Shown here: positions 1 through 40,864 of the stretch, piece by piece
How positions within the stretch are numbered: the first letter of the stretch is position 1
How the letters are laid out: each line of letters opens with the position of its first letter
Origin: a virus
Taxonomy: Duplodnaviria > Caudoviricetes
IMG/VR virus record: IMGVR_UViG_3300022666_000082
Span: 1-40,864 of that record
DNA length: 40,864 nucleotides
Strand: one strand, 5' to 3'
Notes under the pieces: generated by a model
The model's database searches: none
Told to the model about the DNA's origin: nothing
Seen by the model: the letters and a program-made list of their open reading frames with translations, nothing else
Made by a program: the position numbers and the translations under genes

Positions 1-127
1 AAAACATCATGATGGAGATCCTGAGCATCATGAAAACCGGCACATTCACCGGTAAAATGGACTTTGACCGGAGGCAGATGGCTATCCAGGTCGATCAAGG
101 CAATCGTGAGCGAAGGGTCATCAGATG
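1..127. repeat. 127-bp terminal direct repeat (copy 1); assembly overlap of a circular contig
   Basis: Identical to 40738-40864. The tape-measure ORF continues across the join to TGA at 126-128. Confidence 0.97.
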
Positions 128-1516
128 ATCTGGGTTGAGTTTTGGACAAGCACTTCCGCGCATACCGACTACGCCGATATCTTGAGCCTGGAAATCGATA
201 AGAAGAGCTGTTCAGGGGTTGGGTTTACGCAGCAAGAAGGGCGCATGGCAACACTTAGCCTTCGCCTTGATGCGTGGATAAACGAGCATATTGCCGAAGC
301 TGAGATGCTGGAAGGGGGATACCTGCCAATCTGGGGCGTGGTCAAGCGCGATAATGAGATCCTGTTTTCCGGAGCGGTCAAGGGGCCCGCAGGGGTAAAG
401 CGTCAGTCTGCCTCGGTTGACACGGTAGATATCAAGCTGCGTGACCTGATTTACGTATATATGGACTTCTGGTCTGGGCTGACGATACACGTTCTTCCGG
501 AAGATCCGTTTATTCCTAAAACAGCTGTGATCTATGCGATAAACAACGTGATTCGACCGAGGATCCCGAGCGGGATTAGGCAGTTCGGCTGCCAGATATT
601 CGATGAGTATGACTATCTGGAGTGGATGCCATACTACATTCCCGATAACGATTCTATATTGGATTGGACGAGCTTTCCCGGTCCAGAATACACAAACATC
701 CGGTTGCGATATTTCGTCATGTATGAGAGTGGCGGAACACTGTATGTCGAATACTGTCTTTATGACACGCTCCTGATCACTGCCGGAAGCCCTCCGACGG
801 TCTATGCCGACTACTATCAGCATTTGTATTGGCGGAAGTGGTCAATAAGCGGAACCACTGTTACAGATATCGCGGAGTCCGGACAGCAGTTTCAAGCTAA
901 CAATGGTGTATTGCCTGATTATAACCAGGCAACCATCGATGCGTTTATCAACGCACAGACGAAACTCACCGACGGATATCCGATCCGAGTCGATGATGAC
1001 GTGAACTATTTACGGATCAACGACATCGGCTATGTGATCAGCGGAACAGAATTCAGTTTGCAATATCATCCCAATATGATGGTGCACCCGGCAGAAGCGA
1101 AGGACGTCGAAGTTTCCGTCCTGCTGCCGGACATGCTCAAAATGCTATGCGCCTGGATAGACTCGGACGGGATGAACTGCTCGCTCATGAACCGGATGGT
1201 TCTGCCCGGATCCGCCGCATACACACTGCCCGAACCTTACCAGGTGGAGCGGACGGATGGCGGAACGGATGAAGTCAGCCTCGATTGCGGATATTTGACC
1301 GATGGTGAGCAGATTGCATCCGGAGTAGAAGCCTACTACAACCAAGAGATGAGCGCAAAGCTCCCGTATTCATTCGACTTTGAGCTCCCCCCCACTCTGG
1401 ATTATCAGATCGGGGACGTGGTAAGCTGGGAGGGATATATCCTGATGATCACAGGAGTCAACGTTGATCTTCGCAAAACAGTGGCAAGGGTCACGGCCAT
1501 GGGCGGTGCTATATGA
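125..1516 (+). CDS. Tail tip/baseplate hub-like protein
   Basis: 463-aa ORF coupled (ATGA) to the tape-measure stop; C-terminal 'YQIGDVV...ITGV' beta-barrel-like motif; synteny. Confidence 0.6.
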   Translation: MIWVEFWTSTSAHTDYADILSLEIDKKSCSGVGFTQQEGRMATLSLRLDAWINEHIAEAEMLEGGYLPIWGVVKRDNEILFSGAVKGPAGVKRQSASVDTVDIKLRDLIYVYMDFWSGLTIHVLPEDPFIPKTAVIYAINNVIRPRIPSGIRQFGCQIFDEYDYLEWMPYYIPDNDSILDWTSFPGPEYTNIRLRYFVMYESGGTLYVEYCLYDTLLITAGSPPTVYADYYQHLYWRKWSISGTTVTDIAESGQQFQANNGVLPDYNQATIDAFINAQTKLTDGYPIRVDDDVNYLRINDIGYVISGTEFSLQYHPNMMVHPAEAKDVEVSVLLPDMLKMLCAWIDSDGMNCSLMNRMVLPGSAAYTLPEPYQVERTDGGTDEVSLDCGYLTDGEQIASGVEAYYNQEMSAKLPYSFDFELPPTLDYQIGDVVSWEGYILMITGVNVDLRKTVARVTAMGGAI

Positions 1517-1953
1517 GCCCGCTATTTGGTTTCGGCGGTATCAGGATGGAAACGATGATCGACGGAGAACCCGTCAACGTCACTATTCCTAAGCGCCTGG
1601 CTTATTGCAGCCCGCCGGAGATCGAGCCGGTGGGATGGGAAGCCGTCACTATCAACGATAAAGAGCTGCAGGTCATCGATGGGTACCATTTTACGTTTAG
1701 GCTCACGGTAGAAAACGTCAGCAGCGGAGATGAGGAGCTGATAGCGCTCATGGCGAGGATCATCAACCACAGCTATGCATCCAAGGCAGCAGTTACTTTT
1801 TACCCAAAATACGTCAGTAACTCACTCGTCAACCGCTTTTGGGAAGTGATCCCGGCAAGCGACTGGGAACCTATTGATCTGAACACGAAAAGGGCGGTGG
1901 CGCAACGGATCGAGCTGACGTTAAAAACCGCAGTGCCGGTGGAGGACATATGA
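1513..1953 (+). CDS. Distal tail/minor tail protein, paralog 1
   Basis: ATGA overlap; aligns by eye with the next ORF; position in the tail module. Confidence 0.55.
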   Translation: MSPLFGFGGIRMETMIDGEPVNVTIPKRLAYCSPPEIEPVGWEAVTINDKELQVIDGYHFTFRLTVENVSSGDEELIALMARIINHSYASKAAVTFYPKYVSNSLVNRFWEVIPASDWEPIDLNTKRAVAQRIELTLKTAVPVEDI

Positions 1954-2504
1954 AGCCGATCGGCGGAATGGGCGGGGTTAAACTCGAGATTACAATCGGT
2001 GAGACCACTACGAGCGTGGTGTTCTCTCCGGACAAAGCATACATCAGGCAGGGGAACGTTAGCCCGGTGAAGAGCGAGCTTGTGACCTACAAAAAAGAAA
2101 CCATGCAGAGCGTACGTGGGCATAAGATTCAATTCACCGGGTTTTTTGAATCCGTTAACGACGATGATACATCAAAGCTGAGCACTCTTCTTGAGATCAT
2201 CCAGCTGTCGCAGAAAAACGGTGTCCCGATCACACTATGGCCGAAGCACAACGTACACGTTCCGGACTCATTTTCATATCAAGTCCTGGCAAAGGGCAAA
2301 ATCCCGGTGCGCGATATCAACGAGAAGAGAGCTGTTGCCGAGCGACTCGAGGATATCACGTTTGTAACTCAAGAGCCAGTCGCAGAGATCCAGGTATTTA
2401 CCGAGGGCAGGTATATTCCGGTGATCGGAACTCACGACGGCATGATCATCGTATTTGGCACAGATATAATCGAGATCCCGATTGAACCGGATCTCCTTCC
2501 ATAA
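1950..2504 (+). CDS. Distal tail/minor tail protein, paralog 2
   Basis: ATGA overlap; shares P..G.GG, E.VT, T..PK and D.N.KRAVA.R.E with 1513-1953. Confidence 0.55.
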   Translation: MKPIGGMGGVKLEITIGETTTSVVFSPDKAYIRQGNVSPVKSELVTYKKETMQSVRGHKIQFTGFFESVNDDDTSKLSTLLEIIQLSQKNGVPITLWPKHNVHVPDSFSYQVLAKGKIPVRDINEKRAVAERLEDITFVTQEPVAEIQVFTEGRYIPVIGTHDGMIIVFGTDIIEIPIEPDLLP

Positions 2505-2533
2505 ATCCATATTTACACAAATAAGGCGGTAGC

Positions 2534-5500
2534 ATGACAGACCAGTACATCACGATAGCAATCGATCAGATTACGGAGCAGACTAGTCCTCCGGATGAGA
2601 ACTATGCGGTTTTGCTCTATAAACTGAGCTCACCACAGGCGACGCGACGTGCGTCATTTACGAATACCAGATCATGGATCCTTGAGAATGACGTCATTGC
2701 AACTGCGATGCTGCAGAGCAAAGCCGTTACCCGGGCAAAAATCGATGATGGCGCTATCGGTAGTGACCAGATCGAGGACAAGGCTGTCACGTGGGAAAAG
2801 CTCGATGATGGAGCTGTCGATGACGTTAAACTGGCTGATGACGCGGTCACAACATCTAAAATTGCAAGCGGTGCAGTCACAGCTGACAAGATCGCTGCAG
2901 ATGCGATGTCCAACAAGGTCGGCGAGTATCTGGGGATAGTTCGGGGTAAAAACCTATTCAACAAAGCGGACGTGATCATCAATAAATATGTCGATGCCGT
3001 CGGGGTGCTTACCACTACCGCCAGCGCCTACTACGTAAGCGGGCACATTCCCGTGACTGCCGGCAATCAACTGGTGTTTAGCCACGTCTATGACTCCGGA
3101 CTGGTTTATCTGGCGTTTTATGCCGCCAACGGGGCGTTTGTCAGCGGTAGTTCGATATCACTGCATGCATTGATCGTTGCATCTAAACAGCTCACTGTTC
3201 CGGCTAATGCGGTGACGATGAGGATCACCACTGTGGCAGCTCATCTGGACGTGCTGCAGATCGAAATAGGAACAGTGTCGACCGCTTATGAAGCGTGGTT
3301 CGAGGGGCTTTCGGCGGAGAAGTTCGCGCCTAAGCAGATCTCCGGTGAGCAGATTGCGGATTTGGGGATTGGAACGGGGCAAATAGCCAATGATGCTGTG
3401 ATTACGGCCAAGATTGCGGATGAAGCGGTAACCGGGGACAAGCTGCATCCGGATGCCTTGTCCGGAGTGTTGGCTACTGCCGGGCTCTATCCTTATGAAG
3501 CCTTCAATATAGACGATTTGTCACTGCGGCCTTTGACGAATTTATCCTGGAATAAATTCCTAGGATCTCTCTACAAGGTACCGGCGTTGACCACTGTTCT
3601 TATTCAGAGGATTTCTGGACGGCTATTCTATGCCGGAGGAGTTGCTCCTACTACCTATTATATAGTGGTAGGCACATGGGTAAAAACAGCGGCTTCGACA
3701 GCTACGCTTACGAAGTTGGGCGAGGTCGAACTCACCTGGACGGTTGGCGCGACGTATGTGGATTTCGTGGCTGACTTTAGCGCAATGAATATATTGCTCA
3801 GTGCCGGGACGAAGTTTTTCGTCGGCATTCGGAACGACAACGGAGACAATACTGGCAAATACATCAAACCGTTTTTGCAGTACCGGGTGAATGGGTATCA
3901 GAATGCGCCGACGATCGGTACCGGTGAACTGCCGACTTTCTCCGGATCTGACTCGAATGTGGTGTTTTTGCAGACTGCGTTTTCGGGGTCATCAGCGGCT
4001 TGCGGGACGTATGGCGCGACCGATACTTATATGCCGAAGTTTAGTGTTGAGGTGCTGCGTAAGGTCGATGACACAGGCTACGGAACGCTGAAGAGCCGGA
4101 TCACCCGGACATTTAACCTAAGCTCCGTTATCAAATGCGGACGGGGGTTGACTGAGGATTCCGCGAGGTATGCACCGACTAAGGTCTGGCATACGTCCGG
4201 AGCGGTCAAGACCCTGCTCCGATATTTCGTAGTTCCAACGGGCCAGACGCTCAATATCAAGCGGATCTGCGGTCGGCTCAAAAAGTATCAGAATACGCCT
4301 ACCGCGGTCTATGTGCATTATGGTAAGTGGAACCTGGCAACGGCAAAGCCGCTAACGGGCAAAAACGTCAACATTACCAGCCAGATCCTTGGGACTGCAT
4401 TCGAAGCCGGGACAGCTATCGACTGGACGGTGACGGTTCCGGATGCGGACGTCCTCGAGCTCGTCGCAGGGGACTATTTCTACGTGGCTGTGTCTGCGGA
4501 TCAGCCCGTGACGAATCAGCAGGATGGCTCATGGAACTATGGGGCTTGGGACGCCGGGCTGAACGATGGCGCGACTAAGTCATGCAGGAATGGAACGGTG
4601 TTTTACTCCGGCAATCGGGACACGGACGGATCGAGCCTGTTCTCTACATCGAACTCTACAGCGCCTTATTATGGTCTGGATGTTGAGATCTACCATGGTG
4701 AGGCTGATTATAAGGTCAATAGCGGGATCCTGATGGAACTCATCGTTGACCTGGCTAAGCGGTTGACTACGGTCGAATCAGCGACTACTACACTCAACGA
4801 GGTCTATCTTCCTGATCGGTTTTACGCGATTGCGGATGATAAACGTCCGAATGATGGTGGGGCATGCGCCCTGGAGATATTCCACGAGTCGATCGGGATC
4901 CCGCTCCTGGCTCATGAGTTTATAGTCGATACAGGCAGCTACGCATCATCCACGGGAGGCGCGAACGTCTATACCCGGAGGGATATGCGGAAGAACGCGT
5001 ATACGCCTCCGCTGGTCTCCCCTGCTCCTACTACCAAGGCAGGATGCATCAAGACCGGGACAGTGAAGTTTACCAAGGGACTGTTCTCCTCTAATCGTTA
5101 CGAGGTGCCGATCACAATCACGGATCGTACTATCCTTAAAAAGGGCTATATCGGGAATAATCCAGGGGTTTTATACCTGGGTGATTCGATATCTTGGGAA
5201 GGGGTCGTATTCGAGAAGCTGAAGGCTAAACTCGACTATCTTGTGGCGGCCTTGGCAGCCGGAGATCGACCGGGGATTGAGATGCTGGGTTATCGGATCC
5301 GCAACGGTGGGACGATTCCAACTGAGTGCCTTGGGTCTTACTCAATCCGAACTTACATGAGCTATACACGCGGGCTGACGGCTACCTGCACTACCTCTGA
5401 TGCTTCAAACCCATCGGCGGTGACGTGGTACCGGGCGAATGGTGAGTCGTTTACGTTTACCTATAAATCCGGGACGAATGGATCCGGAGGGGTGTTTACG

Positions 5501-6226
5501 ATTATGCCTGTCGATTGGGATACGCCAATCCCGAATGGACTGCAACTGCAGTACCCTGCGACTAACCCGACCAAGACTATGACGCTGACGAATATTGCGG
5601 CGGCATCTTCGGCTACCGGGGCGAATGACTCGATTCATCAAAATGGATTCTTGTTCGCACCTGACGAGACTCACCCCAATAGCCGGCTGGATTTCGATGA
5701 GTGGTTCAATAGCAGGTCTAATAAGGTATCTGCTACTGCGGTAAACTACGTGACGATATTCCTTGGGTATAATGAGCGTATCCCATTGAACTATACGAAG
5801 GATGTTTATAAGACGAAGTATCAGCTCTTGCTCGATATGATCCTCAACTCAACTGCCGGGGCGAATGCGAAAATCGGATTTGTCGGGCAGTTTGGACACT
5901 ATCCGGCTGATGACTATTCCGTTCAGTATGATCGGTCGCAACGCTATCAGTATGAGGCGTTCAGAGAACTGTCGCAGATGGCGCAGTATGCGGGCAAAGT
6001 ATTTTACTCTACTGCATACCCGACCTGTGATCGGATCGAGGGATTTTACGATACCACAATCGCGGAGAACCAGTCACAGATCAGTCAGTATGATACTCGT
6101 AAGACTGGGTTCCCGATCATCTATGGCGGGTCACATGTTGATTCGTTGCATCCCAAACATGAGCCGATCAGATACCAGGCGGCGGATGCGATCGCGCGTT
6201 TATTGCTGCACATGATGAGCCAATAA
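2534..6226 (+). CDS. Tail fibre/receptor-binding protein with C-terminal SGNH (GDSL-like) esterase domain
   Basis: N-terminal 10-aa AVTxxKIxxx repeats; KNLF...QIEIGTVSTAYE module typical of phage tail proteins; SGNH blocks YLGDSIS, IFLGYNE and DSLHP. Confidence 0.8.
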   Translation: MTDQYITIAIDQITEQTSPPDENYAVLLYKLSSPQATRRASFTNTRSWILENDVIATAMLQSKAVTRAKIDDGAIGSDQIEDKAVTWEKLDDGAVDDVKLADDAVTTSKIASGAVTADKIAADAMSNKVGEYLGIVRGKNLFNKADVIINKYVDAVGVLTTTASAYYVSGHIPVTAGNQLVFSHVYDSGLVYLAFYAANGAFVSGSSISLHALIVASKQLTVPANAVTMRITTVAAHLDVLQIEIGTVSTAYEAWFEGLSAEKFAPKQISGEQIADLGIGTGQIANDAVITAKIADEAVTGDKLHPDALSGVLATAGLYPYEAFNIDDLSLRPLTNLSWNKFLGSLYKVPALTTVLIQRISGRLFYAGGVAPTTYYIVVGTWVKTAASTATLTKLGEVELTWTVGATYVDFVADFSAMNILLSAGTKFFVGIRNDNGDNTGKYIKPFLQYRVNGYQNAPTIGTGELPTFSGSDSNVVFLQTAFSGSSAACGTYGATDTYMPKFSVEVLRKVDDTGYGTLKSRITRTFNLSSVIKCGRGLTEDSARYAPTKVWHTSGAVKTLLRYFVVPTGQTLNIKRICGRLKKYQNTPTAVYVHYGKWNLATAKPLTGKNVNITSQILGTAFEAGTAIDWTVTVPDADVLELVAGDYFYVAVSADQPVTNQQDGSWNYGAWDAGLNDGATKSCRNGTVFYSGNRDTDGSSLFSTSNSTAPYYGLDVEIYHGEADYKVNSGILMELIVDLAKRLTTVESATTTLNEVYLPDRFYAIADDKRPNDGGACALEIFHESIGIPLLAHEFIVDTGSYASSTGGANVYTRRDMRKNAYTPPLVSPAPTTKAGCIKTGTVKFTKGLFSSNRYEVPITITDRTILKKGYIGNNPGVLYLGDSISWEGVVFEKLKAKLDYLVAALAAGDRPGIEMLGYRIRNGGTIPTECLGSYSIRTYMSYTRGLTATCTTSDASNPSAVTWYRANGESFTFTYKSGTNGSGGVFTIMPVDWDTPIPNGLQLQYPATNPTKTMTLTNIAAASSATGANDSIHQNGFLFAPDETHPNSRLDFDEWFNSRSNKVSATAVNYVTIFLGYNERIPLNYTKDVYKTKYQLLLDMILNSTAGANAKIGFVGQFGHYPADDYSVQYDRSQRYQYEAFRELSQMAQYAGKVFYSTAYPTCDRIEGFYDTTIAENQSQISQYDTRKTGFPIIYGGSHVDSLHPKHEPIRYQAADAIARLLLHMMSQ

Positions 6227-6247
6227 TTAAGACGGCTTAAATTCCTA

Positions 6248-6275
6248 TTGACAGATTAAGTGAGGTTGATATTGT
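6248..6275 (+). promoter_or_regulatory. Sigma70-like promoter
   Basis: TTGACA-16 bp-TATTGT with TG extension. TTGACAGATTAAGT matches 13076-13089 at 13/14 positions. Confidence 0.5.
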
Positions 6276-6302
6276 GACGTCAGCCTAACGCAACGCTACT
6301 AC

Positions 6303-6342
6303 CGGGCGGATGAGCAGCAGTGTTCACCGCCCGTATTTTTTT
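6303..6342 (+). terminator. Intrinsic terminator
   Basis: CGGGCGG-a-TGAGCA/gcag/TGTTCA-CCGCCCG stem followed by T7. Confidence 0.75.
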
Positions 6343-6353
6343 GCCCCGATGAT

Positions 6354-6711
6354 CCCCCACCCTCTCCTCTCCCCCACTCCAGAGCTTTCTCTCGACATAC
6401 TCTCACGCAGAGACTCGTTTGCCGAGGGTCGGTAATTAAACGCCCATTGCATTACCAGTAAGGATAGAGAGTAGTCCGCAGGGGTGGGCGATCGGAGACA
6501 ACTTTAATTTGACATTGAATCCAAACCCAAGCACCAAGCGAACGGGTAATAGTTGGTGATTAATGGTCATACCGCTTTTTAAATGGTAGAGGAATAGGCA
6601 GCAGTTATCCATGCTGATCCGGGCGGTTATTAGGTCCATATCAGGCAGTTTCATTCCGATATTAGCTATTATCGGAATGGAGCGGATTGGTCTCATGGGA
6701 GAGGGAGGGGG
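6354..6711 (+). ncRNA. Candidate large structured non-coding RNA (about 360 nt), family unknown
   Basis: Outer helix 6354-6367/6698-6711 encloses several nested hairpins; G-U pairs mostly favour the + strand; no credible ORF. Confidence 0.4.
6652..6679. other. Candidate dif-like tyrosine-recombinase site (11-6-11)
   Basis: CATTCCGATAT-TAGCTA-TTATCGGAATG; arms are a 10/11 inverted match. Confidence 0.45.
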
Positions 6712-6895
6712 CTATGAAAACCAGACCCCCCCACCCCATACACACCCCGAGGAGCGTTTTGAGTGGTAGAGTTCGGGGAAATTCAAAGAATTTTGCATAT
6801 TTATGGAAATCCAGTTTTCCGTTTATACATAAGGCTTTATGGATGGCTTTACGTAAAAAAGTGGTAATCTTTACCACCTTTTGTCATCTTTTTTC

Positions 6896-6925
6896 TTGAC
6901 AGATAGTCTGACAAGATTATATTGT
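6896..6925 (+). promoter_or_regulatory. Promoter of the early/plasmid-maintenance operon, overlapped by an imperfect palindrome
   Basis: TTGACA-16 bp-TATATT; CTTGACAGATAGTCTGACAAG dyad at 6895-6915; GGAGG RBS before 6993. Confidence 0.65.
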
Positions 6926-6992
6926 GCACCATATAGAGTGACTCATTATTCAGCCCGCAGTTGGGACAAGCTAACGGGGCACGGAGGTAATA

Positions 6993-7589
6993 ATGAACTC
7001 TTCAAAGCAATGCAGACAGACCACTGACAAGCTCGCAAAAGCGCTCACCCAGCCGGGGACGAGTGTCGAGGAGATCTCCTCTACCCTATCCGAGAGCTAC
7101 TATCTGATGGTGACCAGGTGGACCGCAGACGGTGAGTTTGACCAAACCATCAAGATCAGGATATCGGATCACGAGCTCCCCCCTACCTATGCGAACCAGC
7201 ACGGGGCTGCCGACTATGAGATCGGAGAGAATAACGGATACAGTTCATTCGATCACATCAACTGGCATGAACTGGCTATCGCGGTTTTAACCAAGCTCGA
7301 CATGACTATCCCGGCATACATCAACGCTCTCAAGACCAAGGCGCTAGCTAAGGTCGCGGCAGACGAACGCAGACGGCAGGATGCCAATAATGCGATGATC
7401 AAGACGGTCGAGGATGCCAGACCGGTATATGAGCATTACAAGGATGCCATGAATAACTGGTTCGACAAAATCGAGGCTGAATCGGGGCAAAAGAGGCGTC
7501 AACTTCGTGGCAAGTTCAAAGATCGGTTCGGGATTCAGTACTCAACGATTCAAATAATCATAAATAACGAACGAGGTGCAAAATGCTAA
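6993..7589 (+). CDS. Hypothetical phage protein (SxSYYL...IRISDH motif)
   Basis: 198-aa ORF with a strong GGAGG RBS; first gene after the promoter. Confidence 0.8.
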   Translation: MNSSKQCRQTTDKLAKALTQPGTSVEEISSTLSESYYLMVTRWTADGEFDQTIKIRISDHELPPTYANQHGAADYEIGENNGYSSFDHINWHELAIAVLTKLDMTIPAYINALKTKALAKVAADERRRQDANNAMIKTVEDARPVYEHYKDAMNNWFDKIEAESGQKRRQLRGKFKDRFGIQYSTIQIIINNERGAKC

Positions 7590-7825
7590 CAATCAAATCA
7601 ATCGAACGGACGTCGCGGCAAATACAGTCTGTCGCTGACGCATCAACTATCTACGTTGCATTTTATAACGGAACTCCCAGGGCTGAGATAGCACACCGGG
7701 ATGGACAGTATTGGATTCGTCGATATAATCAACCTATGAGCGTCCCCTTCCGTCCATGTGGAGGAAGCAGCATGCCATCACTGCGGGCTGCGGTGCGTAG
7801 TAAAATAGAACGAGGTGACGTATAA
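7583..7825 (+). CDS. Hypothetical protein
   Basis: 80-aa ORF with GAGG RBS, overlapping both neighbours. Confidence 0.7.
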   Translation: MLTIKSIERTSRQIQSVADASTIYVAFYNGTPRAEIAHRDGQYWIRRYNQPMSVPFRPCGGSSMPSLRAAVRSKIERGDV

Positions 7826-8004
7826 TGTTACAAAGCAACGACGTCAAAAAGACATTTTCGCTGAGGGCCGACCAGGTTGAGTTTTTGGACCGGCTGAAGA
7901 AGAAGGGCATGTCCAACAGTGACGCTGTCCGGAGAGCCTTGGATGATTACATGAAGAACAATCCCTTGGAGGCGAGCAATGGCAAGCGCGGCAAAGGTAA
8001 TTGA
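7825..8004 (+). CDS. Ribbon-helix-helix (CopG-like) DNA-binding protein, 59 aa (not in ORF track)
   Basis: MLQSNDVKKTFSLRADQVEFLDRLKKKGMSNSDAVRRALDDYMKNNP...; beta strand KKTFSL plus S.S.AVR.AL..Y helix; TAATG coupling. Confidence 0.8.
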   Translation: MLQSNDVKKTFSLRADQVEFLDRLKKKGMSNSDAVRRALDDYMKNNPLEASNGKRGKGN

Positions 8005-8737
8005 CGCAAGAGTGGATCTATCCGGGTCCAGACGTAAGGGCGCGATCAGGGATCTGATGGCGGTGATCAACAAATATGACCTCGATTACACCGAGTTTGT
8101 GCAGCTGTCCAAGATTGCCAGGGATGAGCTCAATCTGAAAAGACCGAAGACGTACAAAACGGTAAAGCCGATCCCGAACGGGGACGAGCTGAAGCGGTTT
8201 ATGGCGGTGGTCGAAAAGCAGAGCCTCATGCATCAGATCATGATCAAGCTCTTGCTCTACATGGGCATTCGATCGGACGAGGTCATCGGAATAAAGGTCG
8301 AGGATCTGGATCTCAGCTATGATAAGGCGAGGATCCTGATGCTGAAGCGGAAAGCCGGCAGGGATAAAACCATGACCATTCCGGCGAAGCTCGCCACGCT
8401 GATCAGAGCCTACGTGGATAGCATCCCCAAAAATATTTGGCTGTTTGAGCCACCGTATAAAGAGGGGATGCCAAGGCACAGACCCTTCAGCGATCCGCGG
8501 TTCCTACGAGCCTACATTCAAAAATGGAGAAAGGAAGCCGGGGTGGGTGACGTCATGCATGCACACAACCTGCGTCATCTGCTGCTCACCTACCTGGCTG
8601 AGCTTGGCTGGACAGAACATGAACTGAAGCTCGTCTCCGGGCACGATTCCAGCACGAGCCTGGAGCGTTACCTGCACAGAAACCCAGAGACGGTTCGGCA
8701 GAGCCTGGACAAGGCTATTAATAACATGGGAGTGTGA
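7979..8737 (+). CDS. Tyrosine recombinase (probable multimer resolvase)
   Basis: Catalytic motifs MGIRSDE, K, HAHNLRH, SGH and LERY; no N-terminal arm-binding domain. Confidence 0.9.
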   Translation: MASAAKVIDARVDLSGSRRKGAIRDLMAVINKYDLDYTEFVQLSKIARDELNLKRPKTYKTVKPIPNGDELKRFMAVVEKQSLMHQIMIKLLLYMGIRSDEVIGIKVEDLDLSYDKARILMLKRKAGRDKTMTIPAKLATLIRAYVDSIPKNIWLFEPPYKEGMPRHRPFSDPRFLRAYIQKWRKEAGVGDVMHAHNLRHLLLTYLAELGWTEHELKLVSGHDSSTSLERYLHRNPETVRQSLDKAINNMGV

Positions 8738-8741
8738 TATC

Positions 8742-9395
8742 ATGATCATTAGTATAGTTAATCAAAAGGGCGGTTGTGGGAAATCCACAATCGCGTGTAA
8801 TCTGGCGGTAGCGATGGCTCTTGACGGAGTCAACTGCTGCCTGATCGATGCGGACAAACAAGCAACGTCAACCGGATTTCGTCAATTTCGCAAAGCCAAC
8901 ACCAAGGCGGCGCAGTTTCCAATCTACCAGCTCACCACCGACACGATCGAGGACGACGTTCCGAAGCTCAAATTCGCAACCTCGATCATCGACGTCGGGG
9001 GAAGGGACATTAGTATCTTCCGCGGCGCGATCGGGTGCAGCGATATCGTATTAGTTCCTGTCCAACCCAGCGCTCCGGACATCTGGTCAACCGAAGCTAC
9101 TCTGCAGATCGTCAAAGAGAGTATGAAATTCCACAAAGATCTGAAGGTTTTTGGAGTTCTTAACCTGGTTAACCACGTAGCCAAATCCACCAAGGAGATG
9201 GACGGGCTGATCCGGGACCTGCAGAGCGCATATCCGGTTAAATTCCTCACAGCCAGGCTTGCTGCCAGGATTCAATATCAATATGCGATGGAGCAGGGCC
9301 TTGGGATATTGGAACAAACTAACGACATGAAAGCGCGAGAGGAATTTGCGGCGTTCTTTCGTGAACTCAAGGAGGAAGCATGCCTAAGCGACTGA
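8742..9395 (+). CDS. parA: ParA-family partition ATPase (short type Ib/ParF-like)
   Basis: NQKGGCGKST deviant Walker A; LIDADKQ; IIDVGG; VPVQPS..D. Confidence 0.93.
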   Translation: MIISIVNQKGGCGKSTIACNLAVAMALDGVNCCLIDADKQATSTGFRQFRKANTKAAQFPIYQLTTDTIEDDVPKLKFATSIIDVGGRDISIFRGAIGCSDIVLVPVQPSAPDIWSTEATLQIVKESMKFHKDLKVFGVLNLVNHVAKSTKEMDGLIRDLQSAYPVKFLTARLAARIQYQYAMEQGLGILEQTNDMKAREEFAAFFRELKEEACLSD

Positions 9396-9646
9396 TACCT
9401 GAGGCTACCGGATCTGATGCTCCGCTAAGCCAGCAGATCAAAAAATTCAAGGATGGGGCGAACGCTCCGGGGATAAACGAGCTTCCTACGGAGGAGATGC
9501 GCAAGATCACCCATTGGATCAAGCTGGAGAACTGGGAATTTCTCAAGATGAAATCGGCGGCGTTGAGCGTGGAAGCCGGCAAAAAGGTGACTATCAATAT
9601 GCTGCTTGACCAGGCAGTGGATCTCCTGAAAGAGAAGCTGGGATAA
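9380..9646 (+). CDS. Small ParA partner (ParG/omega-like centromere-binding protein)
   Basis: 88 aa directly after parA; flexible N-terminus and RHH-like C-terminus (KITHWI...TINMLLDQAVDLL). Confidence 0.7.
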   Translation: MPKRLIPEATGSDAPLSQQIKKFKDGANAPGINELPTEEMRKITHWIKLENWEFLKMKSAALSVEAGKKVTINMLLDQAVDLLKEKLG

Positions 9647-9682
9647 TGCCATCAATACATATTTCCATAAATACATATTTAC
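9642..9682 (+). repeat. parS-like array of 8-bp units CATA-N4
   Basis: GATAATGC CATCAATA CATATTTC CATAAATA CATATTTA at the end of the par operon. Confidence 0.65.
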
Positions 9683-9751
9683 GGGAAAGAATTGTCTTGA
9701 CGGAGTTTACCGCCGGTGCTTTGTTGGAAAAACTACATGGGGGTTTTAACG

Positions 9752-10783
9752 ATGAACGATAACGCCATGCACGGACCATCCAAGGACGTGCTGATCATAC
9801 TGGATGATAAGCGGATCATCAGCTATCGACCAAGGCTCAACAGAGAGACCGGCAGTTTGACAGCAACTGTGCTGCTGTGCCAGGCTATGTATTGGGCTAT
9901 GCATTCAGCCAACCCTTTTTACAAATTCATGCAGCCATGCAAGCACGATCAATATCATCCCGGTGACTCATGGGTCGAAGAGCTTGGCATGACCAGGACG
10001 GAATTCGAGACAGCGCTCAAGCGGATCGGACAGAAGCTAAGCTCAAAATCAACCGGATATGATCAGGATGCGTTCATCTGGTACTGGACGGATATCAGCC
10101 GGATGACATGGTTTCAGATTAATTGGAAGAGGGTCAACGAAGCTGTTGAACGAGCATATTCTGACGTAATGCAGGAATCCTGCAATAGGTACTGCGGGAT
10201 TCCTGAAATACATAGATCCACAAAGTGGAAATACGAAATGCAGGATTCCTGCAATAGTAATAATGAACAAAGAGTAACTACAGAGAGTACACAAAGAGTA
10301 TCATCATCATCTGATGCAGCACCACTTCCGGAGAAAGCACAGGATGAGGATGATGATCTCAATCGAATTTTACTGGATCTCGGACTGAGCCGGGAACAGG
10401 CTAAGGATGCCAGGGACCGGCATGGGGATCTGCTTTGCCATGAGAAGGCTAAGGAATTGATCCGGAGCCTGGATAAGATCAAGAATTTGGGAGTCTACTC
10501 CAGGACTACCTTCGGGAAGGCGGAGCTATATCCACCGGCACAGGCGGAGGCGTTACGGCAAAGAAGAGTGAAGAAAGAAGAGAGAAGAAAGGAACTGGAT
10601 TCCAGCCTTCGCGGTAATGACGAGGTTCATGAGATCCAGATGCCGGAAATGAGCCAGGATGAGACAAGGCTTTTCTTGGAATCGATAAAGGGGAATAATC
10701 TGCTTATGCAGCGATGGCAGCGAAATCAAACGAATAGTGCGATCATCCGACTGGCTATGGCTGAGTGGAAGCGGGCTAAATAA
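9752..10783 (+). CDS. Replication initiator (winged-HTH, lambda O/replisome-organiser-like)
   Basis: ATVLLCQAMYW...SWVEELGMTRTEFETAL N-terminal domain; internal palindromic iterons followed by a T/S-rich linker; start set at ATG 9752 after a G-rich RBS. Confidence 0.75.
   Translation: MNDNAMHGPSKDVLIILDDKRIISYRPRLNRETGSLTATVLLCQAMYWAMHSANPFYKFMQPCKHDQYHPGDSWVEELGMTRTEFETALKRIGQKLSSKSTGYDQDAFIWYWTDISRMTWFQINWKRVNEAVERAYSDVMQESCNRYCGIPEIHRSTKWKYEMQDSCNSNNEQRVTTESTQRVSSSSDAAPLPEKAQDEDDDLNRILLDLGLSREQAKDARDRHGDLLCHEKAKELIRSLDKIKNLGVYSRTTFGKAELYPPAQAEALRQRRVKKEERRKELDSSLRGNDEVHEIQMPEMSQDETRLFLESIKGNNLLMQRWQRNQTNSAIIRLAMAEWKRAK
10168..10257. repeat. Intragenic iterons (putative origin inside rep)
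   Basis: TGCAGGAWTCCTGCA at 10170 and 10239, variant at 10193, different palindrome at 10217; centres exactly 23 bp apart. Confidence 0.7.
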
Positions 10784-10804
10784 AAACGAGATCTGGAGGA
10801 TCTA

Positions 10805-11110
10805 ATGGAAAGAAAAAGGTATGTCGCAGTGTTTACCATAGGTGTATTTATTATGGTATTCGGTATCGGGTTATTGTTAGTGTCATTGATTAACGGTGGA
10901 GTAACTCCCACCACTCCTGAGCAAATCACCCAACAATCTGCCAATAAGTGGCTATATATTGCAGGATTGGGCAGCAGTCTTCTTATTATTGCGGTTGGAG
11001 TATTGCTAATGGCTATAGCTGCTATTGGCAATGACATAAATCAATATGTATATCTGACAGTTCAAAAGGCAAAGCCTAAAACTGAGCCGACAAACATTTA
11101 CAAAACATAG
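10805..11110 (+). CDS. Two-TM membrane protein (moron-like)
   Basis: GGAGGA RBS; two hydrophobic segments; AT-rich. Confidence 0.8.
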   Translation: MERKRYVAVFTIGVFIMVFGIGLLLVSLINGGVTPTTPEQITQQSANKWLYIAGLGSSLLIIAVGVLLMAIAAIGNDINQYVYLTVQKAKPKTEPTNIYKT

Positions 11111-11119
11111 GATGCAGAC

Positions 11120-11212
11120 ATGACGATACTAAAGCTATTGGCAACGCTTTTTTTCGCTGCGTTTGGGATGTTTATTTTCACGCCACGTGGCAGATATCGA
11201 AACAAACGATAG
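11120..11212 (+). CDS. 30-aa hydrophobic peptide with basic C-terminus (not in ORF track)
   Basis: MTILKLLATLFFAAFGMFIFTPRGRYRNKR; AGGA upstream. Confidence 0.45.
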   Translation: MTILKLLATLFFAAFGMFIFTPRGRYRNKR

Positions 11213-11276
11213 TGTTATATGCCATTGGTATTGACAAAAGTCTTGACTAATAGACAGATCGTCAGAAAAAGGAAAC

Positions 11277-11464
11277 GAACATGAACGAACACGCACGTCA
11301 GGTTGGTGACCCCTGCCTGAGAATCCTGGATCCGTGAGGACAGGATCGCCGTGCGTGGCGAGTTCAGTTCTCAGGCTTTATATAAATTAGCCTGAGTGGA
11401 GATTTAGGTCACTCGGTTTGTGGCCGCGTTAGGTGCCCCGGAGAGATCCGGGGCTCTTTTTTTA
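11277..11464 (+). ncRNA. Candidate structured ncRNA (three-way junction plus hairpins) ending in a terminator
   Basis: CACGCACG/CGTGCGTG closes a junction that carries a GTGA-tetraloop arm; further hairpins; upstream TTGACA/TTGACT; terminal GAGA-loop terminator. Confidence 0.55.
11435..11464 (+). terminator. Intrinsic terminator
   Basis: GCCCCGGA-GAGA-TCCGGGGC followed by a T-run. Confidence 0.85.
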
Positions 11465-11631
11465 TGGGGCAAAAGGGAATCCATCCGGGATAGTGATATG
11501 CTGGAAGACGGGCTAAAGCCAGTGTTACGCTTTCAGTAATACCATAAAAACATATTTCCATAAATACAGCGAAAGGATTTGACTTTGTTTCGCGACCCTT
11601 AAACGTAGAGACATAAATAAACTACATAAGG

Positions 11632-11970
11632 ATGGACACAATGAACAAAGCAACGCGATACGAAGTAAACATCGAGATCAAAGGGCAAAGCCAGACGGTA
11701 GAGTTTGAATTCCTGCACGATGAGAATGATTACCCCGAGGGGGAGAAACGACCGGTATCGGCTTATGCGATCCGAACAGATGACGGGTGCTACTATAAGA
11801 GCTGGTTCAACCAGTTCAGAGGACCATGGCTCAATTCGGAACTGATGGAAGAGTCTGAGATCCGGAAACGAATCGATGACGCCTGGGAATGTGGGGACTA
11901 CAAAGAAGTGATCAACCTGATGGCGGAGCTACTCTGCAGACGGCAGCCTAAGAAGTGCCACGAACGATAA
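11632..11970 (+). CDS. Hypothetical protein (stand-alone cassette)
   Basis: 112-aa ORF; TTGACT at 11579 upstream and a terminator downstream. The true start may be ATG 11641. Confidence 0.75.
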   Translation: MDTMNKATRYEVNIEIKGQSQTVEFEFLHDENDYPEGEKRPVSAYAIRTDDGCYYKSWFNQFRGPWLNSELMEESEIRKRIDDAWECGDYKEVINLMAELLCRRQPKKCHER

Positions 11971-11988
11971 AGGATTTATGGTTAGGCT

Positions 11989-12020
11989 ATCCTCCGGAGA
12001 GATCCGGAGGGTTTCTTTTT
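11989..12020 (+). terminator. Intrinsic terminator
   Basis: CCTCCGGA-GAGA-TCCGGAGG followed by a T-rich tract; same core as 11435-11454. Confidence 0.85.
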
Positions 12021-12075
12021 GGGATAGTGTATAGTGAAGAGTGAAGAGGTATGCCCTGAAGGGCATGGTGATATG

Positions 12076-12103
12076 CTGGATTCCAGCCTACGCTGGAATG
12101 ACG
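12076..12103. repeat. REP/dRS3-like palindromic element
   Basis: CTGGATTCCAGCCTACGCTGGAATGACG; a second copy (25/28) lies at 10595-10622. Confidence 0.7.
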
Positions 12104-12196
12104 GTATAGGATCTTCCTGATCAGAGAATGGCACCATAAATATACGAAAAAGCGGACATGTGCGTGCGCACCTTAACACGTCGATTTTGGAAAATA

Positions 12197-12369
12197 CTGT
12201 CTTACTGTCTTATTCACTATATAACTATACTATTTAATAATAAGATACCAATAAGACAGTTGTAAGACAGTCAAGACAGTCAAGACAGTAAGACAGAACG
12301 AAAAAGCTTCTGTCTTGTTATAAGTGATTGTGTTATCAATAACTAAAAGGCAGTAAGACAGTAAGACAG
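12197..12369. repeat. AAGACAG iteron cluster; putative replication origin
   Basis: Ten exact copies (7 direct, 3 inverted) around AT-rich tracts. Confidence 0.75.
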
Positions 12370-12409
12370 CAATCTGCCATGTTCAGGGTAAATACGAGGA
12401 GAAAAAAAA

Positions 12410-13042
12410 TCAGAAGTTGCGGATCATCGAAACCATGTAACCAATGATGCGACAGTCGGGGCTATCTTCTGATAATACCAATGGTTTATAGTGATGGTTA
12501 TAGGGTAATAGCACCGTTTGGCGAGCTGCTTCGTTGATCCAGATCCGCTTGAGAGTGACTTCTTGATCAACTTTAACAGCACAGATCTGACCATCCAGAT
12601 CAAAAGGATCGAAACGAGTATGAAGCAGGATAATATCATTGTGAACTATCACCGGAGCCATTGAATCACCGTAAACGCGAAGCGCTATATACTCGTATGG
12701 GTTTCCTAACTGTGTTGTAGATATGTTAACATAGTCTAATGGCTCAACCTCACTAATTTCAGTAGGTACACCCGCTGCTATTTCTCCAGAAACTCCGAGC
12801 GTCACAAACTCTGACGCCACCGGCTCTTTCATTGATCCCTCTCCTGTAAGAATCCACTTAGATGATATCTCCGGACAAGCTGAAACAAGTCGTACTATGC
12901 TTTCATAGCTTGGCATAGATCCAGAAAAGTAGCCTGAAACAGAGGCAGAGCTAATACCCATAGCATTAGCCAACTCGTATTTTTTCCACTTCTTCAAATC
13001 CATGATTTTTACGATACGATCAATAATTGATTCCATTGTCAC
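12410..13042 (-). CDS. CI/LexA-like repressor (HTH plus S24 autopeptidase)
   Basis: HTH ELANAMGISSASVSGY; IAAG cleavage site; GDSM Ser and TLKR Lys; divergent from the cro-like gene. Confidence 0.93.
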   Translation of the reverse strand: MTMESIIDRIVKIMDLKKWKKYELANAMGISSASVSGYFSGSMPSYESIVRLVSACPEISSKWILTGEGSMKEPVASEFVTLGVSGEIAAGVPTEISEVEPLDYVNISTTQLGNPYEYIALRVYGDSMAPVIVHNDIILLHTRFDPFDLDGQICAVKVDQEVTLKRIWINEAARQTVLLPYNHHYKPLVLSEDSPDCRIIGYMVSMIRNF

Positions 13043-13052
13043 CTTCTTTTTT

Positions 13053-13098
13053 CTAAGGATTACCTAAAATAGTTCTTGACAGATTAGGTATAACTTAA
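13053..13098. promoter_or_regulatory. Immunity switch: rightward -35 (TTGACA 13076) flanked by two putative 15-bp operators
   Basis: CTAAGGATTACCTAA (13053-13067) and TTAGGTATAACTTAA (13084-13098) share the TACCTAA/TTAGGTA half-site. Confidence 0.55.
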
Positions 13099-13140
13099 AA
13101 CGCTGTCAATGTCTCTGACAATAATTTAACCGGAGTTAAT

Positions 13141-13326
13141 ATGTCAAACCAAGATTTTTACACAGAGGTCAAGATCAGGCTCTTGGAAAAGAGGATGTCG
13201 ATCAAGCGGCTGTGGAAACAGTGTGACGTACCATACACTTATAACTGGTTTTACCAGGTGTTAAAAGGGCAGCGATCAAGCGATGAAACCATCAATAAAG
13301 TCAAAACTATATTAGACCTCCAGTGA
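13141..13326 (+). CDS. Cro-like small HTH regulator
   Basis: 61 aa, GGAG RBS, divergent from the repressor, HTH-like pattern. Confidence 0.75.
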   Translation: MSNQDFYTEVKIRLLEKRMSIKRLWKQCDVPYTYNWFYQVLKGQRSSDETINKVKTILDLQ

Positions 13327-13353
13327 TTCACAGACACATAGTCCTCCTCACGA

Positions 13354-13391
13354 CACCGCACCCGGCACAATGCCGGGCAGCGGTGCTTTTT
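13354..13391 (+). terminator. tR1-like terminator/attenuator between cro and primase
   Basis: CACCGC-a-CCCGGCA/caa/TGCCGGG-ca-GCGGTG followed by TTTTT. Confidence 0.65.
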
Positions 13392-13404
13392 ATTAAGGGA
13401 TAAC

Positions 13405-16400
13405 ATGGGCGACGCATTAAACAACATCAAACAGATAGACCTCCTCAGCCATATAAATGGCAAGACGGAGCGAGCCGGAAGAGCAACCCGGATCAACCCT
13501 TGCCCGATCTGCGGGCATAACGATTGTTTCACGGTCTTTGAAAGCAACACTTTCAAGTGCTACTCATGCGGAGCGCAGGGGAGCATCATCGACTTTGAGA
13601 TAGCCATGGGAAAGGCGGACAGTGTTGGCACTGCTATTGAAACACTCAGCCAGCAGTACAATATAGCCCGGGAAACAAAACAAGGCTATAAAAGCGCGAA
13701 ACAGGCGACCCTGGAGCAGATATATAACCTAAGCGCAGAGTGGTACCACCAGCAGCTACTAAACTCGAAGATCTGCATGGATCATATGCTGAACACACGC
13801 AAGCGCTCGCGCGAGACGCTGATCAAAGAAAAAATCGGGTTTGCCGCCGGGAAATACTCCAACGGACTGCATCAGTACCTGAGCGGTCAGAAGATTCCGC
13901 TTGAGGATCAACTGGCGAGTGGGATGGTCTGCAAGAATGACCAGGGGAAAGTCTATGACTTTTTCAATGGGGACAGGATCATCTATCCTTCATTTGTGCG
14001 GTCACAGGTATGCTATTTTAGCACCAAGCCTATCAACAAGGGTGACAAGGTATATAACCTCCAGTATGAATACCGGCTCAAGAATTGCCTTTTCTATGGC
14101 AATGATGCATTAGGTCAGCCGTCCTGGATCCTCGTCGAGGGGCAAGAGGACCGCAACAGCCTGGTCGATTTGGGATATACCAATGTGATCTGTATATTAG
14201 GTGGGCTGGGTGACGACCAAATCGCGGCACTGGCGGAGCGATCCGAAGTAAAAGACGGGATAGACAGGAAAGACGTCTATCTGTGCTTTGACAATGACCA
14301 GGCGGGGGAGAAGTACTCACGTAAGCTGATCGCGGCACTCTCCGGGACTGCCAATGTTTCTATATGCGAGCTGGGTGAGTTCAAGGACATCGATCAACTA
14401 ATTACGAAAACTGAAAAACCGGAAGCCGCAGTGCGCGAGGTATTACGTAAATCTGTAGATCCAGTTAGCTGGCTGATCGACCGATTGCCGGAAGATGAAC
14501 AGAACCCTTCCAAGATTGCCGCAGCGCTACAGCCGATTATTGAGGTCATTACCAGTGAGCCTGACGATATGATCAAGGGGATGTACACGGAGATCCTGAA
14601 GGAAAGGCTCAACGCTAAATCAGAATTTGCCAAGGCAATCATCCGCAAAATCAAACTCAAATCAGAGGACAATGGGGAAGAGGCAGACGAGGACGAGAAA
14701 TACGGGCTGAGCGTCAGCCGGTATGGGACTCAGTATATCAAGCGCACTAAAGACTCCAAGAAGGTGATCAGCAACTTCGTGATGAACATCGTCCGTTACA
14801 TTGAGGATGAGGACGTGCGATATTATGAGGTGACACTGCATACCGCTATAGGCTGCAGCAGACCGATCATCCTGAGCAACGAGCAGAGAACCAACTCGAC
14901 AAAGTTCGACGCGGCATTGGCGGCAGTGGGTCCATACTATTTTAGCGGTCCCCTGAACGACCTGAAAGAGGTCTGGCAGCTTGAGGAAGATCGCGCGGCA
15001 ATAAAATCATACACTTGCCGGTTCAACCGGTTTGGCTGGATCAAAGAGCACGACGTTTGGCTGTTTCAGAATTGCGCGTACAAAAATGGCAAATTATACA
15101 CCCCTGAGGCGGATCAGGAAGTGATCGTCATAGATGGCGTGGGTTATCAGTCCAAAAACGTAAGAGTCTTTGGTGGAGACCTTCCGACCATAGACATCGA
15201 GGGAACCCCAACATGGCAATACGTGCACACGATCATCGACCGGGTTTGGCAGATGTGGGACGCGGACGAACGAGGCAGAACTATCAGCTTCCGAGGATAC
15301 CTGGCGATGGGATTACTTGCATCATCGGTATATCTGCCTGAGATCGTGGCGAAGGAAAACAAGTTCCCGTACATCCTGGCTTACGGACCTCCCGGAACAG
15401 GTAAATCTGAAGCGATGCAATTCATCATGAATATGTGGGGCTTCCGAAATGGGGGAGAGAACTGGGGCGAAGCGACTGCTGCAGGGATAAGCATGGCGAT
15501 GGAACAGCTATCATGCATACCGTATTGGATCGAAGAGTTTGCCAATGCCTCGGGGCAGAACACGAGCCAGGACAAAAAGATCGATATCATCAAAAACATA
15601 TACAATCGAGTTAGCTCCGGGAAAGGCGGATTGCAGGGGCGCACGGTGCGCCAGGTCAATGCTTCACTATTCCTTACCGGGCAGGATCGTCCGGAGAACC
15701 AGGCGTTTCTATCCAGGTGCGTGGTGCTAAGAAAAGAGCGCCCCACGGAAAAAGGTTCACAGGGATATTACCTGCTGAAATCCGAGGGCAAAAAGCTCAC
15801 CCACGTGGTGCGGTGGCTGATCGAGAACAAGACCAAAGAGAACATCGCGGCTTATTGGCAAGCATATGATCAACTGATGAGCGAGCTGCCAAAGGCAGTC
15901 AAGGCGAAAATCGGAGACTATAACCCCAGGACGATCGTCAATTACTCAATCATCGCGGCGGGATTTAGCCTATATGGATTTAGACCTGATCATGATAACG
16001 ACTTTCTCAAGTGGCTGGCAGACGAATGCATCAGCGACATGCGGCGCAAGCAGGCAGAAGACATCGTTTACCGCTTCTTCTACGACCTCGGCGTCATCTT
16101 CAAAGATAACCCGTACGAAGTCTTTGCCATGAAAACGGGCAAGATCCTGTATATGCACTATGGCGCCGCCTATAACTCCTGGAGAGTAAACGGAAACAAG
16201 ACCTCTATGCCGGAAACGCTCAGCCGGGGTGGACTACTGGACTATATGCGCCATGCACCAGAGGGATACTACATAGAGCCTAACGAATCAGGCGCAAGCG
16301 ACCGAGTTTACATTGGACGGGGATCGCATAGAAAACAGCAACGAGCGGTCGGCATACGAGTAGATAGACTGCCAGAAAACATCCGGAAGGAAATCGAAGG

Positions 16401-16428
16401 CTGGGGCTTAGATGAGGAGATCGACTAA
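13405..16428 (+). CDS. Primase-helicase fusion (Zn finger + DnaG-type TOPRIM + P-loop NTPase)
   Basis: CPICGHNDC...CYSCG zinc finger; LVEGQED and FDNDQAG TOPRIM motifs; GPPGTGKS Walker A; WIEEF Walker B. Confidence 0.9.
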   Translation: MGDALNNIKQIDLLSHINGKTERAGRATRINPCPICGHNDCFTVFESNTFKCYSCGAQGSIIDFEIAMGKADSVGTAIETLSQQYNIARETKQGYKSAKQATLEQIYNLSAEWYHQQLLNSKICMDHMLNTRKRSRETLIKEKIGFAAGKYSNGLHQYLSGQKIPLEDQLASGMVCKNDQGKVYDFFNGDRIIYPSFVRSQVCYFSTKPINKGDKVYNLQYEYRLKNCLFYGNDALGQPSWILVEGQEDRNSLVDLGYTNVICILGGLGDDQIAALAERSEVKDGIDRKDVYLCFDNDQAGEKYSRKLIAALSGTANVSICELGEFKDIDQLITKTEKPEAAVREVLRKSVDPVSWLIDRLPEDEQNPSKIAAALQPIIEVITSEPDDMIKGMYTEILKERLNAKSEFAKAIIRKIKLKSEDNGEEADEDEKYGLSVSRYGTQYIKRTKDSKKVISNFVMNIVRYIEDEDVRYYEVTLHTAIGCSRPIILSNEQRTNSTKFDAALAAVGPYYFSGPLNDLKEVWQLEEDRAAIKSYTCRFNRFGWIKEHDVWLFQNCAYKNGKLYTPEADQEVIVIDGVGYQSKNVRVFGGDLPTIDIEGTPTWQYVHTIIDRVWQMWDADERGRTISFRGYLAMGLLASSVYLPEIVAKENKFPYILAYGPPGTGKSEAMQFIMNMWGFRNGGENWGEATAAGISMAMEQLSCIPYWIEEFANASGQNTSQDKKIDIIKNIYNRVSSGKGGLQGRTVRQVNASLFLTGQDRPENQAFLSRCVVLRKERPTEKGSQGYYLLKSEGKKLTHVVRWLIENKTKENIAAYWQAYDQLMSELPKAVKAKIGDYNPRTIVNYSIIAAGFSLYGFRPDHDNDFLKWLADECISDMRRKQAEDIVYRFFYDLGVIFKDNPYEVFAMKTGKILYMHYGAAYNSWRVNGNKTSMPETLSRGGLLDYMRHAPEGYYIEPNESGASDRVYIGRGSHRKQQRAVGIRVDRLPENIRKEIEGWGLDEEID

Positions 16429-16868
16429 TGGCATTTAAATTTGATCCACAAAACAATCTGACAGATAGCGAGGCAGAGATCCAGAAGCGGTTTGAAGCTA
16501 CGGATAAGCTGATCAAGGGAACATTCCGAACGTATTATCATGAGATCGAGCCTCAAAGGCTGACCGCGCTTTGGAATAAGGTCTTGGATGCGGACAAGGC
16601 ATTCTCGCCTACCGGAGAGGCGGAGAAGATCACCGAGGCTTTTGATGCGTTTTTAGCTGAGATCAATGCCGATCTGGAGCGGGTAGGCGGGAACGTCACA
16701 GACATCCAGATCAAGCAGATCCATGCTACACAGAGCAAGCAGCGGATCGATGAGCAACGATACCGGGCTGAGCTGGAGAAGCTGGGGGCTGCGTCATCCA
16801 AAGAACTGAAGTTTTACGAAGCTAAGATCCTCATCGAGAGGCTCAAAAAAATAACGGGTGGTAGATAG
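16428..16868 (+). CDS. Hypothetical protein
   Basis: 146 aa, TAATG coupling, GAGGAG RBS. Confidence 0.75.
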   Translation: MAFKFDPQNNLTDSEAEIQKRFEATDKLIKGTFRTYYHEIEPQRLTALWNKVLDADKAFSPTGEAEKITEAFDAFLAEINADLERVGGNVTDIQIKQIHATQSKQRIDEQRYRAELEKLGAASSKELKFYEAKILIERLKKITGGR

Positions 16869-16872
16869 AACG

Positions 16873-17223
16873 ATGCGTTGTGAATTAGAGTTGCGTATAG
16901 CCTGGCTGGAACGGGCGTGTAATGGTAGGGAAGAGCGGGAGCGGAAGCGCAGTGACGGGATTTTGGCAGCTATTGCCAAGGACGTCGTTGGGTGGGAAAC
17001 CGTCGTTACCTACTCCAAGATATCGATGCCGGAGAACGCTCCGGAAGCGAGCAAAAAAATCAGCGTGGTTTACCGGCACGACAGCGAGCATGACGCGGAT
17101 TTCTATGACCGCAACGATATGCCGATCCGGCTATCGCTTCGGGCTGATGAATACTGGCAGGTTTGCCGCGCGATCATCAAATGGTACCGGGCAAAATCAC
17201 GTAAATGGAAAATGGGGGTTTGA
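16873..17223 (+). CDS. Hypothetical protein
   Basis: ORF in the operon; ATG at 16873 chosen as start. Confidence 0.65.
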   Translation: MRCELELRIAWLERACNGREERERKRSDGILAAIAKDVVGWETVVTYSKISMPENAPEASKKISVVYRHDSEHDADFYDRNDMPIRLSLRADEYWQVCRAIIKWYRAKSRKWKMGV

Positions 17224-17224
17224 A

Positions 17225-17764
17225 ATGAAACCACAGATCATCGTAGTACCATCGACTGACTATATCAAGATCGAGACGATCAAAAAAATGGTAGTCTTGC
17301 ACTACACCGCGGGGATGTTCCCGGGCTATGAGGCATCGCTAAACATCCGAGACTACGTTAACGTCCATTACTCGATCCGCAGAAACGGGCAGATCCGCAG
17401 CTACTTTGCTGAAAAGTACTACTCGTACCACACCGGGACGACCAAAAAACACGCGATGGAATCGATTGGGATAGAGATCGAGTGTTGGGGTCACCTGGAT
17501 AGGCTCGGCAACGCATTGAAGACCTGGACGGGTAAAACTGTGCCATGGACTGAAGTGGTCAAATGCGAGGAGTTTCGCAACTACATCTACTGGCATGGGC
17601 TGACCCCTGAACAATACGCGGCTCTGGACTGGCTCTTGCCAGACATCAGAACCCGGAACCCGATCGAGATCCAGACCACGCATGCCGTCCTGAACCAGTA
17701 CAAACTCGACTTTCCCCCCAGCTATCCGGGCATGGATAAATACATGATGGGGAAGGTACTGTAA
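17225..17764 (+). CDS. N-acetylmuramoyl-L-alanine amidase (Amidase_2 type), probable endolysin
   Basis: VVLHYTAG, VHYSI...GQI, YHTG, SIGIEIE, TPEQY.AL and THA motifs; start at ATG 17225, not 16922. Confidence 0.85.
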   Translation: MKPQIIVVPSTDYIKIETIKKMVVLHYTAGMFPGYEASLNIRDYVNVHYSIRRNGQIRSYFAEKYYSYHTGTTKKHAMESIGIEIECWGHLDRLGNALKTWTGKTVPWTEVVKCEEFRNYIYWHGLTPEQYAALDWLLPDIRTRNPIEIQTTHAVLNQYKLDFPPSYPGMDKYMMGKVL

Positions 17765-17877
17765 ATGATACATAGTGTGAAGCCACAACGTGATATAAGG
17801 CTCTTTAACGTGGCACCTGAAGCAAAGGGTATTAAAGAGCCGTTTATCAAAAATACAACGAATAAAAGGGGATACAC

Positions 17878-18357
17878 ATGGAACAAAAACGTGAATCTGA
17901 GCTGACTATATGCCCCCGGTGCGGAACACCGGCTATGGAGCGGGATATAGTGAGCTATTTGGACAGAGGCGAGATGTGCCGCAGATGCCTGGGGCTGATC
18001 CGCAAGAAAGAGAATACCGGAGAGCTCAAGAAGAGCCTTCTTCCTGAGGTCTATGCCGAGCAGGTGCGCGAGAAAATGCGCCAGCTCTGCAGTCACAAGT
18101 ACTGTAAGCGGTGCTATGGGCGTGGGTACGTCGGGATGAATGATAACAACCTGGTGATCACCTGCGACAAATGCGTTGATCAGGGAGCTGCTTATCTGTG
18201 GTTCAGGAGCTTTGTGCGAGAGCATGAGGATCTGCATGAGATGTTCCCGTGGGCATTGGCTGACGCAAAGGCTGAGGATGTGGATGCTGATGCTTTGGCG
18301 AAACACAGAGACGCAGAAGATCAGAGACCCAGAGAGGTGCATGAGGGGGAGGAGTAG
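17878..18357 (+). CDS. Multi-CxxC zinc-finger protein
   Basis: CPRC, CRRC, CKRCYGRG and CDKC. Confidence 0.75.
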   Translation: MEQKRESELTICPRCGTPAMERDIVSYLDRGEMCRRCLGLIRKKENTGELKKSLLPEVYAEQVREKMRQLCSHKYCKRCYGRGYVGMNDNNLVITCDKCVDQGAAYLWFRSFVREHEDLHEMFPWALADAKAEDVDADALAKHRDAEDQRPREVHEGEE

Positions 18358-18672
18358 ATGGCAGCTTCAAAGAAAAAGCTGGGGATATCACCATTCTCCG
18401 GGCACATATACTTCGGAACAGTCGGGATCGACAAAGACGGTATGGAATACTGGAAGACCAAAGACGACGTTTCTAAAAGCGATTTTATATTCACTATGCT
18501 GGAGTTTATCAAGCATAACGAGATAGAGCCAGGCGTCATGAACATTACGGTCAATGGGCAAATCAAAAAGCAGATTCGGGTATTAGAAGTTTCGGAAGAG
18601 AAGCAGACAGACACTCCCAAGGCAGAGGAGCAGGATCTCAACTACTATGATCAGCAGGATGGTGGGAAATGA
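18358..18672 (+). CDS. Hypothetical protein
   Basis: GGAGGAG RBS; 104 aa. Confidence 0.75.
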   Translation: MAASKKKLGISPFSGHIYFGTVGIDKDGMEYWKTKDDVSKSDFIFTMLEFIKHNEIEPGVMNITVNGQIKKQIRVLEVSEEKQTDTPKAEEQDLNYYDQQDGGK

Positions 18673-18830
18673 AGATCTACACTGCGGCATTAATAGCAAT
18701 ATTGATAATAGCACTAACCGCCATCATCAAAATCAATAACCACACAGCAATTGCTTTTATATCCATCATTGCCATGATAACAGCATGGGCGTGTCACGAG
18801 GGGGCAAAGCATAAGGACGGTGGGAAATGA
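18669..18830 (+). CDS. Small two-TM protein, 53 aa (not in ORF track)
   Basis: MKIYTAALIAILIIALTAIIKINNHTAIAFISIIAMITAWACHEGAKHKDGGK; ATGA overlaps at both ends. Confidence 0.65.
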   Translation: MKIYTAALIAILIIALTAIIKINNHTAIAFISIIAMITAWACHEGAKHKDGGK

Positions 18831-18961
18831 TAGTCGTGACTATAGCATTCCTGATCCTGCTGCCATTCGCGGTGGAAGAGCTGCGGCAAATACGCATGAA
18901 CCGATACATCCGGACTGTGACGCACCGATGCACGTGGGCTATTAAAGGATCGAAATCATGA
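18827..18961 (+). CDS. Small membrane-anchored protein, 44 aa (not in ORF track)
   Basis: MIVVTIAFLILLPFAVEELRQ...; ATGA overlaps at both ends. Confidence 0.6.
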   Translation: MIVVTIAFLILLPFAVEELRQIRMNRYIRTVTHRCTWAIKGSKS

Positions 18962-19233
18962 ACTGGGATCTGGTGATCTGGGTGCTGGCAATTGCCGGAA
19001 TCGCCTCGCTCATGACGTATGTGATCCACCGGGCTGTGACCGGGCAGGGGCGCACATTCGAGAGAATGGCGTGTCCTTATTGTGGGAAAACTAACCTGGT
19101 CGATACCACCGGGGTGGTCGATGAGTATAGGAATCCGCAGCATACGTGTAAGCGTTGCAGGCGGGTATTTCAGGTGATTGCGACAATCACCTTTGGACTG
19201 AACGATATAATCAACAAAAATAAAAGGGGATAA
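18958..19233 (+). CDS. Membrane-anchored zinc-ribbon protein
   Basis: N-terminal TM; CPYC...CKRC. Confidence 0.7.
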   Translation: MNWDLVIWVLAIAGIASLMTYVIHRAVTGQGRTFERMACPYCGKTNLVDTTGVVDEYRNPQHTCKRCRRVFQVIATITFGLNDIINKNKRG

Positions 19234-19235
19234 TC

Positions 19236-19817
19236 ATGATTGGAGAACACTACCTAATCTGCATTGTGCACGATCCGGCTGAAATACAGGCTGAGATTAA
19301 TAAGCACGCCGAAGTATATGACCGAATGGTCAATGACGTATTGTCAGTGGCTCAGGGGCTGGTCGAGGATGATCTGCAGTTCTTTACTGACCTAACGAGA
19401 TCTATTTGGTTTGAAGGATGCAAGAAACTTCCGACAAACCCGGGATGGAAAAAATCCAGGAATTTGTATCGTCCGGATAAGCGGATCAAGGACGGGAAGC
19501 TGATCGCTAAGTTTATCGAGGGCGTAAATAAGATCCCTACAATATCAAAATTCTGGGCAGACATGCATGATCTGTATAAACATATTTACGTAATTCCAGA
19601 GCCCGGTAAGCTGCGAGAAGTATATACGTTGCTTCTCTGTACTGAAGAGAGAGACACCTTTGCTATACTCTACCCGCACACGGAGAAAGACCCGGCATCT
19701 GATGAAGTTCGCGCGAAGCTCGAGGCTTATGGGGAGCTGATCAGCTATGGGACGTTTTATGACAACTACCGGGACAGCATACGGTATAATGTGGCGGCAA
19801 AACATGAGCAAGGTTAA
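19236..19817 (+). CDS. Hypothetical protein
   Basis: 193-aa ORF with AGGGG RBS. Confidence 0.75.
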   Translation: MIGEHYLICIVHDPAEIQAEINKHAEVYDRMVNDVLSVAQGLVEDDLQFFTDLTRSIWFEGCKKLPTNPGWKKSRNLYRPDKRIKDGKLIAKFIEGVNKIPTISKFWADMHDLYKHIYVIPEPGKLREVYTLLLCTEERDTFAILYPHTEKDPASDEVRAKLEAYGELISYGTFYDNYRDSIRYNVAAKHEQG

Positions 19818-20004
19818 GACTAAGTGTGCCGGCGGGATCTGCTCATTCTTTATGGCGAGCATCACGATGAAAGACCGGGGCGAGCGGGTGACCATGCACA
19901 ATTACTGCAACCGCACCGGGATGAGCTTGGAACAGATGGCAAAAAAGCAGATGATCTGTCCGAAGCGCGGCATAGTCGTTCATTACAGCAGGGGGCTGCG
20001 ATGA
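19804..20004 (+). CDS. Small Cys-rich protein
   Basis: MSKVKTKCAGGICSFF...YCNR...ICPK; ATGA overlap with the next gene. Confidence 0.6.
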   Translation: MSKVKTKCAGGICSFFMASITMKDRGERVTMHNYCNRTGMSLEQMAKKQMICPKRGIVVHYSRGLR

Positions 20005-20321
20005 CTATAATAGAAAAGTGCCCAGTGTGTGGACTGCAAGCCGGATCTAAGAAATATCCTAAAGCGTTTGATCCGGTAATGGCGTCAAAGAGCGTTTACT
20101 TACGGAATCCGCACAGCATCGGTATAGAGATTAAGTGCCCAGTTTGTTGTCACTCTGCCCAGGTGATTGCTAATGATATCCTGCCGTTACCTATTTCTGA
20201 CTCATTAGTGATGATGGGTGCGCTTGCCGCGATTGCGAAAGTGGCATTTATTAACATTAATGGCGAGAGGGTCGTTCGGATCATTTCAAATGTCGATGAA
20301 ACTAAGGGGGCTGAATCATGA
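20001..20321 (+). CDS. Zinc-ribbon protein
   Basis: CPVC...CPVC; start at ATG 20001. Confidence 0.65.
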   Translation: MTIIEKCPVCGLQAGSKKYPKAFDPVMASKSVYLRNPHSIGIEIKCPVCCHSAQVIANDILPLPISDSLVMMGALAAIAKVAFININGERVVRIISNVDETKGAES

Positions 20322-20989
20322 TGCTATTCAAACCTGAGTACGTCGAGCCGATCCTAAGCGGGGAAAAGACCAACACCAGGCTGATGCGAAAGCAGTGGAA
20401 AGTCGGATCGTTTCAGCAGTGCCGGGTGAACTATCAGACGGAGCCATTTGCCTACGTCTATATCACCGGGTGGATACTGGAGAAATGGGATGACCTGACT
20501 GAAGAGTACTTGGCAAAGCAGGGAATTGAGTCTAAACAGCAGTATCTGGATACCTACACAAGATTCTTCCCAGAATACTATGGGGAGCTGCATCTTTATA
20601 CGTTCGTGGTTGTGACCAAGGAAGAGTATGAGCAGAAGCGAAGAGTCTTTTTCCATCCTGAAGTGGGGGACAAGGTCAAGGTCAAGTGCGACATTCAAGT
20701 TCCAGGGATGCCTACCGCTTATCGACTGTTCAATGGTAATGACGAGACCGCTACCTATAAGGTGACGCAAATTAAAAACCTGATGCATGGGGTAAGAGTT
20801 GCGTGGTTAGAGGGCGTTTCCGGTTGCTTTAACATCAACTTCTTGGAAGGACAGTATCACAAGTTTACGGATGACGAGACTCCCCTGGCTAAACACCTGA
20901 TGGATGAGTTTACCGCAAAGCTAAACGATCCGAACGACAGCACTCTGCGCGATGCGGTCAAGAAGGGTTTGTCTGAGAGGAAGCTATGA
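20318..20989 (+). CDS. ASCH-domain protein with C-terminal extension
   Basis: F..EY.EPILSGEKTNTR..R..WKVG ASCH signature. Confidence 0.8.
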   Translation: MMLFKPEYVEPILSGEKTNTRLMRKQWKVGSFQQCRVNYQTEPFAYVYITGWILEKWDDLTEEYLAKQGIESKQQYLDTYTRFFPEYYGELHLYTFVVVTKEEYEQKRRVFFHPEVGDKVKVKCDIQVPGMPTAYRLFNGNDETATYKVTQIKNLMHGVRVAWLEGVSGCFNINFLEGQYHKFTDDETPLAKHLMDEFTAKLNDPNDSTLRDAVKKGLSERKL

Positions 20990-21330
20990 GAAGCAACAAG
21001 AACAATGCCATCAACACGCTGGATCATCGGCTATTGGTGATGGGCTTTTCGCATCCGGACAGCACCAAGAAAAACACTTATGTGCACCGGTGCGGGGACA
21101 AGCTTGAGCATCGAGTCGGTGAATTTGGCAGAGGATGGTACTGGTACCGCTGGAACCTGGAATATACGTTTTGGCATTACATGAAGAAGTCTGCAGTGAA
21201 GGCTATGGAAGCGACCGGGAGATATGCCGCTGAGGCGAGGATCACGCTATTTGAACCGCCTGTGGACAACTGCCGTAAGTCCGATGAACGACCGGCTGAA
21301 GCCAGTGTTACGAGGTTTCCATGCCTATAG
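20986..21330 (+). CDS. Hypothetical protein
   Basis: ATGA coupling; 114 aa. Confidence 0.6.
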   Translation: MRSNKNNAINTLDHRLLVMGFSHPDSTKKNTYVHRCGDKLEHRVGEFGRGWYWYRWNLEYTFWHYMKKSAVKAMEATGRYAAEARITLFEPPVDNCRKSDERPAEASVTRFPCL

Positions 21331-21653
21331 ACTATGAACTGTATGGACGGGAATACGTGGTGCTGTCCCGGCAACTGCGGACGTTTGGAAAGTGCGCTAA
21401 TTGTGGAGCGGAGAACAACGTGGATCATCCGGATACCGGGTCCAAGGTTGTGCTTACAGTGCATCATCTGGACTGTGATATTCATAACAATCAGATCCTG
21501 AATTTGGCACCGCTCTGTCAGCGGTGCCATCTTGGGATACATCATGGGCGGGTGACGGATCTGAAGCTCAGCAAGGAGTACCGGACGTGGCTGGATGAGC
21601 AACTGGAGTTTGCTATTTATGTGGCTAAGCCGATGCGGGAGGTGGAGAAATGA
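21321..21653 (+). CDS. HNH endonuclease
   Basis: CANCG...LTVHHLD.D..NN...NL..LCQRCH. Confidence 0.88.
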   Translation: MPIDYELYGREYVVLSRQLRTFGKCANCGAENNVDHPDTGSKVVLTVHHLDCDIHNNQILNLAPLCQRCHLGIHHGRVTDLKLSKEYRTWLDEQLEFAIYVAKPMREVEK

Positions 21654-21868
21654 CTGAGCTTAACGACTTGCTGAATGAGATCAAGCGGTGTATTGAAGGC
21701 TATGGCAAGGATCTGCCACTCACCTATCTTGTGATCGGTGGTGTGGCGCATTCGCTCAAGCAGAAGCCAAAGATCAAGGTTGATAAGCATGGTCGAGGAT
21801 CGACCAGGGAATATGATCTGAAGATCTACTGGCATGACGATATGGACAAGACGGGGATTGGATCATGA
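21650..21868 (+). CDS. Hypothetical protein
   Basis: GGAGG RBS; ATGA overlap. Confidence 0.7.
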   Translation: MTELNDLLNEIKRCIEGYGKDLPLTYLVIGGVAHSLKQKPKIKVDKHGRGSTREYDLKIYWHDDMDKTGIGS

Positions 21869-22026
21869 CGCGACATCGAGCAATGAGGGAAAAATCTGTA
21901 AAGAGTTACCTGTGCAAGCACTCCTGCTACCATATTTGTATGCACGAGAAGATGGCGTTACCTTACCGGAGACCGGAGTGCGTGGGACAGGATAAGTGCT
22001 CCCTGTTTGAGGGGAGGGAGAGATGA
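21865..22026 (+). CDS. Small Cys-rich protein, 53 aa (not in ORF track)
   Basis: MTRHRAMREKSVKSYLCKHSCYHICMHEKMALPYRRPECVGQDKCSLFEGRER; ATGA overlaps at both ends. Confidence 0.55.
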   Translation: MTRHRAMREKSVKSYLCKHSCYHICMHEKMALPYRRPECVGQDKCSLFEGRER

Positions 22027-22298
22027 TCCAACTGTATAATCAGCAGATCGAGCGGTTCCGGCTGGGAGAATGCAACCGCTTTCGCGCGAGCGGGAAGGTG
22101 CACTGGAAGCTGAATTCGTATCACAAGGTGAAGTCTGATATCTACGGATCGGCAAAGGCGCATGCAAAGATCGTGCGGATTGAACCGGCAAGCGATAACG
22201 ATGTGATCCTTTTTCTGGAGAAGGTGACGGTGTTTGAGTATCTCAAGGCGAGGCGTCCGGGGTGGGAAGAAATAAAGAGAGTGAAGAGTGGAGAGTGA
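22023..22298 (+). CDS. Hypothetical protein
   Basis: GGAGGG RBS; 91 aa. Confidence 0.65.
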   Translation: MIQLYNQQIERFRLGECNRFRASGKVHWKLNSYHKVKSDIYGSAKAHAKIVRIEPASDNDVILFLEKVTVFEYLKARRPGWEEIKRVKSGE

Positions 22299-22347
22299 AG
22301 AGTGAATAGTGGGGAAAGAAGAGTGAAGAAAGAAGAAAGAAGAAAGA
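22278..22347 (+). repeat. Heptamer tandem repeat (AGAGTGA/AGAAAGA family)
   Basis: 5 units at 22278-22312 plus 4 units at 22320-22347 abutting ATG 22348. Confidence 0.85.
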
Positions 22348-23262
22348 ATGGCTGACATCCTGCTGATCAACATGGACAAGACAACGTATCCGAATTTGGC
22401 GTTGGAAAAGATCCGCATCTTCCATGAGAATAGGGGAGACGTGGTGCACCGAGATCTGCCGATCATGGCGGGGACGGTTAGCCGGATTTACGTGAGCGTA
22501 GTGTTTACAGATAACGCTCAAGAGGCTGAAGACTGGATGTTTTGGGATTCAGATAAGTGCCGGGTTGACATTGGCGGTACCGGATACGATATCAAGAAAC
22601 GTCTTCCGGAAGAGATAGAGAGTATTGTGCCCAGGATAAACTACGGATTCGTGACAAGGGGATGCAACCGGAGCTGTGCCTTTTGCGTTGTTCATGAAAA
22701 AGAAGGCGAGGTAAAGCAGGTGGCGAGCCTTGAAGAAATATGGGACGGGAAGGCACGGGACGTTCAGCTTATGGACAACAACGTTTTATTTGATCGAGAT
22801 GCTTTTCTGCAAACCTGCCTTTATGCTCAGAAACACAAGATCCGAATCGACTGGAACCAGGGACTTGATCATCGGCTGTTGGATGATGAGATCTGTGAGA
22901 TATTGGCGAGAACACCACACAAGCGATATCGGTTTGCGTTCGATGACAGTTCGCAGTATGGCAGTGTCGAAAAAGCGATCAATCTCCTGGATAAATATCA
23001 GATCCACTTTAGCACCTGGTACGTATTAGCCGGGTATGGTATGGGCGCAGACGCGGACAAGATCGAGACATTATTCCGGGACGCATTGGCAAGATGCTAC
23101 TATTTGAAGGGTCGAAATCAACGAGCATACGTCATGCGATATGGTGACAGCCGATACCGCAGAGAGTATATCCGACTGGCACAATGGACAGCGATGAGCC
23201 GGTTCTTTGCTAAGTTCAGCTATGATGAGTTTTGCAGAATAAAGATGGGGGAAACGATATGA
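22348..23262 (+). CDS. Radical SAM protein
   Basis: TRGCNRSCAFC (CxxxCxxC); NLALEKI, LMDNN and DWNQGLD.RL motifs. Confidence 0.88.
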   Translation: MADILLINMDKTTYPNLALEKIRIFHENRGDVVHRDLPIMAGTVSRIYVSVVFTDNAQEAEDWMFWDSDKCRVDIGGTGYDIKKRLPEEIESIVPRINYGFVTRGCNRSCAFCVVHEKEGEVKQVASLEEIWDGKARDVQLMDNNVLFDRDAFLQTCLYAQKHKIRIDWNQGLDHRLLDDEICEILARTPHKRYRFAFDDSSQYGSVEKAINLLDKYQIHFSTWYVLAGYGMGADADKIETLFRDALARCYYLKGRNQRAYVMRYGDSRYRREYIRLAQWTAMSRFFAKFSYDEFCRIKMGETI

Positions 23263-24842
23263 CGATGTTTGTAGCATCACCGGCAGAGCAGAGGATAGTT
23301 AAATACCGCACGGATGATCCGGATATGGTGACAGCCATGTGTATAATGTACTGCCGGGATATACTGGACTGGATGCCTAAGCTGCATCAGATTTACTGGA
23401 TGGACGAGATGCTGCACCATGAGCTGACGCTCTTGTGTTCGGTTCCCAGGGGCGGGAAAACGATGTGCACGGAGGCAGTCGATATCTATGAGACCTGTAT
23501 GTATCCGGGCGAGGACCTAAGGATTTACGCTCCCAAACTCGACCAGTGCAGAGAAACGCTCAAATATCACTACGATTGGATCGATGGGTCGCAGATCCTC
23601 AAAGCCTTTTTACGCAAGCGCAACGGGAAGCCTGTCTTTTCGAGTGAGACCTATGAATTCATGAACCGATCCAACGCCAAGTGCTATACCATCATGGGGA
23701 AGATGGAAGGGCACAACACGTCTATCGCGCGGGTCGAGGAGTTCGACGACTGGACGTGGGAGAAATTTGGCGATGATATCATGCGCCGTATGGCAGCAGA
23801 GATCAAAAACAAGCGTGAGAAGCGGATCCGCATTACCGGCACGATCATGGGGCGGGAGAACATCTACCGGTTGCTCAAAGACCCGGTGCTTTCCACGATG
23901 TATAAGAACCTAATGCATCATCCTGTTTGGGGTATCATTGACGTTGACACGTTATTACAGATTCCCGGTGTGCTGAACAAGCAAATCGTCGAGACCCAAC
24001 GGGCGAGCATGAGCCCGGACGAGTGGAAGCGGTCTATGAAACTGCAGTTTGCCGAGTCCAAAAACTATATCTGGGGTAAGTACATCCGTGCGGGAATGAA
24101 GCGGAGCATGCTTTGGGGGCTTTACCCCGTTCCATACATCAGAGGAAACAGGTATGATAAGATGCCGGGTGAGACGGTCGGATGTGGGTTTGACTGCGGG
24201 CATGCCGGGCAGAAGAGCACATCATCGGTATTTTCGCTGCAAATTGTGGGCGAGTATAGCACCGGATTGAGAAAGTACCAGCGGTGGTTAAATGGGTTTA
24301 ACTGGGCACCGGACGTGGACCCGGTACTATTGCAGAACGAAGTCTGTGACATCCTCGAGTATTACCGGGTAGATGGGGGATACGGTGATGCGCTTAAACA
24401 CGATATCATCTCTGCGATCAACCGCATTGCCTACTATCGCGGGCTGACGCATAAGAATCTGGATGACTGTCCGGAGAACACTCCGGCAAATTGGGACAAA
24501 TGGTATATCTCGCCCATGTGGAACAACGACAAGGGCAAGCACGAGATGTACTCGCTCCTGCAGCACGGGATCCATACGGGAGATTTATCGTTGCCCTATG
24601 CCGATCCAAAGGATGATTGTCCGGAGGCGGTGGCGCTGAGACGGCTAACGGTGCAGCTGCAGGGAATCAGACAGACTATGACCAAGGGCAGCTATCCGGC
24701 ATATCATGCTGACAATGCCAATATCGGGGATGATGATACGGACGCATTGGGAATGTGCGTCCGGTGGCTAACAGTAAACAGTAACCAAAGAGTCAATTTC
24801 GACAACGTCAAAATGGTGGGAGGACGGACTTTTGCGTATTAG
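23259..24842 (+). CDS. terL: Terminase large subunit
   Basis: PRGGKT Walker A, RVEEFD Walker B, ITGT motif, GFDCG and DDDTDA nuclease residues; start at ATG 23259. Confidence 0.82.
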   Translation: MTMFVASPAEQRIVKYRTDDPDMVTAMCIMYCRDILDWMPKLHQIYWMDEMLHHELTLLCSVPRGGKTMCTEAVDIYETCMYPGEDLRIYAPKLDQCRETLKYHYDWIDGSQILKAFLRKRNGKPVFSSETYEFMNRSNAKCYTIMGKMEGHNTSIARVEEFDDWTWEKFGDDIMRRMAAEIKNKREKRIRITGTIMGRENIYRLLKDPVLSTMYKNLMHHPVWGIIDVDTLLQIPGVLNKQIVETQRASMSPDEWKRSMKLQFAESKNYIWGKYIRAGMKRSMLWGLYPVPYIRGNRYDKMPGETVGCGFDCGHAGQKSTSSVFSLQIVGEYSTGLRKYQRWLNGFNWAPDVDPVLLQNEVCDILEYYRVDGGYGDALKHDIISAINRIAYYRGLTHKNLDDCPENTPANWDKWYISPMWNNDKGKHEMYSLLQHGIHTGDLSLPYADPKDDCPEAVALRRLTVQLQGIRQTMTKGSYPAYHADNANIGDDDTDALGMCVRWLTVNSNQRVNFDNVKMVGGRTFAY

Positions 24843-25887
24843 GACAGTAAAGGCATTAGATCAATTTTTTGCCCATTGTGTGGGGATCAATGGCGCGAGG
24901 GAATCGACAGCCAGGATGTATCGGCATCAGCTCAAGAAGTTTTTTAAACTTATCAGTGTGGACGAGTATCTTCCTGATTTATCAGAGGGCGACATTGCCG
25001 GAGTGCTGACCGCTATGCAGAAACGTGGCATGGCGATGAATACGAGAAGGATCATGGCGACTGCGCTGAGGCAGTTTTATGCGTGGCTATCCGAAACTTA
25101 CAAGCAGCCCAATCCGGCTAAGAACCTCAAGGCGATCAGGGAGTACATCAAGCATCCGGAAGTGCTGCGGCTGGATGAGGTCGAGCGAATGATCCTGACC
25201 TGTGGAATGGACACGTTTGAACAAAAGCGCAATGCGGCAATCATCTGTGTCTTGGCAGACACCGGGATCCGGGTCAGCGAGCTGTGTGCCCTGAAGGTGC
25301 GGGACGTGGTGATGGAGGAGAAGCAGTTTGTGATGACTGTCCCGGCAACAAAAGGCAATAAAACCAGGTATGTGCCGTTCTGCTATCTCGAAGAGAAGGC
25401 AATCGTTGCCGAGGCATTTACCGCCTACTATATGGATGCGAGGTTTCGTCGGGGACTGACAAGCGATGATCATCTCTTCCAAAGGACCACGATATACTAT
25501 CGAAAAGCGCCTCAGGGTGGGTATTATGAGGGAGCATCTCGAAACATAGATCCGGGGCCGATGAGCCATAAATCGGTATGGCTGATGCTGAAGCGGATAG
25601 CTGAACAAGCAAAGGTAGAGCGAGCTGCGAACCCGCACTCGTTTCGCCACTTCTATGGCACTTACCTGGCGCTCTCCGGAGTTCCTGTCACCACCATACA
25701 AATGCGGATGGGGCATAGCAGTCTGGAGCGAACCCAGATCTATCTGCACACGGCGGACATGATCAAAGGTGACAGCGCGAAAGACAGTCCTCTGTCTAAG
25801 ACAAAGGTAAAAACCAGCTACGGTGTGAAGGTGCTTAAAATGCTATTAGAGAACGACAAAGAGCAGAAAAGAAAGCGAAAGCCATAG
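24832..25887 (+). CDS. Tyrosine recombinase (XerC/D-like, with core-binding domain)
   Basis: TGIRVSEL, TKG, PHSFRHFYGT, MGH and TQIY; N-terminal ST...Y...L..F. Confidence 0.92.
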   Translation: MRIRTVKALDQFFAHCVGINGARESTARMYRHQLKKFFKLISVDEYLPDLSEGDIAGVLTAMQKRGMAMNTRRIMATALRQFYAWLSETYKQPNPAKNLKAIREYIKHPEVLRLDEVERMILTCGMDTFEQKRNAAIICVLADTGIRVSELCALKVRDVVMEEKQFVMTVPATKGNKTRYVPFCYLEEKAIVAEAFTAYYMDARFRRGLTSDDHLFQRTTIYYRKAPQGGYYEGASRNIDPGPMSHKSVWLMLKRIAEQAKVERAANPHSFRHFYGTYLALSGVPVTTIQMRMGHSSLERTQIYLHTADMIKGDSAKDSPLSKTKVKTSYGVKVLKMLLENDKEQKRKRKP

Positions 25888-25926
25888 TTCCATCTAAACA
25901 TATTTACATTTTTATGGCAGATTGTC

Positions 25927-25956
25927 TTGACATGCTAAAGGGGATTGTGCTATGAT
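25927..25956 (+). promoter_or_regulatory. Sigma70-like promoter upstream of the TerS-like gene
   Basis: TTGACA-N18-TATGAT with TG extension; preceded by a CATA-N4 array at 25883-25914. Confidence 0.65.
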
Positions 25957-25965
25957 GTCCCGTGT

Positions 25966-26901
25966 ATGGATAAGCAAACTGAAACGATGGTCGACAATAA
26001 GCACTTCTGGTGCTCCGAGTGCAGTCATTACTGGAATACGAATGACTTCTCCGAGCCAAGCCACGCATCTATCGATTTACCTGATACCGGAGCTGACGAT
26101 CCACTCAACTACTATTCACGCTGTCCGCTATGCCATGACTGGGCGCGGGCAGTCCCACATTACTATGCCAATCTGAAAAAGATGCATCCGACAGGCCCAC
26201 GCACGGAAGCCGGGAAGCGGAGATCTTCGCTTAACGGAATGACACACGGGCTTTATGCGCAGCAGAAAAACCTCCTTGCTCCCGCACATGGCAAATATTC
26301 CATATGCGAGAGCTGTGATGAGGCGGAGCGGTGCAGAGACGGAGCTCTGAAGTACTGCCCGTATCGGGTCGATAATATGCTTCGTTTTGTCGCAGCGTAT
26401 GAGAATGGCGACGTCGAGGCGATGCGCACCTTTGCCGGGCTAACCCACGCGAGAATGGCGGACATGCTTACACGCTCCATGGACGCGGTAGATAAAACGG
26501 GAACGGAGCTGATCGCTCCTAAAGTTTACAAGGGCGTAATCGTCAGTTATGAAGACGAGGACGGCAAAGAGCACATTGTCATGGAGCACACCGCTCATCC
26601 GCTGATCACTAAGATCATCGATATGATGGCGGCCATGGGACTCACCAGTGACCAGATGAAAATGAATCCTAGCAAGACGGAGAGCGATCCCAATCCTGAA
26701 GGAAACTTGAAAGCGCCCGCGGATCCGATATCCTTCATGAACGAGATGAAAGAGATGGTGAAAATCGTTACCCAAGGCGGGATCGATATTGCCAAGGCAA
26801 TGCGCGGCGAAGATCCGGACAGCGAATCCGAAAGCGGAGATGATGCCGACGTAGAGTTCCCCGACGAGCCCAACCCCTTCCCCAACAGCATAAAACCATA
26901 A
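25966..26901 (+). CDS. Terminase small subunit-like protein with N-terminal zinc ribbon
   Basis: TGPRTEAGKRRSSLNGMTHGLY motif typical of TerS-like proteins; HPLI..I...M..MGLT C-terminal motif; CxxC pairs. Confidence 0.6.
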   Translation: MDKQTETMVDNKHFWCSECSHYWNTNDFSEPSHASIDLPDTGADDPLNYYSRCPLCHDWARAVPHYYANLKKMHPTGPRTEAGKRRSSLNGMTHGLYAQQKNLLAPAHGKYSICESCDEAERCRDGALKYCPYRVDNMLRFVAAYENGDVEAMRTFAGLTHARMADMLTRSMDAVDKTGTELIAPKVYKGVIVSYEDEDGKEHIVMEHTAHPLITKIIDMMAAMGLTSDQMKMNPSKTESDPNPEGNLKAPADPISFMNEMKEMVKIVTQGGIDIAKAMRGEDPDSESESGDDADVEFPDEPNPFPNSIKP

Positions 26902-26962
26902 AGACATAAATACAGCCATAGTGTGTATATAGTGTAATGCGTAAGGCAAAGGAGTAAGCCTT

Positions 26963-27733
26963 ATGGACTCGATCATCACTTGGATGGGCGGGAAGAAGGC
27001 GTTGCGCGAGACTATTGTCAAACTCATTCCTGAGAAGATCAGCGGCTATATCGAGCCGTTTGGCGGAGCGGGATGGGTGCTATTACATCGAGAGCGTCAT
27101 GCGCGGCTCGAGGTTTGGAACGATCTCAACAGCGACCTGTACAATATGTTCATGCAAGTGAAGTTTCATCCGGACGAGGTTTCAAAGGAGCTGGAGCTAT
27201 TGCCGCACAGTCGGCAGCTGTTTCACACCCTTTTGAAGATCCCCGGAGTGACCGAGATCCAGAGAGCGGCACGATTCATTTACCTGATCCGTCATAGTTT
27301 TGGCGCTTTAGGAAGCAGCTTTGGAACCGGCAAGACCACGTCCGGCGGTGGGGTTCGCATGAGCCTGGCAATGGAGAGAGTCATGCCGCTGGCAAAACGC
27401 CTGGATAAAGTGACGGTTGAGAACCTGGACTACCGGGAGTGCATCTCCAAATATGACGCTGAGACCAACTTCTTTTACCTCGATCCACCGTATAGCCAAG
27501 GGCATGAATACAAAAATGCCAAGGGCTTTGACCATGAGGAGCTGAAGAATATCCTGAGCCAAACATCCGGTAGGTGGCTATTGTCATATGACGACAGTCC
27601 GCTGATCAGGAGTTTGTACGAGGGATACAGGATAATCCCGGTTAGCCGCAAGCAGGGCATCACCGGAACGGACAAAGACTATCCTGAGCTGATCATCATG
27701 AACTATGGGGAGGACGGATGCAAAATTCGATAA
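26963..27733 (+). CDS. DNA adenine methyltransferase (D12/Dam class), copy 1
   Basis: WMGGK, IEPFGGAG, NDLN, YLDPPY and LSY. Confidence 0.92.
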   Translation: MDSIITWMGGKKALRETIVKLIPEKISGYIEPFGGAGWVLLHRERHARLEVWNDLNSDLYNMFMQVKFHPDEVSKELELLPHSRQLFHTLLKIPGVTEIQRAARFIYLIRHSFGALGSSFGTGKTTSGGGVRMSLAMERVMPLAKRLDKVTVENLDYRECISKYDAETNFFYLDPPYSQGHEYKNAKGFDHEELKNILSQTSGRWLLSYDDSPLIRSLYEGYRIIPVSRKQGITGTDKDYPELIIMNYGEDGCKIR

Positions 27734-28509
27734 TCTCCTGGGTGGGCGGTAAACGGCTCTTGAGATCCAAGATCATCCCTTTGATCCCTCCACACGCTAC
27801 GTTTGTGGAAGTGTTTGGCGGAGCGGGGTGGGTGCTCTTTGGCAAGTCCCCGGACAAGAAGGCATGGGGCTGCACCGGAAAGGCTATGCCCTATACCGAG
27901 GTCTATAATGATATCAATGGTGAGCTGGTCAACTTTTGGCGTCAGGTAAAACACCATCCGGAGAGTCTGGCGGCAGAGATCAACCGGGAGCTCGTCTCAC
28001 GCGAGGTCTTTGATGAGTACATGAAAACAGAGCCGACAACGGAGCTGGGCAGAGCAGTACGATTCTACTACCTTTTGGGATGTTCCTACGGGAGCCAATC
28101 CAAGAATTTCTGCATTAACCGGGGTTACCGCTATTTGCCATTACGCAATCCTGACAAGCTGCTAAAAGCCAGTGAGCGACTCAGGCACGTGATCATCGAG
28201 AGGAAAAAGTGGCAAGACCTGATCAGCCGCTACGACTCCGAGACCACGCTGTTTTACCTCGATCCCCCGTACTATGACCATGAACGACTTTATAAACGAG
28301 ATGATGCCGAGGCGTTTAACGAGCATGAAGAGCTGGCTCGAGCACTCATGAAGATTAAGGGGAAGTTCATTCTCTCCTATAACGATTGTAAAGAAATAAG
28401 GCACCTGTATGCCGGAGCGCAGATAACAGAAGTAACTGCGACATATTCGGTGAGCGGGAAATGGTCGACTGAGACCGAACTAATAATAACTCAAAGGAGT
28501 TTACCATGA
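27718..28509 (+). CDS. DNA adenine methyltransferase (D12/Dam class), copy 2
   Basis: WVGGK, VEVFGGAG, NDIN, YLDPPY and LSYND. Confidence 0.92.
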   Translation: MQNSIISWVGGKRLLRSKIIPLIPPHATFVEVFGGAGWVLFGKSPDKKAWGCTGKAMPYTEVYNDINGELVNFWRQVKHHPESLAAEINRELVSREVFDEYMKTEPTTELGRAVRFYYLLGCSYGSQSKNFCINRGYRYLPLRNPDKLLKASERLRHVIIERKKWQDLISRYDSETTLFYLDPPYYDHERLYKRDDAEAFNEHEELARALMKIKGKFILSYNDCKEIRHLYAGAQITEVTATYSVSGKWSTETELIITQRSLP

Positions 28510-29117
28510 AAAAGCTGATCTTGATCATTACGATGATGATGTTGATGCTGAGCTTTACGGTAGCGACCGAGGCAGCGGCAAAAAAGCCGACCAGTCCTCC
28601 TTCGCAGCAGATAAGCGCAGTGAATGACAGCGTCGTCGGCATTGCCCAACCCAGCAACGTCATCCCGACCGCGGCGGCTACTACGTACAGCCCCGCCGAA
28701 ACCAGTGAACCTGACGAAGGCAGCGCGCACATTAGCCCGAGCCTGGATAGATTTATCAATACGTATCTGATCCCAATGTTGGTCGTGGTCTTCGGACTGT
28801 TCTGGCGTAAGGTCCAGAAGGAGCGGCTAACCAAAATTCTTTTTATGGGCTACAACCTCTGGAAAGAAGTTGATAACATGTTCGCCTCCACTCCGGTCAT
28901 CAACGAATATCAGGCACAGATCGATGCCAAGGGCATCTTCGCCGTCAAAAAGCAAAAGACCGTCGAGCTGATAAATCGCAATTTTAGCCAACCCCAGCTT
29001 AGCCTGGCAACGAAGGTCGCGGGGAATATCCCGGCATTCGTCGAACTGATCAACACCGCTTTCAAAGTTGGCTCGCCTTTGGCGGGTAAGCTACTCAAAC
29101 AGATCAAGAAATGGTGA
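28506..29117 (+). CDS. Secreted/membrane protein (possible lysis accessory)
   Basis: Signal-peptide-like N-terminus, S/T/P-rich linker and an internal TM. Confidence 0.7.
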   Translation: MKKLILIITMMMLMLSFTVATEAAAKKPTSPPSQQISAVNDSVVGIAQPSNVIPTAAATTYSPAETSEPDEGSAHISPSLDRFINTYLIPMLVVVFGLFWRKVQKERLTKILFMGYNLWKEVDNMFASTPVINEYQAQIDAKGIFAVKKQKTVELINRNFSQPQLSLATKVAGNIPAFVELINTAFKVGSPLAGKLLKQIKKW

Positions 29118-29199
29118 TATTCTTTGGCGGGAAACCGCTAATCCATCCCCATGTAGCCCGGGGGAACGCCTCCCCCGGGTATCCCCTTTGGAGTGACGA

Positions 29200-31356
29200 A
29201 TGAAAACGGCAATGTCCGCAGTGATGAAAGAAACCGGGCTTGCACCCAAGGACGTGCAGAACAAGAGGGGTGACTCTCCGTTTGAGAACCCCAATCCGAT
29301 CATACGCGCGAAGGGGCTCGACTATCTTTATGACCACGTTGAAAAGGACGGGCACTATATCAGCGTGATGAATACCAGGGTGGCTGCGCTGATCAGGAGT
29401 GGATGGAAGATCGCTCCGGCTTATGATATCGGCAAGAGCGGCAAGCTCGAGATCAGCGATCAGGATCTCGTGATGGCACAATTTGTCCAGGACGCGCTGG
29501 ATAGAATGACGGGGTCGTTTGAAGCGGATATCACAGCGATGATGCGGCATATCTCCAGAGGATACAGCCTCAGTGAGATCAACTATAAGTTTTTGGACAA
29601 GGGGAAATTCAAGGGTTACGTGGGGTTAGCCAGCATCAGAAATAAGGACCAGCGATACTACAGCTTTAAACGTGACGACTTCGGGCATTTTACGCTGCGC
29701 CAGACAGACCCGATAAAACAGGATCTGGACATCAACAAGTTTGTCCATTTCATCAACGGATTCGACGATGAGAATCCGTATGGCGAGTCGATGGCAGCAG
29801 TCTGCGCCTTTTGGGTTTGGCTCAAAGAGAACGGCGCAAAATTCTGGTCTATATATGAAGAGCGGTTTGGTCAGCCTTTTGTCAAACTCAAGGTCCCGGC
29901 TAATGCCACCGAGGCGGAGCTGAAGAAAGCCGAGATGATCATCAGCGAGGTACATGAAGCGACAGGGATGCTGATCCCTGACAACATGGTACTCGAATAC
30001 CTCGAGGCGATGCGCACCGGTGATAGCAACTATCGAGGATTTCTCGACTTTTCGAACACAGAGATATCAAAGGCGATCATCGGATCAACTCTGGTGGTCG
30101 AGACCAACAAGGGCGGATCAGGATCCCACGCATTGGGGTCTGTGCATGAGAACGTGATGAGCATCAACTTTGCCTATGACATCATCACGAGCGCGAGCGC
30201 GATCAATCAGCAGCTCATCCGTACGCTAATCGATTATAACTTTAAAGACGCGGAGCGATATCCCAGGTTCCAATGGAATGCGGTGGCAAGCCCGCAATTT
30301 ATCAGCTTTGCCCAGGGGATTGAGGCGATGCTGAGATCCGGGGTGAAGATACCCACTGCTTGGGTGCATGAGATTACCGGAATCCCAATCGCGGCGAACG
30401 GAGAGGAAGTTCTCGAACCGATCGCACCGCTATACCCAGGTGCCAGCGTGGAGACAGGGATAGACAATCGGGCAAAAAACAAGGACCATGCACCGGTCGA
30501 GCATTTTGCATCCACAAATCGAATTGCCAGGCAGCAGGTAGATCTGAACGAATCGATAATCTACCGGGGCACGCGTGAGCTGATCAGCCGATATGAGCGA
30601 TTAGCCAAGCGCATTGCCACTGAGCGGAAAATCGACGCCCAGATGCTGGCAGAATTCGAAGAAAAAGAACTGAGTGGGATATACAGTCAATTTTTACTTA
30701 TCAGCGCGCTACGGGGCTATATGAGCGCCAGGAACGAAATCCAGCCCATGGCGTATTCTGATGTCGAAACCAGTGACTACTATACATACTTTTATAAGCC
30801 GTTTGACGAGATGATCAATGAGTTCAAGCGCAAGCGGACAGTTCCCAAGGCAGACTATGAGCGTCTGGAAGAGGCTGCCAAACGCATGGCGTTTACAGTT
30901 GCCAGGCAAGACTCAGTCCGCATCATGAGCAAGATTCAGAAAGATCTGGAGGCGGTGATCCGCGGAGCTGATGATCTGCCCGGATTTTACCAGAAGGTCG
31001 TGGATCTATTTGAGTCTGCCGGATTCATGGGCAAGGGCAATCACATCGAGACGGTATTAAGAACCAATCTGCAGACCCAATATACCGATTCCAGGATGAA
31101 GGTTTTTACCGGGCTCGATAAACTTGAGTTCCCATATCTGACTATTGAGGTCATCGATGACGACGCCACTCGTAAACACCACCTGGCGTTGCAGGGATAT
31201 ACGCGCAGGATAGATGATCCGGTATGGCAGTGGCTGAAACCTCCTTTTGAATACAACTGCCGGTGCACGGTCAGAGCGGTGCACATGAGCGAAGAGATTG
31301 AGGAGAGTTTGTGGATGCCATCCCAAAACGATTATGAATTTACCCGAGGGAGATAG
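29200..31356 (+). CDS. Portal (Mu gp29/DUF935-like) fused to head morphogenesis (Mu F/SPP1 gp7-like) domain
   Basis: D.H......R, GYS.SEI, W..Y.ERFG.P, EISKAI.G.TL and GS.ALG.VH portal motifs; C-terminal RTN....Y, D..TR..H..L.G and PP..YNCRC. Confidence 0.88.
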   Translation: MKTAMSAVMKETGLAPKDVQNKRGDSPFENPNPIIRAKGLDYLYDHVEKDGHYISVMNTRVAALIRSGWKIAPAYDIGKSGKLEISDQDLVMAQFVQDALDRMTGSFEADITAMMRHISRGYSLSEINYKFLDKGKFKGYVGLASIRNKDQRYYSFKRDDFGHFTLRQTDPIKQDLDINKFVHFINGFDDENPYGESMAAVCAFWVWLKENGAKFWSIYEERFGQPFVKLKVPANATEAELKKAEMIISEVHEATGMLIPDNMVLEYLEAMRTGDSNYRGFLDFSNTEISKAIIGSTLVVETNKGGSGSHALGSVHENVMSINFAYDIITSASAINQQLIRTLIDYNFKDAERYPRFQWNAVASPQFISFAQGIEAMLRSGVKIPTAWVHEITGIPIAANGEEVLEPIAPLYPGASVETGIDNRAKNKDHAPVEHFASTNRIARQQVDLNESIIYRGTRELISRYERLAKRIATERKIDAQMLAEFEEKELSGIYSQFLLISALRGYMSARNEIQPMAYSDVETSDYYTYFYKPFDEMINEFKRKRTVPKADYERLEEAAKRMAFTVARQDSVRIMSKIQKDLEAVIRGADDLPGFYQKVVDLFESAGFMGKGNHIETVLRTNLQTQYTDSRMKVFTGLDKLEFPYLTIEVIDDDATRKHHLALQGYTRRIDDPVWQWLKPPFEYNCRCTVRAVHMSEEIEESLWMPSQNDYEFTRGR

Positions 31357-31361
31357 AAATA

Positions 31362-31676
31362 GTGGATGCGTTAGAACTGCTGCTGAACCAGATCCTGAAT
31401 TCGCAAAAGGCGATGGACAAGAAAATCGACGACGTGAAAGAGCTGCTGGTTTGCACCGAGACCAGAATCATGGATAAATCAGAACGAAAATTCCTCAAGA
31501 TCGAGGACTTCCCCCATCACTGGAACAACGAGATGAAGCGATTTGAAAAGACCAGAATGGAGATCGTCGAGCGAAGAACCCGCGTGGTCGAGCTTGGTAT
31601 CAAGTGGGGCGGCTGGCTACTCGCACTGGGGGCAACAATCGCTACGTTAATAAAATCCGGCTATCTACAGATATGA
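31362..31676 (+). CDS. Coiled-coil protein with C-terminal TM (XhlA/holin-like)
   Basis: GTG start after GGGAG; KWGGWLLALGATIATLI. Confidence 0.5.
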   Translation: MDALELLLNQILNSQKAMDKKIDDVKELLVCTETRIMDKSERKFLKIEDFPHHWNNEMKRFEKTRMEIVERRTRVVELGIKWGGWLLALGATIATLIKSGYLQI

Positions 31677-31690
31677 ATAAGGAGTAATCC

Positions 31691-32821
31691 ATGCGTGTAG
31701 AAACTATAACGAATGACAAAGGCAAAAAGTGCATCAAGCGGGTGCCGATATTTAAGCTCGGGATCATCCGCGGTTTTGCCTATGACGCGGCATGGGCTGA
31801 GCGTGCCAAAACCAGGATGCAAGAGCTGGCAGCGGGGGATTACTACCCCCCCATAATCATCGGGCATAACGGCTTGAGCAGCGAGATCGCAGAAAAAGAA
31901 GCTCTGGGCTTCATGAAGAACATTGACTATGTTCTCGACCCGGGCAACACCACGGACGATCCACGCGGCACGTTCTATGCCGACATGGACGATCTTTCGG
32001 ACTATGGCGAATACGTCATCAAAGAGAAGAAGTACCCCTCGCGCTCGGTCGAGATCCAGAACGAACGGGCGGAATTCAGCGCACTCGCGCTATTGGGCGG
32101 GACTGCACCGCACTTCAAATTCCCCCAGCTGGAGCTGTATAAGCAAGCCGGCGGCGGAGAAGTATTCAGCTGTCCGGACGAGATCCTCGAATTTGAGGAG
32201 CAGTCCGGCGCGTTCAAACAATTTATTGATAAACTCGCGGAAGGGATCAGGGCTGCGTTTCGCTCTGCCAATCCTGACCAGCCGCCTACCCCCACCACAA
32301 AAACAGCACAGGAGGCTGAAATGACAGATGCCGAATTCAAAGCCAAGTATGGCATGACTCCCGATGAGATGGTGACCAGAATGAAAGAAATGGATTCCGG
32401 CTTCGTGACGAAGTACGGGATGACTCCTGATCAAATGGTGACCAAGCTCCGAGAGCAAGAGACGCAGCTCGCCGATATGCAAAAAACCGGACTCGAGACT
32501 GCGATGACCAAGTTCAAAACCGACCTGCAGGGATTTGCAGTGAGCAAAGCCGAGCAGGACTCAATGATCGCCCTGGTTGAGACCCATACGGGTGACAAGC
32601 TGGCGCTGATTGCTCAACTCACAGGCTTTGCGGAGAAGGCCGCCGCCGGCAAGCTCATCGTTCCATTGGACGAGACGGGCGGAAACCCCGAACGCAAGGG
32701 CAAGCTCGACACGAGCGATGACAACGCGATCTACGCCGAGATCAAAGCTTACCAGGCAAAGAACAACTGCACCTTTGAAGAGGCAAAAAAAGCCGTCTTC
32801 AAACAGATCAAGGAGGCTTAA
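31691..32821 (+). CDS. Prohead protease/scaffold (Mu gpI-like)
   Basis: IIIGH, A.G.., YPSRSVE and ALALLG..P protease motifs; helical scaffold C-terminus. Confidence 0.8.
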   Translation: MRVETITNDKGKKCIKRVPIFKLGIIRGFAYDAAWAERAKTRMQELAAGDYYPPIIIGHNGLSSEIAEKEALGFMKNIDYVLDPGNTTDDPRGTFYADMDDLSDYGEYVIKEKKYPSRSVEIQNERAEFSALALLGGTAPHFKFPQLELYKQAGGGEVFSCPDEILEFEEQSGAFKQFIDKLAEGIRAAFRSANPDQPPTPTTKTAQEAEMTDAEFKAKYGMTPDEMVTRMKEMDSGFVTKYGMTPDQMVTKLREQETQLADMQKTGLETAMTKFKTDLQGFAVSKAEQDSMIALVETHTGDKLALIAQLTGFAEKAAAGKLIVPLDETGGNPERKGKLDTSDDNAIYAEIKAYQAKNNCTFEEAKKAVFKQIKEA

Positions 32822-32823
32822 TA

Positions 32824-33558
32824 ATGGCTACCGCAAGACAAATCCTCAACCGCCTGCAGGTCAACGCGACCGAAGACCTGGCAGAGAACTGCATTGCCAC
32901 GTTGGATGGAGCGCACACCGCCAATAAGGCTGCCGGGGTGGTCGAAATGGCTACACCTCTGGGACGGCCCTGCGCGCTGATCGTGCATGGCGTGACTCAC
33001 GTCATCAGTGGCGCTGCCATCAGTGCCGGCGCACTCGTCACATCCGATGCCAACGGTAAGGCTATTGCAGTCGAACCCGGCGACATTCCCCAAGGGACCA
33101 CGGTCGATATCCTGGGTATTGCAATCGACGCAGCCGGTGGTGCCAACGCAGAGATCCGCGTCATGGTCAAGCCTTTTGCCCTGAGCGGGTCAAAAGACGA
33201 CACCGTGACCATCGCAGCCGGTGAAACCATCACTGCCGCGCAGATCGTCGATGCCGAAGGCAAGCACACCGTCAACAAAGGGATCGGAGTTGCCGTCAAT
33301 GGCGGAAACTCCGGCACCAGCATAGTAGTCAAGATCAAGGGCCTCGCCCTGGTCAAATCCGGAGCAGCGTTTGCCATTGGTGACAAGCTCTCATCCGATG
33401 CCAGTGGCAAAGCGATCAAATACGATCCGGCTAACACCAATGCCGGGACCATCATCGATATCATCGGTACGGCCATGGCGGCAGCTAACGGGGCAGACGA
33501 GAGCGTCAGCGTTCTTCTCAACCCCGCAGTAGGCGTCGGCACCAAGACCGGGGCATAA
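32824..33558 (+). CDS. Capsid cement/decoration protein with two DUF2190-like domains
   Basis: Repeated GV...G......G...V.SGAA...G....SDA.GKAI...I.G.A..AA. Confidence 0.78.
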   Translation: MATARQILNRLQVNATEDLAENCIATLDGAHTANKAAGVVEMATPLGRPCALIVHGVTHVISGAAISAGALVTSDANGKAIAVEPGDIPQGTTVDILGIAIDAAGGANAEIRVMVKPFALSGSKDDTVTIAAGETITAAQIVDAEGKHTVNKGIGVAVNGGNSGTSIVVKIKGLALVKSGAAFAIGDKLSSDASGKAIKYDPANTNAGTIIDIIGTAMAAANGADESVSVLLNPAVGVGTKTGA

Positions 33559-33567
33559 GGAGGAGAA

Positions 33568-34497
33568 ATGCCTAGACCTTTAGACCTTGCAGAAATGGAA
33601 AACCGGATGCTGACAGAGTTCAGCCAGGGCTATGCACCCACATCATACATCAACCGCCTGGTACTGCCTCCTATCCCGGTGACCCGCGATAAAGGCAGCT
33701 ATTTCGTGGACGAGAACGGTCTCTTAATCTATGATACCGAGCTCGCCCCCAGAGCAGACGCCAAAACGATCGACTTCGCCACCGGCAGCGAGAAGTGGGA
33801 AGTATTTGACCACGCCCTTGCCGGATTGCTCTCCAAAAAGGAGATCCAGGCGGCTCGTGAAACAGGAGTGGAGCAGCTTAGCGACCTCAAGGAAACCCTG
33901 ATTGCCAAGCTGATCACCCTTCTCGAGGCAAAGCGCGAAAAGAACTGCGCCGATCGCGTGTTTGGCGCAGCCTATTATGACTCAGAGTACCAGACCGACA
34001 ATGTCGCCTGGAACGATGAAGACTCCGATCCCATCGGCGACATCATGACCGGTATGGAAGCGGTGCGCGACATGGGCGCAATCCCCAACAGCCTCGTCCT
34101 TGGGCGCAAAGCGTACAACGCTCTGCGAGTTCACCCGAAGTTGATCGCCTTCTTCAAAAACCAGATGGGCATGCTCAGCGACGAGCAGATCAAGAACGTC
34201 CTGGGCGTGACCAACATCATCGTCGGAGACAACGTGTATAACTCCGGCAGTCCCAAGAACCCGATCCTCACACCTTTCTGGGGCGACCACTGCGCGATCT
34301 ATCCGATCCACAGCGCCCAGGAGATGAAGATGGGTGCCAGAGTACACACCGTGCTGTTCGACAAGCTCACTGACTACCATTCGTACGAAGAGGATAAGTC
34401 CCTCAACGTGCTGTACACTCAGACTACCTGCTATGGACTCAAAACCATCAATACTAAGCAGGGATATCTGATCAAGAACGTCATAGCGAGCTCATGA
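33568..34497 (+). CDS. Major capsid protein
   Basis: AGGAGG RBS; LT....GY, P.IPV....G.Y, W.D..SDPI.DI and PN.LVLG...Y..L..HP motifs. Confidence 0.85.
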   Translation: MPRPLDLAEMENRMLTEFSQGYAPTSYINRLVLPPIPVTRDKGSYFVDENGLLIYDTELAPRADAKTIDFATGSEKWEVFDHALAGLLSKKEIQAARETGVEQLSDLKETLIAKLITLLEAKREKNCADRVFGAAYYDSEYQTDNVAWNDEDSDPIGDIMTGMEAVRDMGAIPNSLVLGRKAYNALRVHPKLIAFFKNQMGMLSDEQIKNVLGVTNIIVGDNVYNSGSPKNPILTPFWGDHCAIYPIHSAQEMKMGARVHTVLFDKLTDYHSYEEDKSLNVLYTQTTCYGLKTINTKQGYLIKNVIASS

Positions 34498-34970
34498 TGT
34501 ATCTGAACCCGGTACGGCTAACAGATAAATTCCCCAGTGCCTATCCTTCCATTGTGAAGGATAGGCATCCCGGGGCCGAGGCGGATGAGCTGACCGCGAT
34601 CTGGCTGGAGCGAGTGGTGTCCGAGATCATACACTATTCCGGATACATCGACAGCAGCGTAGGTGAGCGTTACCCCATGCGAGGGGGAAGCAAGTTCCCC
34701 GCTTGGGACGACAGCCCATCAACTCCGAACATCATCAGCGAGATCTGCTATCTGTTATGCTATGCGTCTTTGATCGACTATTTCAGACCGGTAAAGACCG
34801 GGGATGAGAGCGAGGAGACCACGACCTATAAAGACCGGGCTGAGCAGATGCTCAAAGACATCAGATCCGGTGACCGGATAGTGGACGGTTACGTCACCAA
34901 GGTTGCCGGGGCAAGCGTTGCGCGCGAAAACGTCATGACCCCCGAGAACTTCAGCGGATTTAGCAGATGA
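34494..34970 (+). CDS. Head-tail connector (Mu gp36/DUF1320-like)
   Basis: S..ID...G.RY, P..I..IC..L and Y..A...LK.I..G. Confidence 0.75.
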   Translation: MMYLNPVRLTDKFPSAYPSIVKDRHPGAEADELTAIWLERVVSEIIHYSGYIDSSVGERYPMRGGSKFPAWDDSPSTPNIISEICYLLCYASLIDYFRPVKTGDESEETTTYKDRAEQMLKDIRSGDRIVDGYVTKVAGASVARENVMTPENFSGFSR

Positions 34971-35443
34971 ATATAGCGGATGCCTTGAAGACCCTCTCTC
35001 CGGAGAAACTGGCTCGCCAGGTTGCGCCGGAGATCCACGCATATATGCACTCCAGGATTATCGTTCAGTTCCGTGAACAGGGCGGGAGAGGAGTCAACTG
35101 GGATCCGTTCATGAACCCCTGGTACACGCGGTCGGACGGAACAAGCGTTCCGATCACCGGCGGAGTCCCATGGAAGAACAATCCCAAGCGCAAAGTCAAG
35201 GGCAAGCTGAGATCGAAAAACCCGGAAGGGAAAAAGCGCTATACTGCTAATTCTAAGCTGATGCAATCGACAGGAATGCTACGATCGGCAATCTTGGCGG
35301 ACATGCGGATCAGCAGCACAAACATCGAGATGATAACACCGGTCAAATATGCGGGATATCAGAACGCACTGAGACCGTGGAACTACATCACCCAAGAAGA
35401 ATTGGCTATGATCAACTCAATGATCGTAAGGAGGCTAACATGA
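34967..35443 (+). CDS. Virion morphogenesis protein (Mu gpG-like)
   Basis: F..QG.....W, L..TG.LR.., KYA.YQ...RP. Confidence 0.75.
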   Translation: MNIADALKTLSPEKLARQVAPEIHAYMHSRIIVQFREQGGRGVNWDPFMNPWYTRSDGTSVPITGGVPWKNNPKRKVKGKLRSKNPEGKKRYTANSKLMQSTGMLRSAILADMRISSTNIEMITPVKYAGYQNALRPWNYITQEELAMINSMIVRRLT

Positions 35444-35853
35444 ACGTATTTAACCAAGTCGAATCAGCTCTCAAGGCATACATGGAGACCATTCCGGGGC
35501 TGAGCAGTGCGGTAAAGGAAATTCATGCCGGGCTGAAGAGCCTGGAGGAATACCCGGCACTGCCGGCAGTAGCAGTCAAGGTCACCGATATCAACCGAGA
35601 TCCGGATGACGGCGAAGAGACCGTCGAGGGATTCTTTGAGGTCGTCAGCGTCGGCGACTATAAACAGGCTACCGATTCCAGCGAAAACATCGCATCGATG
35701 ATCTATGTTCACTTGAGCAAATGCGGCGGGAGAATCCCCGACAGCGTTCCTCTGATAAACGAAATTGAAGTAAAGAAAATGCAGCTTTTCACGGGTGAAA
35801 TCAACACAACCTATGCAGGCGTGGTTCACGTTTACTGGGCCTGCAGCATTTAG
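35440..35853 (+). CDS. Tail terminator/completion protein
   Basis: AAGGAGG RBS and ATGA overlap at 35440; position; LPAVAV motif. Confidence 0.6.
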   Translation: MNVFNQVESALKAYMETIPGLSSAVKEIHAGLKSLEEYPALPAVAVKVTDINRDPDDGEETVEGFFEVVSVGDYKQATDSSENIASMIYVHLSKCGGRIPDSVPLINEIEVKKMQLFTGEINTTYAGVVHVYWACSI

Positions 35854-35861
35854 GAGTAACC

Positions 35862-36155
35862 ATGGCTGAACCTAAAACCACCAAAAAGCCCGGCAAGCCC
35901 AAGGACCCGAAAGCGCCCAAGGCTGACAAAATGATCGATGACGGGCAGAACAGCAAGATGACTGATGATAAGCCCGATCTTCCGGAGCAGTCCGACGATG
36001 AACCCGATCCCGAGCCTGAGCCCCAAGTGATCAAAAAGGTCAAGCTAGTGTTGACCAAGTGCGTCGGCATATTGCCGATCGGCTCGATCATCCGGGTGAC
36101 GCCCGAAAAGGCGGAAGAATACCTGAACCAAAATAAAGCAAGGAGGGCTAAGTAA
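35862..36155 (+). CDS. Low-complexity K/P- and D/E-rich protein
   Basis: AGGAG RBS; 97 aa. Confidence 0.7.
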   Translation: MAEPKTTKKPGKPKDPKAPKADKMIDDGQNSKMTDDKPDLPEQSDDEPDPEPEPQVIKKVKLVLTKCVGILPIGSIIRVTPEKAEEYLNQNKARRAK

Positions 36156-36724
36156 TGTGCCCCTTAACCAAACCTGATAACAGCGTTCCGATCAATGATT
36201 TTTCCAACATCCTAAAGTGCAAGATGCATGCGTACGTTGCACATGGGGCGATGGATGATGACGAGATCCCGGAGACCGCTACCGAACTCGACAAGCTTAT
36301 GACCGGCCCGGCGCAGGTCTTCGAACCGCTCGGAGATCTGGCAAAAGACGGACTGGAGTTCTTTTGGAAACGCGAATCGGAACAGGTGCATGCCGGCAAA
36401 AAACGCGGCGCCCTGGAAGTCGGAGCCATGGTCAAAAGCCTGGCTGTGACGCCTGAAATGATCAAGCTCCTGGACGATCCCGCAATGGACGATGCCGTAA
36501 CCGTCATATTTGTTCCGTTCAAAAACCCTGCTGCCATCGACGTCGATGCCGACAATCCCGCCTTTGCGGTGATAGTTCGCAACGTCAACCTGGTCGATAA
36601 TGGCAAGGGCAACGGCTCAAAGAAGTACGGAGAAGTGACATTGGAATTCACCGGCGAACCCGACAAGATCGAGGATTCGCTGATCATGCTGAAACTAACG
36701 GTTAGCGGAGTTGTGGCTCCTTGA
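36155..36724 (+). CDS. Major tail tube protein (siphovirus)
   Basis: AGGAGG RBS; precedes the chaperones and tape measure; no sheath gene in the genome. Confidence 0.65.
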   Translation: MCPLTKPDNSVPINDFSNILKCKMHAYVAHGAMDDDEIPETATELDKLMTGPAQVFEPLGDLAKDGLEFFWKRESEQVHAGKKRGALEVGAMVKSLAVTPEMIKLLDDPAMDDAVTVIFVPFKNPAAIDVDADNPAFAVIVRNVNLVDNGKGNGSKKYGEVTLEFTGEPDKIEDSLIMLKLTVSGVVAP

Positions 36725-36784
36725 CCATAAACAATGGGGGAGGCTAATCCCCTCCCCCACACCTATAACATGGGAGATGAACTA

Positions 36785-37225
36785 ATGGATTTTACAAAAG
36801 CTGACGAATGCAAGCGCTATCCGGTAAAGACGAATATGCGGGTACTGCTTGCCCTTCGAACCGTCATGAAGCAACTGGGGCTGCAGGGGCTGTTTGAAAA
36901 TGGCAATGCCAGCTCCGGTGACATCGTCAAAGCTGTGTTTACCGCGCTGATGAATGCCGATTTGGTCAACGAATTTTGCCAGGTCGTCACCGACAGCGAT
37001 AACGATTTTATGAACGAAGAGATCGGTACGGTGATGTGGGTCATCAACGATTTTTTCGCCGCTATGTGGTGGCAAATGCCTCCATCCTGGCAAACGAAAG
37101 TCGCGGGGGTGATGGGGGATCTGGCGCAGCTGGGACGAATGACTGCCATCCACGCAATGACTGGTGGAACGATCCAGCCAACTGGGTCGAAACCGCGCGA
37201 CGAAAAGCCGAAGCCGGAGATCTGA
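36785..37225 (+). CDS. Tail assembly chaperone (0-frame product)
   Basis: Between tube and tape measure; GGGAG RBS; contains the T TTT TTC slippery site. Confidence 0.75.
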   Translation: MDFTKADECKRYPVKTNMRVLLALRTVMKQLGLQGLFENGNASSGDIVKAVFTALMNADLVNEFCQVVTDSDNDFMNEEIGTVMWVINDFFAAMWWQMPPSWQTKVAGVMGDLAQLGRMTAIHAMTGGTIQPTGSKPRDEKPKPEI

Positions 37226-37365
37226 TCCTTGATGTCGATTTTCATTTGTCGCAGATCAAAATCCATCATCGAGAGATGGAGCTGGCAGATGCATACTACA
37301 TGCTGGAGAAATACGCCGAGATCAAAGCCCAGCGAGAACCTACAATAGATCCGGATGAGGAATAA
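37051..37365 (+). CDS. -1 frame extension of the tail assembly chaperone (G/GT type)
   Basis: Slippery heptamer 37051-37057 in the correct phase; the -1 frame is open to TAA 37365, which overlaps the tape-measure ATG. Confidence 0.7.
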   Translation, partial: FFRRYVVANASILANESRGGDGGSGAAGTNDCHPRNDWWNDPANWVETARRKAEAGDLILDVDFHLSQIKIHHREMELADAYYMLEKYAEIKAQREPTIDPDEE

Positions 37366-40300
37366 TGGCTAATAGCAGCATCTCTCTCAGTATAGATCTC
37401 ACTCTCTTCGCAGAAGGGCTGAAGACCGCTCTTCGCATGGGAGAGACGTTTAGCAAGAACTTGAATGACGTGCTCTCCGGACGCGTCAAACTCGATACCA
37501 AAGAACTGGATAAGGCGCTGGCTGATTTTCAAACGAAGGTCAGCCAGGCTGATACCAGTATCGATATAGACAGCACTAGGGCGGTCGAAGGAGTCCAGCG
37601 CATTACTCAGGAGACTGAGAAAGCGGCTGAAAAGACCAAGAGCAAAGTCCTCAGCATCCGCGACAGCCTGGCAATGTGGGGACTAGCGATCAATAGCGTG
37701 GAGCGGGCGTTTAACATCGCCACCCGTGCGATGGACGCACTGCTCACTCCACAACTGGAAGCGGAGGCAGCGCAAGCGGCATTAGGCGCAAGCCTGCTTC
37801 AAACAGGTATCTATAGTGAATCCTTAGTCGAAAAACTAACACAGCAATCAGAGGCGTTCCAGGATCTCACTAAATACGAAGATGATCTCACTTTGAGTAA
37901 CACAGCTTTGATGCAAAACATCGGGCAAATGAGCGACACCGTTCTCGTCAAAGCACAAAAAGCTGCTATTGGTATATCTGCCGCATATCGACTGGATCTG
38001 GCTACAGCAATGGAAGCGGTGGGTAAAGCAGCTGCAGGGAACTTCGCAACGCTGGGGAGATATGGCATCATTCTGGACGACACCGGCACGGCTGCCGAGA
38101 AGTTCGCCCAGCTTCTACAGATCGGAATCGACAAATTCCCTCTGGCTGAAGCGGAAGCAAAAACAGGGGCCGGGGCGATCGAGCAGTTTAAAAATGTATG
38201 GGGTGACATGCTCGAGACGATTGGTCAAATAGCTATACCTGTGCTTGGTGGTTTCATAAAAGTGCTTAAACCTATCGTTGAGTGGTTTGCTAATCTGACC
38301 CCTCTCGCAAAAGGGTTAGTGGTTTTGATGCCTTTACTAACTGCAACATGGATAAAGCTGTCAATTGCTGCCGGCGGAGCTGCAATATCAACCGGAAGTT
38401 TTACTGCTGCGATATCGGCTGCATCGGTAGCCGTAGAAAGTTTCCTTGCAACCATCGGCCCAGTTGGATGGGTTTTGATGGGTGTATCTGTCGCGGTTGG
38501 GGTATGGGCGGCTAACTCTGATAAGGCGAAAAAATCCACTGATGATTTAACGGATTCTACCCAGGAGATGACTAAGGAGGGCAAAAAGCAGGTCGAGAAC
38601 TATGATCAGCTTGTGGGAAGATTAAAAGCCTTGCGATCTGAAGAATCCAACTCTGCGACTGCAAAGCGGGAGCTGAAACGAGTTGCCCAGGAACTCAATG
38701 ACAACTATGGCACGTGGATCGGCAACATAAACCTCGAAGCAGGGGCATGGGATAAGGTGGCATCGTCTCTATCAACAGCCCGTGAAAAGCTCATTCAATA
38801 TCAAATGAGCCAGGCGCTTGAAGCGACCTATAGAGATCAGTTGACAAGGGTCGTCAAGCTGCGCCTCGAACTGCAGAATTTAACCGGTGAAGGTCTAGAC
38901 CTAATGGAAAAGGTCAACCGCGGCATTGGCGCTGCTCCTCCGGACAGCCTTCTGGGTGGTCCCGGAGACTACTACGATATCCAGGCAGATAAGATCGCCA
39001 AGATCAGAAACGAGCTCAAAGAAGCCGAAAAAGATCTGGCAGAGTATCAGCGGCGAGCAAATTCCGCTGCGGCCAGCTTAGGTTTGCAAAGCACCGACGA
39101 AAGCAACATGGGCGGAACCGGTGTTGACAGCGCATCAGGAACCGGGGCTGTCGCCAATAGCTATGAATCGCTATTATCATCGATTGAAAACTACCGCAAT
39201 AAGGTGAACCAAGAACTGGCTGAGACTGGGGCAAGCCCGTTTAGCATTGCCATCATGAGAGCCGAGAACGACGCGCAAACCCTTCGAGACAACCTCGATA
39301 AGGCGCTGAGTGATCAGACCATAACAGCTACTCAACACAGCAAGATGATGGAGGTGGTGAACTCTGCAGCGTTTGAAAAACAGCTCAGCATCGCAAAAAC
39401 CTACTATCTTGCCGGCAATGAGCAGATGAACCAGTATCATGATCAGCGACTGAATGAGATGCGGGATCAGCACACAAAAGAAACTTCTGAGCTGAACAGC
39501 AAATACACGGATGCCATCACCAGTCTGGATCAGTACTGGGAAGGCATGGGGCTGACCGAAGAGCAGTATCAGCTGCAGCGTAAAGAGCTGACATTAAAAT
39601 GGAACGCTGATCAGGAGTCGCTCAAAGACCGTCATTTAAAGGCAATGAACGATCTCGATGCGGTTATGCGAGCGGAAGCGATCAACAAAGAGCGCGAAGG
39701 CTTTGAGAAGTCCAGAGCGGAGCTCGATGCATATCTTGAAAAGCTGAAGACTTGGAAGGAGCTTGGGCTCAACGTTAGCACGGAAATGGCTGCGACATGG
39801 GACAAGTATCACGAGCTCTTAAAGAGCCAGATGGAGAAATCAAAACAGGCATTGGCAGACGCCGAGTCCGGCAAAACGCAGGTGACAGCGGAAGAGCTGG
39901 CATTGCGTAAACTACTCTATGACGGAGACCTCGCAGCCTACCTGCAAGCACTTGCCAATCGCAAAGAGGCTGAACTGAGGTCGCAGACAGACATCCAGAC
40001 TGAATGGCGCAGAACGCATCAATTAGCTGTAAGCCTTTGGAGCGGGATGGTGGACGGGCTGAAGAGCCTGTGGGACACCATGACGGATAAGACCATGACC
40101 GGGGCTGAGAAATGGAAGAAGGCGCTTTCCACGGTCGCCAACAGTTGGTACTCCACTCTGGGCAATATGCTGGCTGAGCAGGTGCGGAATATGCTTTACT
40201 CTCTGGCGGTGCATCAGACAACTGAAACAGCTAAAACCGCAGCTACAGCAGTTGGTGAAACAACGAGGCTGGCGCTATTCAAACAGAGCCTCTTGGGGCA

Positions 40301-40864
40301 AATCGCCCTGGCAGTATGGGGAGCGGTCAAAAAGGTTGCTATATATCTATTTGAAGTCGCGGCGGCATTAACCGCGTGGTTTGCTCCGGTGTTGGGACCA
40401 TTTGCACCACTGGCTACACTGGCTGTCATGGGTGGAGTGGTCGGACTGGTCAACAGCTTCCGCAAGGGCTTTGGCGGTGGCGGATATACGGGTGAAGGGA
40501 ACCCCAACGAAGAGGCGGGCATCGTGCATAAGGACGAGGTCGTGTTTGAATCCGCAATCACCCGCAAGAATTTACCGCAGCTGATGTGGCTGAGGGGAGC
40601 TCTGCAGAAGGGGATCAAGCTGGCGGACATAATCCCAGGAGTATCAATGCAGTATGCGCCGGTGCCTAAAGCGGCCATGGCGGTGAGCTATGCCGGAGGA
40701 GGATATACCGGCAAGGGTGCAGAGAGTTCTGAGCTCAAAAACATCATGATGGAGATCCTGAGCATCATGAAAACCGGCACATTCACCGGTAAAATGGACT
40801 TTGACCGGAGGCAGATGGCTATCCAGGTCGATCAAGGCAATCGTGAGCGAAGGGTCATCAGATG
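37365..40864 (+). CDS. Tape measure protein (1166 aa; wraps to TGA at 126-128; missed by ORF track)
   Basis: Long Ala/Leu-rich helical ORF from a TAATG overlap; TM patches; lambda-H-like GGGYTG...AGIVH..E.V C-terminal motif. Confidence 0.9.
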   Translation, partial: MANSSISLSIDLTLFAEGLKTALRMGETFSKNLNDVLSGRVKLDTKELDKALADFQTKVSQADTSIDIDSTRAVEGVQRITQETEKAAEKTKSKVLSIRDSLAMWGLAINSVERAFNIATRAMDALLTPQLEAEAAQAALGASLLQTGIYSESLVEKLTQQSEAFQDLTKYEDDLTLSNTALMQNIGQMSDTVLVKAQKAAIGISAAYRLDLATAMEAVGKAAAGNFATLGRYGIILDDTGTAAEKFAQLLQIGIDKFPLAEAEAKTGAGAIEQFKNVWGDMLETIGQIAIPVLGGFIKVLKPIVEWFANLTPLAKGLVVLMPLLTATWIKLSIAAGGAAISTGSFTAAISAASVAVESFLATIGPVGWVLMGVSVAVGVWAANSDKAKKSTDDLTDSTQEMTKEGKKQVENYDQLVGRLKALRSEESNSATAKRELKRVAQELNDNYGTWIGNINLEAGAWDKVASSLSTAREKLIQYQMSQALEATYRDQLTRVVKLRLELQNLTGEGLDLMEKVNRGIGAAPPDSLLGGPGDYYDIQADKIAKIRNELKEAEKDLAEYQRRANSAAASLGLQSTDESNMGGTGVDSASGTGAVANSYESLLSSIENYRNKVNQELAETGASPFSIAIMRAENDAQTLRDNLDKALSDQTITATQHSKMMEVVNSAAFEKQLSIAKTYYLAGNEQMNQYHDQRLNEMRDQHTKETSELNSKYTDAITSLDQYWEGMGLTEEQYQLQRKELTLKWNADQESLKDRHLKAMNDLDAVMRAEAINKEREGFEKSRAELDAYLEKLKTWKELGLNVSTEMAATWDKYHELLKSQMEKSKQALADAESGKTQVTAEELALRKLLYDGDLAAYLQALANRKEAELRSQTDIQTEWRRTHQLAVSLWSGMVDGLKSLWDTMTDKTMTGAEKWKKALSTVANSWYSTLGNMLAEQVRNMLYSLAVHQTTETAKTAATAVGETTRLALFKQSLLGQIALAVWGAVKKVAIYLFEVAAALTAWFAPVLGPFAPLATLAVMGGVVGLVNSFRKGFGGGGYTGEGNPNEEAGIVHKDEVVFESAITRKNLPQLMWLRGALQKGIKLADIIPGVSMQYAPVPKAAMAVSYAGGGYTGKGAESSELKNIMMEILSIMKTGTFTGKMDFDRRQMAIQVDQGNRERRVIR
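40738..40864. repeat. 127-bp terminal direct repeat (copy 2)
   Basis: Identical to 1-127. Confidence 0.97.

What the first reader, a model, noticed from the sequence alone, without database searches (positions are those of the whole stretch)
6354..6711. Candidate novel ~360-nt multi-domain structured RNA
Seen: a fully nested set of helices. Outer CCCCCACCCTCTCC/GGAGAGGGAGGGGG (13/14). Arm 6389-6397/6420-6428. Arm CGCCCATT/GGTGGGCG (6441-6490) with inner ATTAC/GTAGT. GAGAC/GTCTC (6495/6690) closes four hairpins (6510-6569, 6570-6588, 6612-6647, 6652-6679). Most wobble pairs are G-U on +. I cannot match it to RNase P, tmRNA, SRP or intron families. Established: large phage ncRNAs exist (GOLLD, ROOL). 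Inference: a new member of that class, or an ssDNA structure near the genome end.
Basis: partly seen in the sequence, partly recalled or inferred. Interest (0 to 1): 0.72.

Follow-up and report, generated by a model that had tools for sequence, protein, structure and literature searches.

The report
Conserved phage DNA signal, likely packaging
The stretch is a non-coding element kept in four related phages as short fixed motifs at fixed spacings, not as one shared fold, so it is likely a protein-bound DNA signal (likely where genome packaging starts) rather than a new large RNA.

Summary
The helices are in the sequence as described, and there is no Rfam match. The fold is not outstanding: z about -3, 7th of 82 tiles in this genome, and +0.3 once the outer helix and one palindrome are left out. 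The window is a complete 40.7-kb phage-plasmid. Three relatives carry a homologous element at the same place, between the last tail gene and the tyrosine recombinase gene. They lack the outer helix's 5' arm and the GAGAC/GTCTC helix, and their folds score z -2.2 to +1.0. What is kept, at 6438-6795: an invariant 11-mer, [AG]TTCC...GGAA inverted repeats 104-106 bp apart, a G-run/AAAA/C-run/AT-tract module, and spacers that change by about whole helical turns. That points to a double-stranded DNA protein-binding site (about 0.7). My best guess is the packaging-start region (0.38); a recombinase site is close behind (0.30). A structured RNA stays possible (0.17), because local hairpins recur and pair counts exceed shuffles. 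No read-end or transcript data were available. A much stronger RNA candidate lies at 11276-11465 (z about -5 in three of three genomes).

The parts
6354..6367 (+).
   Evidence: I1; also D2, 76% like the C-run at 6728-6748; not aligned in homologues; longest Watson-Crick helix of the upstream 100 nt with the G-run is 8 bp here against 5, 3 and 4 bp
6438..6448 (+). Motif A, AAACGCCCATT: invariant, asymmetric, one exact copy per genome
   Evidence: 11/11 invariant in 4 of 4; one exact copy in window, G002, G003 and G006, none within 1 mismatch in G004
6569..6595 (.). Inverted-repeat site 1: ATACC-N17-GGAAT here; GTTCC-N16/17-GGAAC in relatives
6652..6679 (.). Inverted-repeat site 2: 28-bp palindrome with 11-6-11 geometry; both arms in G002 and G003, right arm only in G006
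   Evidence: (I2)
6697..6720 (+). G-run ending in GGG[GT]GCT..[GC]AAAA (motif D, 6707-6720)
   Evidence: 4 of 4 full homologues; a similar run in distant G004 and in a run-X3 contig
6725..6748 (+). C-run; one of only two 12-mers in the genome with at least 10 G or 10 C
   Evidence: kept in G002, G003 and G004, weak in G006
6779..6795 (+). A/T tract after the C-run
   Evidence: present in 5 of 5 family members printed
6248..6343 (+). Neighbour: promoter-like site, short conserved unit and terminator-like hairpin closing the tail operon
6896..6925 (+). Neighbour: early promoter-like site, 11/12 consensus
7979..8737 (+). Short tyrosine recombinase with R-K-H-R-H-Y residues present; candidate partner in the rival model
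   Evidence: Pfam PF00589 E 7e-23; XerA-like PDB hits; residues read
23232..24842 (+). Large terminase, Terminase_6N-like; candidate partner in the best model
   Evidence: 42-60% identical in G002-G006; no PHROG, Pfam or NCBIfam hit
12198..12375 (.). Converging AAGACAG repeats around an AT-rich core: likely the primase-helicase origin, so the element is unlikely to be the main origin
   Evidence: same repeats seen in G002, G003 and G006

Best explanation
The element is a non-coding stretch (about 6438-6795) conserved in four related phages, and it likely works as double-stranded DNA, likely as the site where terminase starts packaging the genome. Inferred: a multimeric protein, probably small terminase, binds the [AG]TTCC half-sites, which sit 2, 8 and 10 turns apart on one face of the helix. 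Large terminase would cut in or beside the G-run/C-run module, and headful packaging would follow. The palindromes fold on paper because they are inverted binding sites. The outer helix would be a by-product of one G-run lying between two C-runs. Confidence that it acts as DNA at all is about 0.7; confidence in packaging specifically is lower.
For: (1) Spacing. First to last half-site is 105, 104, 104 and 106 bp with unrelated sequence between. The flanking spacers differ by -9, +11, -10, -13 and -11 bp, close to whole turns (P about 0.01 against uniform lengths; post hoc, 5 differences, two anchors set by eye, one +2 difference left out as too small). (2) All four half-sites begin with A in the window and with G in G002 and G003, a concerted change across two separate palindromes. 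(3) The 125-nt core folds on both strands and with DNA parameters as well (z -2.1 to -5.5). (4) Motif A is invariant while its pairing partner is lost in G006. (5) The G-run/C-run/AT module is the most deeply kept part, including in G004 (E 2, weak). The same order of features flanks the record ends of cos phages HK97 and D3, and an A-tract just past the cut is part of the HK97 TerS site (PMC11331095, passages). (6) In an unrelated phage (L247) a similar C-run/AT tract lies about 280 bp before a gene pair whose second member has a terminase-type Walker A (read by eye). (7) In G004 a pair of [AG]TTCC-N18-GGAAC sites 76 bp apart lies just upstream of the small-terminase-like gene. (8) A plasmid prophage with a 377-bp intergenic pac region made of ordered motifs is known: phiBB-1 (PMC11008901, passages). 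(9) The origin lies elsewhere, and no reading frame is kept.
Against: No read-end data were available. The element lies about 17 kb from the terminase genes, while the cos sites of HK97, D3 and PSA adjoin terS. An unbiased alignment test of the likeness to cos junctions was weak: the element ranked 46, 62, 58, 2 and 21 of about 350-440 loci for HK97, 14, 116, 121, 11 and 12 for D3, and showed no enrichment for PSA. The three query phages were picked from memory, and they are cos phages. L247 was selected by a pattern holding a G-run and was 1 of 4 non-family hits. Only 1 of 5 matches to a C-run/AT pattern in 246 non-family loci was that case. A similar G/C-run also follows a primase gene in phage IndiRoo (E 5). 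G004 lacks motif A. The small-terminase label for 25945-26901 rests on position and a recalled motif, not a family hit.
Confidence: 0.38

Rival explanations
1. It is the target (resolution or attachment site) of the neighbouring tyrosine recombinase: one palindrome is the crossover core, and the other half-sites and motif A are accessory sites that set the direction of recombination, resolving dimers of the plasmid prophage. This can also be true together with a packaging role for the G/C module.
For: It lies upstream of the recombinase gene in 4 of 4 full homologues and in G004, 0.4-1.8 kb away. Site 2 has the 11-6-11 layout of dif and archaeal XerA sites (PMC5357621, passages). A core plus accessory copies of the same motif is how TnpI/IRS works (PMC2847244, passages). 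The recombinase keeps its catalytic residues, and the genome encodes ParA and a Rep. The helical phasing fits equally well.
Against: No one palindrome is complete in all four: site 2 lacks its left arm in G006 (4/10) and site 1 is imperfect in the window. The conserved bases are the outer ones; the bases next to the spacer vary. G004 keeps the recombinase (30%) but shows no such palindrome upstream of it. The model does not explain the G-run/C-run module. No integrated copy was found to test for att ends.
Confidence: 0.3
2. It is a structured non-coding RNA of about 280-300 nt starting near motif A, with a conserved hairpin cluster but not the reader's closing helix.
For: The CGCCCATT helix is 7/8 and 5/8 in G003 and G002. 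6562-6686 folds at z -2.6, -3.1, -4.7 and -1.5 on +. Each genome has some hairpin between the two sites. In the X8 variant 6 of 10 listed changes fall in unpaired positions, 1 keeps a pair as G-U and 1 adds a pair.
Against: The structure was derived from one of the four rows, and the tool warns that related sequences can beat such shuffles. Whole-element z is -1.67, -0.64, -2.22 and +1.0, against -5.1, -5.4 and -5.3 for the unit at 11276-11465 in the same genomes. The X8 variant breaks 2 pairs and shows 0 compensatory changes. No promoter or terminator for it is shared: a terminator-like hairpin lies just upstream in the window, and a divergent promoter in G002 and G003. No Rfam match.
Confidence: 0.17
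3. It is a single-strand DNA or R-loop priming signal (a secondary origin): the hairpins fold when a strand is displaced, or a transcript of the G-rich strand stays hybridised and primes synthesis.
For: Hairpin cluster with DNA z -2.1 to -5.5 on both strands. The phage encodes its own primase. Four-G-run patterns overlap the module in G002 and G003 (+) and the window (-). Likeness to RNA-primed origins is recalled, not tested.
Against: A separate repeat origin is present in 4 of 4. Four-G-run patterns occur 3-8 times per genome, on different strands here, and not in the G006 or G004 element. No shared upstream promoter.
Confidence: 0.1

Closest known systems
pac region of Borrelia phage phiBB-1/cp32 (PMC11008901, passages read)
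   Same: Plasmid prophage; intergenic region of 350-380 bp made of short motifs in a fixed order.
   Different: There the cut site was mapped by sequencing and the region was shown to drive packaging; here neither was done. No sequence comparison with it was made.
cos regions of HK97 and D3 (records fetched)
   Same: G-run, short AAAA spacer, C-rich stretch, then an A/T tract.
   Different: Those adjoin terS and an HNH gene. Here the terminase is Terminase_6N-like and 17 kb away, and the alignment test gives only weak enrichment.
Tyrosine-recombinase sites: dif/XerA, cer/psi, TnpI-IRS (PMC5357621, PMC2847244, passages read)
   Same: 11-6-11 inverted repeat, extra copies of the half-site nearby, recombinase gene next door.
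   Different: No core is complete in all homologues; the outer rather than inner bases are conserved; there is an added G/C-run module.
GOLLD and ROOL large phage RNAs
   Same: Intergenic, in a phage, several hundred nt, no reading frame.
   Different: No Rfam match; the long-range helices are not conserved; folding is weak in homologues.

Membership tests
Large structured phage ncRNA (GOLLD/ROOL class) | Match to a described RNA family | tested here: not met
   0 matches at gathering score in the whole window; 4 matches at E 3-10, all far below gathering
Large structured phage ncRNA (GOLLD/ROOL class) | Long-range helices kept in homologues | tested here: not met
   outer arm absent in 3 of 3; GAGAC/GTCTC 2/5, 2/5, 0/5
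Large structured phage ncRNA (GOLLD/ROOL class) | Covariation of base pairs | tested here: inconclusive
   score above shuffles (2/500) on only 4 related sequences, with a structure taken from one of them; 0 compensatory changes in the X8 variant
Large structured phage ncRNA (GOLLD/ROOL class) | Discrete abundant transcript | not testable with these tools
   only assembled contigs were served
pac/cos packaging site | Fixed cut or coverage step in virion DNA | not testable with these tools
   no raw reads; the records are assembly circles or fragments
pac/cos packaging site | One copy per genome, oriented, kept across the terminase family | tested here: met
   single copy, same orientation relative to the recombinase in 4 of 4; partial in G004
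pac/cos packaging site | In or next to the small terminase gene (usual, not universal) | tested here: not met
   about 17-19 kb away
pac/cos packaging site | Likeness to mapped cut regions | tested here: inconclusive
   ranks 2-62 (HK97), 11-121 (D3) and 42-262 (PSA) of about 350-440 loci
pac/cos packaging site | Terminase binding and packaging of a plasmid that carries it | not testable with these tools
   bench test
Tyrosine-recombinase site (dif/res/attP) | Inverted 11-13 bp arms around a 6-8 bp spacer | tested here: met
   at least one such palindrome in 4 of 4
Tyrosine-recombinase site (dif/res/attP) | The same core complete in all homologues | tested here: not met
   site 2 is 4/10 in G006; site 1 is 4/5 in the window
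Tyrosine-recombinase site (dif/res/attP) | Intact recombinase encoded nearby | tested here: met
Tyrosine-recombinase site (dif/res/attP) | Recombination at the site, or duplicated core at prophage ends | not testable with these tools
   no integrated copy reached; the G001 contig is the same phage plus a second terminase region
Primary replication origin | Repeat cluster with an AT-rich core | tested here: not met
   the only 6-mer cluster in the window is at 12.0-12.5 kb
Protein-coding gene (ORF 6436-6696, - strand) | Reading frame kept in homologues | tested here: not met
   stops in that frame in 3 of 3; no PHROG or Pfam hit

The most novel reading that the evidence does not exclude
The element is a new roughly 300-nt structured RNA (motif A to the G-run) of an undescribed phage-plasmid family, with a variable hairpin cluster and a G-rich 3' end, possibly acting in packaging or priming.
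Probability: 0.17. Interest if true: 0.65.

Novelty: new member of a known kind. Interest (0 to 1): 0.3.

Why it matters
If it is the packaging site, it marks the chromosome end of an undescribed phage-plasmid family and gives a case of a multi-part packaging signal far from the terminase genes. If it is the recombinase site, it gives the target of a short tyrosine recombinase. Both are useful, and neither is surprising. The case also shows how one G-run between two C-runs plus inverted protein-binding sites can mimic a closed multi-domain RNA. The more promising RNA lead is the unit at 11276-11465.

Tried and rejected
BLASTN of 6230-6995 against phages and plasmids: no match at E <= 1. Three short G/C-module queries gave only E 1-5 matches. 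ARAGORN: 0 genes. IMG/VR scans: recombinase alone, 0 of 55 candidates confirmed; two window-exact patterns, 0; looser patterns gave 2, 6 and 9 loci, of which 2, 2 and 3 were family members, and the other 10 showed no profile match and no shared protein. Rep-based scans kept the best 80 of 83, 444 and 125 loci; of 241 loci only L002, L003 and the identical L162 held the element. Expression: no RNA holder listed. The wastewater runs labelled RNA are mostly flagged probably DNA and are contigs only; X4 covers 6073-6296 and not the element, which proves nothing. Laying four runs on L003 gave nothing over the element. Host: the identical contig sits in a MAG titled Geobacter, but it carries two terminase genes, and 0 of 150 other genomes of that phylum had the terminase. 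The host is undetermined, and a paper search on a guessed host gave nothing usable (listing only). Ends of linear G004 and G005 fall in a repeat beside an RT-like gene and say nothing about termini. A protelomerase target was rejected because the central 6 bp are not palindromic in G002 and G003. parS was rejected because G006 keeps the element with no ParA hit (record 85% complete). A G-quadruplex role is not supported. The scan's earlier findings held nothing. Paper searches (listings only unless cited) showed no description of this element or family. That library lacks most subscription papers, and no supplements were read.

Full report
Setting. The window is a complete circular phage record with a 127-nt terminal repeat. 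It encodes a tail fibre ending at 6226, a short tyrosine recombinase (7979-8737), ParA, an O-like Rep, a CI-like repressor, a primase, a second XerD-like recombinase, two adenine methyltransferases, and a Mu-like portal and head. The large terminase is 23232-24842. I read it as a phage-plasmid. The finding lies in the gap between the tail operon and the early genes.

Observation. Every helix named is present. The + strand folds at z -3.62 and the - strand at -2.83; a re-run gave -2.72 and -3.16. Against fixed tiles of the same genome it ranks 7th of 82, with 6 tiles at z <= -3 (82 of 113 tiles ran). The signal comes from the outer helix and the 6652-6679 palindrome: 6436-6650 alone scores +0.28. 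Rfam and ARAGORN find nothing.

Homologues. Using Rep and terminase alignments I reached related records. nhmmer found the element in L003/G003 (E 5e-9) and L002/G002 (E 5e-8) among 241 loci. In G006 two weak hits at the right distance led to a clear copy at the same position, later recovered by pattern. G004, more distant, keeps only the 3' module (E 2). A contig in run X8 covers 6354-6611 with 14 differences, and one in run X3 shares 6708-6731 and 6933-6995. So the test rests on 4 full copies, two of them close to each other, plus fragments.

What is not kept. The longest Watson-Crick helix between the upstream 100 nt and the G-run is 8 bp in the window and 5, 3 and 4 bp in the others; with G-U allowed it is 10, 9, 7 and 10, so G-U helices do not discriminate here. 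GAGAC/GTCTC pairs 2/5, 2/5 and 0/5. The CGCCCATT helix pairs 7/8, 5/8 and 3/8. Whole-element z on + is -1.67, -0.64, -2.22 and +1.0. The 86-codon - strand ORF has stops in 3 of 3 homologues.

What is kept. (a) AAACGCCCATT, invariant and single-copy. (b) Two inverted-repeat sites of the form [AG]T[TA]CC-N16/17-GGAA[CT]; in G006 the second has only its right arm. (c) A G-run ending in GCT..AAAA, then a C-run and an A/T tract; this holds the densest G or C run of the genome in the window, G002, G003 and G006. (d) Spacing: 104-106 bp from first to last half-site, 131-142 bp from motif A to site 1, and 20-44 bp from site 2 to the G-run. The five larger differences lie within 0.5-2.5 bp of one helical turn (P about 0.01, post hoc). 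All four half-sites start with A in the window and with G in G002 and G003. Pairing inside two separate hairpins would not couple those changes; recognition by one protein would (inference).

Results that favour RNA or single-stranded folding. The 125-nt core folds well in all four, on both strands and with RNA or DNA parameters, and each genome has a hairpin of its own between the two sites. In X8, 6 of 10 listed changes are at unpaired positions, 2 break pairs, 1 keeps a pair as G-U, 1 adds a pair, and none is compensatory. These results keep the RNA reading at about 0.17. As a yardstick, the unit at 11276-11465 scores z -5.1, -5.4 and -5.3 with the same predicted topology in three genomes; the finding does not behave like that.

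Mechanism. The main origin appears to be elsewhere: converging AAGACAG repeats at 12.2-12.4 kb recur in G002, G003 and G006. Two cis sites remain that such a phage needs: a packaging start and a recombinase site. For packaging: the G-run/AAAA/C-run/AT order seen at the HK97 and D3 record ends (PMC11331095 passages), a similar tract before terminase-like genes in unrelated L247, the same kind of palindrome pair before the small-terminase-like gene in G004, and the phiBB-1 precedent (PMC11008901 passages). Against it: the distance from the terminase genes and a weak alignment test. For recombination: synteny with an intact recombinase, 11-6-11 geometry (PMC5357621 passages) and a core-plus-accessory layout (PMC2847244 passages). 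Against it: no core is complete in all copies, and the G/C module is unexplained. I put packaging at 0.38 and recombination at 0.30; both may hold for different parts. Protein binding, cutting and recombination are all inferred; none was shown.

Papers. Passages were read from PMC13595911 (herpesvirus pac1 has G-rich tracts around a T-rich core, an analogy only), PMC11008901, PMC11260489, PMC2847244, PMC5357621, PMC11331095 and PMC11447400; the last and PMC11260489 added nothing specific. No supplements were read. Eight searches showed no description of this element. The labels 'P4-like origin' and 'small-terminase-like' are recalled likenesses, not family hits.

Verdict. The element is real and conserved, but the closed 360-nt RNA is not supported. 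It is most likely a new member of a known kind of phage cis-acting DNA site. Interest 0.3.

Noticed in passing
window 11276-11465 (+); G002 9759-9945; G003 776-959: Strong candidate structured non-coding RNA of about 190 nt ending in a terminator. z is -5.1, -5.4 and -5.3 (5' domain -3.7 to -4.8). The predicted three-way-junction topology is the same in 3 of 3, with different stem sequences. No Rfam match at gathering score; not found in G004 or G006. It deserves its own follow-up.
   Followed up: partly
window 6248-6343 (+); L003 5916-6008; L002 1420-1512: Promoter-like site, conserved AGCCTAACGC.AACGCT leader and terminator hairpin with different stems and a shared CAGCA loop (z -3.5 to -4.7): a candidate small RNA. 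Its CCTAACGC is complementary to GCGTTAGG in the 11.3-kb unit in 3 of 3 genomes, but duplex energies are only modestly better than shuffles (33, 86 and 15 of 500).
   Followed up: partly
window 6925-6995; L003 7263-7400 (-); L002 3270-3330 and 4170-4280 (-): Conserved, foldable 5' leader of early genes, with several variants in contigs of runs X3 and X5. The early cassette sits after the element in the window and G006, but before it and reversed in G002, G003 and G004.
   Followed up: no
window 2492-2526, 9642-9682, 11535-11575, 25883-25907, 26889-26915: Repeated CATAAATACATATTTAC-like motif in intergenic gaps (families D2, D4, D5); likely a regulatory site.
   Followed up: no
window 10164-10257 and 12198-12375: Two apparent origins: palindromic repeats inside the O-like rep gene, and AAGACAG repeats beside the repressor and primase genes.
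   Followed up: partly
window 24832-28509: A second XerD-like recombinase and two tandem D12 adenine methyltransferases lie among the terminase genes; the recombinase is kept in G002-G006.
   Followed up: no
G004 38172-38275 and record ends: A pair of [AG]TTCC-N18-GGAAC direct repeats before the small-terminase-like gene. The record ends fall in a repeat beside an RT-like gene, suggesting a diversity-generating retroelement (read by eye).
   Followed up: no
window 6031-6296: The tail-fibre 3' end and the downstream promoter are 99% identical in contigs of runs X3, X4 and X8 that do not continue into the element: possibly a shared tail module.
   Followed up: no
L282 (Microcystis phage vB_MaeS-yong1) 27755-28200: The only annotated phage with a related terminase (29%) also has a non-coding gap before a XerD-like gene, with a G-run and GTTCCAC repeats.
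   Followed up: partly

What the first reader, a model, noticed from the sequence alone, without database searches (positions are those of the whole stretch)
11277..11464. Stand-alone ~190-nt structured RNA with built-in alternative pairings
Seen: basal helix GAACaTGAAC/GTTCAGTTC, a GAA/GCGA internal loop, then CACGCACG/CGTGCGTG (11290/11350) closing a three-way junction. Its arms are TCAGG..CCTGA and ATCCTG-ga-TCC-GTGA-GGA-CAGGAT. Then come CTCAGGCT/AGCCTGAG, GGTCAC/GTGGCC and a GAGA-loop terminator. GCCTGAGAA (11315) can instead pair with TTCTCAGGC (11368), and GGTGACC (11305) can pair with GGTCACT (11407). Two GNRA loops, upstream -35 boxes and no downstream gene inside the unit point to a trans-acting RNA. 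I recognise no family. Inference: a novel ncRNA, possibly a switch, ribozyme or antitoxin.
Basis: partly seen in the sequence, partly recalled or inferred. Interest (0 to 1): 0.75.

Follow-up and report, generated by a model that had tools for sequence, protein, structure and literature searches.

The report
Gene-less C4-type phage antisense RNA
This folded phage RNA is real and conserved, and it is built like the C4 antisense RNA that keeps phage antirepressor genes switched off, but it has no such gene of its own, so it likely acts on matching messages elsewhere, for example those of rival phages.

Summary
The helices are real and conserved. The window is a complete temperate phage whose ParA has Cloacimonadota relatives. 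Three relatives (G001, G002, L276) carry a gene-less copy in the same neighbourhood; a model built from them alone finds the window RNA (E 1e-10).

The same unit gates an ORF6N antirepressor in two relatives and occurs in 27 of 151 relatives of a deltaproteobacterial genome; two of those score near Rfam c4-2. The window RNA matches no Rfam family.

Unusual here: no antirepressor in this phage, no downstream target or gene, masking strands, a separate terminator. No target is conserved inside the three phages; a match to the rep start occurs in this phage only (5 of 300 shuffles). Transcription and processing are not shown. The scan reported a similar target-less c4-like RNA on other DNA (e1-5883903). 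Verdict: new variant of a known kind.

The parts
11231..11248 (+). two -35-like boxes (TTGACA 11231, TTGACT 11243); promoter inferred, -10 weak
   Evidence: not listed as a promoter; relatives have TTGACA 34-35 nt before b1
11282..11286 (+). b1 site (TGAAC), pairs with b'
11290..11297 (+). a1 site (CACGCACG), pairs with a'; 7 of 8 pairs changed on both sides against three relatives
11298..11320 (+). hairpin whose 5' strand (TCAGG) masks the 5' strand of the C4-type closing stem
   Evidence: helix 3
11315..11376 (+). C4-type unit: closing stem 11315-11323/11368-11376, GTGA hairpin 11323-11346, a' hairpin 11346-11361 (loop 11351-11356), b' 11362-11366
11389..11396 (+). second masking strand (AGCCTGAG), pairs with the 3' strand of the closing stem
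11410..11434 (+). 3' module with motifs CACTCGG (11410) and GCGTTAGG (11426) invariant in all four gene-less copies; role unknown
11435..11464 (+). intrinsic terminator
   Evidence: kept in relatives with changes (helix 8)
9753..9774 (+). candidate trans target at the start of the Rep-O-like gene (TGAAC over the start codon; 12-nt match at 9763-9774); this phage only

Best explanation
The stretch is a gene-less C4-type antisense cassette: a likely ~185-nt transcript that holds a 65-nt three-way unit whose two address strands (a', b') match its own 5' end (a1, b1), and the unit, once likely cut out, would pair in trans with leaders that carry the same address, most likely antirepressor leaders of other phages of this host, and keep them off. 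Shown: both folds, their conservation, the co-changing address, the absence of a gene and of a downstream target. Confidence that it is C4-type is about 0.9; the figure below is for the whole mechanism including the outside target.
For: Homologues in 3 of 3 related phage records or contigs that span this region; R1 built without the window finds it at 47.5 bits, E 1.2e-10. The excised piece folds into the same three-way unit in 6 of 6 sequences; 72 of 72 cells paired, 4 of 12 pairs changed on both sides. In G001 and L276 the same unit lies between matching upstream sites and matching sites over the ribosome-binding site of an ORF6N antirepressor (Pfam E 6.8e-14; PHROG E 2.9e-22); cognate pairing -17.1 and -16.6 against swapped -10.6 and -11.1 kcal/mol. 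A model from 11 deltaproteobacterial units alone finds 11311-11383 at 39.6 bits, E 9e-8; two such units score 33.5 and 36.1 bits on Rfam c4-2, gathering 41. Own upstream is the best two-block match in 10 of 15 and 13 of 30 elements, about 1 expected. The gene-less copy is in 4 of 4 phage sequences, the antirepressor cassette in 2 of 4. Its address stays the same in G001, G002 and L276 while the neighbouring antirepressor address differs, so it does not track its own antirepressor.
Against: No leader carrying either gene-less address was found; Cloacimonadota genomes could not be searched, and the 30 deltaproteobacterial leaders examined give only background scores. The masked fold is favoured by 4.3 (window) to 10-11 kcal/mol (relatives), the reverse of the two antirepressor leaders, so release of the unit is not assured. 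The covariation rests on two lineages of gene-less copies. A plain duplex-energy test ranked the own upstream first in only 3 of 20; the two-block test was devised afterwards. The cognate ribosome-binding site was not the best of 87 G001 starts by energy. The window promoter lacks a good -10. The window RNA itself does not match C4, c4-2 or sRNA-Xcc1. No read evidence of transcription (searches are contigs only).
Confidence: 0.5

Rival explanations
1. The unit has been re-aimed at the phage's own Rep-O-like gene and limits its translation, a copy-number brake for a plasmid-like prophage.
For: a'b' pairs with the rep start at -28.1 kcal/mol, best of 83 starts, next -22.9; 5 of 300 shuffles do as well; best outside site in the genome by the two-block score. 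The phage has ParA, a Xer-like recombinase and a Rep-O-like gene. P4 CI RNA restrains replication genes (PMC4825925, passage).
Against: Not seen in G001 or G002: rep z +1.3 and +0.9 against -2.9 here; best-start tests 107 and 294 of 300. One of three genomes tested; a site of higher score lies mid-gene in G002, so scores of this size arise by chance. Block spacing differs from the a1/b1 site.
Confidence: 0.15
2. A self-addressed switch: the only partner of the unit is its own precursor, and the output is the fold or release of the conserved 3' module (CACTCGG, GCGTTAGG).
For: a1:a' co-changed although no gene follows; two masking strands are kept in 4 of 4 copies; the 3' motifs are invariant in 4 of 4 while 100-nt flanks are not alike.
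Against: No target of the 3' motifs is shared among 27 orthologous gene starts; the pre-terminator part alone is only weakly conserved by local alignment (13 of 200 shuffles) and folds no better than shuffles; the terminator forms in both predicted states.
Confidence: 0.17
3. A leftover of a lost antirepressor cassette, kept mainly as the terminator of the rep operon.
For: The element looks like the antirepressor leader minus the stretch between two GCCTGAG repeats; weak -10 in the window; G002 appears to have lost the neighbouring antirepressor cassette.
Against: Both folds and the address pairing are kept between phages whose proteins are mostly 25-70% identical, with unrelated flanks.
Confidence: 0.12
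4. Ribozyme, riboswitch or type I antitoxin.
For: A 30-aa hydrophobic ORF lies just upstream (11120-11212); two alternative folds exist.
Confidence: 0.06

Closest known systems
c4 antisense RNA of phages P1/P7 (immI; Rfam C4 RF01695, accession from earlier scan notes)
   Same: Three stems with tetraloop, a' loop and b' strand; variable address; matching sites upstream; in two relatives matching sites over the ribosome-binding site of an antirepressor (features from PMC5320573 passages).
   Different: No Rfam match; 65 nt; closing stem does not start with the GGW motif; no a2/b2, icd or ant behind the window copy; masking strands and a separate terminator.
Rfam c4-2 (RF02944, clan CL00128)
   Same: Two homologues score 33.5 and 36.1 bits over the whole model.
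   Different: Both are below gathering (41); 2 of 31 homologue loci scanned (one locus a chance hit); the window and its phage relatives do not hit. The supplement that describes c4-2 could not be read.
CI RNA of phage P4 with seqA/seqC; IsrK/STnc1160 of Gifsy-1
   Same: Antisense RNA cut from a leader, pairing with an upstream site and causing termination (PMC4825925, abstract and one passage); in 23 of 30 deltaproteobacterial homologues the closing stem is followed by a U-rich tail.
   Different: The window copy has no seqC-like site, no U tail behind the closing stem, no leaky terminator between a1/b1 and the unit, and no gene to gate.
Acinetobacter baumannii Group 1 C4-like sRNAs (PMC5320573)
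   Same: C4-like RNAs with varied a' loops proposed to act on incoming phages or host messages; precedent for trans use.
   Different: Those match the P1/P7 C4 family; targets there are also unproven.

Membership tests
C4/CI-type antisense RNA (works like) | three-way unit: closing stem, tetraloop hairpin, a' hairpin, single-stranded b' | tested here: met
C4/CI-type antisense RNA (works like) | upstream a1/b1 sites complementary to a'/b' that change with them | tested here: met
   plain energy test weak
C4/CI-type antisense RNA (works like) | downstream a2/b2 (seqC) site over a ribosome-binding site | tested here: not met
   none behind the window copy; present in the two antirepressor leaders of relatives
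C4/CI-type antisense RNA (works like) | antirepressor (or replication) operon behind the RNA | tested here: not met
   no antirepressor among 45 ORFs; tblastn with the first 67 residues read from the G001 antirepressor start finds none in the window
C4/CI-type antisense RNA (works like) | processing from the precursor (RNase P at the 5' end in P1) | not testable with these tools
   only contigs available
Rfam C4 / c4-2 / sRNA-Xcc1 (member) | score at or above the gathering threshold | tested here: not met
   window no hit at E up to 10; homologues 33.5 and 36.1 bits against 41 for c4-2
type I antitoxin | extended complement to a small toxin message | tested here: not met
self-cleaving ribozyme | match to a ribozyme family | tested here: not met
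   cleavage itself not testable

The most novel reading that the evidence does not exclude
A C4-type immunity RNA freed from its antirepressor and rebuilt as a self-masked, self-amplifying RNA latch that acts purely in trans, and in this phage has been re-addressed to the start codon of the replication gene: a reprogrammable antisense module that moved from immunity to copy-number control.
Probability: 0.15. Interest if true: 0.7.

Novelty: new variant of a known kind. Interest (0 to 1): 0.42.

Why it matters
C4-type RNAs are short address codes that decide which phages can induce or superinfect a lysogen. A copy kept without its own gene would be a stand-alone RNA shield, or a module re-aimed at a new message, and its address predicts the target directly. 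It also extends C4-type control to phages of Cloacimonadota and to a set of deltaproteobacterial leaders that Rfam misses, where the closing stem appears to double as a terminator.

Tried and rejected
Exact 22-nt pattern in viral contigs: 0. blastn of phage records: terminator and chance hits only. CI query: no relatives. ParA single and alignment scans returned only distant ParA, including the one genome-collection scan. Core pattern: 2 of 4 viral matches and 35 of 36 metagenome matches were judged chance on inspection. 3' pattern: only G001 and G002. Primase scan: 14 further loci, none with the RNA. Model R2: 0 of 151 genomes in the phylum of G003; R3: 0 of 151 in the phylum of G005; full-length R1: 0 of 151 relatives of G208; none had a positive control genome. 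L320 is a chance hit in a coding region. Eight sequencing runs laid as contigs show no variant inside the RNA and cannot show transcription; an RNA-library contig stops at 11401. A conserved antiterminator against the final terminator was looked for by eye and not found; the terminator forms in both constrained folds. No conserved small ORF behind the unit (frames differ). Weak Rfam hits to sX12 and BjrC1505 rest mainly on the terminator. No shared target among 27 orthologous starts for six RNA segments; cI was dropped from that test for want of a start call.

Full report
Setting. The window is a complete 40.9-kb virus record with direct terminal repeats. Profiles show tail, portal and capsid genes, a CI-like repressor (12410-13042, minus), a primase, and a block of Xer-like recombinase, ParA, a small ORF and a Rep-O-like gene. 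ParA relatives at about 57% identity include proteins named from Candidatus Cloacimonadota, so the host phylum is an inference. The RNA lies between that block (plus two small membrane-type ORFs) and a 112-aa ORF before the convergent cI.

Observation. The terminator is found by the consensus scan; a promoter is not, since the -10 is poor. Rfam has nothing at gathering score and only weak hits otherwise.

Homologues. A scan with a Cloacimonadota-type ParA gave two syntenic phages, G001 and G002. nhmmer over 248 loci found the RNA in G002 between the same genes, E 1.8e-5; G001 has a copy 84% identical to it; a pattern scan of metagenomes gave a fourth, L276, 1 true of 36 matches. A covariance model from these three alone finds window 11280-11461 at 47.5 bits, E 1.2e-10. 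The 100-nt flanks are not alike (33 and 199 of 200 shuffles), the core is (0 of 200).

What it is. G001 and L276 each hold a second, longer element just upstream: promoter, the same type of 5' sites, extra hairpins, the same core, and then an ORF6N antirepressor. There the segment that pairs with the 5' sites also matches the ribosome-binding region, and all three change together between the two phages (cognate -17.1 and -16.6, swapped -10.6 and -11.1 kcal/mol; by energy alone the cognate site is not the best of 87 G001 starts). This is the C4 design of three stems with tetraloop, a' and b' (PMC5320573, passages read). A core model found 3 of 151 genomes in the phylum of G007, a deltaproteobacterial genome (one a chance hit), and 13 of 151 relatives of G208. 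A model from 11 of those units alone finds the window at E 9e-8 (they were first selected with a model that included the window) and 27 of 151 genomes. Of the 30 of 34 matches with a locus, 23 have a U-rich tail behind the closing stem, 25 an ORF within 130 nt, and 13 have their own upstream as best two-block match (10 of 15, where three gene-less deltaproteobacterial rows and two near-duplicate phage rows were left out). A plain energy version of this test gave only 3 of 20. Two units score 33.5 and 36.1 bits on c4-2, gathering 41. So it works like C4/CI but is not a member of an Rfam family.

What differs. The window has no antirepressor, no downstream target site and no gene before the terminator. 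The four gene-less copies lack the U tail behind the closing stem, carry a masking strand on each side of that stem, and favour the masked fold by 4.3 to 11 kcal/mol, whereas the two antirepressor leaders favour the C4 fold by 3.5 and 1.3. They share a 3' module (CACTCGG, GCGTTAGG) of unknown role. The gene-less form is in 4 of 4 phage sequences, the antirepressor cassette in 2 of 4, and the full-length model finds 0 of 151 relatives of G208.

Mechanism. Most likely the transcript folds masked; a mature unit binding a1/b1 of a new transcript lets the closing stem form, the unit is cut out, and it silences leaders with the same address elsewhere. In P1 and P7 the c4 address sets heteroimmunity (PMC12197685, one passage), and in P4 the CI RNA terminates transcription through sites on both sides (PMC4825925, abstract and one passage). 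All steps after folding are inferred. The gene-less address in G001, G002 and L276 is the same while their antirepressor addresses differ, and its pairing to those leaders is weaker than cognate (-13.5 to -10.2), which points outside the phage. No such outside leader was found; the host phylum's genomes were out of reach.

The rep lead. The window's a'b' pairs with the start of the Rep-O-like gene, b' over the start codon and 12 bp at 9763-9774, best of 83 starts, 5 of 300 shuffles. It fails in G001 and G002. It is a lead, not a finding.

Literature. Six searches gave no paper on this RNA or on noncoding RNAs of Cloacimonadota phages; the library lacks most subscription papers. PMC5737381 (one passage) calls c4-2 a likely distant homologue of a described RNA; its supplement could not be read and may list deltaproteobacterial or gene-less members. 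Earlier scan notes describe many C4-like cassettes, a target-less pair in a Dickeya prophage and terminator-type leaders; these are unchecked and not counted as support, and none matches this sequence.

Verdict. Real, conserved, C4-type; new variant because gene-less and self-masked; target unknown. Interest 0.42.

Noticed in passing
window 7979-10783: Xer-like recombinase, ParA, small ORF and Rep-O-like gene in a row suggest a plasmid-like prophage; a second integrase-family gene lies at 24832-25887 among packaging-region genes and is kept in G001 and G002.
   Followed up: partly
window 11120-11212: 30-aa hydrophobic ORF with a basic end just upstream of the RNA; no Pfam hit, no complement in the RNA, not seen at this place in relatives.
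   Followed up: partly
window 9642-9682, 11535-11575, 2492-2516, 25883-25907, 26889-26913: Repeated AT-rich motif, twice in tandem before rep and before the 112-aa ORF; possible operator or partition site.
   Followed up: no
window 12180-12370: Direct and inverted GACAG repeats between the RNA region and the end of cI, also in G001, G002 and L276; possible replication origin.
   Followed up: no
window 11632-12020: 112-aa orphan ORF with a terminator sharing 14 nt with the RNA's terminator; absent from G001 and G002.
   Followed up: partly
window 10590-10622 and 12070-12110: Short palindromic elements also found in unrelated contigs of several runs; REP-like (label recalled).
   Followed up: no
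L323, L326, L328, L355 (core near position 1500 of each): A gene-poor variant of the unit in deltaproteobacterial genomes with a constant b' strand and no cognate upstream site; a further group (L343-L346, L350, L362) precedes small exported-looking proteins.
   Followed up: partly
L223 9700-9740: G002 lacks the antirepressor cassette but keeps sequence like the end of the 67-aa ORF that follows it in L276, suggesting a deletion.
   Followed up: partly
window 26963-28509: Two tandem D12-class adenine methyltransferases, kept in both relatives.
   Followed up: no
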